DNA of 64,000 nt from the NCBI RefSeq assembly GCF_964213995.1, contig NW_027590274.1, positions 372,001-436,000 on the forward strand, given 5' to 3'. A program made the position numbers and the translations under genes. The notes beneath the pieces are model-generated. The model was not told the origin of the DNA. It worked only from the letters and a program-made list of their open reading frames with translations, and did no database searches. Every line of letters starts with the position of its first letter. Position 1 is the first letter of the stretch. Of the stretch, positions 1-64,000 are shown one piece after another. The stretch is from Mustelus asterias. Its lineage: Eukaryota.

Positions 1-1145
1 GATAAGGTTCACCATGGTAGGCTTCTGCAGAAAATGCAGATGTATGGGATTGGGGGTGATCTAGGAAATTGGATCAGGAATTGGCTAGCGGATAGGAAAC
101 AGAGGGTGGTGGTTGATAGTAAATATTCATCATGGAGTGCGGTTACAAGTGGTGTACCTCAGGGATCTGTTTTGGGGCCACTGCTGTTTGTAATATTTAT
201 TAATGATCTGGATGAGGGTATAGTTGGGTGGATTAGCAAATTTGCTGATGACACCAAAGTCGGTGGTGTGGTAGACAGTGAGGAAGGGTGTCGTAGTTTG
301 CAGGAAGACTTAGACAGGTTGCAAAGTTGGGCCGAGAGGTGGCGGATGGAGTTTAATGCGGAGAAGTGTGAGGTAATTCACTTTGGTAGGAATAACAGAT
401 GTGTTGAGTATAGGGCTAACGGGAGGACTTTGAATAGTGTGGAGGAGCAGAGGGATCTAGGTGTATGTGTGCATAGATCCCTGAAAGTTGGGAATCAAGT
501 AGATAAGGTTGTTAAGAAGGCATATGGTGTCTTGGCGTTTATTGGTAGGGGGATTGAATTTAGGAGTCGTAGCGTTATGTTGCAACTGTACACAACTCTG
601 GTGCGGCCGCACTTGGAGTACTGTGTGCAGTTCTGGTCCCCACATTACAGGAAGGATGTGGAGGCTTTGGAGAGGGTGCAGAGGAGGTTTACCAGGATGT
701 TGCCTGGTATGGAGGGGAGATCCTATGAGGAGAGGCTGAGGGATTTGGGATTGTTTTCGCTGGAAAGGCGGCGGCTAAGAGGGGATCTTATTGAAACATA
801 TAAGATGATTAGAGGTTTAGATAGGGTGGATAGTGATAGCCTTTTTCCTCTGATGGAGAAATCCAGCACGAGGGGGCATGGCTTTAAATTGAGGGGGGGT
901 AGTTATAGAACCGATGTCAGGGGTAGGTTCTTTACCCAGAGGGTGGTGAGGGATTGGAATGCCCTGCCAGCATCAGTAGTAAATGCGCCTAGTTTGGGGG
1001 CGTTTAAGAGATCCGTAGATAGGTTCATGGACGAAAAGAAATTGGTTTAGGTTGGAGGGTCACAGTTTTTTTTTAACTGGTCGGTGCAACATCGTGGGCC
1101 GAAGGGCCTGTTCTGCGCTGTAATGTTCTATGTTCTATGTTCTAA
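1..1145 (+). mobile_element. CR1-clade (HER1-like) LINE, 3' part of ORF2 plus 3' tail
   Basis: Uninterrupted ORF 34-1050 with RT motifs GVPQGSVLGP and FADD and the CR1 C-terminus ([15 protein letters not shown]); tail gggccgaagggcctgttct...(gttctat)n ending ~1143. Confidence 0.95.
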
Positions 1146-1534
1146 GTTTTTTCTGCTCACTCCCGACCCCTTTAGGTTCTGTAGAAAAGTTAACCCTTTC
1201 AGCAGACAGTTCATTTCTTTGTAAATCACCTGGAAACTCATGTGTCTATTTTAGTTTTTGATTGAGGATTTATGGGAACCAGTTAAATGTGGAAATTTTA
1301 AGCGGAGCCTGGAGGAATTTGGAAGAACTGTGAGAATTTTATATTGTTGTCATCTCGACCCCAGATAAAGAACAAAGATTTTGCAGCTGGCAACATGTTT
1401 GGGATTTTAAATCAACAAAGACTAGATGTTTCCTATAAAATCAGGCCTTGGAAGTTGGCTAAAAAAAGGTTAAGTTACAATGAAGGGGAATGAAGGATCT
1501 TGTGTCTTATTTTAATCAAGGAGTTGTGAGCTTA

Positions 1535-2510
1535 GACCATAAGACATAGGAGCAGAAATAGGCCACCAGACCCATCGAGTCTTCTCCGCTATTCAATCAT
1601 GGCTGATATTTTTCTCATCCCCATTCTCCTACCTTTTCCCCATAACCCCTGAATAATCCCCTTAATAATCAAGAACCTATCTATCTCTGTCTTACAGACA
1701 CTCAATGAACTGACCTCCACAGCCTTCTGCGGCAAAGAGTTCCACAGATTCACCACTCTCTGGCTGAAGAAATTCCTCCTCATCTCTGTTTTAAAGGATC
1801 ATCCCTTTAGCCTGAGGTTGTACCCTCTGGTTCTAGTTTTTCCTACCAGTGGAAACATCCTCTCCACGTCCACTCTATCCAGGCCTCGCAGTATCCTGTA
1901 AGTTTTAATAAGGTACCCCCTCATCCTTCTAAACTCCAATGAGTACAGGCCCAGAGCCCTCAACCGTTCCTCATACGACCAGCTCTTCATTCCAGGGATC
2001 ATTCTTGTGAACCTTCTCCGGACCCTTTCTAAGACCAGAATATCCTTCCTTAGATGTGCGGCCCAAAACTGCTCCGAATACTCCAAATGTGTCTGACCAG
2101 AGCCTCATACTGTCTCAGGCGTACATCCCTGCTGTTGTATTCTAGCCCTCTTGACATGAATGATAACATTGCATTTGCCTTCCTAACTGCCAACTAAACC
2201 TGCACATTAGCCTTAAGAGAATCTTGATCAATGACTCTCAAGTCCCTTTGTGCTTCTGATTTCCAAAGCATTTCCCCATTTAGGAAATAGTCTATGCCTC
2301 CATTCCTCCTACCCAAGTGCATAATCTCACACTTTTCCACATTGTACTCCATCTGCCACTTCTTTGCCCACTCTCCTGGCCCATCAAAGTCCTTCTGCAG
2401 CCCCCCTGCTCCTTCAATACTACCTGTCCCTCTACATATCTTTGTATCATCTGCAAACTTAGCAACAGTGCCTTCAGTTCCATCTTCCAAATCATTAATG
2501 TATATTGTGA
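1535..2510 (-). mobile_element. CR1-clade LINE fragment, frameshifted
   Basis: Minus-strand ORFs with KFADDTK, ERVRRRFTRMIPG, RRNFFSQRVV; 3' tail at ~1535. Confidence 0.9.
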
Positions 2511-3106
2511 AACGTTTGTAGTGCTCTGTCGCTTTAAGAAGCTATAGCTGCGAGAGAGAATGCTGAGGATTCATTTGAAATTTACGAGCTGTGAGAATCT
2601 GTGTGTTTCATTTGTTTTATGTGGATGTTTGTCGATGTGTTTTATCATTGTTTTGGGCTACATTTGTTAAGGTTTATCTTTCTGGAGAATTAACCTTCTC
2701 TTGAGTCTTTAATTAAAGGCATTTCTGGAAGTTTAGAAACAGAACCACAAGAACGCTTAAGGAATTAATTTCAGTTATTGTTGTAAAGCACATGCTAAGT
2801 TTCTCTGTTTGTGTGGATGATATTTGTGGGTTGAATGCTTCAAGCTTTGAGGTTTTCTGTCTGTGATTTAAATCAAACAGATTTAAATAAAGGACGTGTA
2901 ATTAATGAAGCTTTTTTTCACAAAAGTTGTGAACCTAGAACCACATTCACTGGCCAGAGACATGATTCCAGGATACTGTGCTAAACTTGTGGGAATTTTA
3001 ATCCGGATTCAAACTCACACATGTGAGAATGAGAGAGTTTTAATTGTAATGGTTATTTAAAATTTGGGACATGTGAAATAATTCTGACCATTCCTGTGTT
3101 CATTGA

Positions 3107-3455
3107 ATCATAGAATCCCTCCAGTGCAGAAGGGACCATTCGGCCCATCAAGTCTGCACCGAGTCTCTAACAGAGCACCTTACCCAGGCCCTCTCTCCCT
3201 GTAACTTACACAGTTACCATGGCTAACCTATCTAATCTGCACATCTTGGGACACTAAGAGGGAAATTAGCATTGCAAATCCACCTAACCCGCACATCTTT
3301 GGTCTGTTGGAGGAAACCGGAGCACCCGGAGGAAACCCACGCAAACATGGGGAGAACATGGAAAGTCCACATGGACACTCACCCAAGGCTGGAATTAAAT
3401 GGGTCCCTGGCGCTGTGAGGCAGCTGCGCTGACCACTGTGCCACCATGCCACCCT
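3107..3455 (-). mobile_element. HE1-type tRNA-derived SINE
   Basis: Reverse complement of gggtggcatggtggcacagtggtcagc head, V-domain ggtttcctccgggtgctccggtttcctcc and CR1-derived tail. Confidence 0.88.
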
Positions 3456-5934
3456 ATAGTTGAGGCCAAAACATTATCTGATTTCAAGAAGATATGAAAT
3501 ATAGCTCTTGGGGCTAAAGGAATCAAGGGATATGGAAGGAAAGTGGGAATCAGGAAATTGAATTCAATGATCAGCCATGATCAAGATGAATGGTGGAGCA
3601 GGCTCAAAGGGCTGAATGGCCTACTCCTGCTTCTAGTTTCTATGTTTCTCTCCACTGGGCCAGCATTCCATCCAGTGGCACAGTGGTTAGCACTGCTGCC
3701 TCAAAAAAGCAAATACAGCAATGGCTTTGGCATCTGCTACAATGTGACTGACAGATTGACAACGGAGTCAAGGGCATCAGGAGCAAAAGATACCCTGGGA
3801 GGTGGAGAAGAATGTGACGGAGATTACGAGCGGGTCTTTGATAGGTTTTCTAAAGAGATTCAGAAAGGAAATAGCGAGTTGGAAAAAGTCCAGAATAAAT
3901 TAATTTCCAGTTACATTGGAAACCTGTTGCCTCACAGCTGAGTACAAAATATAAAGAGTTGAGGGAACTGGTGGATAAGCTGCAGAATGGAGCTGATTGC
4001 TGGCAGGAGAGCACGTCTGACCTGGACAATCAGTTACATTGGGAACAGGGGGCAGATGATAGGGTGAGTGGAGCTCAGAAAAATCTACTGCTGTTCGGCC
4101 AAACTCTGGAACAAGATATTGATTTACAGTCAGAAAATATCAGATCAAGTGAAGAGTTAGAAAATGCCGTGGGGACTTTGAGGAAGTGAATTCAGCCACA
4201 AAGTGACACCTCCCCTGAAGCAGACCACTCCCTGTGTTTAGCTAAAATCAAACAACCTGAGACACAAATCAGTCACCAGCGAGCAGATGTAGTTGTTTTC
4301 TCCAAAACAAAAATCACTGAAAGCACTCCCCCCTCTCCTCTGCCTCTCCTGTGTGATAAGGGAATGCAGGTGTGTGAGGTTAGCCATGACTTCTGCACCA
4401 TCATGATCCACAACCCTTACTCCAAGTTGGTTTGCCCAGTTGAAGGAATTCTTAAAGCAGCGTGTTTTTTGCAAGTATCATAGATTCGAAGAATTCGTTT
4501 GGAAAGGGAATAAAAATTAATTTAATTTGAACTGCCGTGTGTTTCTGTTTGAAATAAATTCAGACTGTACTAAAATGTGAAAGGAATGTATTTGGGTTTG
4601 AAATTAAGTTGTTCAAGGTTAGAATTGTGAAGGCCAATTTGCTCCCAAAACACAAAGATAAGGCTTCAGTTTGGCAGCAAAACAGTTCCAACTTTCCAAA
4701 ACATCTGAGTTAAAATTGTTGAGATTTGGTTCACAACATATTTCACAAAGTATTTCTTTCAACTTTGATTAAGTAGCAAATATTGGAAATTGGCATTTAC
4801 AAAAAAGACAGACAAAAGAGATGAAATTTGAGCAAAATTGAAGAAAATAACACAAGAGAAGTTTTTTAAATTATGTAAGTTGATGCAATTGCCAAGTTTC
4901 CTCTGCCCACTCCCCGCCTCTCTCGGTTCCACAGAGAAGTTAACCCTTTCAGCAGACAGTTGATTTTTATAAATCTCCAAACAGCCTTTGTTTTTTAATG
5001 TAACCTGTGATTGGACATATTAACTCACTGGGATCCTGGCCAGAGCCAGATGGATTGTTTTTTTAAACAGGTGATGACGGTTTCACTCACAAACAATCCG
5101 AGTGAAGGCCGCAGTTTTGAGAATTAAAGCAAAGAATAAAAGACTTTACCTTTCAGAAAGCCCACAAGCCTGCTTTTGAGATTAGAATCGATATATCTGA
5201 CCTGGGTTGCTATTTCAAGCATTTAAAATGGAAATTACCTGGTGTTTAAGGGAAAGAACAAAATTGATAATGCCTGGAATCAAACAGAAATGTTCGGTTT
5301 CTGTTAAAAGATATTATGAGAATACTTAATGATTTATTTGACTCCAAAGATTCTCCAGAACTCCTGAAAGTGTAGTTTAAAGCAATCCATACATTTGGGT
5401 GTTTATGAAGATTTGAGTGAAAGGGAAGTCCAGATGAGATGAATGAGGTGACAGTTTTCTCTTGGAGATATTTGTTTCTTTGTCTATGAACTATTTGAGA
5501 GAACGGAATTTGATAATCTGGCCATCAGATGAGACATTGGGACTGTACAGGGGGAAATAAGCAAAGACATTGAGATGAAGAACCCCTTTGACTCTGACTT
5601 TTGACTTTCTTCTGAAGATTCTTCCAGAATTATTTAATGGTGCTTCCTTTGTAAGAAAGTGGAATCCAGGATGATGAAACTGATTGGTAAAAAACACAGC
5701 ACAATCCTAAAAGACCTGATAAACCTTCCACAAATGTAAAACAATGATTTGTTGGAGAGGGAAAAGAGATGCCAACAAGCATGACAAAAGTCTGTCTGGT
5801 TAAAAATAAAATGAGAGGCAACGTTTAACAGGGAGGGACGTGTGTGAAGATGGCTGATGAGCCTGAGACTCCAACAGGGGGTTAAAGGAGGAATTGGAAC
5901 ACCGATGTGAGATTGCAGAAGTGGTTTGTAAATT

Positions 5935-6202
5935 AGAACAAAGAACAAAACAGCACAGGAACAGGCCCTTCGGCCCTCCAAGCCCGCGCCGCTCCCTGGT
6001 CCAAACTAGAGCATTCTTTTGTATCCCTCCATTCCCACTCCGTTCATATGGCTGTCTAGATAAGTCTTAAACGTCCCCAGTGTGTCCGCCTCCACCACCT
6101 TGCCTGGCAGCGCATTCCAGGCCCCCACCACCCTCTGTGTAAAATATGTCCGTCTGATATCTGTGTTAAACCTCCCCCCCTTCACATTGAACCTATGACC
6201 CG
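5935..6202 (-). mobile_element. CR1 LINE 3' fragment
   Basis: GHRFNVKGGRFNTDIRRTYFTQRVV and gggccgaagggcctgttcc tail. Confidence 0.85.
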
Positions 6203-6254
6203 TGAAGGAACTGACATCCGACAGTACACGGTGGAACTGCACTGAAGAATAAAG

Positions 6255-6520
6255 GGTGGCATGGTGGCACAGTGGTTAGCACTGCTGCCTCACAGCACCA
6301 AGGACTCGGGTTCAATTCTGGCTTTGGGTGACTGTGTGGAGTTTGCACATTTTCCCCAAGTCTGTGTGGGTTTCCTCCAGGTGCTCCAGTTTCTTCCCTC
6401 AGTCCAAAGATTGGCAGGTTAGGTTGATTGGCCATAGTAAATTGTCCCTTCATGTCAGGGGAACGAGCAGGGTAAATAAGTGGTATTATGGGGATAGGGC
6501 CTGATGGGATTGTGGTCTGG
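6255..6520 (+). mobile_element. HE1-type SINE
   Basis: gggtggcatggtggcacagtggttagcactgctgcctcacag head with A/B boxes and V-domain. Confidence 0.88.
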
Positions 6521-7248
6521 GGAAATGCTTAGGAAATCAGAAGCACAAAGGGACTTGTAAGTTCTGGTTCAGGACTCTCTTAAGGTTAACGTGCAGGTTC
6601 AGTTGACAGTTTGGAAGGCAAATGCAATGTTAGCATTCATGTCGAGAGGGCTAGAATACAAGAGCAGGGATGTACTTCTGAGGCTGTCTAAGGCTCTGGT
6701 CAGACCCCATTTGGAGTATTGTGAGCAGTTTTGGGCCCCTTATCTAAGGAAGGATGTGCTGGCCTTGGAAGGGGTCCAGAGGAGGTTCACAAGAATGATC
6801 CCTGGAATGAAGAGCTTCTCGTATGAGGAATGGTTGAGGACTCTGGGTCTGTACTCATTGGAGTTTGGAAGGATGAGGGGGGATCTAATTGAAATTTACA
6901 GAAGCCTGAGAGGCCTGGAGAGAGTGGACGTGGAGAGGGTGTTTCCACCAGTGGGAGAGTCGAGAACTCGAGGGCACAACCTCAGAGTGAAGGGATGATC
7001 CTTTAAAACAGATGAGGAGGAATTTCTTCAGCCAGAGTGGTGAATCTTTGGAAGGAGAGCTGTGGAGACCCGGTCATTGAGTGTCTTTAAGACAGAGATA
7101 GACAGGTTCTTGATTAATAACTGGATCAAGGGTTACGGGGAGAAGACAGGAGAATGGGGACAAGAATCAGATCAGCCATGATTTAATGGCAGAGCAGATT
7201 CGACGGGCCAAATGGCCTAATCCTGCTCCTATATCTTATGGTCTTATG
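6520..7248 (+). mobile_element. CR1 LINE 3' fragment
   Basis: ORF 6591-6998 [15 protein letters not shown]; tail tggcctaatcctgctcctatatcttatggtcttatg. Confidence 0.9.
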
Positions 7249-7764
7249 ATTACATTAGAACGGTCTGGGTATTCTGTATCTGAGATCATCAATATAATTT
7301 CTCCCATTGATCACTGGTTTTTAATAAAGTTTTACCTTGATACTGTGACATTGGTTTCCGGAGTATAATTGCCACCTTGTCGGAGAAACCCGCTAACAAA
7401 TGGTGTGGAAGGGGTTCTGGGTTAATTAGCAGAACGACAGGCAGAGTCTGAGGTTTAGCAACAGCTGGGGAGGAAAGAGTTACAGGGATTCCCTGTACTG
7501 CCTGGGGTGGTGGTGGAGGCAGATACAATAGGGGCTTTTAGATAAGCACATGAATATGTAAGGAATAGAGGAATATGGACCAAGGGCAGGCAGAAAGGAA
7601 TCGTTTAATTTGGCATCATGTTTAACGCAACATCGTGGGCTGAAGGGTCTGTTCCTGTGCTGTACTGTTCTATGTTCTATTTGTGATCTCCATTTAGAAA
7701 AAGGAAACAGAGGCACTGGAGGAGGGGCAAGAAAGATTCACAAGAATAATCCCAGAACTGTCAT

Positions 7765-9040
7765 CACTTGTGAACTCACTGGTGTTTCACCAAGTTTGCT
7801 GACTGAGTGAATCACAGTCAGAGCAGGTGACCAGCCTCTGCCCAGTGTGAACTCACTGAAGTACCCATGGGTTGGATGACTTAGTGAATCCCTTCCCACA
7901 CTGAGAGCAGCTCCCCAGTGTGAACTCGCTGGTGTTTCGGCAGTGCTGAAGATATTCTAAATCTCTTTGAGCAGTGAGAGCAGCTGAACGGCCTCTCCTC
8001 AGTGTGAATGCGCTGGTGGGACATCAGCTCTGAGAGCTTTTGAAGCCACTTCCACAGTCAGAGCATTTGAAAGGCCTCAGATTGGTGTGAGTGACTTTAT
8101 GTCTGAGCAGGCTGGATGACTGAGTGAATCCCTTCCCACACAAAGAGCAGGTAAATGGTCTCTCCCCAGTGTGAACTCGCTGGTGGGACACCAGTTCTCC
8201 AGAGCTTTTGAATCTGCTCCCACAGTCAGAGCATTTAAAGGATCTCTCATTGGTGTGAGTGAGATTATGACTCAGCAGGTGGGATAACTGAGTGAATCCC
8301 TTCCCACAGTCAGAACAGGTGAATGGTCACTCCCCAGTGTGAACTCGCTGGTGTCTCTGCAGATTGGATGAGCTTTTAAACCTCTTTCTGCAGTGAGAGC
8401 ATCTGAACGGTCTCTCCTCAGTGTGACACCTGGTGGGACACTGGTTCTCCAGAGGTTTTGAAGCCAATGCTACAGTCAGAGCATTTAAACGTTCCCTCAT
8501 TGGTGTGAGTGAGATTGTGTTTCTGCAGGCTGGATAACTGAGTGAATCCCTTCCCGCACACAGAGCAGGTGAATGGCCGCTCCCCAGTGTGACTGCATCG
8601 ATGAGATTCCAGCTGTGATGGGACCCTGAATCGCCTCCCACAGTCCCCACATTTCCACGGTTTCCCCCTGGTGCGGGTGTTCTTGTGACTCTCCAGGTTC
8701 AACAATCAGTTAAATCTCACACAGAACACGGGTACAGTCTCTCCCCGCTGTGAACGCTGCGGTGTATTTTCTGGCTGTGTAACTGGTTGAATCTCTTCCC
8801 ACACAGTACACTGGAACACACTCACTCGGGTGTATCTGTGTCTCAGTGATTTTTCAGTTACATTTATGTTAAAAAAAATTCTGAAGCAGACAGAACAGAA
8901 AAAGATTTCTCCTTTTAGATTCAAAGGCCAGTGATATTCAGGTCCTGATCAAATGAATAAATCTGTCAGGTCTTGATGTGTTGTTTGATTTGAGATTTCT
9001 GCCTGTAAATCCTCACCTTCTGCAAATCTATCCTGCAAAA
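7765..9040 (-). pseudogene. C2H2 zinc-finger pseudogene (ZNF-A)
   Basis: [16 protein letters not shown] repeats split over several frames by frameshifts and stops; the paralogous first-exon donor at 10601-10606 is mutated (gtgagt to gagagt). Confidence 0.88.
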
Positions 9041-9271
9041 GGAGTTTATAAGATTCATCAGTGTTAGTACAGGATAGAAATTCAGAACAGACAATTCTAG
9101 TTTCTATGGAACATTCTTTCCTCTCTCATTCCCCAAAAGCTGTAAATCTCCATCCCACACACTCTCCCTCCATTCTCACTCTGCTGTATCTAATATTCAC
9201 CCTACCAATTCTTCAAAAGGTGCTGATTCAGGCTGATTGACAGATCTATGCTCACTGCTTCCTGTCCTGGG

Positions 9272-10023
9272 TGTGGAGATGTTGGCGTTGGACTGGGGTA
9301 GACACAGTAAGAAGTTTCACAACACCAGGTTAAAGTCCAACAGCTTTATTAGTAGCAGGAGCTTTCGGAGCACTGCTCCTTCATCAGCTGTGTGCAGGAT
9401 TTGGTTCGCAAACAGGGCACATATAGACACAAACTCCATTATAAGATAATGGTTGGAATGCGAGTCTTAACAGGTAATCAAGTCTTTCCAGGTACAATGT
9501 GAGTGGAGAGAGGGTTAAGCACAGGTTAAAGAGGTGTGAATTGTCTCAATGTTGTCTCAATTGTCTCACGTTGTTTCTATCTTAAAGACTTGATTAGCTG
9601 TAAGTATTCGCATTCCAACCATTATTCATGTAAATTGAGTCTGTGTCTTTATCTGCCCTGTTTGTGAACAGAATTCCCACTCACCTGAAGAAGGGGCTTG
9701 GAGCTCCGAAAGCTTGTGTGGCTTTTGCGACCAAATAAACCTGTTGGACTTTAACCTGGTGTTGTTAAACTTCTTACTGAATTGTCTCAAGCCAGGACAG
9801 TTAGTGAGATTTTGCAAGCCCAGCAAGTTGTGGGGGTTACAGATAGTGTGACATGAACCCAAGATCCTGGTTGAGACCGTCCTCGTGTGTGCGGAACTTG
9901 GCTATCAGTTTCTGCTCAGCGATTCTGCGCTGTCGTGAGTCTTGAAGGCCGCCTTGGAGAACACTTACCCGAAGATCAAGGGCATTCAGCCTCTGATCTT
10001 CGGGTAAGTGTTCGCCAAGGCGG
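9272..10023. mobile_element. Penelope-like element 3' end with nested inverted pseudo-LTR and terminal fold-back
   Basis: Same pLTR sequence as the GIY-YIG-bearing copy at 26690-27335; minus copy 9272-9550, plus copy ~9575-9780, continuation to ~9980, hairpin 9949-10023. Confidence 0.8.
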
Positions 10024-10599
10024 TTTATAGTTTAGTTTTGATTGTTTATTAATTAGTGTCACAAGGAGGCTTACATTAACACTGCAATTAAGTCACTTGA
10101 AAATCATGAAAAAAGTGCAAAAAATCTATGAAGTTACTGTGAGAGTCGGTATGGACTCGAGTTGTCCAATGGACTCCTTCTGTGCTGTAATTACTCTATA
10201 ACTGGAAATATATAACGTAGCTACAGTACAATATGACAAGATTGGAATGATAAATACATTTATTGCAGGACCAGGAATAAACCTGGCTGATATAACAACA
10301 CTGGACATATGTCTGTCCTATATTAATTTACTGTCCCCTTAAATGTCAGCCATCTCCTGGGGAAACCAGCCCTTCAATTGTGAACATTAGGAAAGAGACC
10401 ATCCTTTTAGCCAGACAAATAAATGTGTCAAGCTGAGGGAGCAAAGGATGTCAATGTCTTTAAGAGAGAGAGAGACCTGGGCCAACCTTTCTAGAGTCTG
10501 CAGCCTCCCTGGATTCACTTCCTTCCTTCAGTTGCTGCAAGTCCCCAATTTCCCCCAGAATGAGAAAAGAAATGGAAAGGGGGAGAAAAGAAAGTGTTT

Positions 10600-11060
10600 T
10601 ACTCTCAGATGTTGGAGACAGGAGGAAGTTTCAGTCTGTCTGAAGCGCAATCTTCATTCACGCAAAGCCGGCGCTCTGATGAGCTGGAGAACCAGAGTCC
10701 TTTCGGTCCTCCAACTCTTCCTATTAGTGAACACCTCAGAAGGGCAGGGGATGGACTCTCCCCTGGACATGCGCCTCTCCCTTGGACAGCCGCCGTCCTT
10801 GGCCGGGGGGAGGGGGAGATCACTGAGCGGCTTCTCGCTCTGGCCGGAGCTGTCAGCCGGTTGCCTGGAAACCTTGGCTCGATGTGGTGCAGGGGGAGGG
10901 GAACAATGGGTGGGGGCGGGGCTCCCGGGTCCGCGCGCCCGGGCTTGCTCACTGGAACCCGGAGAGGTCACCGCGGAGCAGAGTGATTCCTATTGGCTAA
11001 TTCAAGGATGGCTCCACTGTGATGTCACAAAGGGGAAGTTGGCCAATGATGATGTAATTT
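10600..11060 (-). promoter_or_regulatory. CpG-rich promoter and non-coding first exon of ZNF-A
   Basis: GC box ggggcgggg, CCAAT boxes (attgg ~10992, ccaat ~11043), sequence homologous to first exons at 61291-61400 and 61690-61843. Confidence 0.7.
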
Positions 11061-12362
11061 AAACAATGCCTGAGATCACTTCACTTCTTGGTCAGACCCC
11101 CTTTTCAGTCCAGTGCTACTTGGAGTTTACCGTCAATTCAACAACTATTGGGTTACAAGTCCCTCACAGTTCTGATCACAAATTCATGATAAAATAATTC
11201 AAATAATGCATGAGAACACTTCTTAACTAACTACCTACCACTGTTTGTTGATTGATCAGACCCCCTTTTTACAGATTCGGGTATCTCAGCCGCTGAACAC
11301 CAGCCGGTCCTGGAATAAGTTTAATTCTAACTCATTCTGAGTAAATATTCTCAGCAGGTCCTCTGTTGGGGCCCTGCTAAGCAGCTTTAATGGTTCATGA
11401 TTGCAGAAACTGAGAAGTCACAGGAACGTGGTCAAGATAGTCCAGTCCCATAATGCCTCACATTCAATCTGCAGTCCTTCAGTTATAACAGAATATGTGG
11501 CTGTATGTAGCTGCCTCGGCCACGATTAGCGCCAACACTGCCTTCCTGAACTGCTACAATGCCTAAGGTGTAAGTACACCCACAGTGCTGTTAGGGAGGG
11601 ATTTCCAGCTACACATTCCACATTTCCTCTAGACTGTGGGTGGATACGAGATTGATACATTTCATTCAACTGCACCCAAGCTGAGTTATTCAAATCCCTT
11701 TATTGTACAGGACAATATATTCATTATTTCTTTAAAACAGAAATTAAACATTCCCATTTGATTTCAGGTATTAACATATTCTGTTAGTTTGTTCTTTATT
11801 GTCAATGTCAGGCTGGGGTTGTTCCTCTTGGAGCAAAGGAGGTTGAGGGGAGATTTGATAGAGGTGGACGAGATTCTGACAGGTTTAGATAAGGTGGACA
11901 AAGAAAAGCTGTTCCCATTAGCTGATGGGACAAGGATGAGGGGGTCACAGATTTATGGTTTTGGGTCAGAGAGGAAGGGGGGGATGTGAGGAAGAATATT
12001 TTGATGGAGTGAATGGTAATGACCTGGTACTCGCTGCCTACGAGGGAGGAGGAAGTGGAGACAATAAACAATTACAAAGGAAATTGGATGGGCATTGGGA
12101 GGTTTCAAACAGAAATGCTGACTAAATATCTCTGAATTTCCTAACATCCTGTCACTCTGTGATCCTTGCGAAATCTGATACCAGATATTCACAACAAGAC
12201 TCAAAGAGCATCAGCCCACTGGAGGCAAAGTCATGAGACCGGCCAGTCCAGCAGAAAGAAACCCTCCGACCCTCCCCATTGACCAACTGTGAGAATGAAC
12301 AAAATGCAGTCCTGGATGTAATTGAGAGCAGAAACAATAACAGCAGAATCCAACCTCTGGAA

Positions 12363-12953
12363 TCACTCGTGAGCGTTTTGGTGTCTCAGCAGGTGGGATG
12401 AAGCTCTGAACCCCTTCCCACACTGAGAGCAGATGAATGGCCTCTCCCCAGTGTGAAGTCGCTGGTGCGTCTGCAGGCTGGATAACTGAGTGAATCCCTT
12501 CCCACACTGAGAGCAGGTGAATGGTCTCTCCCCAGTGTGAACTCGCTGGTGTTTCTGCAGGTGAGCTAATTGACTGAACCCCTTCTCACACTGAGAGCAG
12601 GTGAATGGCCTCTCCCCAGTGTGAAGTCGCTGGTGCGTCTGCAGGCTGCATAACTGAGTGAATCCCTTCCCACACTGAGAGCAGGTGAATGGTCTCTCCC
12701 CAGTGTGAACTCGCTGGTGTTTCTGCAGGTTAGCTAATTGACTGAACCCCTTCTCACACTGAGAGCAGGTGAATGGTCTCTCCCCAGTGTGAACTCGCTG
12801 GTGTGTCCGCAGGGTGGATAAATCAGTGAATCCCTTCTCACACTGAGAGCAGGTGAATGGTCTCTCCCCAGTGTGGCTGCGCCGATGAACTTCCAGCTGA
12901 GATGGGGCTCTGCATCCCTTCCCACAGTCCCCACATTTCCATGGTTTCTCCAT
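12363..12953 (-). CDS. C2H2 zinc-finger protein, 7 fingers, no KRAB seen (ZNF-B)
   Basis: Open frame from [11 protein letters not shown] with 7 tandem TGERP-linked fingers; family splice acceptor at 13276-13277. Confidence 0.85.
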
Positions 12954-13984
12954 GGTGCAGGTGTCTTTTCCTCTCTCTTCAGTTGAAGACTCATCCACAC
13001 ACAGAACAGTCTCCCCCCGCTGTGAATGGTGTGATATTTATTCAGGCTGTGTAACTGGTTCAAGCTCAGTGCACTGGAACACACTCACCCGAGTGTGGCA
13101 GCGTGTTGGCTCTTTTGCAGTCACACTGATGTTTGAAATCTTTTCAAGTCATCAGACCGGACAACCATTTCTCCTCGATTCAAAGGCTGATGATATTCAG
13201 CTCCCATGGAATATGACTCTGTCAGATCGAGACACAACGTTTGAGATTTCAGCCTGTGATTCCTCTTTCAGTATCCTGTAAAACAAGTTTACAGAGGTCA
13301 TCAGTGTCAGTACAGGATAGAAATTCAGAACACACAATTCTAGTTTCTATGGAACATTCTTTCCTCTCTCCAGACTCGAAACATTGGCTCTATTCTCTCT
13401 CTATCTGGGGGATAAATTGGGAAATGATGCTGCGGTAGATCAGCCAATTCTCAATGAATGGTTGAGGCAGTTCGATGGGCTGAATGGCCAACTGCAGCTC
13501 CTGTTTCTTATGATTTGTGTGTCCACGACAGGAAGCAGTGAGCATGGATCTGTCAATCAGCCTCAATCAGCACCTTCAGGAGAATTGGGAGGGTGAATAT
13601 TAGATACAGCAGAGTGAGAATGGAGGGAGAGTGAGTGGGATGGAGATTTACAGCTTTTGGGGAACGAGAGAGGAAAGAATGTTCATTAGAATCATAGAAT
13701 TCCTACATCTTATCAACCGTCCCTGAGCTTTCACAATGAATCGCTCTTCTCAGGACACTCTTATCTCTGACTTGTCTGTGCTGCTCGCAGTCTCACAAAG
13801 CAGCTGCCTGTGTGTTGACACAAGGGGCCCTGCGAGGCAAGTTTAATGCTCCATGACTGTGTCTTTAATGACTGAATAACGATAGGAATATGGTCAAGTC
13901 AGCTAAATCACATGATGCTTTATATTTCGGTTAGTAACTGTCCATTTTGTTAACATAGCACATTTGGATATATAAATACATATA

Positions 13985-14155
13985 AAGGCAAAATATTGCG
14001 GATGCTGGAAAAAACAAAAACAGAAAATGCTGGAAAATGTCAGCAGGTCTGACAGCATCTGTGGAGAGAGAGTAGAGCCAACATTTAAAGTCTGGATGAC
14101 CCTTGTTCTGACAAAGGGTCATCCAGACTCAAAATGTTAGTCTATTCTCTCTCTA
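13985..14155. repeat. Palindromic Penelope-type terminal-repeat fragment
   Basis: agtctggatgacccttg...caaagggtcatccagact inverted arms; related fragments at ~26520, 27520-27565, 32735-32845, 37060-37185, 38275-38395. Confidence 0.6.
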
Positions 14156-14329
14156 TAAATATACATACGACAGCTGCCTCAGGCTTGGCCCACTCTAACT
14201 CGCTGCAAAAGGAGATTACAAGAGTCATGTGTCAATTGTGGCTTGAAATTAAGAAATACACATTTTTTGGGGGGTTTGAGATTGCTGTCAAAATCCTCTT
14301 CTAACCATCTGTAAAAGGAAATTCCAAAA

Positions 14330-14660
14330 TCACAGAATCTCTGCAGTGCAGAAGGAGGCCTTTTAGCCCATCGAGTCTGCACCAAGTTTCTAACAGAGCA
14401 CCTTTACTCAGGCCCTATCCCTGTAACCTGATGTACGTACATCACTAATCCTTTCCTTCCCCCTCATCTTGGGACACAAAGGGACACTTTAGCACGGTCG
14501 ATCAACCCACTCTTTGGAGTGTGGGAGGAAACCAGAGCAACCAGAGGAAACCCACACAGAGGGAGAATGTGCAAACTCCATACAGACAATCACCCGAGGC
14601 TGGAATTGAACCGGGTCTCTGGCGCTTTGAGACAGAAGTGCTAACCACTGTGTCACCCCC
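14330..14660 (-). mobile_element. HE1-type SINE
   Basis: Same head, V-domain and tail as other copies. Confidence 0.8.
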
Positions 14661-14869
14661 AACAGTCATTTGTCAGACCTGAATATAAATCCATAACATT
14701 CTCCCCTCCTGTTTTCTAGCATAAGATTACTTAAGATGGAATATACTTACATTGGAAGCAATTCAGACAAGGTTCACTCGCTGATTTTGGGCATGAAGGG
14801 GTCTGTTTTTTGAGGAAAGGTTAGGCAGGGTGCATCTATGCTCATTGGATTTTAGATAAATGAGATGAG

Positions 14870-15328
14870 TGTTGGAGTGAAACTAAGACTGCGACCTTTG
14901 AAAGTTAATGCGTACGGGACTGGCTGTGCCCAGCACTTATCCTGTGGTTAACAAAGATCATTCTGTTGCTGACTAAATAACGAACTAACCTTTGAGCTAC
15001 ATCCTGTTATTGTATAAAAAATACGGAACAGACAAAAAAAACCAGACCGCGAGGTCCAGATGGTCGGCTGAGCTTAAGATAAAGGGGAACTGAAACAATA
15101 AGTTGTGGGTTTTTGTTCACGGTTGTTTTTGAAGGAATGTGATTGGAGGTCAATTGTTGCTAGGGGAGCCCAATTGGCTAAGTACAGGTAACCACCCAAA
15201 GCTAATGACGAAGTAACCGCTAATGTCTGTATGATCAAAGTGTATAAAAGACGGCGAGCCGCCGCTCCAAATTGAGAAGGTGAAAGGCAGCATCCATTAA
15301 CCCGGCCTGTCAGTCAATGACTCAAACA
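14870..15328 (+). mobile_element. Probable solo LTR
   Basis: tgtt...aaca termini, CCAAT (~15170) and TATAAAA (~15243); no TSD found. Confidence 0.45.
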
Positions 15329-15333
15329 TTGTC

Positions 15334-15720
15334 TCACCTGGTCACCCAAATCCTGAAGCTCCGCCCACCGGCTGCGCATGCGCTCTGCTCCCCGCTAAAC
15401 AAAGATGGCGGCCACGGCACCGGGTCTGATCCCGGATAAAATCCACGGAGCTGCAAACCCGGGACCGGAAGGCTCTTATTCAGACCTTGCGGCCTACAGC
15501 AGATGTTTATGAAGCCTCTGTTCCCTCCCCACCCCCGACACCCGCTCCATTCCTCCCTCCGCCGCACCGATTCTCACCCCTTGAAACAAGCGTCTCCCGG
15601 ACTCGCGGGCTCCGAGCAAAGTGACACTGCGCATGCCCCAGATACAGCGCTGCGCCTGCGTACCGGGCTCCTGTGGAGTGAATAGGGCACTTTCACACCC
15701 GCAGCGAATGCTGGGCAATA
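15334..15720 (-). promoter_or_regulatory. CpG-island promoter, candidate first exon for ZNF-B
   Basis: NRF1 gcgcatgcgc (~15374), YY1-type aagatggcggc (~15402), minus-strand donor cag|gtgag at ~15334-15340. Confidence 0.6.
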
Positions 15721-15769
15721 ACCGCCATTGAAACTTCACAGTTAGTTCAAAATAACATTGTTAGCATTT

Positions 15770-16335
15770 AGAACATAGAACAGTACAGCACAGAACAGGC
15801 CCTTCGGCCCACGATGTTGTGCCGAGCTTTATCTGAAACCAAGATCAAGCTATCCCACTCCCTATCATCCTGGTGTGCTCCATGTGCCTATCCAATAACC
15901 GCTTAAATGTTCCTAAAGTGTCTGACTCCACTATCACTGCAGGCAGTCCATTCCACACCCCAACCACTCTCTGCGTAAAGAACCTCCTCTGATATCCTTC
16001 CTATATCTCCCACCATGAACCCTGTAGTTATGCCCCCTTGTAATAGCTCCATCCACCCGAGGAAATAGTCTTTGAACATTCACTCTATCTATCCCCTTCA
16101 TCATTTTATAAACCTCTATTAAGTCTCCCCTCAGCCTCCTCCGCTCCAGAGAGAACAGGCCGAGCTCCCTCAACCTTTCCTCATAAGACCTACCCTCCAA
16201 ACCAGGCAGCATCCTGGTAAATCTCCTCTGCACTCTTTCCAGCACTTCCACATCCTTCTTATGGTGAGGTGACCAGAACTGCACACAATATTCCAAATGT
16301 GGTCTCACCAAGATCCTGTACAGTTGCAGCATAAA
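15770..16335 (-). mobile_element. CR1 LINE 3' fragment
   Basis: ORF 15934-16332; 3' UTR nearly identical to the copy ending at ~23897. Confidence 0.92.
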
Positions 16336-16809
16336 GGTAAATGACTGAAATATTGAGAATTGGTGATATGCTGTGCTCTATTTTTCAAAGTTCTGCTGCA
16401 GGACCATGCAATGGTTTCAAAACTTTTATACCGTTTCCCCCTCACTCCTCCCTTTATGGTGCTGATTCTGGCTGGGTTCAATTGCACAGTCACTGGTTCT
16501 TCTCTCTGTCACTGGTACTGAATATTCACTCTTTTAGAGAATGATACAGCATAAATAGAAACCATTTGGCCCATTATGTCTCTGCTGGCTCTCTGGAAGA
16601 TCTATCCAATTAATTCCACAGCCCGGCTGGTCGAGTCAGAACAATGCATAGCTGCTGTAGTAATCTGAGACCTTAATGGAAAAGGGTTTCCACAGTTAAG
16701 CATACCAGGTGGCTGGTAGAATTTAATTGAATGTTTCTGCAGATCCCATATACTGCAGTGACATTATCCTAAAGGGCCAAGGGAGTATTCCAGTGTGTTA
16801 ACCGGAATA

Positions 16810-17100
16810 CTCCAGGGCACAACCTCAGACTAAAGGGACGATCCTTTAAAACAGAGATTAGGAGGAATTTCTTCAGCCAGAGAGTGGTGAATCTGTTGGA
16901 ACTCTTCGCCACAGAAGGCTGTGGAGGCCAGGTCATTGAGTGGCTTCCACAGAGATAGATAGGTTCTTGATTAATAAGGGGATCAGGGGTTATGGGGAAA
17001 AGGCAGGAGACTGGGGATGAGGAAAATATCAGCCATGATTGAATGGCAGATCAGACTCGATGGGCCGAGTGGCCTAATTCTGCTCCTATGTCTTATGGTC
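16810..17100 (+). mobile_element. CR1 LINE 3' end
   Basis: Matches tails at 6970-7248 and 1535-1830. Confidence 0.8.
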
Positions 17101-17559
17101 AAGAGTGGATGAATGTTGGAATTACAAAAAAGCATTCATATTCTGAATCTTCATAGTTATCACTTGTCTGCGATGTTTCAATATGAAAGAATCCCATGTA
17201 CTTGTCAGGTGAGAGGTCATGTCCAATAGACCTGTGAAAGACCTGTTAGATTACACTGGGGTTTATGTGATCAGGTCTTGGTTAAATGAACAAGGTCCGT
17301 ATCAGACTGGAGCTGTGTCTTTGATTCTCCACAACAGTTGTAGGTAGTATCCTTACTAAATATCCACCACAAACAAAATAGTCCGGAGGTCTGAGGTTAT
17401 TGTGATCACAGCCCTTCAAATTGGATGCATAAATTCTTTCCCACACGGAGCAGGTGAATGGCCTTTTCCTATGTGTGTACATTGAGGAGGCAGTGGCATA
17501 GTGATATTGTCACTAGCACAGTAATCCAGAGACCCCAGGGCAATGCTCTGACCATGAAA

Positions 17560-17975
17560 CCATAGAATCATAGAAACACTACAGTACAGAAAGAGGCCAT
17601 TCGGCCCATCGAGTCTGCACCGACCACAATCCCACCCAGGCCCTACCCCCATATCCCTACATATTTTACCCACGAATCCCTCTAATCTACACATCCCAGG
17701 ACACTAAGGGGCAATTTTAGCACGGCCAATTGCTGATTGCTCACTAACGTCCTCTGGGGAAGGAAATCTGCTGTCCCTCTCCCCACCCTATACCCATAAC
17801 CCATACATTTAGCATGGCCATTCCACCGAGCACATCTTTGGAGTGTGGAAGAAACCGGAGCACACGGAGGAAATCCACACAGACACAGAAAGAATGTGCA
17901 AACTCCACACAGGTTGAAATTGAACTCAGGTGTCTGGATCTGTGAGGCAGCAGTGCGAATCGCCATGCCACCTTG
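17560..17975 (-). mobile_element. HE1-type SINE(s), composite
   Basis: Tail gaggccattcggcccatcgagtctgcacc and head gcagtgcgaatcgccatgccacc. Confidence 0.75.
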
Positions 17976-17994
17976 CTGCCCAAATAGGAGACCA

Positions 17995-18450
17995 AAAGTC
18001 TCCTTGGGAGACACCAAGTTCAAAGACTTTGGAGAGGAAAGGGAGGCTGGAGATGGGGCCATAATTTGCAAGCAAAGTGGGATCAAAGGGTTTTTTTTCA
18101 GAAAGGGTGATGTTTGTGTATTTAAAAATGAGAGGAACAAAACGAGAAGAGAGGGAGAGAATCATTAACAATGTCAGCCAATATGGGGAAGTTGGATGGT
18201 CGGCAATTTAGTGGAAATGGAGTCAGGGCAAAACAGGAAAGAAACTGTTGAAAGATGTGGGTTCAGGGCTCAGACAGGGAGAGGCTTTAGATACATTAGT
18301 TTGGCTCAGTGGGAGGGTGGAAGAGAGGGAAGCAGCAGGGGCAGCTGAATGGGTTGGCTCAATCCTAGTAACAAAGAAGCTCCATGAGTTCATCACACTT
18401 TTTGTTGGGGGTCAGGATGGAGGAGACAGGGGAGAGGGAGAGCCATTCGA
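17995..18450 (-). mobile_element. L2-clade LINE RT fragment
   Basis: KKPFDPTLLANYGPISSLPFLSKVFE peptide typical of L2 RT. Confidence 0.75.
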
Positions 18451-18643
18451 AAGGAATGGACTTGAGTCAGAAATAATAAAAAGTTTCAACAAATTGTTTG
18501 TTTAACATAAAAGCAGATTTATTTGACTTTCATCCAGGACATTAGTATTTATTTGTGGGCTCAAATTTATTTACATCAGAGGCGAATGACCACAATCAAC
18601 ATGTTTGTGATTTGTGATAAACAGCAGAATCAAACTCCAGCAG

Positions 18644-19840
18644 TCACTTGTCAACTCGCTGATGGCTCAACAGGTTGTATTTCTGAGTGAATCCCTTTCC
18701 ACATTTGGAGCAGGTGAACGGCCTCTCCCCAGTGTGAATTCGCTGGTGGACAGAGAGTTGGGATGGTCGCCTGAACCCAGTCCCGCAGTGAGTGCACTTG
18801 AACGGTCTCTCATCAGTGTGACCACGTTGATGAGACATCAGATCACTGCAGCTTTTATAGCATTTCCCGCAGTCTGGACATTTAAAAGGTCTCTCCTCAC
18901 TGTGAACACGTTGATGGGACACTAGATTGCTGGAACTTTTACAGCACTTCCCGCAATCTGGACATTTAAACGGTCTCTCATCGGTGTGAACTTGCTGATG
19001 TGCCATGAGGTGTGATGTCCGAGTGAATCCCTTCCCACAGTCGGTGCAGGTGAACGGCCGCTCCCCAGTGTGAATTCGCTGGTGTTCAGTGAGTTGAGAT
19101 GACCACCTGAACCCAGTCCCGCAGTGAGAGCACCTGAACGGTCTCTCATCAGTGTGAACACGTTGATGGAACATTAGTTCTCTGGAACCTCTATAACACT
19201 TCTCGCAGTCTGGGCATTTAAATGGTCTCTCCTCAGTGTGAACACGTTGATGGAACATCACTTCCTTTAAACTTTTATAGCACTTGCCACATTCTGGACA
19301 TTTAAATGGTCTTTCCTCTGTGTGAACTCGCTGGTGTGTCTGCAGTGTAGATGACTGAGTGAATCCCTTCCCACACTCGGAGCAGGTGAATGGTCTCTCT
19401 CCCTTGTGAACCCGCTGGTGTCTCAGCAGGTTGAATGACTGCGTGAATCGCATCCCACATTCAGAGCAGGTGAATGGCTTCTCCCCAGTGTGAGTGCGCT
19501 GGTGTGTCAGCAGGTTAGATGATTGAGTGAATCCCTTTCCACACTCGGAGCACATAAATGGCCTCTCTCCAGTGTGAACTCGCTGGTGTGTCAGCAGGGT
19601 GGATGACTGAGTGAATCCTCTCCCACACTCAGAGCAGGTGAACAGCCTCTCCCCAGTGTTACTGTATTGGTGAATTTCCAGCTCAGACAGGTCTCTGAAT
19701 CCTTCCCCACATTTCCACGGTTTCTCCTCAGTGTGACTGCACTTGTGTCTTGACAGAGCAGATGATTGTCTGAATCCTTGTCCACACACAGAACACGTGT
19801 ACAGTTTTGCCCCATTGTGAACGGTGGTTTTCCCTTCCAT
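18644..19840 (-). CDS. C2H2 zinc-finger protein, 14 finger units (12 canonical), no KRAB seen (ZNF-C)
   Basis: Open frame from ATG at 19840 (in-frame TGA just upstream); acceptor tttcacag at ~19950; finger 2 lacks a Cys, last finger has His to Asp. Confidence 0.9.
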
Positions 19841-20529
19841 GCTCAAGGTTCAGTTATATTCAGGTTACAATAAATTGGGCAACTCAGTCAGATCCTGATG
19901 TGATGTTTGGTTTGAGTTTCCTGACTGCAAATCCTCCCCTTCTAAAACCCTGTGAAATTGATTTAAAACAGAAAAGAGGGAGTGAGAGAGAATCCACAAA
20001 AACACAAAAGCAGGTTGTGAAATTGAGCTGAATGAATCTGGTCATTTGTGGGGCCGGCACCAGGAAAACATTACCATGGAAACTGCTGGATTGTCATAAA
20101 ACCTCAACTGGTTCACTAATGTCTGCCAGGGAAGGGAATCTGCCATCCAGTCTGGGACTACACAAGGCTCTGGCCTCTATGGATGGAGAGAGAGATGGGG
20201 GCATCTACAACTCAGCCAGAGATTTGAACCTTAAAACCGTTAACCTGCCCACCGAGAAGGATCAGGGTAAGGGGTGTATGTGAACACCATCATCTTCACG
20301 TTTTTCTCCAACTTTACACACCTCCCTTGTCTGACATCCAGGACTGGATGAGCAGTAATTGCCTTTGTTAAATATTGGAAGATGAAGGCTATCATCTCCA
20401 GCCCTGCAACAAATTCCACTTCCTAACCACTGACTCCATCTGTCCCCATTGCGACTGTCTGAGGCTGAACCGGAGTATTCACAACCTCAGTGACATGTTT
20501 CACTTCAAACTGAGCTTCCAAACATATCC

Positions 20530-21325
20530 TCATAGAATCTACAGCACGGAGACAGGCCCTTCGGCCCAAACTGGACAATGCCCACCAAAAATGCCCATGT
20601 AAGCAAACTCCATTTGGCCCATATCCCTCTAAACCTTTCCTATCCATGTACCTGTCCAAATGCCTTTTAAATGTTGTCAATGTCCCTGCCTCAACCACTC
20701 CCTCCGGCAGCTCATTCCACACCTGTACCACCCTCTGTGTAAAAAAGCTGCTCCTCAGGTTCCCATTAATTCATTTCCCTCTTAACTTAAACTTATGCCC
20801 TCTAATTCTTAATTCCCCAACCCTGGGAAAAAGACTGAGTGCATTCAACCTATCCATGCCTCTGATGATCTTACACACCTCTATAAGATCACCCCTCAGT
20901 CTCCTACGCTCCAAAGAAAAAAGTCCTAACTCATCCAATCTCTCCCTATAACTTGAGTCCTGGTAACATCCTTGTAAATCTCTTCTGCACTCTCTCCAGT
21001 TTAGTAACATCTTTCCAAATCAAGGTGACCAAAACTGAGCACAATATTCCAGGTGCAGCCTCACCAAAGTCCTGTACAACTGCAACATAACTTCCCAACT
21101 CCTATACTCAATGCCCTGACTGATAAAGGCCAGCATGTCAAAAGCCTTCTTCACTGCCCTATCTACACGTGACGCCATCTTAAGAGAACCGTGCACCTGA
21201 ACTCCAAAGTCCCTCTGTTCCACGATACTCCCTGAGGTCCTCCCATTCACCGTGAAAGTTCTACCTTGGTTTGACTTCCCATGATGCAACACCTCACACT
21301 GATCTGTATTGAACTCTATTTGCCA
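20530..21325 (-). mobile_element. CR1 LINE 3' fragment
   Basis: Frameshifted ORFs with LVRLHLEYCAQFWSP, LERRRLRGDLIEV. Confidence 0.9.
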
Positions 21326-21407
21326 CATCACCACCTTCACTACCTATTTCCACCTCAGTGACATCGCCCCACTTTGTCCTGGCCTCAGCTCACCTGCTGC
21401 TGAAACC

Positions 21408-23897
21408 AGGTGGAGGAAGAAATTGCTAAGCAGATTATGGATAGGTGTGGGGGGCACAGGGTAGTTGTCATGGGGGACTTTAACTTTCCAAATATTGATT
21501 GGAACCTTTGTAGGTCGAATAGTTCGGATGGGGCATTTTTTGTGCAGTGTGTGCAGGAGGGTTTCCTGACACAATATGTGGATAGGCCGACAAGAGGTGG
21601 GGCCACAGTGGATTTGGTACTGGGAAATGAACCGGGCCAAGTGTTAGATTTGGTTGTGGGAGAGCACTTTGGAGATAGTGACCACAATTCGGTGTCTTTT
21701 GTTATTGCAATGGAGAGGGATAGGGCCTTACGGCAGGGCAAGGTTTATAATTGAGGGAGAGGTAATTATGATGCGATTAGGCAAGAATTAGGGGGCATAA
21801 GTTGGGAACAGAAACTGTCGGGGAAAGGCACTAATGAAAAGTGGAACTTTTTCAAGGAACAAATACTGGGTGTCCTTGATAGGTATGTCCCTGTCAGGCA
21901 GGGAGGAAATGGCCGAGTGAGGGAACCATGGTTCACAAAAGAGGTGGAATGTCTTGCAAAAAGGAAGAGGGAAGCTTATGAGGAAACAAGGTTCAGATGG
22001 CTCGATTGAGGGTTACAGGTTAGCAAGGAATGAGCTGAAAAAGGGGCTTAGGAGAGCTAGGAGGGGGCATGAGAAGTCCTTGGCGGGTCGGATCAAGGAA
22101 AACCCCAAGGCTTTTTACTCTTATGTGAGGAATAAAAGAATGACCAGGGTGAGGTTAGGGCCGGTCAAGGACAGTAGTGGGAACTTGTGTATGGAGTCAG
22201 TAGAGATAGGAAAGGTGATGAATGAATACTTTTCTTCAGTGTTCACCAAGGAGAGGGGTCATGTTTTTGAGGAAGAGAAGGTGTTACAGGCTAATAGGCT
22301 GGAGGAAGTAGATGTTCGGCGGGAGGATGTACTAGCAGTTTTGAATAAACTGAAGGTCGATAAGTCTCCTGGGCCTGATGAAATATATCCTAGGATTCTT
22401 TGGGAGGCAAGGGATGAGATTGCAGAGCCTTTGGCTTTGATCTTTGGGTCCTCACTGTCCACGGGGATAGTGCCAGAGGACTGGAGAGTGGTGAGTGTTG
22501 TTCTTCTGTTTAAGAAAGGGAATAGAAATGACCCTGGTAATTATAGGCCGGTTAGTCTTACTTCGGTGGTTGGTAAGTTGATGGAAAAGGTCCTTAGGGA
22601 CGGGATTTACGACCATTTAGAAAGATGCGGATTAATCCGGGATAGTCAGCACGGATTCGTGAAGGGCAAGTCGTGCCTCACAAATTTGATAGAATTTTTT
22701 GAGGAGGTAACTAAGTGTGTTGATGAAGGTAGGGCAGTTGATATCATATACATAGATTTTAGTGAGGGGTTTGATAAAGTCTCCCATGGTCAGCTTATGA
22801 TGAAAGTGAGGAGGTTGGGATAGACGGAAAGTTGGCCGATTGGATAGGTAACTGGCTGTCTGATCGAAGACAGAGGGTGGTGTTGAATGGAAAATTTTCG
22901 GACTGGAGGCAGGTTGCTAGCGGAGTGCCACAGGGATCAGTGCTTGGTCCTCTGTTAGTTGTGATGTTTATTAATGACCTAGAGGAGGGGGCTGAAGGGT
23001 GGATCAGTAAATTTGCTGATGACACCAAGATTGGTGAAGTAGTGGATGAGGTGGAGGGCTGTTGTAGACTGCAAAGAGACATAGATAGGATGCAAAGCTG
23101 GGCTGAAAAATGGCAGATGGAGTTTAACCCTGATAAATGTGAGGTGATTCATTTTGGTAGGACAAATTGAAATGTGGATTCCAGGGTCAAAGGTAGGTTT
23201 CTGAAGACTGTGGAGGAACAGCGAGATCTTGGGGTCCATATCCACAGATCTCTGAATGTTGCCACTCAAGTGGATAGAGCTGTGAAGAAGGCCAATAGTG
23301 TGTTAGCTTTTATTAACAGGGGTTGGAGTTTAAATGCCGTGGGGTTATGCTGCAACTGTACAGGACCTTGGTGAGACCACATTTGGAATATTGTGTGCAG
23401 TTCTGGTCACCTCACTATAAGAAGGATGTGGAAGCGCTGGAAAGAGTGCAGAGGAGATTTCCCAGATGCTGCCTGGTTTGGAGGGTAAGTTTTCTGAGGA
23501 AAGATTGAGGGAGCTTGGGCTGTTCTCTCTGGAGCGGAGGAGGTTGAGGGGAGACTTAATAGAGGTTTATAAAATGATGAAGGGGATAGATAGAGTGAAC
23601 GTTCAAAGACTATTTCCTCGGGTGGATGGAGCTATTACAAGGGGGCATAACCATAGGGTTCATGGTGGGAGATATAGGAAGGATGTCCGAGGTAGGTTCT
23701 TTACACAGAGAGTGGTTGTGGTGTGGAATGGACTGCCTGCAGTGATAGTGGAGTCAGACACTTCAGGAACATTTAAGCGGTTATTGGATAGGCACATGGA
23801 GCACACCAGGATGATAGGGAGTGGGATAGCTTGATCTTGGTTTCAGATAAAGCTCGGCACAACATCGTGGGCCGAAGGGCCTGTTCTATATTCTATG
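21408..23897 (+). mobile_element. CR1 LINE, ~2.5 kb ORF2 (endonuclease end plus RT), disrupted
   Basis: MGDFNFPNIDW and SDHN endonuclease motifs, NYRPVSLTS, QHGF, FADD; stops and frameshifts; 3' tail. Confidence 0.95.
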
Positions 23898-23899
23898 TC

Positions 23900-24650
23900 T
23901 GACTTACTCAGTTAATGGTAGGTGTTGGGGAGAGTTATAGCACAAAGAGATCTAAGGGTACATGTTCATAGCTCCTTGAAAGTGGAGTCACAGGTGGACA
24001 GAGTGGAGAATAAGGCATTCGGCATGCTTGGTTTCATTGGTCAGAACATTGAATACAGGAGTTGGGACATCTTGTTGAAGTTGTACAAGACATTGGTAAG
24101 GCCACACTTGGAATACTATGTACAGTTCTGGTCACCCTATTATAGAAAGGATATTATTAAACTAGAAAGAGTGCAGAAGAGATTTACTAGGATGCTACCA
24201 GACTTGATGGTTTGAGTTATAAGGAGAGGCTGGATAGACTGGGGCATTTTTCCTCTGGAGCTTAGGAGGCTGAGGTTGATGTTATAGAGGTCTATAAAAT
24301 AATGAGGGGCATAGGTCAGCTGGATAGTCAATATCTTCTCCCAAAGGTAGGGGAGTCTAAAACTAGAGGGCATAGGTTTAAGGTGAGAGGGGAGAGTTAG
24401 AAAAGTGTCCAGAGGGGCAATTGTTTTGCACAGAGGGTGGTGAGTGTCTGGAACAAGCTGCCAGAGGTAGTAGTAGAGGGGGGTACAATTTTGTATTTCA
24501 AAAAGCATTTAGACAGTTACATGGGTAAAATGGGTATAGAGGAATATGGACGAAATGTGGACAATTGGGACGAGCTCAGGGGTTTTAAAAAAAGGGTGGC
24601 ATGGACAAGTTGGGCCGAAGGGTCTGTTTCCATGCTGTAAACCTCTATGC
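23900..24650 (+). mobile_element. CR1 LINE 3' fragment
   Basis: [15 protein letters not shown] and tail gggccgaagggtctgtttcc. Confidence 0.9.
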
Positions 24651-25041
24651 CTGTTTGCCCTGGATCAAACTGACACCCAGGAACTCCCAAATGCTGCAGC
24701 TTGAATGTGTACTAATAAACTATTTATTTTATCCAATGATAATTTATTTTTGTTTTTAAGTATTTTATTAACCTTACCACCTGTTGCTATACTATTTTGA
24801 TCCTTAGGAACAGAATAAATCTTAGTTACTTAGCAGATACTCACCAAAAATCTGGCTTCTTCTCCTGTCGAAGAGTAAGATCACTTCCTAAAGGCTGAGA
24901 AAGTTAGAAAGCAAAAGGGCACCTCTTTCCCTTCCTTCCCTAACTCCGTTAATTACCCAACTCCCAGAACTCTATTCTAAGCTGCGCAAGTGATGCCGGT
25001 TCAGAGCTGTTTCTGAGCTGTAGATTCAATACAATACTCAC

Positions 25042-26233
25042 TTGCAGACAGGGACATGAAGGCCTGTATGGGTCTCCAGGCCACCATGCACACATCATGA
25101 TAGGGAGGATGGAGATGGTGTTGCCAGCCATGTACATGATGAACAGATTCATGGGCAGCTGTTTCAATGGGCCCAAGGCGGTGTCTCAGCAGGACTGAAA
25201 ACAGAAAGTGAGCAGGGTATCAGTAAAGGGGGCCGGTTAGGGGAGGCCATATACTGATCTTATATCCAGGCCTGGAAGTAAGGATGACCATTAACCCTTT
25301 AACACACAGGCTGCTGTGGTTCACCAAGGTACTTCACCACCGTGGACAAACCAGGGGCGTTGTCAACCACACACTAAAGACACATTCAAATCCAACTTAC
25401 TTTCTCGACCAGGATCTTGTCTGTTTCTTGGATGCAGATGTCCGGGAGCTGTTTGTCCGAATATGCGACTGGGTGCATGGAGTCTCTCTGGCCACACTGT
25501 TGATCACGGCTCCTATGAGAAACAGAAAACACAAATTGGTCACCCTTTCAAGACCTTCTTTAAAGAGGGAGTCTCTCTGTTGAGGACCCCAACGTGGTGG
25601 CAATAGTGCCAGCACGAACTAAAGCTTGGGCAAACCTCAGACACACACTGCCATTGTGTCCACTGAACTGCCACAGGAATGGAGGGCTGCAGAAGTGGAT
25701 TTAGTGTGAATTGATAATCAGGGTGCCAATCCACTTACCCTCCATTTAGGGACAAAGTGACAAATCACCAGAAGTACCAAATTGTATCTTGAAAACAAAC
25801 ACTGCGGGACATTGAGAGAGATCCAGTTCAGCACCCGGCCCTGGAAACGAGCAATCGTTCCTCCAACCACCACCGCAGTTGGCACCTGATCAGGTGGAGG
25901 GGCTGAAACCAAAAGGGCATCTCAGGGTCATGACCTGGGGAAAAGATGCCAAGTGGGGTCTGAGTGGTTTCTGGGGGATTTGAGGGGCTGCTTTGTGATC
26001 AGGAGCTCGGTGAGGGGTAAAAGAGGCGCGAAAAACCCGGGGTTGGGAAGTTTTGGGTTGGTGCCACGTCCCCGGGTCAGTGTGCGGTGGCGTCCCCTCG
26101 GGAGATGCGGGCTGACCCGGCTTGTCGCTTACTCGAGACCCCGGCTCCCCGCGCGGCCTCCGCACCTGCTGGTGCCGCTCAGGGTCCGCTTGCGCCAGCA
26201 CGCGCGGTTGTCAAGCCCCGCCCCTGCAGCCAT
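25042..26233 (-). pseudogene. EMC4: Duplicated (intron-containing) EMC4 pseudogene, exons 1-3
   Basis: Exons 26233-26133, 25512-25401 ([28 protein letters not shown]) and 25194-25042 ([29 protein letters not shown]) with GT-AG and matching phases; exon 3 has Trp to TGA and a 1-nt frameshift; later exons not found. Confidence 0.92.
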
Positions 26234-26689
26234 GACAACGCCGCCGACAGTCAATCGTCCCCCCTTTCAAATCTGATTCCGATCAAGAGAAGAAGCCGCG
26301 TATTTCCGTCAACAAAACACTCCCGCTCCAATGCGCATGTGCAAGCCCAACCGCCTAAGCGTTCTGCGGGCACCGCCCAAAGCCCCGCCCCCACATCGTC
26401 GTCATCTTTTTTAGGGGCACATCTGTTCCGACACTTCACCTTCTGTCCAAATGGAGCACGTTTGCCCCGCACAAAGATGGACATCACTTAATGTCAGAGA
26501 TATTTGCGATATTGAGTCCAGATGACCCTTTATCAAAGCAAAAAGAAATAGCAAGTGGGAGATATTTATACTGCAGGGTGAGGGAATGAAAGATGAGCCA
26601 TAGCCACAGAAACCAGGGGAAAAGACTGCTAATGGCTGTCCACATTCTCTCTGTGGACAACCATTATAGCCATGATGTGGAGATGCCGG

Positions 26690-27335
26690 CGTTGGACTGG
26701 GGTAAACACAGTAAGAAGTTTAACAACACCAGGTTAAAGTCCAACAGGTTTATTTGGTAGCAAAAGCCACACAAGCTTTCGAGGCTCTGAGCCCCTTCTT
26801 CAGGTGAGTGGGAATTCTGTTCACAAACAGAACTTATAAGACACAGACTCAATTTACATGAATAATGGTTGGAATGCGAATACTTACAACTAATCCAGTC
26901 TTTAAGAAACAAAACAATGGGAGTGGAGAGAGCATCAAGACAGGCTAAAAAGATGTGTATTGTCTCCAGACAAGACAGCCAGTGAAACTCTGCAGGTCCA
27001 CGCAACTGTGGGAGTTACAAATAGTGTGACATAAATTCTGATTCTAGGATCGCATGATAAAGACTCAGGAGGAAAAAAGCAGAAATATTTATGTGAAATA
27101 GTGTGACATAAACCCAATATCCCGGTTGAGGCCGTCCTTGTGTGTGCGGAACCTGGCTATCAGTTTCTGCTCCGCGACTCTGCGCTGTCGTGTGTCGCGA
27201 AGGCCGCCTTGGAGAACGCTTACCCGAATATCAGAGGCCGAATGCCCGTGACCGCTGAAGTGCTCCCCAACAGGAAGAGAACAGTCTTGCCTGGTGATTG
27301 TCGAGCGGTGTTCATTCATCCGTTGTCGCAGCGTC
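26690..27335 (-). mobile_element. Penelope-like element 3' end (GIY-YIG C-terminus plus pLTR with hammerhead motif)
   Basis: LRQRMNEHRSTI...PVGEHFSGHGHS...EQKLIARFRTHKDGLNRD; CTGAAGA...GAAAGCTT motif at 26770-26806. Confidence 0.9.
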
Positions 27336-27689
27336 ATTAACAACCATTATAGCACCAGGGACTCATGTTCGTTTCTCGGCTTGGGTGACTGTCTGTGCGG
27401 AGTCTGCACGTTCTCCAGGTGCTCCTGGAGAACATGCTCCTCTTTTTCTTCTCATGAAAATCCAGTATTTCCGAATGCCCTGAATGAATTTTGAGGCCCA
27501 GGTCAGAGCGAATAAATAAAAGCAAAAAACTGTGGATGCTGGAATCTGAAACAAAAACTGAAAATGAACCTCTGTGGTAAATGCATCATTGTCAATCTAT
27601 TTTACTCGGTATTTGTTTCATTATTCAACATTTAACATCAATACATTTATTTATTATGCATCTCCTCATTCTGAATTGAATATTCAGAG

Positions 27690-28780
27690 AGTTCATAAAA
27701 GAGAGCTAGGCGATGATAGGGATCTAGATGAGTATACGGCTTGTAGGAAGGGACTTAAGAAAGAAATTAGGAGAGCAAGAAGCGGTCACGAGAAGGCCTT
27801 GGCAGGTAAGATTAAGGAGAACCCTGAGGCGTTCTATAAATATGTGAAGAGTAAAAGGATGAGATGTGAAGGAATAGGACCTATAAAATGTGAAGGTGAG
27901 AAAGTCTGTACAGAACTGGAAGAAATAGCAGAGGTGCTTAATGAATATTTTACCTCGGTATTCACGGTGGAAAAAGACATGGGTGGTTGTACTACAGGAC
28001 TGAGGTGGACTGAAAAGATTGAGTATGAGGACATTAAGAAAGAGGATGTGTTGGAAATTTTGAATAGCATCAAGATAGATAAGTTGCTGGGACCGCGTGG
28101 GATGTACCCCAGGTTACTGTGGGAGGCGAGGGAAGAGACTGCAGAGCCTCTGGCGATGATCTTTGCATCATCGATGGAGACGGGAGAGGTTCTGGAGGAT
28201 TGGAGGATTGCGGATGTGGTTCCTATATTGAAGAAAGGGAATAGGGATAGCCCAGGAAATTACCGACTGGTGAGTCTAACCTCAGTGGTTGGTAAGTTGA
28301 TGGAGAAAATCCTGAGGGACAGGATTTATGAACATTTAGAGAAGTTTAGGATGCTCAAACATAGTCAGCACGGCTTTGTCAAAGGCAAATCGTGCCTTAC
28401 GAGCCTGGTGGAGTTCTTTGAAAATGTGACTGAACACATTGACGAAGGAAAGGCGGTAGATGTGGTTTACATGGACTTCAGCAAGGCATTCGATAAGGTC
28501 CCCCATGCAAGACTTCTCGAGAAAGTGAGAGGGCATGGGATCCAAGGGGCTGTTGCCTTGTGGATTCAGATCTGGCTTGCCTGCAGAAGGCAGAGAGTGG
28601 TTGTAGATGGGACTTTTTCCGAATGGAGGTCGGTCACCAGTGGATTGCCCCAGGGATCTGTTCTGGGACCCTTGATGTTTGTCATTTTCATAAATGACTG
28701 GATGAGGAAGTGGAGGGATGGGTTGGTAAGTTTGCCGACGACACGAAAGTTGATGGTGTTGTGGATAGTTTGGAGGGATG
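27690..28780 (+). mobile_element. CR1 LINE internal RT fragment, truncated at both ends
   Basis: IKENPEAFYKYV, NYRLVSLTS, YMDFSKAFDKVPH, GLPQGSVLGP; breaks just after FADD. Confidence 0.92.
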
Positions 28781-28914
28781 TCTGCCTGGGTATTGACAAT
28801 ACCAGAATAAATAATAAGCATCGTCAGTATAGGTGCAGATTAAAGTGACATCTTCTCCCTCTGTCTGTGTGAGTGAGGATTCCCGCTGAGTAACAGAATC
28901 TCCATCGTTCAGAT
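28781..28914 (-). pseudogene. TCR alpha/delta-type V segment, 5' half only
   Basis: Translates DLNDG-DSVTQRESSLTQTEGEDVTLICTYTDDAYYLFWYCQYPGR; acceptor mutated (AG to CG); ends abruptly at a CR1 fragment. Confidence 0.88.
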
Positions 28915-29858
28915 CGAGAACACAAGGTTAACAAACAAAAGTCATTGATTAAAAGTTCACTTGAAGCGAGGGTGAAAAATCAGTGTAACATAAAAGAAGG
29001 TATTAAATTCTAACACATTCACTCCAACTGATCTATGTCCCCTTTCACAATCCCTCAGAGAATCCTCCCTCCTGCCTCATCTCAAATACCTCTATCCCTT
29101 TCTACCTCAGCGGGTTCTCTAGTTTGCCCTCAAATGCATCGTTACTCCTCTCCTCAACAGTTCATTGTGTCAGTGTGAGTCACTTCTACAGAACTCTTTC
29201 AAAAAAAGTTTCTCTGTAATTCCCAGTTGATCTTTTTGTTTCACTTAGATTTATGGGACACAGATATGTAATTCTCCCCAGATGGAATCATCCTCTCCCC
29301 GTCCAGCACACTAAATCTCTTTGATTTGCTTTATTATTATTTAAATTGATTTGATCATCATTGTCCAGAAATCAGTCAGATTACCTGATTGTCTTCTCGT
29401 CCAGAGAGAGAGTAATCATAATTTTTATAATGCTTTCTGATAGCTCTCATCTTCCAACCCTGGTACCATCTCTTTAAATCGCCTTTGCTGTGCGCTTTTA
29501 GAACCTGTTCTCCAAAAGACCAAAGCCACAAAGATTCATTTGTGCTCTAAGGCAGGTCTAATACTTGTTTAACACGAAAGTCCTGCTTTTCAAACTTATT
29601 CCTGCATAAATTAAACTCCCTTTTACTCTTTTTCAAGTTTCAAACTTCTTACCGACAATGAATGTCACCCAGAAAACAGCGAGAAGGGAGCACCGCATCG
29701 CTGCTGCTGCTCCTGGATTCCAGGGACTTGTGTCTCCTAAAGTTGCAGAATATCGAACGAGATAAAGCTGAGAGCAGTGGATGTCACATCCTACAGAATC
29801 AATGGGAGGAAGAGCTGAGATCACTGGATCGAGAATTAAGAGAATATTAGATAACACC

Positions 29859-30367
29859 TGTGGTGAACCATCGTTGGTTCCCACTAGGTAGTACTGAGCC
29901 AGGGTCTGGACAGTACTACGAGTCTGTATATATGTTGCTGTTGGGGTTAGGGATGGGTTGTTCTACTTGTTCCATACTCTCTGTATCGTTTTCCTTTTTT
30001 TTTAACGACGAGAGTTTAATTAATAGTAAATAAAATTGATGCGCAATATTACTCACGAGGCTTGAGATGCTCAAGGAAATAAAGGCTTTTATTTACTATT
30101 ACAACGAAGCTACCATATATAGTACACGATCCCAGACTGAGGGGTCCCAAACAGAGCAGTGACCTTTATACCTCTCCCAGGAGGCGGAGCCCGACTGGGA
30201 TGTACCATAATAACTATAATACAGGTGTAACAGCCCAACCCTAACCCCAACAGTAACAAATAGAACAACCCATCCCTAACCCTAACAGCAACATATATAC
30301 AGACTCGTAGTACTGGCCAGACCCTGGCTCAGTACTACCGAGTGGGAACCAACGATGGTTCACCACA
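29859..30367 (-). mobile_element. LTR-derived element with ~113-bp terminal inverted repeats and 5-bp TSD
   Basis: tgtggtgaacc... at 29859 and ...ggttcaccaca at 30367; acacc at 29854-29858 and 30368-30372; minus-strand LTR 30367-30037 with TATAAA, AATAAA and TG...CA ends. Confidence 0.85.
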
Positions 30368-30522
30368 ACACCATCTGCTTATTGGCTTATTGGTGACAGA
30401 GTCTTCAGGTGGTATCCAATCATCCCGTCGGCTCTCCCCTAAATAGAAATGACTGTCTTCTTGAAGCCGGGTCAAACCATTCGCGCAGGAGGAAACTTAA
30501 TGGAGTTGTAAATACCCGCTGA

Positions 30523-30560
30523 GGTTTTTGTACGGGGTTTAGCTGTAATCTAACGCTGTG
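30523..30560 (-). other. Recombination signal sequence (22-nt spacer)
   Basis: CACAGCG - 22 nt - ACAAAAACC directly after YYCAVR. Confidence 0.92.
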
Positions 30561-31103
30561 CCTCACTGCACAGTAATAGACCGCCCCGTCCTGCACTCTG
30601 AGGGTGCTTATATTGAGGTAACCGTTCTGTTTAGACGCGTCAGAAGCCGCCAGATATCGTCCTGAAACTTCATCTTCCTTCACTGTTAATGCTTTGGTAA
30701 TAATCCATGTCGCTGGTTGTGTCGGTTTCTGCTGATACCATTGCATGCTGTACATATTCTTGTCTGTATATTCACAACCCAACTGCACTGAATCCCCTTC
30801 TGATGCGGTTATTGGCAGCGATGACTGCTACTGGATCTGCGCACAGTCCGCCTGTGAAGGTAGAGGAATGAAATATCAAGAGTTAATGTTTGTATCTGCG
30901 ATTGTTTCTGCAGCACCCGCCCCTCCCCCCCCCCCCCTCCCCCCACCTCCCCCACCCTCACCCCCACCTCCCCCACCCCCATTCACCCCTCACATCGATA
31001 ATTGTGATGGTTAATTATATTACCATCTAATGTGTTTATCTGGCTTGATGTACGTTACCCAGTGCTTACCGTGCAAGAGCGCCGCCAGGAAGATCAGAAA
31101 CAT
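30561..31103 (-). pseudogene. TCR alpha/delta-type V segment with one frameshift
   Basis: Leader 31103-31070 (MFLIFLAALLH, donor gtaagc), V exon 30851-30561: GLCADPV/frameshift/QSSLPITASEGDSVQLGC...WYQQKP...DGAVYYCAVR. Confidence 0.9.
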
Positions 31104-31370
31104 GTCTGAGTGAATCTATCTCACTGAATGGGAACGGAGTGAGTCAGAGGTTGAGAAGGAGAGAGGGAACCCGGGCTCTGTTCAGCTCATTGCAGTGAGT
31201 GTGTTTGTGAGAGTGTCAGTGTGCGTGGGTCAGTGTGAGTTTATGTGTCTGTGTTTGTGGGTGTTGGGGGGAGGGGGGGGGGCTGTGTCTATTGTGACCT
31301 CACAAGCCTACCATCCATGCAGGTTTCAGTGATAATATCACGTGAGTTTCTGGCGCCCAGGCTAGAATGT

Positions 31371-31386
31371 GGCGCCCTCTGGTGGC
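31371..31386 (-). promoter_or_regulatory. CTCF consensus motif
   Basis: gccaccagagggcgcc on minus strand, ~270 bp upstream of the V leader. Confidence 0.75.
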
Positions 31387-31737
31387 GGGTTCTGCGCGCT
31401 GGAATTAGGCTGTTGACTGGGTTCCTCACTACAATACAGAACAAGACACACATGCTGCCGAAAAATCTAAATTGCGGCTCTTTAGACACGGTCTTTGTGA
31501 CTGTTGATATTTATTTGGGAAAATGATGCTAAATCTGTGAAAATCATGGCTGGAGTTCGCTGTTCAAATCCTGGGACGACAAAATCGGGAGATCGCCCAT
31601 CCTTTGGACAAATTGGTTATAAATCAGAATAGTGTCAGGGATTAACAGACTAATTTGGTTTCTTTGGTTTATAACAAGGAAGGTACGAAAAGTAACTTTA
31701 TTGACCTGTTCAGAATGTTGCCCTTTTCAGAGGGTAA

Positions 31738-31987
31738 AATGTGGTATTATAACTCCATTTTAAAGTCACCTGTTCTTCTGTTTTAACTGCTGCGGACCGC
31801 GGCTGAGTGACAGAGTCTCCATGAGCCACATCTGGAAAAGTTTGCCTTTTCCAGAAGAGGTAGATTCATGAAAAATGATTCTACACCCGAGGTGCAGTCT
31901 CAGATTTGAAAAAGGGAATAAATAAAAACGCGGAAGAATTTATCGTCGGAAATTGTCGAACACAAACATGAGTCTTGAAGATTCATA
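31738..31987 (-). pseudogene. TCR V relic (decayed leader and framework 1 only)
   Basis: ttttccag acceptor then DVAHG-DSVTQPRSAAVKTEEQVTLKWSYNTTF, paralogous to the V at 43390; first Cys changed to Trp, remainder missing. Confidence 0.8.
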
Positions 31988-32024
31988 GGTGGGAGAAAGC
32001 TGCATTTTGTAGTTCCATATCTCT

Positions 32025-32039
32025 GCCACCAGAGGGCAG
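32025..32039 (+). promoter_or_regulatory. CTCF consensus motif
   Basis: gccaccagagggcag just upstream of the relic V leader. Confidence 0.7.
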
Positions 32040-32476
32040 GACGATACCATGTTGCGTTCAGGCTCGGGGCTATTTGCAGTCTCCAGTCATGGCCAGTAAC
32101 ATTATTGAGAAAATGTAATTAAAAGAGCAAATGTCGGAACAGAAATATTTTAGCATTGATAGCAAACTTATATTGTTTCACGAGATATATTATGAGTTTT
32201 CAAAGTTGCTATTACTGTTGGTATACTGCAAATATTCTCGTTCGTTCAGCTTGGCATTCGGCATTCTTTGTGTAGCCTGGCGGGTAATATGTGTACTTCA
32301 TAGACAAAAGCGCCCAGTCGAGTTCGCAATATTGGGCGGATATTTTGCTGGAGCTTTAAGTCCACAAATGCTGATGTGGTGGATTATTTCAACAATGTCG
32401 GCTTTCATCAGAGATGGCTAAACTGCTTTGGCGAAAGAGAAATGAGCTATATTTTGCTTACGCTTGCTTTTGGGTA

Positions 32477-32567
32477 GGTTGGTTGGTCGAAGAGCATGAT
32501 TATTGCTTCGGGTATTTTAGTCGATGAGACATGCGGGAGGTTCCGGGTTCAAATCCTAGACGAGCCC
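32477..32567 (+). pseudogene. tRNA-Pro(CGG) pseudogene with a 19-nt insertion at the canonical intron position
   Basis: Aligns to vertebrate tRNA-Pro (3' half ggttccgggttcaaatcctagacgagccc); anticodon CGG 32509-32511; insertion 32513-32531; several stem mismatches. Confidence 0.8.
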
Positions 32568-33125
32568 TTTAATTGCCTCCTTTTGACCAAGTCAGGTATT
32601 GTGATTTGTTTCGGGTGCAAACGGCGGGATTGCTTTCCGCTGGCCAACTCCGAAAAAGGATCATAGAGGCACAAAGTTTTACAGAACGGAAAGGGGCCCT
32701 TCGGCCCATCGTGTCCGGGTTGGCCATCTGACATCTGGACTGGAAACGTTAACTCTGTTTCTCGCTCCGCAGATACTGCCAGAACTACTGAAATAACCCA
32801 GCATTTTCTGTTTTTATTTCAGATTTACAGAATCTGCAGTATACTGCATTATATACAAGCACATATATAAAGCCTAACAGAAGGCAGCATACTATATAAC
32901 TATCTATCTAGATAGATCACTATGGGAGGAAACCGGAGCACCCGGAGGAAACTACAGGGAGAAAGTGCAAACTCCACACATACTGTGACCCGAGGTCAAG
33001 AATTGAACCTGGGACCCTGGCGCTGTGAGGCAGCAGTGCTAACCCAAAATGCATCTTCCCAGAAACAGCCAGGGTCTATAAGAAATGCATTTGCCAGCGT
33101 TGGACACCTAACCGTTTGATATCTG

Positions 33126-33198
33126 CACTCCAGATGGGACTCGAGTACACAACCCGTGGTTTATAAAGCCAGTATCTTACCCATTACGGCAATGGGGT
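33126..33198 (-). pseudogene. tRNA-Arg(CCT)-derived pseudogene
   Basis: 73-nt gap-free match to GCCCCAGTGGCCTAATGGATAAGGCACTGG...TCGAGTCCCACCTGGGGTG with many substitutions including the anticodon. Confidence 0.75.
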
Positions 33199-34457
33199 TG
33201 CATTCGTGCTATTGCTGCAGCTTGTAAAAGCTGCAAATCTTCATCATCACAGATAGTGACTAAGCCAGGAATCGAAACAACGTACTTGGCATGCTGAGGC
33301 AGCAGATCTAACCATTGTGGCGTCCTCTCCCACAAAATTCTATGAGATTCTATAAATTGCAGATTTTGTTTATTTCTTTGCGGTGCAGATGAAGGGATTG
33401 GTTCTCATGGGGTTTAGTTTGAGAACCTGAGCACAAACTGCGGGGAATCTATCAGCACAACACACTCGATAGACAATCAAGATACGTTCAACAGGGTTGG
33501 CTATGCAACTGGGCATTCATTTTATCCCCATTCACCTCTTCAGCTGACCCCATGACTGCGGGTTCGGGGAACTGGCTGGATGTTTCTTTTTGTTCATGTG
33601 GGTGTCGCTTGGTTAGATCAGCATGGACTGCCCATCAGTAATTACCCTTGAGAATGTGGTGGTGACCTGTCTTCTTGAAACGTTGCAGTGTATTTGTGTA
33701 GGTACACCCACAGTGCTGTTAGGGAGAGAATTCCAGGAATTTATCCCAATGACAGTGAAGGAACGGTGATATATTTCCAAATCAGAATGCTGAGTGACTT
33801 GAGTTGGGGGGGGGGGGGGGGAAGGGGGTATGCAGTGGATCGGGGGAATGGGGGCAAACCTGCCAGTGGTAGTGGTCTTGGGTTTTGAAGGTGCTGTCTA
33901 ATGTGCGTTTGGTGAATTCCTGCATCCTCCAGACAAGTGGAAAGTATTCTGTCACACTCCTGATTTGTGCCTTGTAGATCGTGGTCTGTTTTTTGGGAGT
34001 CAGGAGGTGAGTTATTCGCCGCAGGTTTCTCAGCCTCTGACCTGCTCTTGTAGCCACCTCGAACTGATAAAATGTCTCCTGAGTCACAATAAGCGCATCT
34101 TCTTTCCTGTTCATTTTGTTGTGAATTTTCAGCACTTCTCTTTTTCCCTGAATGTATTTTTAGGCATAAGTAAGAGCCAATGTCTTTGATTGTAAGATAT
34201 TCTACTCGGGTAATGTTCGGCAGTGGATTCACAGAGGGAGTAGTTAGGGGTTGAGTCGTGTTACTGTCGCTGGAAATTAAACGCAGAGAAGCAGGCTGAA
34301 TTCCAACACAGCAGATTGACTGAATTCAAGGGCCATTAGGGATGGCAGTAAATAAAATATGAATTAAGCAACCTTTCCTCACTTAAACGTATTGGTTTCT
34401 GCCCGGCTTTGAACCGTCTGGCCAATATGTAGCAAATGTTGCAAATTCCCCATATGT

Positions 34458-34530
34458 GGGCCAGTGGCGCAATGGATAACGCGTCTGACTACGGATTAGA
34501 AGATTCCAGGTTCGACTCCTGGCTGGCTCG
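34458..34530 (+). tRNA. tRNA-Arg-ACG: tRNA-Arg(ACG)
   Basis: Matches the vertebrate sequence except one C to T giving a G-U pair in the anticodon stem; T5 terminator at ~34538. Confidence 0.93.
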
Positions 34531-35864
34531 GTGTAAATTTTTAAAATAGTTCGTAAACTCCATTTCAGTTTCGATGAAAAAATGTATTTTCAGTAACTTT
34601 AAACCAATTCAGACAAATGTTTACTCAATCCAGTCACCTTCGATGAAGAAATTTATCTTAGGTCATTAATTTTCAAAAGAAAGTTGGCCATTTTAAGTAA
34701 GATTCCACTGATAAACTTTCATTGAGTATGTTTAAATTATTTTCTTTAAATTACGAATTTTCGTGAAATTATTTGGAACAAGTATTTTAAGCTATCTTTT
34801 AAAAAGTTGGGAATTTCTAGATAAATAACGTGGAAATCTTACATTTTTGAAAATGGTGAAAATAGTTTCTAATAAGTTGATGAAAATTTGTAAAACTCTG
34901 CGAAGGAATTTAATTTAAATATCTTTCATAGAAAGAAGTTCACAAAATACTCAAGTTCCATCGAAATGTTTTTTCAAAAGTTGAGAAATTCTAGTTAAAT
35001 TCCATTGAGGAATTTCTTTGAAGTAAGTTTCGTTTAGAAAAGTTAAAATTAGCGAGGTTTATGACCCTGCGATTATTCTCCATTTGAGCGAAGAAGATTG
35101 AGGAGTGATTTAATCGAGGTGGACTAAATTAGGATAAGTTTTGAGGGGGAAGAGGCAAATTTAAAGATTTTTGGCAAGGCGGGCGCAGAGAAGATTTGGA
35201 AGGAACATTTTTCCGCAGCGAGCACTAAGAACCAGAAACTCATTGCCTACGAGTGTTAGATGCAGTTAATTTAGATAAATATAAATTCTGAGGCCGGAGA
35301 TGGATTTCCTGAGAAAAGAGATGTTTCCAGGAACATTCTGAGGCAAGTATAAAGTTTATTTATTAGTCACAAGTAGGCTTACATTCACACTGAAATTAAG
35401 TTACTGTGAAAATCCCCGAGTCTCCACACTCCAACGCCTGTTCAGAATCTCCTCGATGATATTGAATCTGGAAGATCAATCTATGGAACCATACCCCTTC
35501 CCCCTCCACCGCCCCCACCCGCTGCTGTGATGTTTGATAAGAACCCTGCTGATGTTAAATGCGAGGCATCCCAAAATCAAAAAAAGGTATTTTGGGACAT
35601 TGGTTCTTAGTTGTGTATGTTTTCAATTTGATATAATATGAAAAGAGATATGCAAAATATTGAAACTATCGAATTGGAACTTCCGACATTGTTACAACAA
35701 CATTAACTGTTTCCCCTCACGGCCACCACCTCCCACGCTGTGTAAGGGGCCAATATTGTAGCGAATTCTCGTCTCTCTAAAAATCAACTTGACTGATTCG
35801 CTGAAGCTGCTCTGACGTAATGAATTGGAGATCAAAGGGTCTGTGAGCTGATTGGATGAATTGG

Positions 35865-35978
35865 CCATGATGTGGAGTTGCCTGCGTTGGACTGGGGTAG
35901 GCACAATGAGTCGTCTCACAACACCAGGTTAAAATTGGTAGCACGAGCTTTCGGAGCGCTGCGCCTTCATCAGGTGAC
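35865..35978 (-). mobile_element. Short Penelope pLTR insertion with hammerhead motif
   Basis: TSD ggatgaattgg (35854-35864, 35979-35989); cac-CTGATGA...GAAAGCTC-gtg at 35942-35976. Confidence 0.8.
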
Positions 35979-37454
35979 GGATGAATTGGAGAACAGGAGG
36001 CCGTGGAGCGGATGAGACGTCACCAGTTGATTCTTTCAGGAATGAACCAATCGCTGGAGAGACCGGATATATATGAATATCTTCACAGAAACAATTACAG
36101 GTTCACCCATTCTGTTTAATTCCGCAATAAACTTGCTGCTAACATGTAGGGTCTCGTTTTGTATTAAGTTCTCACTGTTTCAGCTCTCTTACTTGGTCAG
36201 TCAACAATTTAGACAATCTTCCTCTTGCAAGCAACTTCGACATTAATTTAATTTCGCTTTGTTGCAAATTACAATGTGATCCGTTCCCTAATGCTATTAT
36301 TTACAATCAAATGATAATGACATCTTAACGCTTGATGTTTCTAAATTTCTGCAGGTGTCATTGCTGCAGACTCGATCTCACAGGAGCCGGTGATAGCGAT
36401 GTTTTCTGTAAAATAAGAAATGCTGATTTTTTTTGACGCACTGAAAGGAAAGAAACGTTTCGATTTTGACGCCGTGCGCATATCCGCATCTCGTTCAGTC
36501 TGCAGCAGAATTGAATGGGTTTATAGGTGCAGACTAACATAGTTAATCACCACCTGAAGCATGTCTCATAGTAGTGTGTGCTCAAAAAGACAGACACAAG
36601 TGATACTGCAAGTGGACGAGAGGAAATGGCGCATATTTCCCAGAATATTTTTTTAAAAATCGTTCGTCATAAAAAAGAAATAGGAAAAAAACACTCAGCC
36701 AGATGAGGAAATCGAGACTCAGCGCGGAAATACTGGACTTTCCTGTAGATGGCCGGAATTTATACACCTGAATGTTTCAGGCCCAAAATAAAAAAGGCCA
36801 AGTGTAACTAACAGATATGTTTTCAACCTCTTCCATTTAAATGTTGTTGACTTTGTTTAAACGCTGACTATAGTCAATCTCAAAATTGCGATCTCTATTA
36901 TCCGGTGACTCGATTGCTTCTGTTGGTCAGTTATGTTTGCAATTCAGTGATATTCAATTTCAGAGATATTCAATTCATAATGAAGACATATGTGTTAAAT
37001 AATGCATTGATATTAAATATTGAAACAAATACTGAGTACAATTGTACAATGAGCTTTGATAAAGTGCCATCTGGATCTGAAACGTCAGCTCCTTTCTCTC
37101 CTCACAGATGCTGCCAGACCACGTGAGATTTTCCAGCATTTTCTCTTTTGTTTTCTGATTCCAGCATCCTCAGTAATTTGCTTTTATTAATGAGCACAAT
37201 CGGTTGAGAATTTTCAATGGACGATGAGAATGGATGCATTAATGAATGAGCAGAAATCATTGGTCCCGTAGATATTTGCCAAACGAACGCTTTTAAATTT
37301 TGAAGTTCAAGATAATGCGAGCAATCAGATTGAAAGTAACGGTTTTCTTCCTGAAACAAGTGACGTGGGCTCTCAGTCAAACCATTGGAACCTGCAGAAA
37401 CACAGCGCAGTTAACATTGCAGATAGATAGATTTGCTGGAGTTTGCTGCCAGCT

Positions 37455-37511
37455 GTTTCTATAGTGGTTATCACGTTCGCCTCACACGCAAAAGGTCCCC
37501 GGGGGGAAACG
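37455..37511 (+). pseudogene. tRNA-Val(CAC) pseudogene, internally deleted
   Basis: tagtggttatcacgttcgcctcacacgcaaaaggtcccc; T-loop and part of the 5' end missing. Confidence 0.85.
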
Positions 37512-38656
37512 TTCATTAAGTTTTCTCATGTCGGGTGAAGAAATCTGCATGATTTCAGTTCGTTGCTCAACATTATCCGAACTTTGATGTGACAGCCAAA
37601 TTATTTTTGCTCTAACCTGAGCCTCAAATGCTTTCTGTAAAATAAGAAATGCTGATATCTCTTGACGCACTGACAGGAAAGAAACCTTTCGACTTTGACA
37701 ACGTGTACATATTCGCATGTCGTTCAGTCTACAACCGAATTTAATGGGTCTATCAGTGCAGAATGACATAATCACCATCTGGAACATGACAAATAGTAGT
37801 GTGTGCTCAAAAAGACAGACACAAGTGATACTGTAAGTAAACCAGAGGAAATGGCGCACATTTCCCAGAAGAGTTTTTATATCGTTCTTCATAGCAAAAA
37901 TTTGGAAAAGCCACTGAAACAGATGAGGAAATCGAGACTCAGTGCGGATCTACTGGACTTTCCCATAGATGGCCGGAATTCATGCGTCTGAATGTTTCGC
38001 GCCCATGACAAAAAAAGGCTCAAGTGTAACTAAGAGATAATTCTTCAATCCCTTCCATTTAAATGTAATTGACTTTGTTTAAAAGCTGACTATGGTCATT
38101 CTCAAAATTGCGATCTGTATTACCCGGTGACTCGATTCATTTGGTGGTCAGTTATGTTTGCAATTGAGTGATATTCAATTTCAGAGATATTCAATTCATC
38201 ATGAAGACGTGTGTTAAATAATGCGTTGATACTAAATATTGAAACAAATACTGAGTACAATTGTACAATGAGCGTTGATGAAGTGTCATCTGGACACGAA
38301 ACGTCAGCTCCTTTCTCTTCTTACAGATGCTTGTGAGGTTTTCCAGCATTTCCTCTTTTGGTTTCAGATTCCAGCATCCTCAGTAATTTGCTTTTATTAC
38401 TGAGTACAATTGGTTGAGATTATTCGAAGAAAGATGAAAATTAATGAATGAGCCGAAATCTTTGCTCCCTTAGAAAAATGATGGACGAACGCTTTTAAAC
38501 TTTGACGTTAAAGTTAAGTTGAGCAATCAGGTTGAAAGTAACGGTTGTCTGCCGATTTAAGTGACATTGGCACTCAGTCGAACCATTGGAATCTGCAGCA
38601 ACACAGCGCAGTTGAACATTGCAGACAGGCCCATTTGTTTTAAGCTGTTGCCAGCT

Positions 38657-38718
38657 GTTTCTGTATTGTAGTGGTTATCACGTTCGCCTCACATGCGAAA
38701 GGGCCGCGGTTCGAAACA
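38657..38718 (+). pseudogene. tRNA-Val(CAC) pseudogene lacking the 3' stem strand
   Basis: gtttctgtattgtagtggttatcacgttcgcctcacatgcgaaagggccgcggttcgaaac; deletion between the two gaaac repeats. Confidence 0.85.
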
Positions 38719-41040
38719 TTCCTTAAACTTTTTCATGTCGAGTGGGCAAAATCCGTATGATTGCAGTTCGTTGCTCAAAATTATCCGAATCTCGATGTTA
38801 GAACCATATTATCTTTGCTCTGACCTCGGCAAATATTAACCGTAAAATAATTAATGCTGATAGTTTTTTGACAGACTCATTGTACAACAGAATTTAATGG
38901 GATTATAGGTGCAGACTAACATCGTGAATCACCATCTGAAACTTTTCTAATAGAAGACTGACACAAGTGATATTGTAAGTGATCTATGGGAAATGGCGCA
39001 TATTTGCCAGAAGATTCTTTTTTTAAAATCGTTCTTCACAACAAAGAAATAGGGGGGAAAAACACTCAGGCAGATGAGGGAATCGAGACTCATTGCGGAT
39101 CTACTGGACTTTCCTATAAAAGTGCATCACCCACCCTCCACCTCAACAGTGGAACTAAATGAGCCAAAACCTGAAATGAGAACTTGAATGTATATCTGTG
39201 CGACCGATGAGCGGAAATGGCAACTGAGATGACAGAATGACAGGTTTTCTGACAGATGTCACTTTCCATCAGCCCTCCAATCTATATCACTAAAATAGAT
39301 GACCTGATTATCACTTTGTTCTTTGTGGAGTTTGAAGTGCGCCTATTAACTGCCACGTCTCCTATATTAAGACAGTGATGAAAATTCGAAGACTTCTTTG
39401 GGTGTAAAGCTCTTTGTGAAGTCCTGATGTCATGAACGGCGGTATATAAATGGAAGTCTTTCTTTATTGCCCTTGAGAGACAGCGTGCGGATCAGAATCA
39501 GAAGATGGGATGGAAACGTTTACACTGAGTGCAGTTTTTACCGTTACGTCAAACTCAATATCAGGAGTTTCTTTCTCAGTATCTTTCTGACTCTGTATAT
39601 ATTCGTGTCACTCCATAGCTCTTCACCTCGACAACCCTATCTCTGAAGTTATTGTGTCCCTCACCATGCCTCTGCACAGGGAAGGCAGGTAGTGGAAGAA
39701 ATATTCAGACAAATTATGCAATAATAGTAATGGAGATTTATTTTGTCTCGTATTAATTCCATGCAAGAAGTCGGTAAAGGAGGTACCCGAATAGCTCCTA
39801 TGATTGGTTTTAGATGCTTATATAATCCGAAATGTTGGGAAAAAAACCAAGAAGGGAAGAGTTGTTATGTTATCTTGTAGTCGGGAAGAAAGCAGATTAG
39901 ATCAGAGAAATAACTGGAGGGGAACGTTCAGCAATACAGATCATACTTCCTCATTAAGAGCTTCGAGATGAGTAAGTGTTTGACGGAAAACAGCTAACCA
40001 CTTGATTCAGTGACAGGTATCCTGAACGGTACGCAGTGAACCAGAAAGTTTGAGTGATTCAGGTAGATGACTGAAAATTCAATAAAGAAACTCTCACGTA
40101 TGTTTGAGTTACATTGCTGGAACTAAGCTTCCCAGTGCTGCTCAAATTACGTTTGCATAAGGAATATGGAGTTTAGGGAACGCAGTTGATGAAAAGGTCA
40201 ATAATTGTCTTCGAATCCATACAGTGCAAAAGGAGGCCATCAGAACCTTCGAGTCTGCAGTGACTCTCCGACAGGGTATATTTTCCTGGTCCTCTCCTGC
40301 TCCATCACCGTAACCCCACAGATTTATCATGGCTATTTATTCTAACCAACAATTTTTTGACAAGTTAGCATGCTAAATGCATCTAACCTGCACATCATTG
40401 AATTGTCGGAGGAAAAGGGGCACCCCACACAGACACTGGGAGCATCTGCAAACTCCACGTAGCCTGGAACTGAACCCGGATTCCTGGAATTATGAGGCAG
40501 CAGTGCTAACCACTGTGACGCCACTGTACCAATTAATGACAGCCAAGCACGCACGATGGGGTGAATGGTCCATCGCAAGATCTGCAAATGTTCTGAATTT
40601 ACAGAATTTCTTTGGTGGTTTACACACTTCGCTGTGCGGAAGTGAGCAGTGAGGATAAGGTGGTGCTGCTCCATTGGATGACTGTCAATGAAACGCAAAA
40701 TACAGCCATGATCTGCTCCGCTACTTTTACCTTCACCGTCTTTGCCCGGGTGCAGACAGCAGCGGAATGAATCGTTTCAGTAATTGCTGATGGCGAGTAG
40801 TGGGGCTGATCAACAAGGAAGGATCACTGCTTAAATCTGGTGAACATTATCCATTTCCAAACAATCCAAGAGCGGAGAACACACGTGATCTTAAGTTTAT
40901 GTCGTTAACTTTAGCTGTTTCTTATTCACTCCGCCATTCTCATGGTCTCTACTAATGACGGATTCATTAAATGTGACAAATAGAAAGGGCACATTGATTG
41001 TCAGGTAGCAATGTGAAAACTCCGCAATGACGGTAAGTCA

Positions 41041-41056
41041 CGCCACCTGCTGGTGG
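41041..41056 (-). promoter_or_regulatory. CTCF consensus motif
   Basis: ccaccagcaggtggcg on minus strand, ~390 bp upstream of the plus-strand V leader. Confidence 0.7.
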
Positions 41057-41441
41057 TTTCGGGTAGCTTTGTTTGTCGAGTTTGTCAAACTCTGTTGTCA
41101 CCCTTTGAATTATTTGAATTAATTTCCAGTCATTTGATAGCGATAAGGAGGTTTACAAAAAATGAGAAGTTGGTATAACAGAGAGACGGAAGCAATGAGA
41201 CAGAGTTATGAGGAAAGTCACATGAGACACAGAAGGAACCAGAAAATGCGATTCTTTACAGCTCTCATTTATTGGCGGGGAATATCCATCAGTTCCGCCA
41301 ATCCTGTCTCTGGGAAATGCCCCTCAGTTTCTCAAAAAATAAAACCAGACTATAACAGGGGCTACCCTTTACACTGGATTGGAATCACCGGCAGAATTAG
41401 AGCATTTTGTTACTTTGTATCGAGATGTATACACGGAAACC

Positions 41442-41861
41442 ATGTGTTCTCCATGCTCCTCACTGATTATAATGATCTTGCTGCCCGGCGGGTCCATTAT
41501 TAAATGTTAACCATGTCATCCAGTGGTTATTTTTAAACCCTGACTTTTGAGCTAATCTGTATTTGTGTGACATGAATGAGTGGCAAAACTTCAGTGTTCC
41601 AGGCTCATTTCGAATTGACAATTCGGGAAGGACAGTGTGGACTGGACTGCAGTTACTTGATAATCTACACTACCCCCACTCTACTCTGGTACATGCAGTC
41701 TTCCGGGGAAGCTCCGAGATATTTGCTGAAGAAATATAGCTTAGGGGGTGAAGAAAGGTCCCCAAACCGAGGTTCTCTGCAGATTTGCTGAAGGGAAACA
41801 AAACAGTTCCTTTATATCTTCTGTCGGATACTGCCGTGTATTTCCGTGCCACACATCGATA
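41442..41861 (+). pseudogene. TCR alpha-type V pseudogene, opposite orientation
   Basis: 46-nt leader (MCSPCSSLIIMILLP), mutated donor and acceptor, SVFQ...LDCSY...LLWYMQSSGEAPRYLL, frameshift, RFSADLLKGNKTVPL, SDTAVYFRA (Cys to Arg), decayed RSS. Confidence 0.85.
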
Positions 41862-43044
41862 CATAGAGCGGATTCAGGAGACGAAACTCCCCAGAATGGG
41901 GGTTCCAGTTGGTGGGCAGAGGATGGCGCTGTCACACCGATAATTAGGGACAAGAATTAAACTCAGTGAGAGTCACAGGAATCTTCCGAAAAGAACAAAA
42001 TATAACCCCCCATAAGAAGAGGTGAGGGACACTTGCGGAATTGTATTAGTTGGTTTTAACTCGCGTTCATAATTAAACTCGCCTTTATAAATCTATTTGA
42101 ACTGTTTCGTTCACTTAGTGTTTTGAAGCTGTTTCCATGTCTCTCTGTAACATTAAACAACTCTTCCTCATCTCCCCTTTTAGATTTCTGGAGCCTTTGG
42201 CCCGAGACCAGTTCTCAGGTTTTTTTTTGATCAGAGTGTGCTGTTGGGTCAGAAACAGTTTATGAAAAATGAACAGATTTCAGAACTCATTGACTTTGAT
42301 CATTCAATTGAATTTCACAATGTTTCCCAAACAGTATTCAAATATTCATCTGATTTACAGAATCAAGGAGCAGCGACAAACAGATGAACAAGCCAGATAT
42401 GATAAGAAGTTTAATGCTACCCTGGTATCAGGTGGAGACAGTCAGGGGGATGTGGAAATTGGCTGCTCGGATTTGTTTGAGAAATCAAAGTCACAACATT
42501 ATGAAATGTGTTCCGGATGTGCAAGCTGTCTCGAATATAGCAATAGTGATCAAATAAACGCTATGAACAGCTCACCCTCAAAGGCCCAGAAACTGAAAAG
42601 GGAGATGGAGCGAATGGTGTTCAATATGGTAAGCAGGCATGGAAAAAGAAGAAAAGGACAAATAGGGACTTCGGGATCAGAGGACGTCCCACAAACATGG
42701 AGAACTATACGTCTGCTGTGTGTGTGGCGCTTCACGGCCAGGTTTGACGGATGTTTGGGATTTTATCACCCAGGGCTGATTTTAGAGGAATACAGAGTTG
42801 ATTAGTAGCAGAAGGGACGATTTAATTGACACATTCATTGTGTGATGGACTTGTCGGCCTAAAACGGTTCTGCAGTTTGTTTTCTCGGCCTCTCCTGGAA
42901 ATAGTTGGGTGACAGTTGATCCGAGGTGAATGTGGTTTCCTGTCGGTTTGTGTTTGAGCGGCTGACAGCGCCGCTGCTCATTGTGGCTGCATCTGCCAGA
43001 AGTTCTATACAGCAGCGAGGAGCTCTGACTTATCTTGCTGAGAC

Positions 43045-43083
43045 AGTTTTTGTACAGGACTCAGGCTGCTTTCCATCATTGTG
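43045..43083 (-). other. 23-RSS
   Basis: CACAATG - 23 nt - ACAAAAACT. Confidence 0.93.
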
Positions 43084-43542
43084 AGTCTGAAAGCGCAGTA
43101 ATACACGGCCGCGTCAGACAACTGCAGATCCGAGATAGTCAAACTGATGGATTTCTTCGGGATTTTGAGGTCAGTCGAGAAACGGATTTTAGCAAAATCT
43201 GCTTTATCTTCATTACCCTCCGAGTGCTTCCACAGTATGTACTCGGGCTGGGAGTCTGGATGCTGTCGATACCAGTATAATCTATAGATGGTTTCTGCAG
43301 TATCATAGTTGCAGTTTAATATCACCACGTCTCCTTCTGGCTTAACATCTGAGGACAGCGGCTGAGTGACAGAATCTCCATGGCTCAGACCTGGAAAATA
43401 TGTTCAAATAGATAGAGAAAAGAGTGATGTGTACTCAACAGTAAGATTCCACCCAAGTTTTGGAAATGAGAAAACTAACGTGATGCCCAGAAATACCTGT
43501 TAGAAATGCCCCCCACACAATCCAAATGACGAGCATCTTCAT
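43084..43542 (-). CDS. Intact TCR alpha/delta-type V gene segment (leader 43542-43497, V exon 43390-43084)
   Basis: MKMLVIWIVWGAFLTGLSHG-DSVTQPLSSDVKPEGDVVILNC...LYWYRQHPDSQPEYIL...SDAAVYYCAFR; GT-AG phase-1 intron; both Cys and Trp conserved. Confidence 0.95.
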
Positions 43543-44290
43543 TGTCTCTGTCCGCTCTGTGAAAGCGGAATTGGTTATTTGAAGACACCCATTCTAAATC
43601 CCCACCCTTAATAATCTGACGACATTTCTCAGAGGCTCATGCGTCAGTTCCGTGTCTCGCCAGTGGCACCGTGAAATTGGTAATTGCTCAGATGACTATC
43701 AGTGAATAGAAGCTCCCCAACCTGTACTACATTCGGTGTCACTGTTGGGCGAATTGTTCCGCTTTGGAAACGGGATGTCAAGAAAAAAACCTTCATTTTG
43801 TTATTGGAACGGAGGAGCAAGGAGTGTTGATACATTTGGTGGATTTCCAATCAATGTTCTGTGCACATTCTCTTAATTTTAGCATCCAAGCATTAGTGCC
43901 TGAGACTCAGTGAGAGTCCAGAGAACGGTGGAGGCTGTGGGCCACTGAATAATTTTAAAACTGAGTGAAACCAACATTTTAACGAAAATGTATGCCACGG
44001 TTCAAGAAGATCAAGGCAGAAAAGTGGATTTAAACGGAAAATCAGATGAACTGTAATCTGACTGAATGTTAGAGCAGATTTGCAGGCAGCCTAATTTTTA
44101 TGTTCGAATGTTGAGATATCGGTGGATGGGCTGTGAATACCATGCAATCTTCTTTGTTTTACTGAAGGTACAGAGAAATCAATCAATGAAGTCTCGTTGC
44201 CTGTATATTATTCCTGAGATAATGTAAAGCGTGTACTGTGGGTGCTGTCCTGAAAGCTGGCCATGCACTGTTGGAGAACAGATATCCACT

Positions 44291-44385
44291 CCATCTGACG
44301 AAGGAGCTGTGCTCCGAAAGCTTATGGTATTTGCTACCAAATAAACCTGCTGGACTTTAACCTGGTGTTGTGAGACTTCTTACTG
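44291..44385 (+). mobile_element. Short Penelope pLTR insertion with hammerhead motif
   Basis: ccat-CTGACGA-aggagctgtgctcc-GAAAGCTT-atgg followed by the family tail aataaacc...gacttcttact. Confidence 0.8.
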
Positions 44386-45149
44386 TCTGAAATCAGCAGG
44401 GTTAGGATAGGAAATTGTCATGGTGCAGCTAATTGTGACATTGCCGTTTCTTCAAAGGTCCACTCAGAGACAACCCGATGCACTGTGTGGTTGTGATCCC
44501 ATTCTGATATAATGTACTGGGAAGAGTCAACTTTAAGAACTTGCGCTTTTTCTTATTAATTATTATCAACATGGGGGTCACTGGACAAGTAGTTCAAGGG
44601 CCCAGAATAATGCTTTGGGAAAATTAGTTCAAATCCCACCATATCAAATCGTTATATTTCAATTCGATTTTGGAGAAAAATGGTCAAAATTTAAATTTAG
44701 AAAAGTCAAGGTTAAATTTAAATGTGATGAATTGATATTGAAAGCTAGTCGCATTGATGGTGCTGGAACGCTTTCACTGCAAATCCACCTAGTTCACTAA
44801 TGCACTTTGTGGAAGGAAATATGCCATCCTAGCGAGGCCTGGAATGTGTGTGATTGCAGAATAACAACAATATAACGAACTCTCAAATATCCCAGCCCGG
44901 TTCGAGGACAAAACGTGATGGACAGAAATATTGTCTTGTCACCGACGTCCAATTAATAATTTTAAAAAAGAGTTCATATCATTTGAATAATGGCAATGCC
45001 TGAGTTACAGCGGTCAGGAGAACAGCATATTCTTTACTTTCAATTGGGAAGGAAACGCTAAGTGAGAAGTGAGAAAATTGATGAGGAGAGGTCGGTTGTG
45101 GTTCTGCTTCCTTCTCCCCGAGTCTATGACTACAGTTCGGAAAAAATCC

Positions 45150-45358
45150 CCGTAACACTAAGGGGCAATTTAGCATGACCAATGCACCTAACCTGCAAAT
45201 TTTTGGACTGTGGGAGGAAACCGTAGCATCTGGAGAATACCCAGGTAGACACGGAGAGAACGTGCAAACTCCGCACAGACAGTCATCCAAGGCCGGAATT
45301 GTATCTGGGTTCCTTGCGCTGTAAGGCAGCAATGATAACCACTGTGCCACCGTGCCGC
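45150..45358 (-). mobile_element. HE1-type SINE
   Basis: gcggcacggtggcacagtggtta head and V-domain on minus strand. Confidence 0.8.
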
Positions 45359-46439
45359 TCATTTAGTAATGCAGGACACGTGAGGTGGGCCAGAGAGAGG
45401 GGGCGACACAGAGCAGAAAAAATAGACTGTGGACTTTGTTGCCAATAGCAACGGTATGCCAATGGTACCAGAGACATTGTCCGTGTCATTTCAAGTTTGG
45501 AGAAACATGTGACGACTGCGCCCTCTGACGGTGACTCAGGGTACGTGACACTGTCCGCAAGTGCAAGGTTGTCAATGGGCAGACTCCAGCGGTCTTTTAT
45601 TGAGAGACGTGTTTTCAAACAATTCAACTATGTAAACACACGCTAGGGAAATATAAATGAATTGAAAGAACAGTGCATTCTGTGTCATTTCTGAATCTCT
45701 TCCTTTCTGTCCTCCCCCCATCAGTTGGCTTTGTATTTCGCACTCGTAATGTCTCACTTTCTTTCATTTCTCCTTCCATACTTTTCAAATTTGTTGTCCT
45801 CTGCCTGTAATCCTAAGCAGAAAACGATTTCCAGAATTTTGACGCAAGGAACGGCGATATGGCTCAAAATGAGGATGGTGTGTGGCTTGAAGGGGTGCCG
45901 CAGAATGTGGTGTTCTTGTGCATCTGTTCCTCTTCTCCTTAGAGATGAAAGAGATTCCGGATTTCGAAGGTGCTATCGAAGCAGGGCTGACGGGTTAATT
46001 TAATCAAAGTTTCAAGTACATACATTAACTTATAATGGAAGACTGTGGTTTTGTTGGTTAACAAATAAGGATCATTGGACACCGTTATTTTTAAGAAGGT
46101 TTGTTTATTGCTGAGAAACGTTGCGCAAACCTGGTTATCCAGATTGCCGAGTGACATTGATTTATAGAGTCCACTCTCTAAGCCTCTTGTGTCGTCCACC
46201 TCCTCCTCTTCCAGTTACCATGCCCGAAGAGGGCATTGGTGACCATGGATGTCCATTTGATCGCTCTGTGATTTCAAAGTACTCCAGCGGTCTGTCATTG
46301 ACTTCTGCAGTATTGTTGACCAGGTATCGGTTCCGTTCCCATCACCTGCCATCAGCAATACTGAAAGGATTTACAGGCTGATAATCAACGTGTTGACCTC
46401 GTTAAGAACGTGACCATCAAGTTTGGTAGTTTGTGTTCT

Positions 46440-46970
46440 GTGGAACGAAGGGAACTTGGCGGGTTTGTCCACAGATGTCTGAAAGAGGAAGGGTATGTTA
46501 GTAGGGTGGTGAAAAGGGCATACGTGACACTTCACTTTGTCAATCATGATATAGGTTGCAAAAGCAGGGAACTCATGTTGGAACTGTGCAGAACTTTGGT
46601 GAGGCCACAGCTTGAGTACCGTGTGCAGTTCAGGTCGCCACATTCTCGGAAGGATGTGATTGCAATGCAGGGGGTGCAGAAGATATTTACCAGGATACTA
46701 CCTGGGATAGAACATTTAAGTTATGAAGCAAGGTTGGGTAGGCTTGGCTTGTTTTCGTTGGAGCAGAGAAAACTGAGGGGCGACCTGATCGAGGTGTACA
46801 AGATTATGAGATACACGGACAGAGTGGATAAAGAGCAGCTATTCCCCTTAATTGAAGGGTCAGTCACAAGGCGAAATAGGTTCAAGGTGAGGGACAGGAG
46901 GTTTCGGGGGAATGTGAGGAAAACCTGTTTACCCAGAGGGTGGTGACAGTCTGGAGTACGCTGCCTGGGG
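46440..46970 (+). mobile_element. CR1 LINE fragment
   Basis: LVRPQLEYRVQFRSP, LEQRKLRGDLIEV. Confidence 0.88.
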
Positions 46971-47046
46971 GGATTGCAAAATCTCTTTCCATCATTTTCT
47001 TCCAAGTCCCGCAGTTTGATTTGAAACAGAACAGCTTCTGTCTTTA

Positions 47047-47436
47047 GCTTCACCACAGACTCAAACTTCACCACAGACTCAAACTTCACCACAGACTCAA
47101 ACTTCACCACAGACTCAAACTTCACCACAGACTCAAACTTCACCACAGACTCAAACTTCACACACAGACTCAAACTTCACCACAGACTCAAACTTCACAC
47201 ACAGACTCAAACTTCACACACAGACTCAAACTTCACACACAGACTCAAACTTCACACACAGACTCAAACTTCACCACAGACTCAAACTTCACCACAGACT
47301 CAAACTTCACCACAGACTCAAACTTCACACACAGACTCAAACTTCACCACAGACTCAAACTTCACCACAGACTCAAACTTCACCACAGACTCAAACTTCA
47401 CCACAGGCTCAAACTTCACACACAGACTCAAACTTC
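47047..47436. repeat. Minisatellite, ~21 units of 18-21 bp (cacagactcaaacttcac)
   Basis: Direct inspection; ends in the ZNF-family first-exon sequence and donor ct|gtgagg at ~47455. Confidence 0.95.
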
Positions 47437-47802
47437 CTCCTCTGGCCAACATCTGTGAGGAAAACACTTTCTTTCTCCCTCTGGGAAATACAGAGACAGA
47501 GAAATTCTCTGGAACTGGAATTAGAGCTAAATATAGTGAGGGGGAAATGTTTGTGATTTTGTGGAACCTGTTTTTATTGTCTGAACTTTTAAAGTGTAAT
47601 TTATCTTGTCTATTCAAATACTGTTTCTTAATGCATGATTCAGTGATGTTAATTTTAGATTAATTTTTAAAGTAAAATTTAAAAAAAATGAAACATTGTC
47701 TTTCAGTTTATTCCATTGGGATTTGTGGGAATTTGTTTATTATAAGGTGACCATGAGGGTCGTAACAACATTGATATGTCTGGTGTTGTTATATGGTGCA
47801 TA

Positions 47803-48003
47803 TGATGTGGAGATGCCGGTGTTGGACTGGGGTGGGCCCAGTAAGAAGTCTCACAACACCTGGTTAAAGTCCAATGGGTTTATTTGGAATCACGAGCTTT
47901 CAAAGCGCTGCTCCTTCTCACCTGATGAAGGGGCAGCACTCTGAAAGCTTGTGATTCCTAATAAACCTGTTGGACTTTAACCTGGTGTTGTGAGACTTCT
48001 TAC
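47803..48003. mobile_element. Palindromic Penelope pLTR insertion with hammerhead motif
   Basis: TSD tatatggtgcata (47790-47802, 48004-48016); ~75-bp inverted arms; tcac-CTGATGA...GAAAGCTT-gtga at 47918-47954. Confidence 0.85.
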
Positions 48004-48694
48004 TATATGGTGCATAATAGGTATGTTATTTATGGATTTGTATTACAGTTGATGTTGTTTAATTCCAGAATAGTATTGTAACTACACTGTATATTTTCCA
48101 GTCAAAGAGTCAGCAGAGCACAAGATAAATCAATTCAGCAGCTTGAGTCCGTGCCAAGTCTCTGTCGGGGAATCCACTCAGTGCCATTTTTCCTCGCTAT
48201 CCCTGTTCCCCAGTATGTTTAATTCCTTCAAGTGCCCGACCAATTTTATTTTGAAATCACTGGTCGTCTCCACTTCCACCATTCCCATCGTCAGTGAGTT
48301 CCAGAACATGATTGCTTGCTCCCTAAGTCAAGTTCTTCCGCACCCATCTGTATCTCTAATCATGTAATAGAGTGCTGAATATTGCATACATTTTTACTTC
48401 ACTAAATATGCAAATTTTTGATATGCTTAGACACAAGCCTGTGTGAAGATTTCAGGAATATGTGTCCTGTACATGAAACAGTCAGCACGGATCTGTCGAT
48501 TAGGATGAATCAGCACCCTCAGGACAATGTCTATTTCAGGTCCAGCAAAGTGAGAATGGAGGGAGAGTGTTTGGGATGGAGATTTACAAATTTTCAAGAA
48601 TGAGAGGAAAGAATGTTCCACAGAAACTAGAATTGTCTGTTCTGAGTTTTTATCCTGGACTGGCAGCAATGATTTTTGTGAATTTCTTTCACAG

Positions 48695-50005
48695 GCTATT
48701 AGAAGGGGAGAATTTACGGACACAAATCTCAACAAACATGACGTTAGGATCTGACAGAGTCACCCAATTATTCAGGATCTGAATACCATCGGCATTTGAA
48801 ACTAGAATGGAAAATGTTTGTCTGTTCCTTCAAACTGTTTAAACATCAGTGTGACTGGAAAATCACTGAGACACAGACACTCGAGTGAGAGTATTCCAGT
48901 GAACTGACTGTGGAAAGAGCTTTAACCAGTTACACAGCCTGGAAAAGATTGAAGGATTCACAGTGAGGAGAGAGACCATGTATGTGTTATCTGTGGGGTC
49001 AAACCTTCATCTGAACCTGGAGATGTACAAAGACACTCAGACCGTGGAAATGTAGGGACTGTGGGAAGGGATTCAATTGTCCCTCGAAGCTGGAAACCCT
49101 TCGATGCAGCCACACTGTGGAGACACCGTTCACCTGCTCTGAGTTTGGAAGGGGATTTCGTGATTCATCCACCCTGAGGAATCACCAGCGACTTCACATC
49201 AGGGAGAGGCCATTCACCTGCTCTGAGTGTGGGAAGAAATTCAGCGATCCGTCTGCCCTGCTGACACAGCAGCGGGTTCACAATGGGGAGAGACCATTCA
49301 CCTGTTGTGTGTGTGGAAAGGGATTCACTCAGTCATCTACCCTGCAGAACCACCAGCGATTTCACACGGGTGAGGGACTGCTCCCCTGCTCAGAGCGTGG
49401 GAAGGGATTCACTCTCTCATCCCTCCCGCTGACAAACCAACACATTCACACTGGGCCGAGGCCATTCATCTGTTCCGAGTGTGGGAAGGGATTCACTCAA
49501 TTATCTAGTCTGCTGAGACACAAACGATTACACACTGGGGAAAGGCCATTCATCTGATGTGTGTGTGGGAAGTGACTCAGTCAATCATCCAGTCTGCTGG
49601 AATACTGAGGCACCTCCCCCAATAAGAAACCTGTTCAATGCTCTGACTGTGGGAGCTGCTTTTAAACCTGAGCCTACCTGAGGGTCAACCAGCGCATTCA
49701 CACTGAGGAGACCCCGTTCAGGCGCTCTCACTGTGCAAAGAGGTTTAGAACATCATCTGACCTACTGAAACATCAGGGAATTCACACTGGGGAAGAGACC
49801 CTGATCATTCCCACTCACTTTCAGCGATTTCTCATAAAACCTACCAGATTGGAAGCTTCTGCCTGAAATTTTATTTTCCCTTAGTTTCCAAACTGAGACC
49901 ATTCACCTGCTCAGTGGGTGGGAAAGGATTCACTTGTTCACCCAAGCTGCTGACACACCATGGCAGTCACACCCATTAGTGATCTTTTGGATGCTCTGAC
50001 TGTGG
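48695..50005 (+). pseudogene. C2H2 zinc-finger pseudogene (ZNF-D)
   Basis: Family acceptor ttcacag at 48694; fingers with lost Cys/His, stops after 49557, ends at an LTR. Confidence 0.85.
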
Positions 50006-50006
50006 C

Positions 50007-50540
50007 TGTTAATTATATCAATAGAGGTTAAGTTTATTCAGATGGAGGGCACTGATTAGATAGTTACAATGAGCAGGTAAAAAGTGGGACTCACTAATAT
50101 AACTTGGAATCAGAGTTGAACCTGTAATGTTTGATTCTGTGAACAAATCTATACCAAATAAAGATTGACTCCACACCAAGGCTGTCAGGATTATAACATG
50201 GTAACAGAAAATGCTTGTCTAATGGTGAAGGTTGGAAACGAAAAGAAAGTATATTTCAGACGGAAGCTTCCAATCCCAGCAGCTTTTGTGAGAAATGACT
50301 GAAAGACAGTGGGAATTGTCAGGGTCTGATTACCTGCTGATGTTCTCGGAGTCTGAACCATACAACCAGTGGAAGAATGAAGTGGCGATGTGGACACGGG
50401 TTACATCCCGATCAAGGAGGAAACAAGATCTGGCCTTGGCATTGTCACTTCCTAACACAAGGAAAATCAGCAACAAAGCATTTTCTGATCTGCCAAACTG
50501 CAAGTTGATAACTGCACTGGCACGGATGATTCATGTAAAG
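50007..50540 (+). mobile_element. LTR retrotransposon 5' end (LTR, PBS, gag start)
   Basis: tgtta...taaca 50007-50198 with AATAAA; tggtaacagaaaatgctt resembles an initiator-Met PBS; gag-like EPYNQWKNEVAMWTRVT...LALSLP. Confidence 0.7.
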
Positions 50541-52015
50541 AATTCACTTCAGGTGGTTGGAGGGTAGAATCCCTGTCAATTGGTCTATGGGAGAAATCCC
50601 AAATTCCCCTCTGTGCCGGGCGATCGCCCTCCTGCTTTAAAGGGATACAATTAGTTCCATTTTCAGTCATCAATTATCTGATTGTTCCATGAAAAGAATT
50701 GCTCGAAGCAACAAATTATTGGAGATACCAGAAGAGGGTTTCTTCATGTGTAACGTTTGTGTTGAAGAAGAAAAAACATCTTTCTCTTCGATTTGTTTTG
50801 AAACACTGTTTGTGTGAATTTTTGCGATCCCAGTCAGGACTGTTAACGTTTGCAGAGAAATTCGAACACCCAGTGATTAACTGAAAGAATTACATCACAA
50901 GATTCCACATTGTTAAACAAAAACAAACTTTACTGTATGTTTAAATAAAATTTAAAAAGACAACACTACAAATTGAATACAATAAAGATTTATGATATAA
51001 ACCTAGTTCTGTTTTTTTACCTCACCCCAAGAGTTTCTTTATATTTAACAATATCTTCAAGTTTCATTCACTTCTGTTCCTCGGACCATCCCAAAGGTAT
51101 GTCAAAGCTCTCCACAATTCACTTTAATTCTCCCCAGTACTCCAGATATTCTCCAAGCTCCAAGAGTTAATGGGAATCCATCCATTATCTTTTCACTAAA
51201 CAAGCCTCCAATTTTCCTTTAAGCTCTCAAACTGTGGACTCCTCAGTCCAAACATGGGCTTCACTGCATTCTTGCTGAAGGATTTAAATGTTGGAAACAC
51301 CCCTGGTTTCTAATGGTCCTCCAGGCTCCAGTCCCGCAGCTGGTTCACAGCTCCTGATCCCACAACTGGTGGCTTCCAAGCTAACTGCAGACTGTCCGCT
51401 GTCTATCTGTGGAACCAGGTCATTGATTGGAAAGGACTCAAAAGGTTACGGGGAAAAGGCAGGAGAATGGGATTGAGATTTATCAGCCATGATCGAATGG
51501 CACAGCAGATTTGATGGGCCGAATAGCCTAATTCTGCTCCTATATCTTATGGTCTAATTCTAACCAAGGGTCCACCCTGAATCACATATCCCCATGGTAA
51601 CAGAGACCAGGTGGAATATCTGACAGATATTTAGCTTCAAAACTAAACCCTTTTTCCCTGAGGTCTGCATGAAGAATTCACCGATCAAAAACAGTACAAT
51701 AATTGTCAGACCCAATGTCTCCAGCTAAAAGATCCAGCTGACCTTTTACAGTTCTTACCTCTCGAGTTTTGACTTCTTAAACCAACATGGGCCATGCTTT
51801 GTGACTGCGAATTCCCTGAGGGTGTTTTTGTCAGATTATCAACCCAGGTTTTCCATTTTTTAAAAGCAATTCTTGCAACTAATTCTTATTTCTAAAACAT
51901 AGGAATTATGAAATTAGATTTTTGGAACAAAAACAGGAAAAAATGGAAATGTATCACTTTCATAATATCCCATTTAGAATATTACAATGTACAACATGCT
52001 GTATATCTTAACAAC

Positions 52016-52109
52016 TCCATCTGACGAAGGAGCAGTGCTCCGAAAGCTTATGGTATTTACTACCAAATAAACCTGTTGGACTTTAACCTGGTGTTCTGAG
52101 ACTTCTTAC
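52016..52109 (+). mobile_element. 94-bp Penelope pLTR insertion with hammerhead motif
   Basis: TSD tatcttaacaac (52004-52015, 52110-52121); ccat-CTGACGA-aggagcagtgctcc-GAAAGCTT-atgg. Confidence 0.85.
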
Positions 52110-53199
52110 TATCTTAACAACAGCCATGATCTTATTGAATGGCAGAGCAGGCTCGAAGGGCCAAATGGCCAACTCCTGTTCGTAAGTCCACTGTTTTCCT
52201 ATGTTGATCTATCTTATAACCTGCAACAGACAGAATAATCCCTCCATTGTCCACTTCACATTCACAAGTCCAGCTTGGTAACAGCACACTGCTGGGTTCC
52301 ATGTCCAGGAATCTCAGTCCACTGAAGGTGGAAATTACTGCTTGCAGTCTTTTCTGAAAGTTTTCTTTTTACAATAATTATAGTCCAAAGTTCCTCCTGC
52401 AAAAGGAGAGTCTTCATTGCTGTTCATTTGTGAATTTTCAAGTTCTATTTTGAAAACAGTCTGTCCAGAGTTCACATTTTGAAATTTATTTTCTTCCATG
52501 TTTGTAGTTCTTCCATTGTTTAAATCCAGAGAGAATATTCCAGTCAATTCCACATTGAAACTGTCTTCTTCTCGCTCAGTTATAGCTGATTCCTTTATTG
52601 TCCAAAACAATATATTCACAATATCTTTAAAACAGAAATTAAACATTCCCATTTGATTTCAGACAGTAACATATTCTGTTAGTTTGTTCTTTGTCAATGT
52701 CAGGCTCGGGTTGTTCTCCTTGGAGCAAAGGAGGTTGAGGGGAGATTTGATAGAGGTGGACAAGATTCTGACAGGTTTAGATAAGGTGGACAAAGAAAAG
52801 CTGTTCCCAGTAGCTGAAGGGACAAGGATGAGGGGAGACACAGATTTCTTGTTTTGGGTCAGAGATGCAAGGGGTGGGGGGGGGGGGGGGCGGGGGAGAT
52901 GTGAGGAAGAATATTCTGATGCAGCGAATGGTAATGACCTGGAACTCGCTGCCTACAAGGGTGGAGGAAATGGAGACAATAAACAATTAAAAAGGAAATT
53001 GGATGGGCATTTGGGATGTTCCAAACAGAACAAAGAGCAAAGAAAATTTTGTTTTCTTTAAACAAAAAAAAACAAAGAAAATCCATCAAGACATCATTTG
53101 ATTGAGTGTGGCAGAAAGGGACCTACACAGGGTTGGAATCGGTGGGAGTTGGGGGGCGGGGGGAACTCTCCACCGGTTGGGGATATACCAGGTACAGAT

Positions 53200-55260
53200 G
53201 AGGATGGCTGTGGTTGTTGGAGGTCAGTCATCACTGCAAGGGTCACTGCAGGGTTCATCTAAAACTCTGCTGGCCATGTTTAAACTCACATTAAGTGTTA
53301 TTCCACTATCACCCTTGTGCACGATGATCCACCCAGTAAAGCAACAACTTAATATTAAAATTCTCATCCTTGGTTTCAAATCACTCCATGACCTTGCCTG
53401 TCCCAATATCTATAATCCCCACAACCCTCAATATATTACACTGCTCTAATTCTGGTCTTTAGTTTGTCCCTGCCCTTGCTTCACCATTGCAAGCTCTACC
53501 TTCAGTTGCTTCGGCTCCAATCTCTGGAGTATCATCCCTACACGTCTCCAACTCTCCACCTCGCTTTACTCCTTTAACACACCCCTTAAAATCTACCACT
53601 TTGACCAAACCTTTGGTCATCTAACCTAATATCTTCTTTGTGGCTCAATATCATACTTTATTTTACAATGCTCCTTGGATGTTTTATTACTTTAAGGCGC
53701 TATATAAATATATTTTGTTGTTCCTCATGTCTCCTGGGCCTAATCATTTTCAGCGGCTTCATTAATTACCGTCTCCCCACCGTAGGGTGGGAAACGGGGA
53801 TGTTCACTGATGATTGCAGTGTATATTACCATTCACAACTCTGAATACTGAAGCTGCCCGCATGCAGCGCAGGACCAGGACAACATTCAGGTTGGAACTG
53901 ATTGTCAATTCATACTGACACCACATAATTATCAGGAAATATCTATTTCTAGCAAGAAAATCTAACCATCTTCCCTTGATATTCAATGGCATTACCATCA
54001 GTGAATGTCCCACCAGCAATAACTTTGGGGTTACCATTGACCAGTCATTTAAATACTGTGGTTACAGGAGCAGATCAGAGGTTGGGAGTTTTGTGGCAGG
54101 TTACTCACTTAATGACTCCCCAAAGGCTTGCCATGATTCACAAGGTATAAATCAGGAGTAAGGTGGAATATTCCCTACCTGGATGAGTGTATCTGCAACA
54201 ATTTTGTAGATCCTATCCAGGACAAAGTAGCTCGCCTGATCAGCATCTCAAATACCACCTTAAACATTCACTCTCCACCATTAGCCCATAATGGTGGCAG
54301 TGTATCCCACAGATTAGATGCACTGCAAGAAATCACCAAGGCTGTTTTCACAGCATGTTCCAAACCCTAACTCCTACCACTTGAAAAACAAGTGCAGCCA
54401 GCGTTTGGGAATGTCACCATCTGCAAATTGCACTCCACATCACACACCATTCTGACTTGAAAATCAATCACCATTCCTTCTCTGTCACTGCATCAAATTC
54501 CGGGAACTCCCTAACAGCGTTGTGGGTATACCTACACCAGATGGATTGCAGCAATTCAAGAAAGTGGCTCACTTTCTTCACAAGGGCAATCAGTGATGCG
54601 CAATGAATGTTGGCCTTGCCAGCCACATTCACATCCCCTGAAAGAATAAAACAAAATCCTCATCCCTGGTATCATTCTCAGTCATGAGGACTGCAATTAT
54701 CAATGAACAGCTCCGCTTTTGACTCTATGATGGGGGAGGGTCATTGGTGGAGCAACTGAGGATGGATGGGCCGAGGACACTACCCTAGGGCTGAGATGAT
54801 TGGCCTCCAACAACCGCGATCATCCTCCTCTGTGCGGGATGTGGCTCTCGCCGGTGGAGAGTTCCCCCTGATTCCCATTGACTTCAATGTTAATAGGGTT
54901 GCTTGATGGCACGCACAGTCAAATGCTGCCTTGATGTCAATGGCAATCACTCCAACATCACCCAGTTCAACTCTTTTGTCCATGTTTGGACAAAGGCTGT
55001 AAATGAGGCAGGAGGTGAGTGGTCCTCGGTGGAACCCAAAATGAGCATCAGTGAGCAGGTTGTTGCTGTAGAAATGCTGCTTGATCGCACCGTTGGCAAC
55101 AACATCTTCCATCATTTTGCTGATGATCAAGACGAGAGACATTGGAGGGCAGTTGGCCAGTTTGGATTTTTCCTTATCCATTGCCTTCAGCTGTTTATTG
55201 ATATCCCTTGAAGTGAATCGAATTGGCTGAAGATGGGCATCTGTGATACGAGGGACCTCA
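53200..55260. mobile_element. Old CR1-group/L2 LINE fragments in both orientations
   Basis: Minus RT peptide LLTDAHFGFH...AIDIKAAFD (54780-55260); decayed plus-strand RT and L2-like 3' sequence 53200-54640. Confidence 0.7.
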
Positions 55261-55699
55261 GGATGGATAATCCATATGGAGAGATTAGAGAAGCTGGAAT
55301 TGCACTCTATAGAGCAGGAAAGGTTAAGGAAAGATTTAATAGTGATATTCAAACTTTTGAGAGGTTTTGATAAAATGCATGTCTGTTTCCATTGGTTTAG
55401 AACCAAAAGACATCGGGTGGAATTTCATGAAAAAAATTCGAAGTGCTGAATGAGTGAGAAAAGTTTCAAACTCGCATCTTGGGCAAATTTAAAAAAGCAA
55501 TCTTGTGGCACTTAGTCAAAAACAGTCACAATATAATCCTCACTGCAGGAGGAAGGGGAGGAACCTAAACTTGCTGGGGAAGCCAGCTGCTGATCTGGAG
55601 GGGTGTCATTGTGCATGCGCTCCATCCTCCCAGTTTCCAGCTTCAGTGGACATCCCCCCCTCCCCACAGAAATCGCCGCGCCAATCTCCTCATCTGTAG

Positions 55700-55985
55700 C
55701 GTTTCCCCCAAATCACCAACCCCTCCCCCAATCAGCATCCCTGCAGAGTTCTCCCTCTCGCCCCCTCCCTGATCACCACCCCTGCAGAGTTTCCCCGATC
55801 ACCAGCTCCCTCCCCCATCAGGACTCCTGCAGAGCTCCCCCCCCAACCCTCTCCTCAATCACCACCCCTGCAGAGTTTCCCCGATCACCAGCTCTCTCCC
55901 CCATCAGGACTCCTGCAGAGCTCCCCCCTCTAATCCCCTCCTCAATCACCACCCCTGCAGAATTTCCCAATCACCACTCCCTCCC
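55700..55985. repeat. C-rich tandem repeat (~86-bp compound unit)
   Basis: Repeated cctgcagagtttccccgatcaccagctc and tcaccacccctgcaga. Confidence 0.8.
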
Positions 55986-56679
55986 CCGAGTCAGCTTCAC
56001 CGTCCCACGGAGTGACCCAGGGGTCCATTGGCGCCTCGAGGGAGGAGGGGGGCCTGGGGACGGTGCTGGGGCCTTCCACCCGGGGGATTCCGGCCGATGG
56101 GATGCAGGGCTTTCCGACTCCCCCTTTCCTGACACCGGTGCATCTCAAGAGCAGCAGGGTGAACAGCAAGGCAAGGATACATCCATATCACCAGGAAGAC
56201 GGCTGGACCCCTCTAGGTCCCAGCTCTCCAGCAGACGCCTGCCAGGGGCATCACAGGCAAATGGGTGCGGAGTGCAGCTGGCTGCCTCCAGTTCTGATGT
56301 GCATCCTGGGGGGACGTGTTGATGTGGCGCTGGACCACGGGAGATGGAGATGTTGTGGGGTCGCCAGGAGGGCACGGGTGAAAGTCTATATGAGAAAGGT
56401 TTAGGGAATTGGGCTCTGTTGATGATCACATCCACCTGTTTTATAGCACTGTTAACTATCGGCCCTTCGTGTTATTGCATTGTTAGTTTCACCAATAAAT
56501 GTTCAAAGATGTGCAGGTTAGGTTGATTGGCCATACTAAATTGATCCGAGTGTCAGGGGGATTAGCAGGGTAAATGTGAGTTTACGGGAGTAGGGCCTGG
56601 GTGGGATTGTGGTCGGAACAGGCTCGATGGGCTGAATGGCCTCCTTCTGTACTGGAGGGATTCTATTCTATTCTCTATA

Positions 56680-57735
56680 AAATTACAGCACAGAAACAAG
56701 CCCTTTGGCCCTCCAAGCCTGTAGCAACCATGCTGCCCGTCTGAACTAAAACCCCCTACCTTTCCGGGGACCATATCCCTCTATTCCTATGCTATTCATA
56801 TATTTGTCAAGACACATCTTAAAAGTCACTATCGTATCTGCTTCCCCTACCTTCCCCGGCAACGAGTTCCAGGCACCCACCAACCTCTGTGTAAAGAACC
56901 TGCCTCGTAAATCTCCTTTAAACCTTGCCCCTCACACCTTAAACCTATGCCCCTAGTAATTGACTCTTCCACCCTGGGAAAAAGCTTCAGATTATCCACT
57001 CTGTCCGTGCCCCTCATAATCTTGTAGACTTCTATCAGGTTGCCCTCCTCAACCTCCGTTGTTCCAGTGAGAACAAACCAAGTTTCTCCAACTTCTCCTC
57101 ATAGCTAATGCCCTCCACACCAGGCAACATCCTGATAAATATTTTCCATACCCTCTCCAAAGCCTCCACATCCTTCTGGTAGTGTGGTGACCAGAATTGA
57201 ACACTAGATTCCAAGTGCGGTTTAACTAAGGTTCTATAAAGCTGCAACATGACTTGCCAATTTTTAAACTCAATGCCCCGGCCGATGAAGGCAAGCATGC
57301 CGTATGCCTTCTTGACTAACTTCCCCACCTGCATTGCCACGTTCAATGACCTGTGTACCTGTACACCCAGATCCCTCTGCCTATCAATACTCTTAAGGGT
57401 TCTGCCATTTACTGTACATATCCCATCTGTATTAGTCCTTCCAAAATGCATTACCTCACATTTGTCCAGATTAAACTTCATCTGCCATCTCTTCGCCCAA
57501 GTCTCCAACTGATCTATATCCTGCTGTATTCCACCTGCCGGTCCCCATCGCTATCCACAATTCCACTAACCTTTGTGTCGTCCACAAACTTACCAATAAA
57601 ACCAGTTACATTTTCCTCCAAATCATTTATATATATTACAAACAGCAAAAGTCCCAGCACTGATCGCTGAGGAATGTCACTTGTCACAGCCCTCCATTCA
57701 GAAATGTACCTTTGCACTGCCAACCTCTGTTTTCT
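56680..57735 (-). mobile_element. CR1 LINE 3' kilobase
   Basis: KFVDDTK, WQMKFNLDKC, LVKPHLESSVQFWSP and tail. Confidence 0.92.
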
Positions 57736-57975
57736 TCTGACTAAATATCTCTAAACTTCCTAACACCCTGCCACTCTGTGATCCTTGTGACATTTGAAAC
57801 CAGGTATTCACAAAAAGACTCAAAGAGCATCAGCCAACTGGAGGCTGAGACCAGCCAGTCCAGTACAAAGAAACCCTCTGACCCTTCCCATTGACCAACT
57901 GTGAGAATGAACAAAATGCAGTCCTGGATGTAATTGAGAGCAGAAACAATAACAGCAGAATCCTACCCCTGGGAA

Positions 57976-58986
57976 TCACTTGTGAACTTGTTGATGTCTC
58001 AGCAGCTGGGATGAAACTGTGAATCCCTTCCCACACTGAGAGCAGATGAATGGCCTCTCCCCAGTGTGAACTCGCTGGTGTGTCCGCAGGCTGGATAACT
58101 GAGTGAATCCCTTCCCACACTGAGAGCAGGTGAACGGCCTCTCCCCAGTGTGAACTCGCTGGTGTGTCCGCAGACTGGATGACTGAGTGAATCCCTTCCC
58201 ACACTGAGAGCAGGTGAATGGCCTCTCCCCAGTGTGAACTCGCTGGTGTTTCTGCAGGCTGGATAACTCAATGAATCCCTTCCCACATTGAGAGCAGGTG
58301 AAGGGCCTCTCCCCAGTGTGAATTCGCTGGTGTGTCTGCAAGTGGGATGACTGCGTGAATCCCTTCCCACACTGCGAGCAGATTAATGGCCTCTCCCCAG
58401 TGTGAACTCGCTGGTGTGTCTGCAGGCTGGATAACTGAGTGAATCCCTTCCCACACTGAGAGCAGGTGAACGGCCTCTCCCCAGTGTGAACTTGCTGGTG
58501 TTTCTGCAGGCTGGATAACTCAATGAATCCCTTCCCACATTGAGAGCAGGTGAACGGCCTCTCCCCAGTGTGAACTCGCTGGTGAGTCAGCAGGTTGATT
58601 GACCGAGTGAATCCCTCCCCACACTGAGAGCAGGTGAATGGCCTCTCCCCAGTGTGAACTCGCTGGTGTCTCTGAAGGTGGGATGACTGAGTGAATCCCT
58701 TCCCACACTGAGAGCAGCTGAATGGCCTCTCTCCAGTGTGAACTCGCTGGTGTGACTGCAAGCTGGATGACCGAGTGAATCCCTTCCCACACTGAGAGCA
58801 GGTGAACGGTCTCTCCCCAGTGTGAACCCGCTGGTGTGACTGCAGGCTGGATGACAGAGTGAATCCCTCCCAACACTGAGAGCAGGTGAATGGTCTCTCC
58901 CCAGTGTGGCGGCGCCGATGAGCTTCCAGCAGAGATGGGGCTCTGTATCTCTTCCCACAGTCCCCACATTTCCATGGTTTCTCCAT
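57976..58986 (-). CDS. C2H2 zinc-finger protein, 12 fingers, no KRAB seen (ZNF-E)
   Basis: Open 336-codon frame from [11 protein letters not shown]; acceptor 59338-59339; intact first-exon donor 61285-61290. Confidence 0.92.
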
Positions 58987-60671
58987 GGTGCAGGTGTCCT
59001 TGCCTCTCTCTTGGGTGGACAATCAGTTGAAGCCTCGTCCACACACAGAACACGAGTACAGTCTCTCCCCGCTGTGAATGGTGCGATAGTTATTCAGGCT
59101 GTGTAACTGGTTAAAGCTCTTTAGTCCGTGCGCTGGAAGACTCTCACTCGAGTGTGGCAGTGTGTTGGTGCTTTTGCAGTCACACTGATGTTTGAAATCT
59201 TTTCAAATCAACAGACTGGACAATCATTTCTCCTTCCAGATTCAAAGGCCGATGATATTCAGCTCCCATGGAATATGACTCTGTCAGATCGAGACGTGAC
59301 GTTTGAGATTTCAGCCTGTGATTCCTCTTTCAATATCCTGTAAAACGAGTTCACAAAAGTCATCAGTGTCAGTACACGATAGAAATTCAGGACAGACAAT
59401 TCTAGTTTCTATAGTTTCTTTCCTCTCTCATTCCCCAAAAAGCTGTGAATCTCCATCCCACACACTCTCCCTCCATTCTCACTCTGCTGTATCTAATATT
59501 CACCCTCCCAATTCTCCTGAAGGTGCTGATTGAGGCTGATTGACAGATCCACGCTCACTGCTTCCTGTCCTGGACACAGAGACCATAACAAATAGGAGCT
59601 GCAGTCGGCCATTTGGCCCATCGAGCCTTTTAAACTATTCAATGAGATAACTTGTTCATCTCCCTCAGCATTATTGTCCCCACACTAAACCCATATCCCT
59701 TGATATCTTCAATATCTAGAAACCAATCAATCTCTCTCTTGCAAGTAGTTGATGACTGAGGCTTCCCTGTCCTCAGGGGTTGAGAATTCCAAAGCTTTAC
59801 CACATCCTTGAGTGAAGAAATCCCCCCACATATTAGCTTTTGCTCCATCCTCTTGTCTGTTCCCCATAACCCTTGACACCTTTGTCAGTCAAAAATCTGT
59901 CTAACTGGAATATATTCAATGATCCTCATCCTCAACTGGTTCCTGTGGAAGAGAAATCCAAAAGACTCACAACCCTCTGAGGGAAGAGATGTCTGGAAAT
60001 ATATAACGTAGCTACAGTTCCATATTACAAGATATTCAGATCCCAAGGAATATGACTCTTTCTAGATTTGACGGTTGAGATTTTTGCCTGTGATTCCTCA
60101 TTCAAAATCCTGTGAAATGAGTTTGCAAAAGTCATCACAGTCAGTATAGGATAGAAATTCAGAGCAGACAATTCTAGTTTCTATGGAACATTCTTTCCTA
60201 TTTCATTCCCAAAAAGTTGTAAATCTCCATCTATATCTATGGATTCTAGTTAAAAATGAAAGTGGATGGGCACTTGAAGGAAATAAACTTTCAGGAGAAT
60301 GGGGATATAGAGTGGGAATGGGACTGGAATGTTATACAGAGAGTCAGCATGGACTCGAGTTACCGAATGGATTCGAGTTACCGAATGGATTCCTTCTGTG
60401 CTGTAATGGGCTTTATGACTGGAAATGTATAACATCGCTACAGCATTATATTACAATGCAAGAAATAATAATAAAAGTATTTTATTACAGAAACATAAAT
60501 AATATATCTAATCTGGGTACCATATAACAACACTAGACATATCTCTGTCCTATATAAACGTAAATGTCAGCCATCTCCTGGGGAAAGCTGCCCTTTAATT
60601 GTGAACATTCGGAAAAAGACCATCCTTTTAGACAGACAAATAAATGTGTCAAGCTGAGGGATCAAAGGATA

Positions 60672-61150
60672 TTTACCAGGCTGATTCAGGGAATGGCGGG
60701 ACTGATGTATGAGGAGAGACTGACGAGGTTAGGATGGTTTTCGTTGGAGTTCAGATGAATGAGGGGGGATCTCACAGAGACTTATAAAGTTCTAACAGGT
60801 CGAGACAGGATAGCTGCAGGGAGGATGTTTCTGATGGTGGGGGAGTCCAGAACCAAGGGTCACAGTCTGAGGATTCAGGGTAGACCATTTAGGACGGAGG
60901 TGAGGAGACATTTCTTCACCCAAAGAGTGGTGAGCCTGTGGAATTCATGACCACAGGAAGAAATTGATGCCAAAACATTGAATGTATTCAAAAGCAGCTA
61001 GATACAGCACTTGGGGCAAATGGGATCACAGGTTATGGGGAGAAAGCAGGATTAGACTATTGAGTTGCTTGATCATCCATGATCTTAATGAATGGCAGAG
61101 CAGGCTCGAAGGGCCAAATGGCTCCCTCCTGCTCCTATCTTCTATGTTTC
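60672..61150 (+). mobile_element. CR1 LINE 3' fragment in the ZNF-E intron
   Basis: CR1 peptide and tail; the paralogous site at ~10436-10480 is empty. Confidence 0.88.
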
Positions 61151-61284
61151 TCTTAAATTTCTTTAAGAGAGAGAGAGACCTGGGCCAACCTTTCCTGAGT
61201 CTGCACTCTCCCTGGATTCACTTCCTTTTCCTTCAGTTGTTGCAATTCTCCAATTACCCCCAGAATGAGAAAAGAAAGTGTTTT

Positions 61285-61849
61285 ACTCACAGATGTTGGC
61301 CTCTTTTAGGTTGAGACTGAAGGAAGTTTGAGTCTGTCTGAAGCTCAATCTTCATTCACACAAAACCCGCGCTCTGATTGACTGGAGGACCACGGTCTTT
61401 CCGGTCCTCCAAGTCTTCCCATTGGCCAGAGCTGGTGAGCGGAAGTGAATCAGACGTGCGCATGTGCGGGTTTTGGGGGAATGCGCATGTGCGGGTGTGG
61501 GGCGGGGCCCGGGACACAGCCGGCGCACTGACCATTGTCTGTCCGGGTCTTCCAGCCATTCCCATTGGACAACAGCTCAGCGCGGCTGGAGGACAAAGTC
61601 CCGCCCACCCCCTCGTAGGGCTCCGCCCCTCATTGTCTGTCTGCGTGGGATTGACCAATGGGAACTCTGGAGGACCGGCAGTACTCGGGTCCTCCAGCCA
61701 ATCAGAGCTCCCCCATTGTCTGAATGCGGAAGTTGGACAATGAGCTTGTTCAGCTGCTCATTCCTGCCGAGCAAAGCTGCTGCTCTCTCTGAATGAAGAT
61801 TGAGCTTCAGACAGGCTCAAACTTCCTTCTGTCTTCAACATCTGTGAGT
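61285..61849. promoter_or_regulatory. Bidirectional CpG promoter between two head-to-head ZNF first exons
   Basis: Donors gtgagt at 61290-61285 (minus) and 61844-61849 (plus); NRF1-like tgcgcatgtgc twice, ETS cggaagt twice, GC and CCAAT boxes. Confidence 0.85.
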
Positions 61850-62599
61850 AAAACACTTTCTTTTCTCCCCCTTTCCATTTATTTTCTCATTCTGGAGGCA
61901 ATTGTTGACTTGCAACAACTGATCACGAGAAATAGAAGCAGGAGCGGCCACCAGGCCCTTGAAGCCTGTCCCGCCATTCAATCCGATCATAGCTGACTGA
62001 TGCTGGTTTCAACTCCTTTACTGTGCTATTTCCCCATAGCCCTGTATTCCCCGATCTATCAAATATGTATCCACCTCCACTTTAAATACTTTTAACGATC
62101 CAGCCTCCACCACCCTTTGGGGCGGGGAATTCCAGAGCTTCATCATCCTCTGTGAGAAGAAATTCCTGCACACCTCAGTTTTAAATGACTGACCTTTTAT
62201 TTTGTTTGAAAATATCTCACCATCTACCCTGTCAAGCCCCCTCAGGATCTGAAATGTTTCAATAACTCCTTTGTCTTCAAAACTTCAAGGAACACAGACC
62301 TTGACAATTTACTCCCTCGTGATAGGACAACCCTCCTATCCCAGGAATTAGCCTGGTGAATTTCCTTTGGACTATGTCCAATATTACTATATCCTTGTTT
62401 AGATAAGGGGATCAAAACTGTATGCACTATTCCAGGTGAGGCATCACCAACACACTGTACAGTTGCAACAAAACCTCCCTGTTTTTAAACTCCAACCCCT
62501 TTGCAATAAAAGCCAAAATGCCATTTTCCTTCTTAACTCGTGTGGGACCTGCCTGCTCGCCTTTTGTGATTCATAGAGAGAAACAGACTGAATGTGACC

Positions 62600-62960
62600 T
62601 AGAAATCATAGAAACCCTACAGTGCAGAAGGAGGCCATTCGGCCCATCGAGTCTGCACCGACCACAATCCCACCCAGGCCCTACCCCCACATATTTACCT
62701 GCTAATCCCTCTAACCTACGCATCCCAGGACTCTAAGGGGCAATTTTTAACCTGGCCAATCAACCTAACCCGCACATCTTTGGACTGTGGGAGGAAACCG
62801 GAGCACCCGGAGGAAACCCACGCAGACACGAGGAGAATGTGCAAACTCCACACAGACAGTGACCCGAGCCGGGAATCGAACCCGGGACCCTGGAGCTGTG
62901 AAGCAGCAGTGCTAACCACTGTGCTACCATGTCGCCCGTCTGTGCTACCGTGCCGCCCGA
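62600..62960 (-). mobile_element. Young full-length HE1-type SINE inside a CR1 fragment
   Basis: Intact A/B boxes (gggttcgattccc), V-domain and tail. Confidence 0.9.
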
Positions 62961-63149
62961 TTCATGCACAAGAACACCAAGATCCCTCTGTACTTCACTC
63001 ACCGGCAGCCTCTCTCCATTTAGATAATCTCCCTGTTGATTCCTCCAACTGAAATACATGACCTCACACTTCCCCACTTTAAACTCCATTTGCCAGGTTT
63101 TGAAGAGAGGGGTGACTTTATTGCATCTTCCCCAATGCCCGTTTCATCT

Positions 63150-63410
63150 TTCCCAGGCCCTATCCCTGTAGCCCTACATTTTTACCCCACTAATCCACCT
63201 AATCTACATCTATTGGGACACAAAGGGGCAATTTAGCATGGCCAATCAATCTAACCCGCACATCTTTGGACTGTGGGAAGAACCTGGAGAACTCAGAAAT
63301 CCACACAGACATGGAGAGAATGCGCATACTCCACACAGATTGTCACCGGGATTGAACCTGGGTCCCTGGCACTGTGAGGCAGCAGTGCTAACCACTGTGC
63401 TGCCATGGCG
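63150..63410 (-). mobile_element. HE1-type SINE
   Basis: Head and V-domain on minus strand. Confidence 0.8.
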
Positions 63411-63910
63411 CCATATCTAAATAAACTACAGATTTCTCTCGATCTACCCTCCTTCTTATATCCTCAAACAATTCAAGCAAATTTGTCAAACGTAATTTAT
63501 CTTTCTGAGAACCATGTTGACGAGGTTTGATTATATTCAGCTTTCCTAAATGATTAGCTATTTGCTCTTTGATTATTGACTCCAGCGTCTTGCCAATAAT
63601 AGATATTAAATTAACTGACTTATAGTTCCCTGCCTTCTGCCTTTCTCCCTTTTTGACCAAGGTAGTCACATTGACCGACTGCCAATCTTCTGATACTCTC
63701 CCGGAATCTAGCAAGTTACGAAAAATTTAAACAAAATTCTCCAGCAACCTCCATTCAAAAGCTAGCGTGCAGTTCATTGGGTCCTGGTGACTTGTCCGCC
63801 CTGAGTCACTGAAGGGAAAGGAAATGAGTCCAGTCTACCTCATCCATACATTTTTGGTCCAGTCATATAGACATATATCTGTCTGGCAGCCTGCATGGAG
63901 ATTTCCAGCT

Positions 63911-64000
63911 GTGTCCAGGACAGGAAACAGTGAGCATGGATCTGTCAATCAGCCTCAATCAGCACCTTCAGGAGAATTGGGAGGGTGAATATTAGATACA
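63911..64000 (+). other. Conserved ZNF-family module, implying another ZNF coding exon just beyond the window
   Basis: gtgtccaggacagg...aatcagcaccttcaggagaattgggagggtgaatattagataca, also present upstream of ZNF-A, -D and -E coding exons. Confidence 0.75.

Follow-up and report, generated by a model that had tools for sequence, protein, structure and literature searches.

The 64,000-nt stretch of Mustelus asterias DNA analyzed here (the window) carries, on the plus strand at 32477–32567, a tRNA-Pro body with the anticodon CGG and a 19-nt insert, as read from its sequence. Our preferred explanation, to which we give a probability of roughly 0.8, is that this copy is a decayed and duplicated tRNA-Pro(CGG) pseudogene with its insert at position 37/38, and that it belongs to a set of about 200 Pro genes with the anticodons AGG, CGG, and TGG whose inserts likely undergo splicing by TSEN and RTCB. 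By itself, the window copy is an ordinary, segmentally duplicated pseudogene; its value lies in the family that it marks. In intact members of this family, RNA polymerase III would make a pre-tRNA in which the 3' end of the intron pairs with the loop bases 32–35. TSEN would cut this precursor by its mature-domain ruler and the anticodon–intron (A–I) pair, and the ligated tRNA would be identical or nearly identical to the product of the few intronless genes.

Results and Discussion

The tRNA-Pro(CGG) Copy in the Window

Without its insert the window copy is 72 nt long, and 12 of these 72 exon positions differ from the intronless Pro-CGG gene of this genome (L061; Table 1). The 5' exon contains G18A in the A-box region as well as C5G and C27A, both of which break stem pairs, and G64A in the 3' exon breaks a T-stem pair; the pairs lost are 5:68, 27:43, and 50:64. 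The joined exons fold with −18.8 kcal/mol, compared to −30.2 kcal/mol for the intact gene, and do not form a cloverleaf. The intact cloverleaf and the invariant bases of a functional tRNA-Pro gene are absent, which confirms the decay proposed in an earlier note on this DNA. The insert follows directly on G37 (32512), exactly one base 3' of the anticodon, as that note had also claimed. Since the insert and the 3' exon both start with T, the placement can slide one base rightward; position 37/38 is the canonical reading. The T4 run inside the intron is an internal terminator of a kind that a functional gene should lack, and a retrocopy ends there. Such a run stops vertebrate RNA polymerase III, and a premature stop at this site is likely. 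However, the near-intact gene L094 also contains a T4 run inside its intron, and an intronic T4 need not kill a gene.

Table 1. Features of the relic and its surroundings (positions in the window)
Feature	Position	Strand	Basis
5' exon, decayed, positions 1–37	32477..32512	+	sequence; compared with intronless L061
Anticodon CGG	32509..32511	+	sequence; comparison with L061
19-nt intron at 37/38 (18-nt type lengthened by one base)	32513..32531	+	sequence, alignment
T4 run within the intron (TTTC in older relatives)	32515..32518	+	alignment; retro-insertion L016–L022 ends here
3' exon, decayed, positions 38–73	32532..32567	+	comparison with L061
B-box (T-loop), same as in the intact gene	32547..32555	+	sequence, comparison with L061
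3' trailer ending in the original T4 terminator (32581–32584)	32568..32584	+	like trailers in older retrocopies L026 and L030
Compared part of the segmental duplication bearing the relic (compared span; the true ends may differ)	30957..34090	.	98.2–99.0% identity over ~3.1 kb, 9 other loci
Intronless tRNA-Arg(ACG), internal contrast	34457..34531	+	ARAGORN, Rfam

At default settings ARAGORN and Rfam missed the relic and found only the neighboring Arg-ACG gene in the window. Relaxed ARAGORN detects the relic but labels it incorrectly as Arg-TCG.

The relic occurs at 13 or more places in the genome by segmental duplication, a lower bound from 29 scored candidates: eight places match at 100% over 133–134 nt, two at 97%, one at 92%, and one at 86%, and one is split by an insertion (L013/L014). 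Since the flanks are 98–99% identical too, we attribute this copy number to passive duplication. A different reading is that the relic has been kept for a job, either as the source of a 5'-half RNA that stops in the intron or as a TFIIIC-bound boundary in the zinc-finger array. The unchanged B-box, the eight perfectly identical copies, and a truncated transcript that was apparently present in the germ line at least once would fit such a role. Yet the equally high identity of the flanks marks the identity of the copies as recent duplication, the older copies L009–L012 differ at different exon sites, as under drift, and one copy has been interrupted. We therefore hold a retained function to be very unlikely. 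Transfer RNA pseudogenes in segmental duplications are known, and the window copy is an ordinary example that differs from the others in keeping its intron; to our knowledge, the family of this intron is not known from vertebrates. On several other contigs, too, Arg-ACG matches lie at a distance of ~2 kb from the relic, and the Arg(ACG) gene in the window likely belongs to the same duplicated unit.

Intron-Bearing Pro Genes across the Genome

We searched this one genome with exact patterns comprising the anticodon loop, a gap (10–30 nt in the CGG pattern), and the start of the 3' exon. Pro-CGG with an insert, by a pattern slightly looser than the TGG and AGG patterns, was found at 33 places (8 of the relic type and 25 others with 14–18 nt at 37/38), Pro-TGG at 111, and Pro-AGG at 64. 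The gapless exact Pro pattern matches 10 places (6 TGG, 3 AGG, and 1 CGG), or 28 if up to three mismatches are allowed. On the exact patterns, an insert is present at about 200 of the 210 non-relic Pro places. Reversed controls of all Pro and Arg patterns produced no match, and since 33 Pro-CGG places contrast with none in the reversed control, the insert of the relic is not due to chance. The Pro introns are short (13–19 nt); the pattern matches fix the insert at 37/38, and ARAGORN puts the intron there in intact genes. One could still suppose that the relic is a dead tRNA copy that acquired its insert by chance, with only the position resembling an intron, given that its own anticodon–intron helix is poor in the canonical register. 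This explanation has almost no probability left, because about 200 Pro places carry an insert at the same site, including older relatives with the same intron type.

These results support the claim that the relic derives from an intron-containing Pro-CGG family, at least in this one shark genome: there are 25 other Pro-CGG places, and 12 of 24 compared CGG rows are near-intact, so that the insert is not unique to the window copy and intact intron-bearing Pro genes do exist. The family exists as claimed, but the claim was too narrow, since Pro-TGG (111), Pro-AGG (64), and Arg-TCG (59) bear introns too. Among the listed CGG, TGG, and AGG insert matches (for TGG, 100 of the 111), none is an intact gene with an intron of the relic type.

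Exons were compared in rows from 30 of the 33 CGG, 30 of the 111 TGG, and 30 of the 64 AGG matches and from neighbors of these, with four decayed GGG rows dropped. Among 76 distinct intron-bearing rows, 47 show at most two exon differences from L061 (19/23 AGG, 12/24 CGG, and 16/29 TGG), 13 show none, and 29 are decayed. A T4 run lies within 17 nt in 29 of the 47 near-intact genes, and 7 of the 47 have no T4 within 120 nt. All seven perfect intronless Pro genes have T-runs within a few bases, and most decayed intronless retrocopies have trailers that, judged by eye, resemble those of the few intronless genes. The intronless Pro genes may supply a larger share of the tRNA than their number implies.

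ARAGORN mislabels some Pro bodies as Ala, Gln, or Arg; we rejected the calls Ala-AGC, Gln-TTG, and Arg-TCG on such bodies as miscalls. For annotation, this means that intron-bearing Pro genes are easily missed or assigned a wrong anticodon. No RNA data set is listed as containing an intact Pro-CGG locus, and two sequencing runs guessed to be RNA yielded no contig on the 3' flank of this locus. Two runs of one other study (X6 and X8) cover only the 3' flank of this locus, mostly at 90–100% identity, and are silent on intron, splicing, and species.

Two individual sites may be recorded here. At 64.52 Mb of C19, a large contig outside the arrays, lie two intron-bearing Pro-AGG genes (L094 and L095) with unique introns, a C20 variant, and close T-runs, which makes them suitable anchors for synteny. 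L035 and L053 (C71:15.85 Mb and C140) contain adjacent Pro-TGG and Pro-CGG genes with common flanks and a nearly identical intron; in this pair the anticodon has shifted recently, and intron base −5 has yet to follow.

Arg-TCG and Other Isoacceptors

Arg-TCG is in the same intron state as the Pro genes in this genome. All 59 genome-wide matches to the Arg pattern with an insert are TCG, whereas 94 of the 95 matches without an insert are ACG and one is TCG; for Arg-ACG the counts are 0 with and 94 without an insert. This strict split by anticodon, obtained with the same pattern in the same regions, argues against an artefact of assembly or pattern. The Arg-TCG introns are 16–22 nt long, and inserts of 19 nt were first seen in fetched stretches. 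The inserts in the Pro and Arg-TCG genes are likely spliced out, to judge from their sequences. The intron-bearing Arg-TCG genes lie on C26, C72, C75, C85, C102, C103, and other contigs (L303–L322), several with (GAT)n of varying length; the sole intronless match is L381 (C24).

Within ~800 kb of fetched tRNA-rich sequence and the stored loci, Gly, Leu-CAG/TAA/TAG, initiator Met, Ser, Lys, Thr, Cys, Gln, Asn, Val, Asp, Glu, Trp, and Arg-ACG/CCT genes are intronless, in a survey that samples His, Phe, Ala, Ile, Leu-CAA, and Arg-CCG poorly. Arg-TCT carries its usual intron in this genome. A genome search with an Arg-CCG pattern gave no match with or without an intron and is uninformative. Of the 897,371 candidates in a genome-wide Rfam tRNA search only 63 were scored, and this search is not a census; the 30 loci stored from it are Lys-TTT genes beside Thr and Val. 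One such region (G000:C16:97.2–98.6 Mb, L273–L302) is a tandem array of a ~1.79 kb unit with Lys-TTT and Thr genes, in which the Thr bodies have the anticodons AGT, CGT, GGT, and in one case AGG.

Conservation and the Anticodon–Intron Helix

Among 362 pairs chosen only by a 5' flank identity of 0.6–0.9, the exons (outside the search pattern) are 0.91 alike, the introns 0.69, and the 3' flanks 0.58. For 1081 pairs of near-intact genes the values are 0.96 for exons, a figure that is partly circular, 0.47 for introns, and 0.50 and 0.49 for the two flanks, the last three being close to random. The near-intact genes provide 36 distinct anticodon–intron combinations, which fall into 8 intron lineages and are not independent. 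In these combinations, base 32 can pair with intron base −3 in 30 of 36, base 33 with −4 in 35, base 34 with −5 in 31, and base 35 with −6 in all 36. With shuffled introns the means are 17, 17, 13, and 19, and the observed values were not attained once in 5000 shuffles. At base 36, pairing is limited to 7 of the 36. The four helix positions sum to 132 of 144, compared to 50–75 when the register is slid by 1–2, and the resulting structure has the form of a bulge-helix-loop. This helix agrees with the description of such structures in the available part of PMC10275265.

All eight lineages have mostly A at −4 and a pyrimidine at −6, and seven of them have a purine at −3. Intron base −5 follows base 34, with T in 14/15 AGG, G in 5/8 CGG, and A in 10/13 TGG combinations; counted by lineage, the 34:−5 majority is Watson–Crick in only 5/8, and the lineage with introns of 13–14 nt keeps T under all three anticodons. 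The A–I pair, formed by base 32 and the third-last intron base, is present in 15/15 AGG, 13/13 TGG, and 12/12 Arg-TCG introns. The main intact Pro-CGG family fails to form it: U stands opposite U32 in 6 of 8 distinct CGG introns, while 33–35 mostly still pair. Human TSEN requires the A–I pair for 3' cleavage, according to the available text of PMC8479045, and the CGG family, in which U faces U32, lends itself naturally to testing this rule. In Arg-TCG the pair is C32–G(−3) in 12/12 distinct introns, with 34–36 paired in 11–12 and 33 in none. Together, conservation and helix appear as signs of selection for splicing.

The strongest competing explanation is that the intron-bearing genes are mostly silent passengers of zinc-finger/tRNA arrays, that the intronless genes make the tRNA, and that the likeness of the exons reflects recent duplication and gene conversion. 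Most matches do lie on repeat-rich contigs as near-identical copies, 29 of the 76 intron-bearing rows are decayed, the seven perfect intronless genes have their T-runs within a few bases, and the main CGG family lacks the A–I pair. Gene conversion, however, would have to spare the central 13–19 nt as well as both flanks in order to produce the similarity values found for the 1081 pairs, where the exon figure is partly circular. The −4 and −6 bases are kept in all eight intron lineages, and retrocopies with leader, intron, and trailer speak for germline transcription. Furthermore, Arg-TCG has only 1 intronless match versus 59 with an intron, and L094 and L095, located on a large contig, have introns of their own and T-runs nearby. 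We consider silent passengers improbable and prefer transcribed and probably spliced genes.

History of the Relic Intron

Five relatives of the relic-type intron (L015, L023, L025, L026, and L093) are 18 nt long and contain TTTC but no T4. L023 is an older paralogue with flanks 72% alike, and the other four are retrocopies. By contrast with these 18-nt relatives, the complete copies of the relic lineage that were aligned (L003, L007–L009, L011, and L012) all have 19 nt with TTTT, and the extra base sits near the 3' end of the intron. This detail decides how the relic's own A–I pair should be read. The earlier note had pointed to a pair between U32 (32507) and the third-last intron base, A (32529). 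The two bases can indeed pair, but the pair fails as an A–I argument since it arises from the one-base insertion. The third-last intron base is G or C, not A, in four of the five 18-nt relatives, and the helix register of L026 (U32·G, U33–A, C34–G, G35·U) is shifted by one in the relic. Because the extra base shifts the register, the U32–A pair is coincidental, and we rejected it as an inherited feature.

Old retrocopies extend to the trailer, and one made after decay stops in the intron; the ancestor would therefore have been fully transcribed before T4 and the extra base were gained. We picture this ancestor with an 18-nt intron and transcription from the leader to the terminator. The intronic change TTTC>TTTT (probably causing a premature polymerase III stop), one extra intron base, and exon substitutions would have followed, and the decayed relic would then have been copied passively with the zinc-finger/tRNA block.

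Retrocopies as Probable Transcript Fossils

Chimeric retrocopies of small RNAs and LINEs, such as U6–L1, are known, as is the shark pair of HE1 SINE and HER1 LINE; U6–L1 chimeras form by template switching. Many dispersed copies in this genome join a tRNA that retains a few leader bases, its intron, and a short trailer directly to a SINE, and look like pre-tRNAs captured by such switching. They resemble U6–L1 in that a Pol III transcript precedes a truncated LINE or SINE on its 5' side and the fusion product has a target-site duplication. They differ in their 5' partners, which appear to be pre-tRNAs that were unspliced, likely spliced (L122), or stopped inside the intron (L016).

L122, an intronless Pro-TGG, shows two exon differences. 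It shares 88% identity in its 43-nt trailer with the intron-bearing L072 and L070, has the same 4-nt leader as L072/L076, and continues after the trailer into a 5'-truncated LINE (RVT_1, E 7.7e-11). Among the 28 intronless copies L122 alone has a trailer of the intron-bearing type; other high scores come from the SINE. The simplest reading is that L122 is likely a spliced but untrimmed pre-tRNA that was reverse-transcribed; it could alternatively reflect two template switches or conversion by an intronless gene. On the simplest reading, L122 is a candidate direct product of intron loss via reverse transcription of a spliced precursor. At the same locus (L122:796–1149 and 1512–1863) an inverted partial duplicate of the chimera starts exactly at the first base of the 3' exon, like a TSEN 3' half, although this start may be a chance breakpoint. 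A perfect 15-bp hairpin (1441–1475) abuts the 5' end of the tRNA.

L016–L022 go back to a single insertion of 148 nt that was duplicated afterwards; it has an 8-bp target duplication, and L419 preserves the empty site. The insertion contains the relic-type 5' exon from G1, 6 nt of the intron up to the T-run, and ~105 nt of a repeat 3' end that recurs in many other repeat copies, as is characteristic of chimeric retrocopies. The fused RNA was probably the relic's own transcript, ending in the T-run of the intron, though the junction could reflect microhomology. A TSEN 5' half was rejected because the copy extends 6 nt into the intron, and seven independent events were rejected because the flanks are 96–99% alike. 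Chimeras of intronless Pro tRNA with SINEs or LINEs (L353–L380; C3 128–147 Mb, C4 147 Mb, C10 112–121 Mb, and C17 71–72 Mb) lie mostly a few Mb from their likely source. Their nearness to source genes suggests local capture of nascent Pol III transcripts.

Relation to Known Systems

The set of four intron-bearing families in mammals is often taken as the vertebrate set. In human, these are Tyr-GUA (13/13 genes), Ile-UAU (5/5), Arg-UCU (5/6), and Leu-CAA (5/7), as given in the available part of PMC10275265, and 28 of 429 high-confidence human tRNA genes contain an intron, as given in that of PMC8479045. Since the four families sum to 28, these two partial sources leave no intron-bearing gene for Pro or Arg-TCG. 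The shark Pro and Arg-TCG introns resemble human TSEN introns in their 37/38 position, short length, pyrimidine-32:purine(−3) pair, and helix with 33–35, as well as in the variation of introns within a family and the mixture of intron-bearing and intronless members. They differ in the families concerned, which are Pro-AGG, Pro-CGG, Pro-TGG, and Arg-TCG.

Transfer RNA introns range from 6 to 133 nt, and yeast tRNA-Pro(UGG) forms an intron family in which every one of the 10 genes has an intron (PMC4090602, available part). Like this family, the shark genes combine a Pro tRNA with a canonical intron, and the yeast case demonstrates that splicing can go together with ProRS identity and a G37 loop. 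Unlike in yeast, intron-bearing and intronless genes coexist here. The acceptor stems differ and the introns are unrelated, both from those of yeast and from those of Pro genes in metagenomes, which we take to be fungus-like. The acceptor stem of this genome is absent from the rows of 80 parsed metagenome Pro loci (of 121 stretches), in which helix pairing is also weaker (48, 30, 28, and 41 of 65); with their other acceptor stems, these loci provide no animal outgroup.

Searches of the main texts of open-licence PMC and bioRxiv articles turned up no account of introns in Pro or Arg-TCG genes of sharks or any other vertebrate. Within this scope, the intron is of a known kind, and the isoacceptors that carry it have not been reported to do so in vertebrates. 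GtRNAdb may already list such genes without comment; elephant shark tRNA predictions are mentioned in the available part of PMC8450103. A wider proposal, for which we see the chances as evenly divided, is that cartilaginous fishes have a larger tRNA-splicing repertoire than mammals, that ~95% of their Pro genes (all three anticodons) and almost all Arg-TCG genes need TSEN alongside a few intronless genes with an identical mature product, that intron base −5 followed anticodon shifts, that LINE-captured unspliced, spliced, and prematurely ended pre-tRNAs form a fossil record of intron spread and loss, and that all this is undescribed. The gain, loss, and upkeep of tRNA introns is an open question (PMC10275265, in the part available). 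A vertebrate with mostly intron-bearing Pro and Arg-TCG genes implies that introns were either gained on a large scale in one lineage or lost on a large scale in another. Where the same mature tRNA is encoded by intron-bearing and intronless genes in one genome, the effect of the intron on expression, modification, and turnover is directly testable.

Surroundings of the Relic

The genome measures 3.68 Gb, and the window (C242:372001–436000) lies among C2H2 zinc-finger exons and pieces of LINEs. The best named relatives of a LINE protein from this genome belong to cartilaginous fishes (Chiloscyllium 65%, Callorhinchus 64%, Leucoraja 63%, Hypanus 62%, and Pristis 60%), with 40–50% in birds and turtles, as would be likely for a shark or ray; a search with the zinc-finger protein reached at most 55% identity and did not fix the taxon. 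The zinc-finger exons (84-bp repeats) occupy window positions 7977–8416, 12363–13037, 18644–19849, 49015–49589, and 57976–59022, interleaved with tRNA genes and relics. Two partial tRNA-Val-like relics (37462–37510 and 38656–38717) are ~90% identical to Val-AAC over 49 and 62 nt, and weaker Gly/Glu-like traces occur near 6261, 45300, and 62900. A long near-perfect hairpin at 9945–10027 gives weak, sub-threshold matches to several microRNA families, and a minisatellite at 47048–47436 consists of 21 copies of an 18-bp unit with 97% matches.
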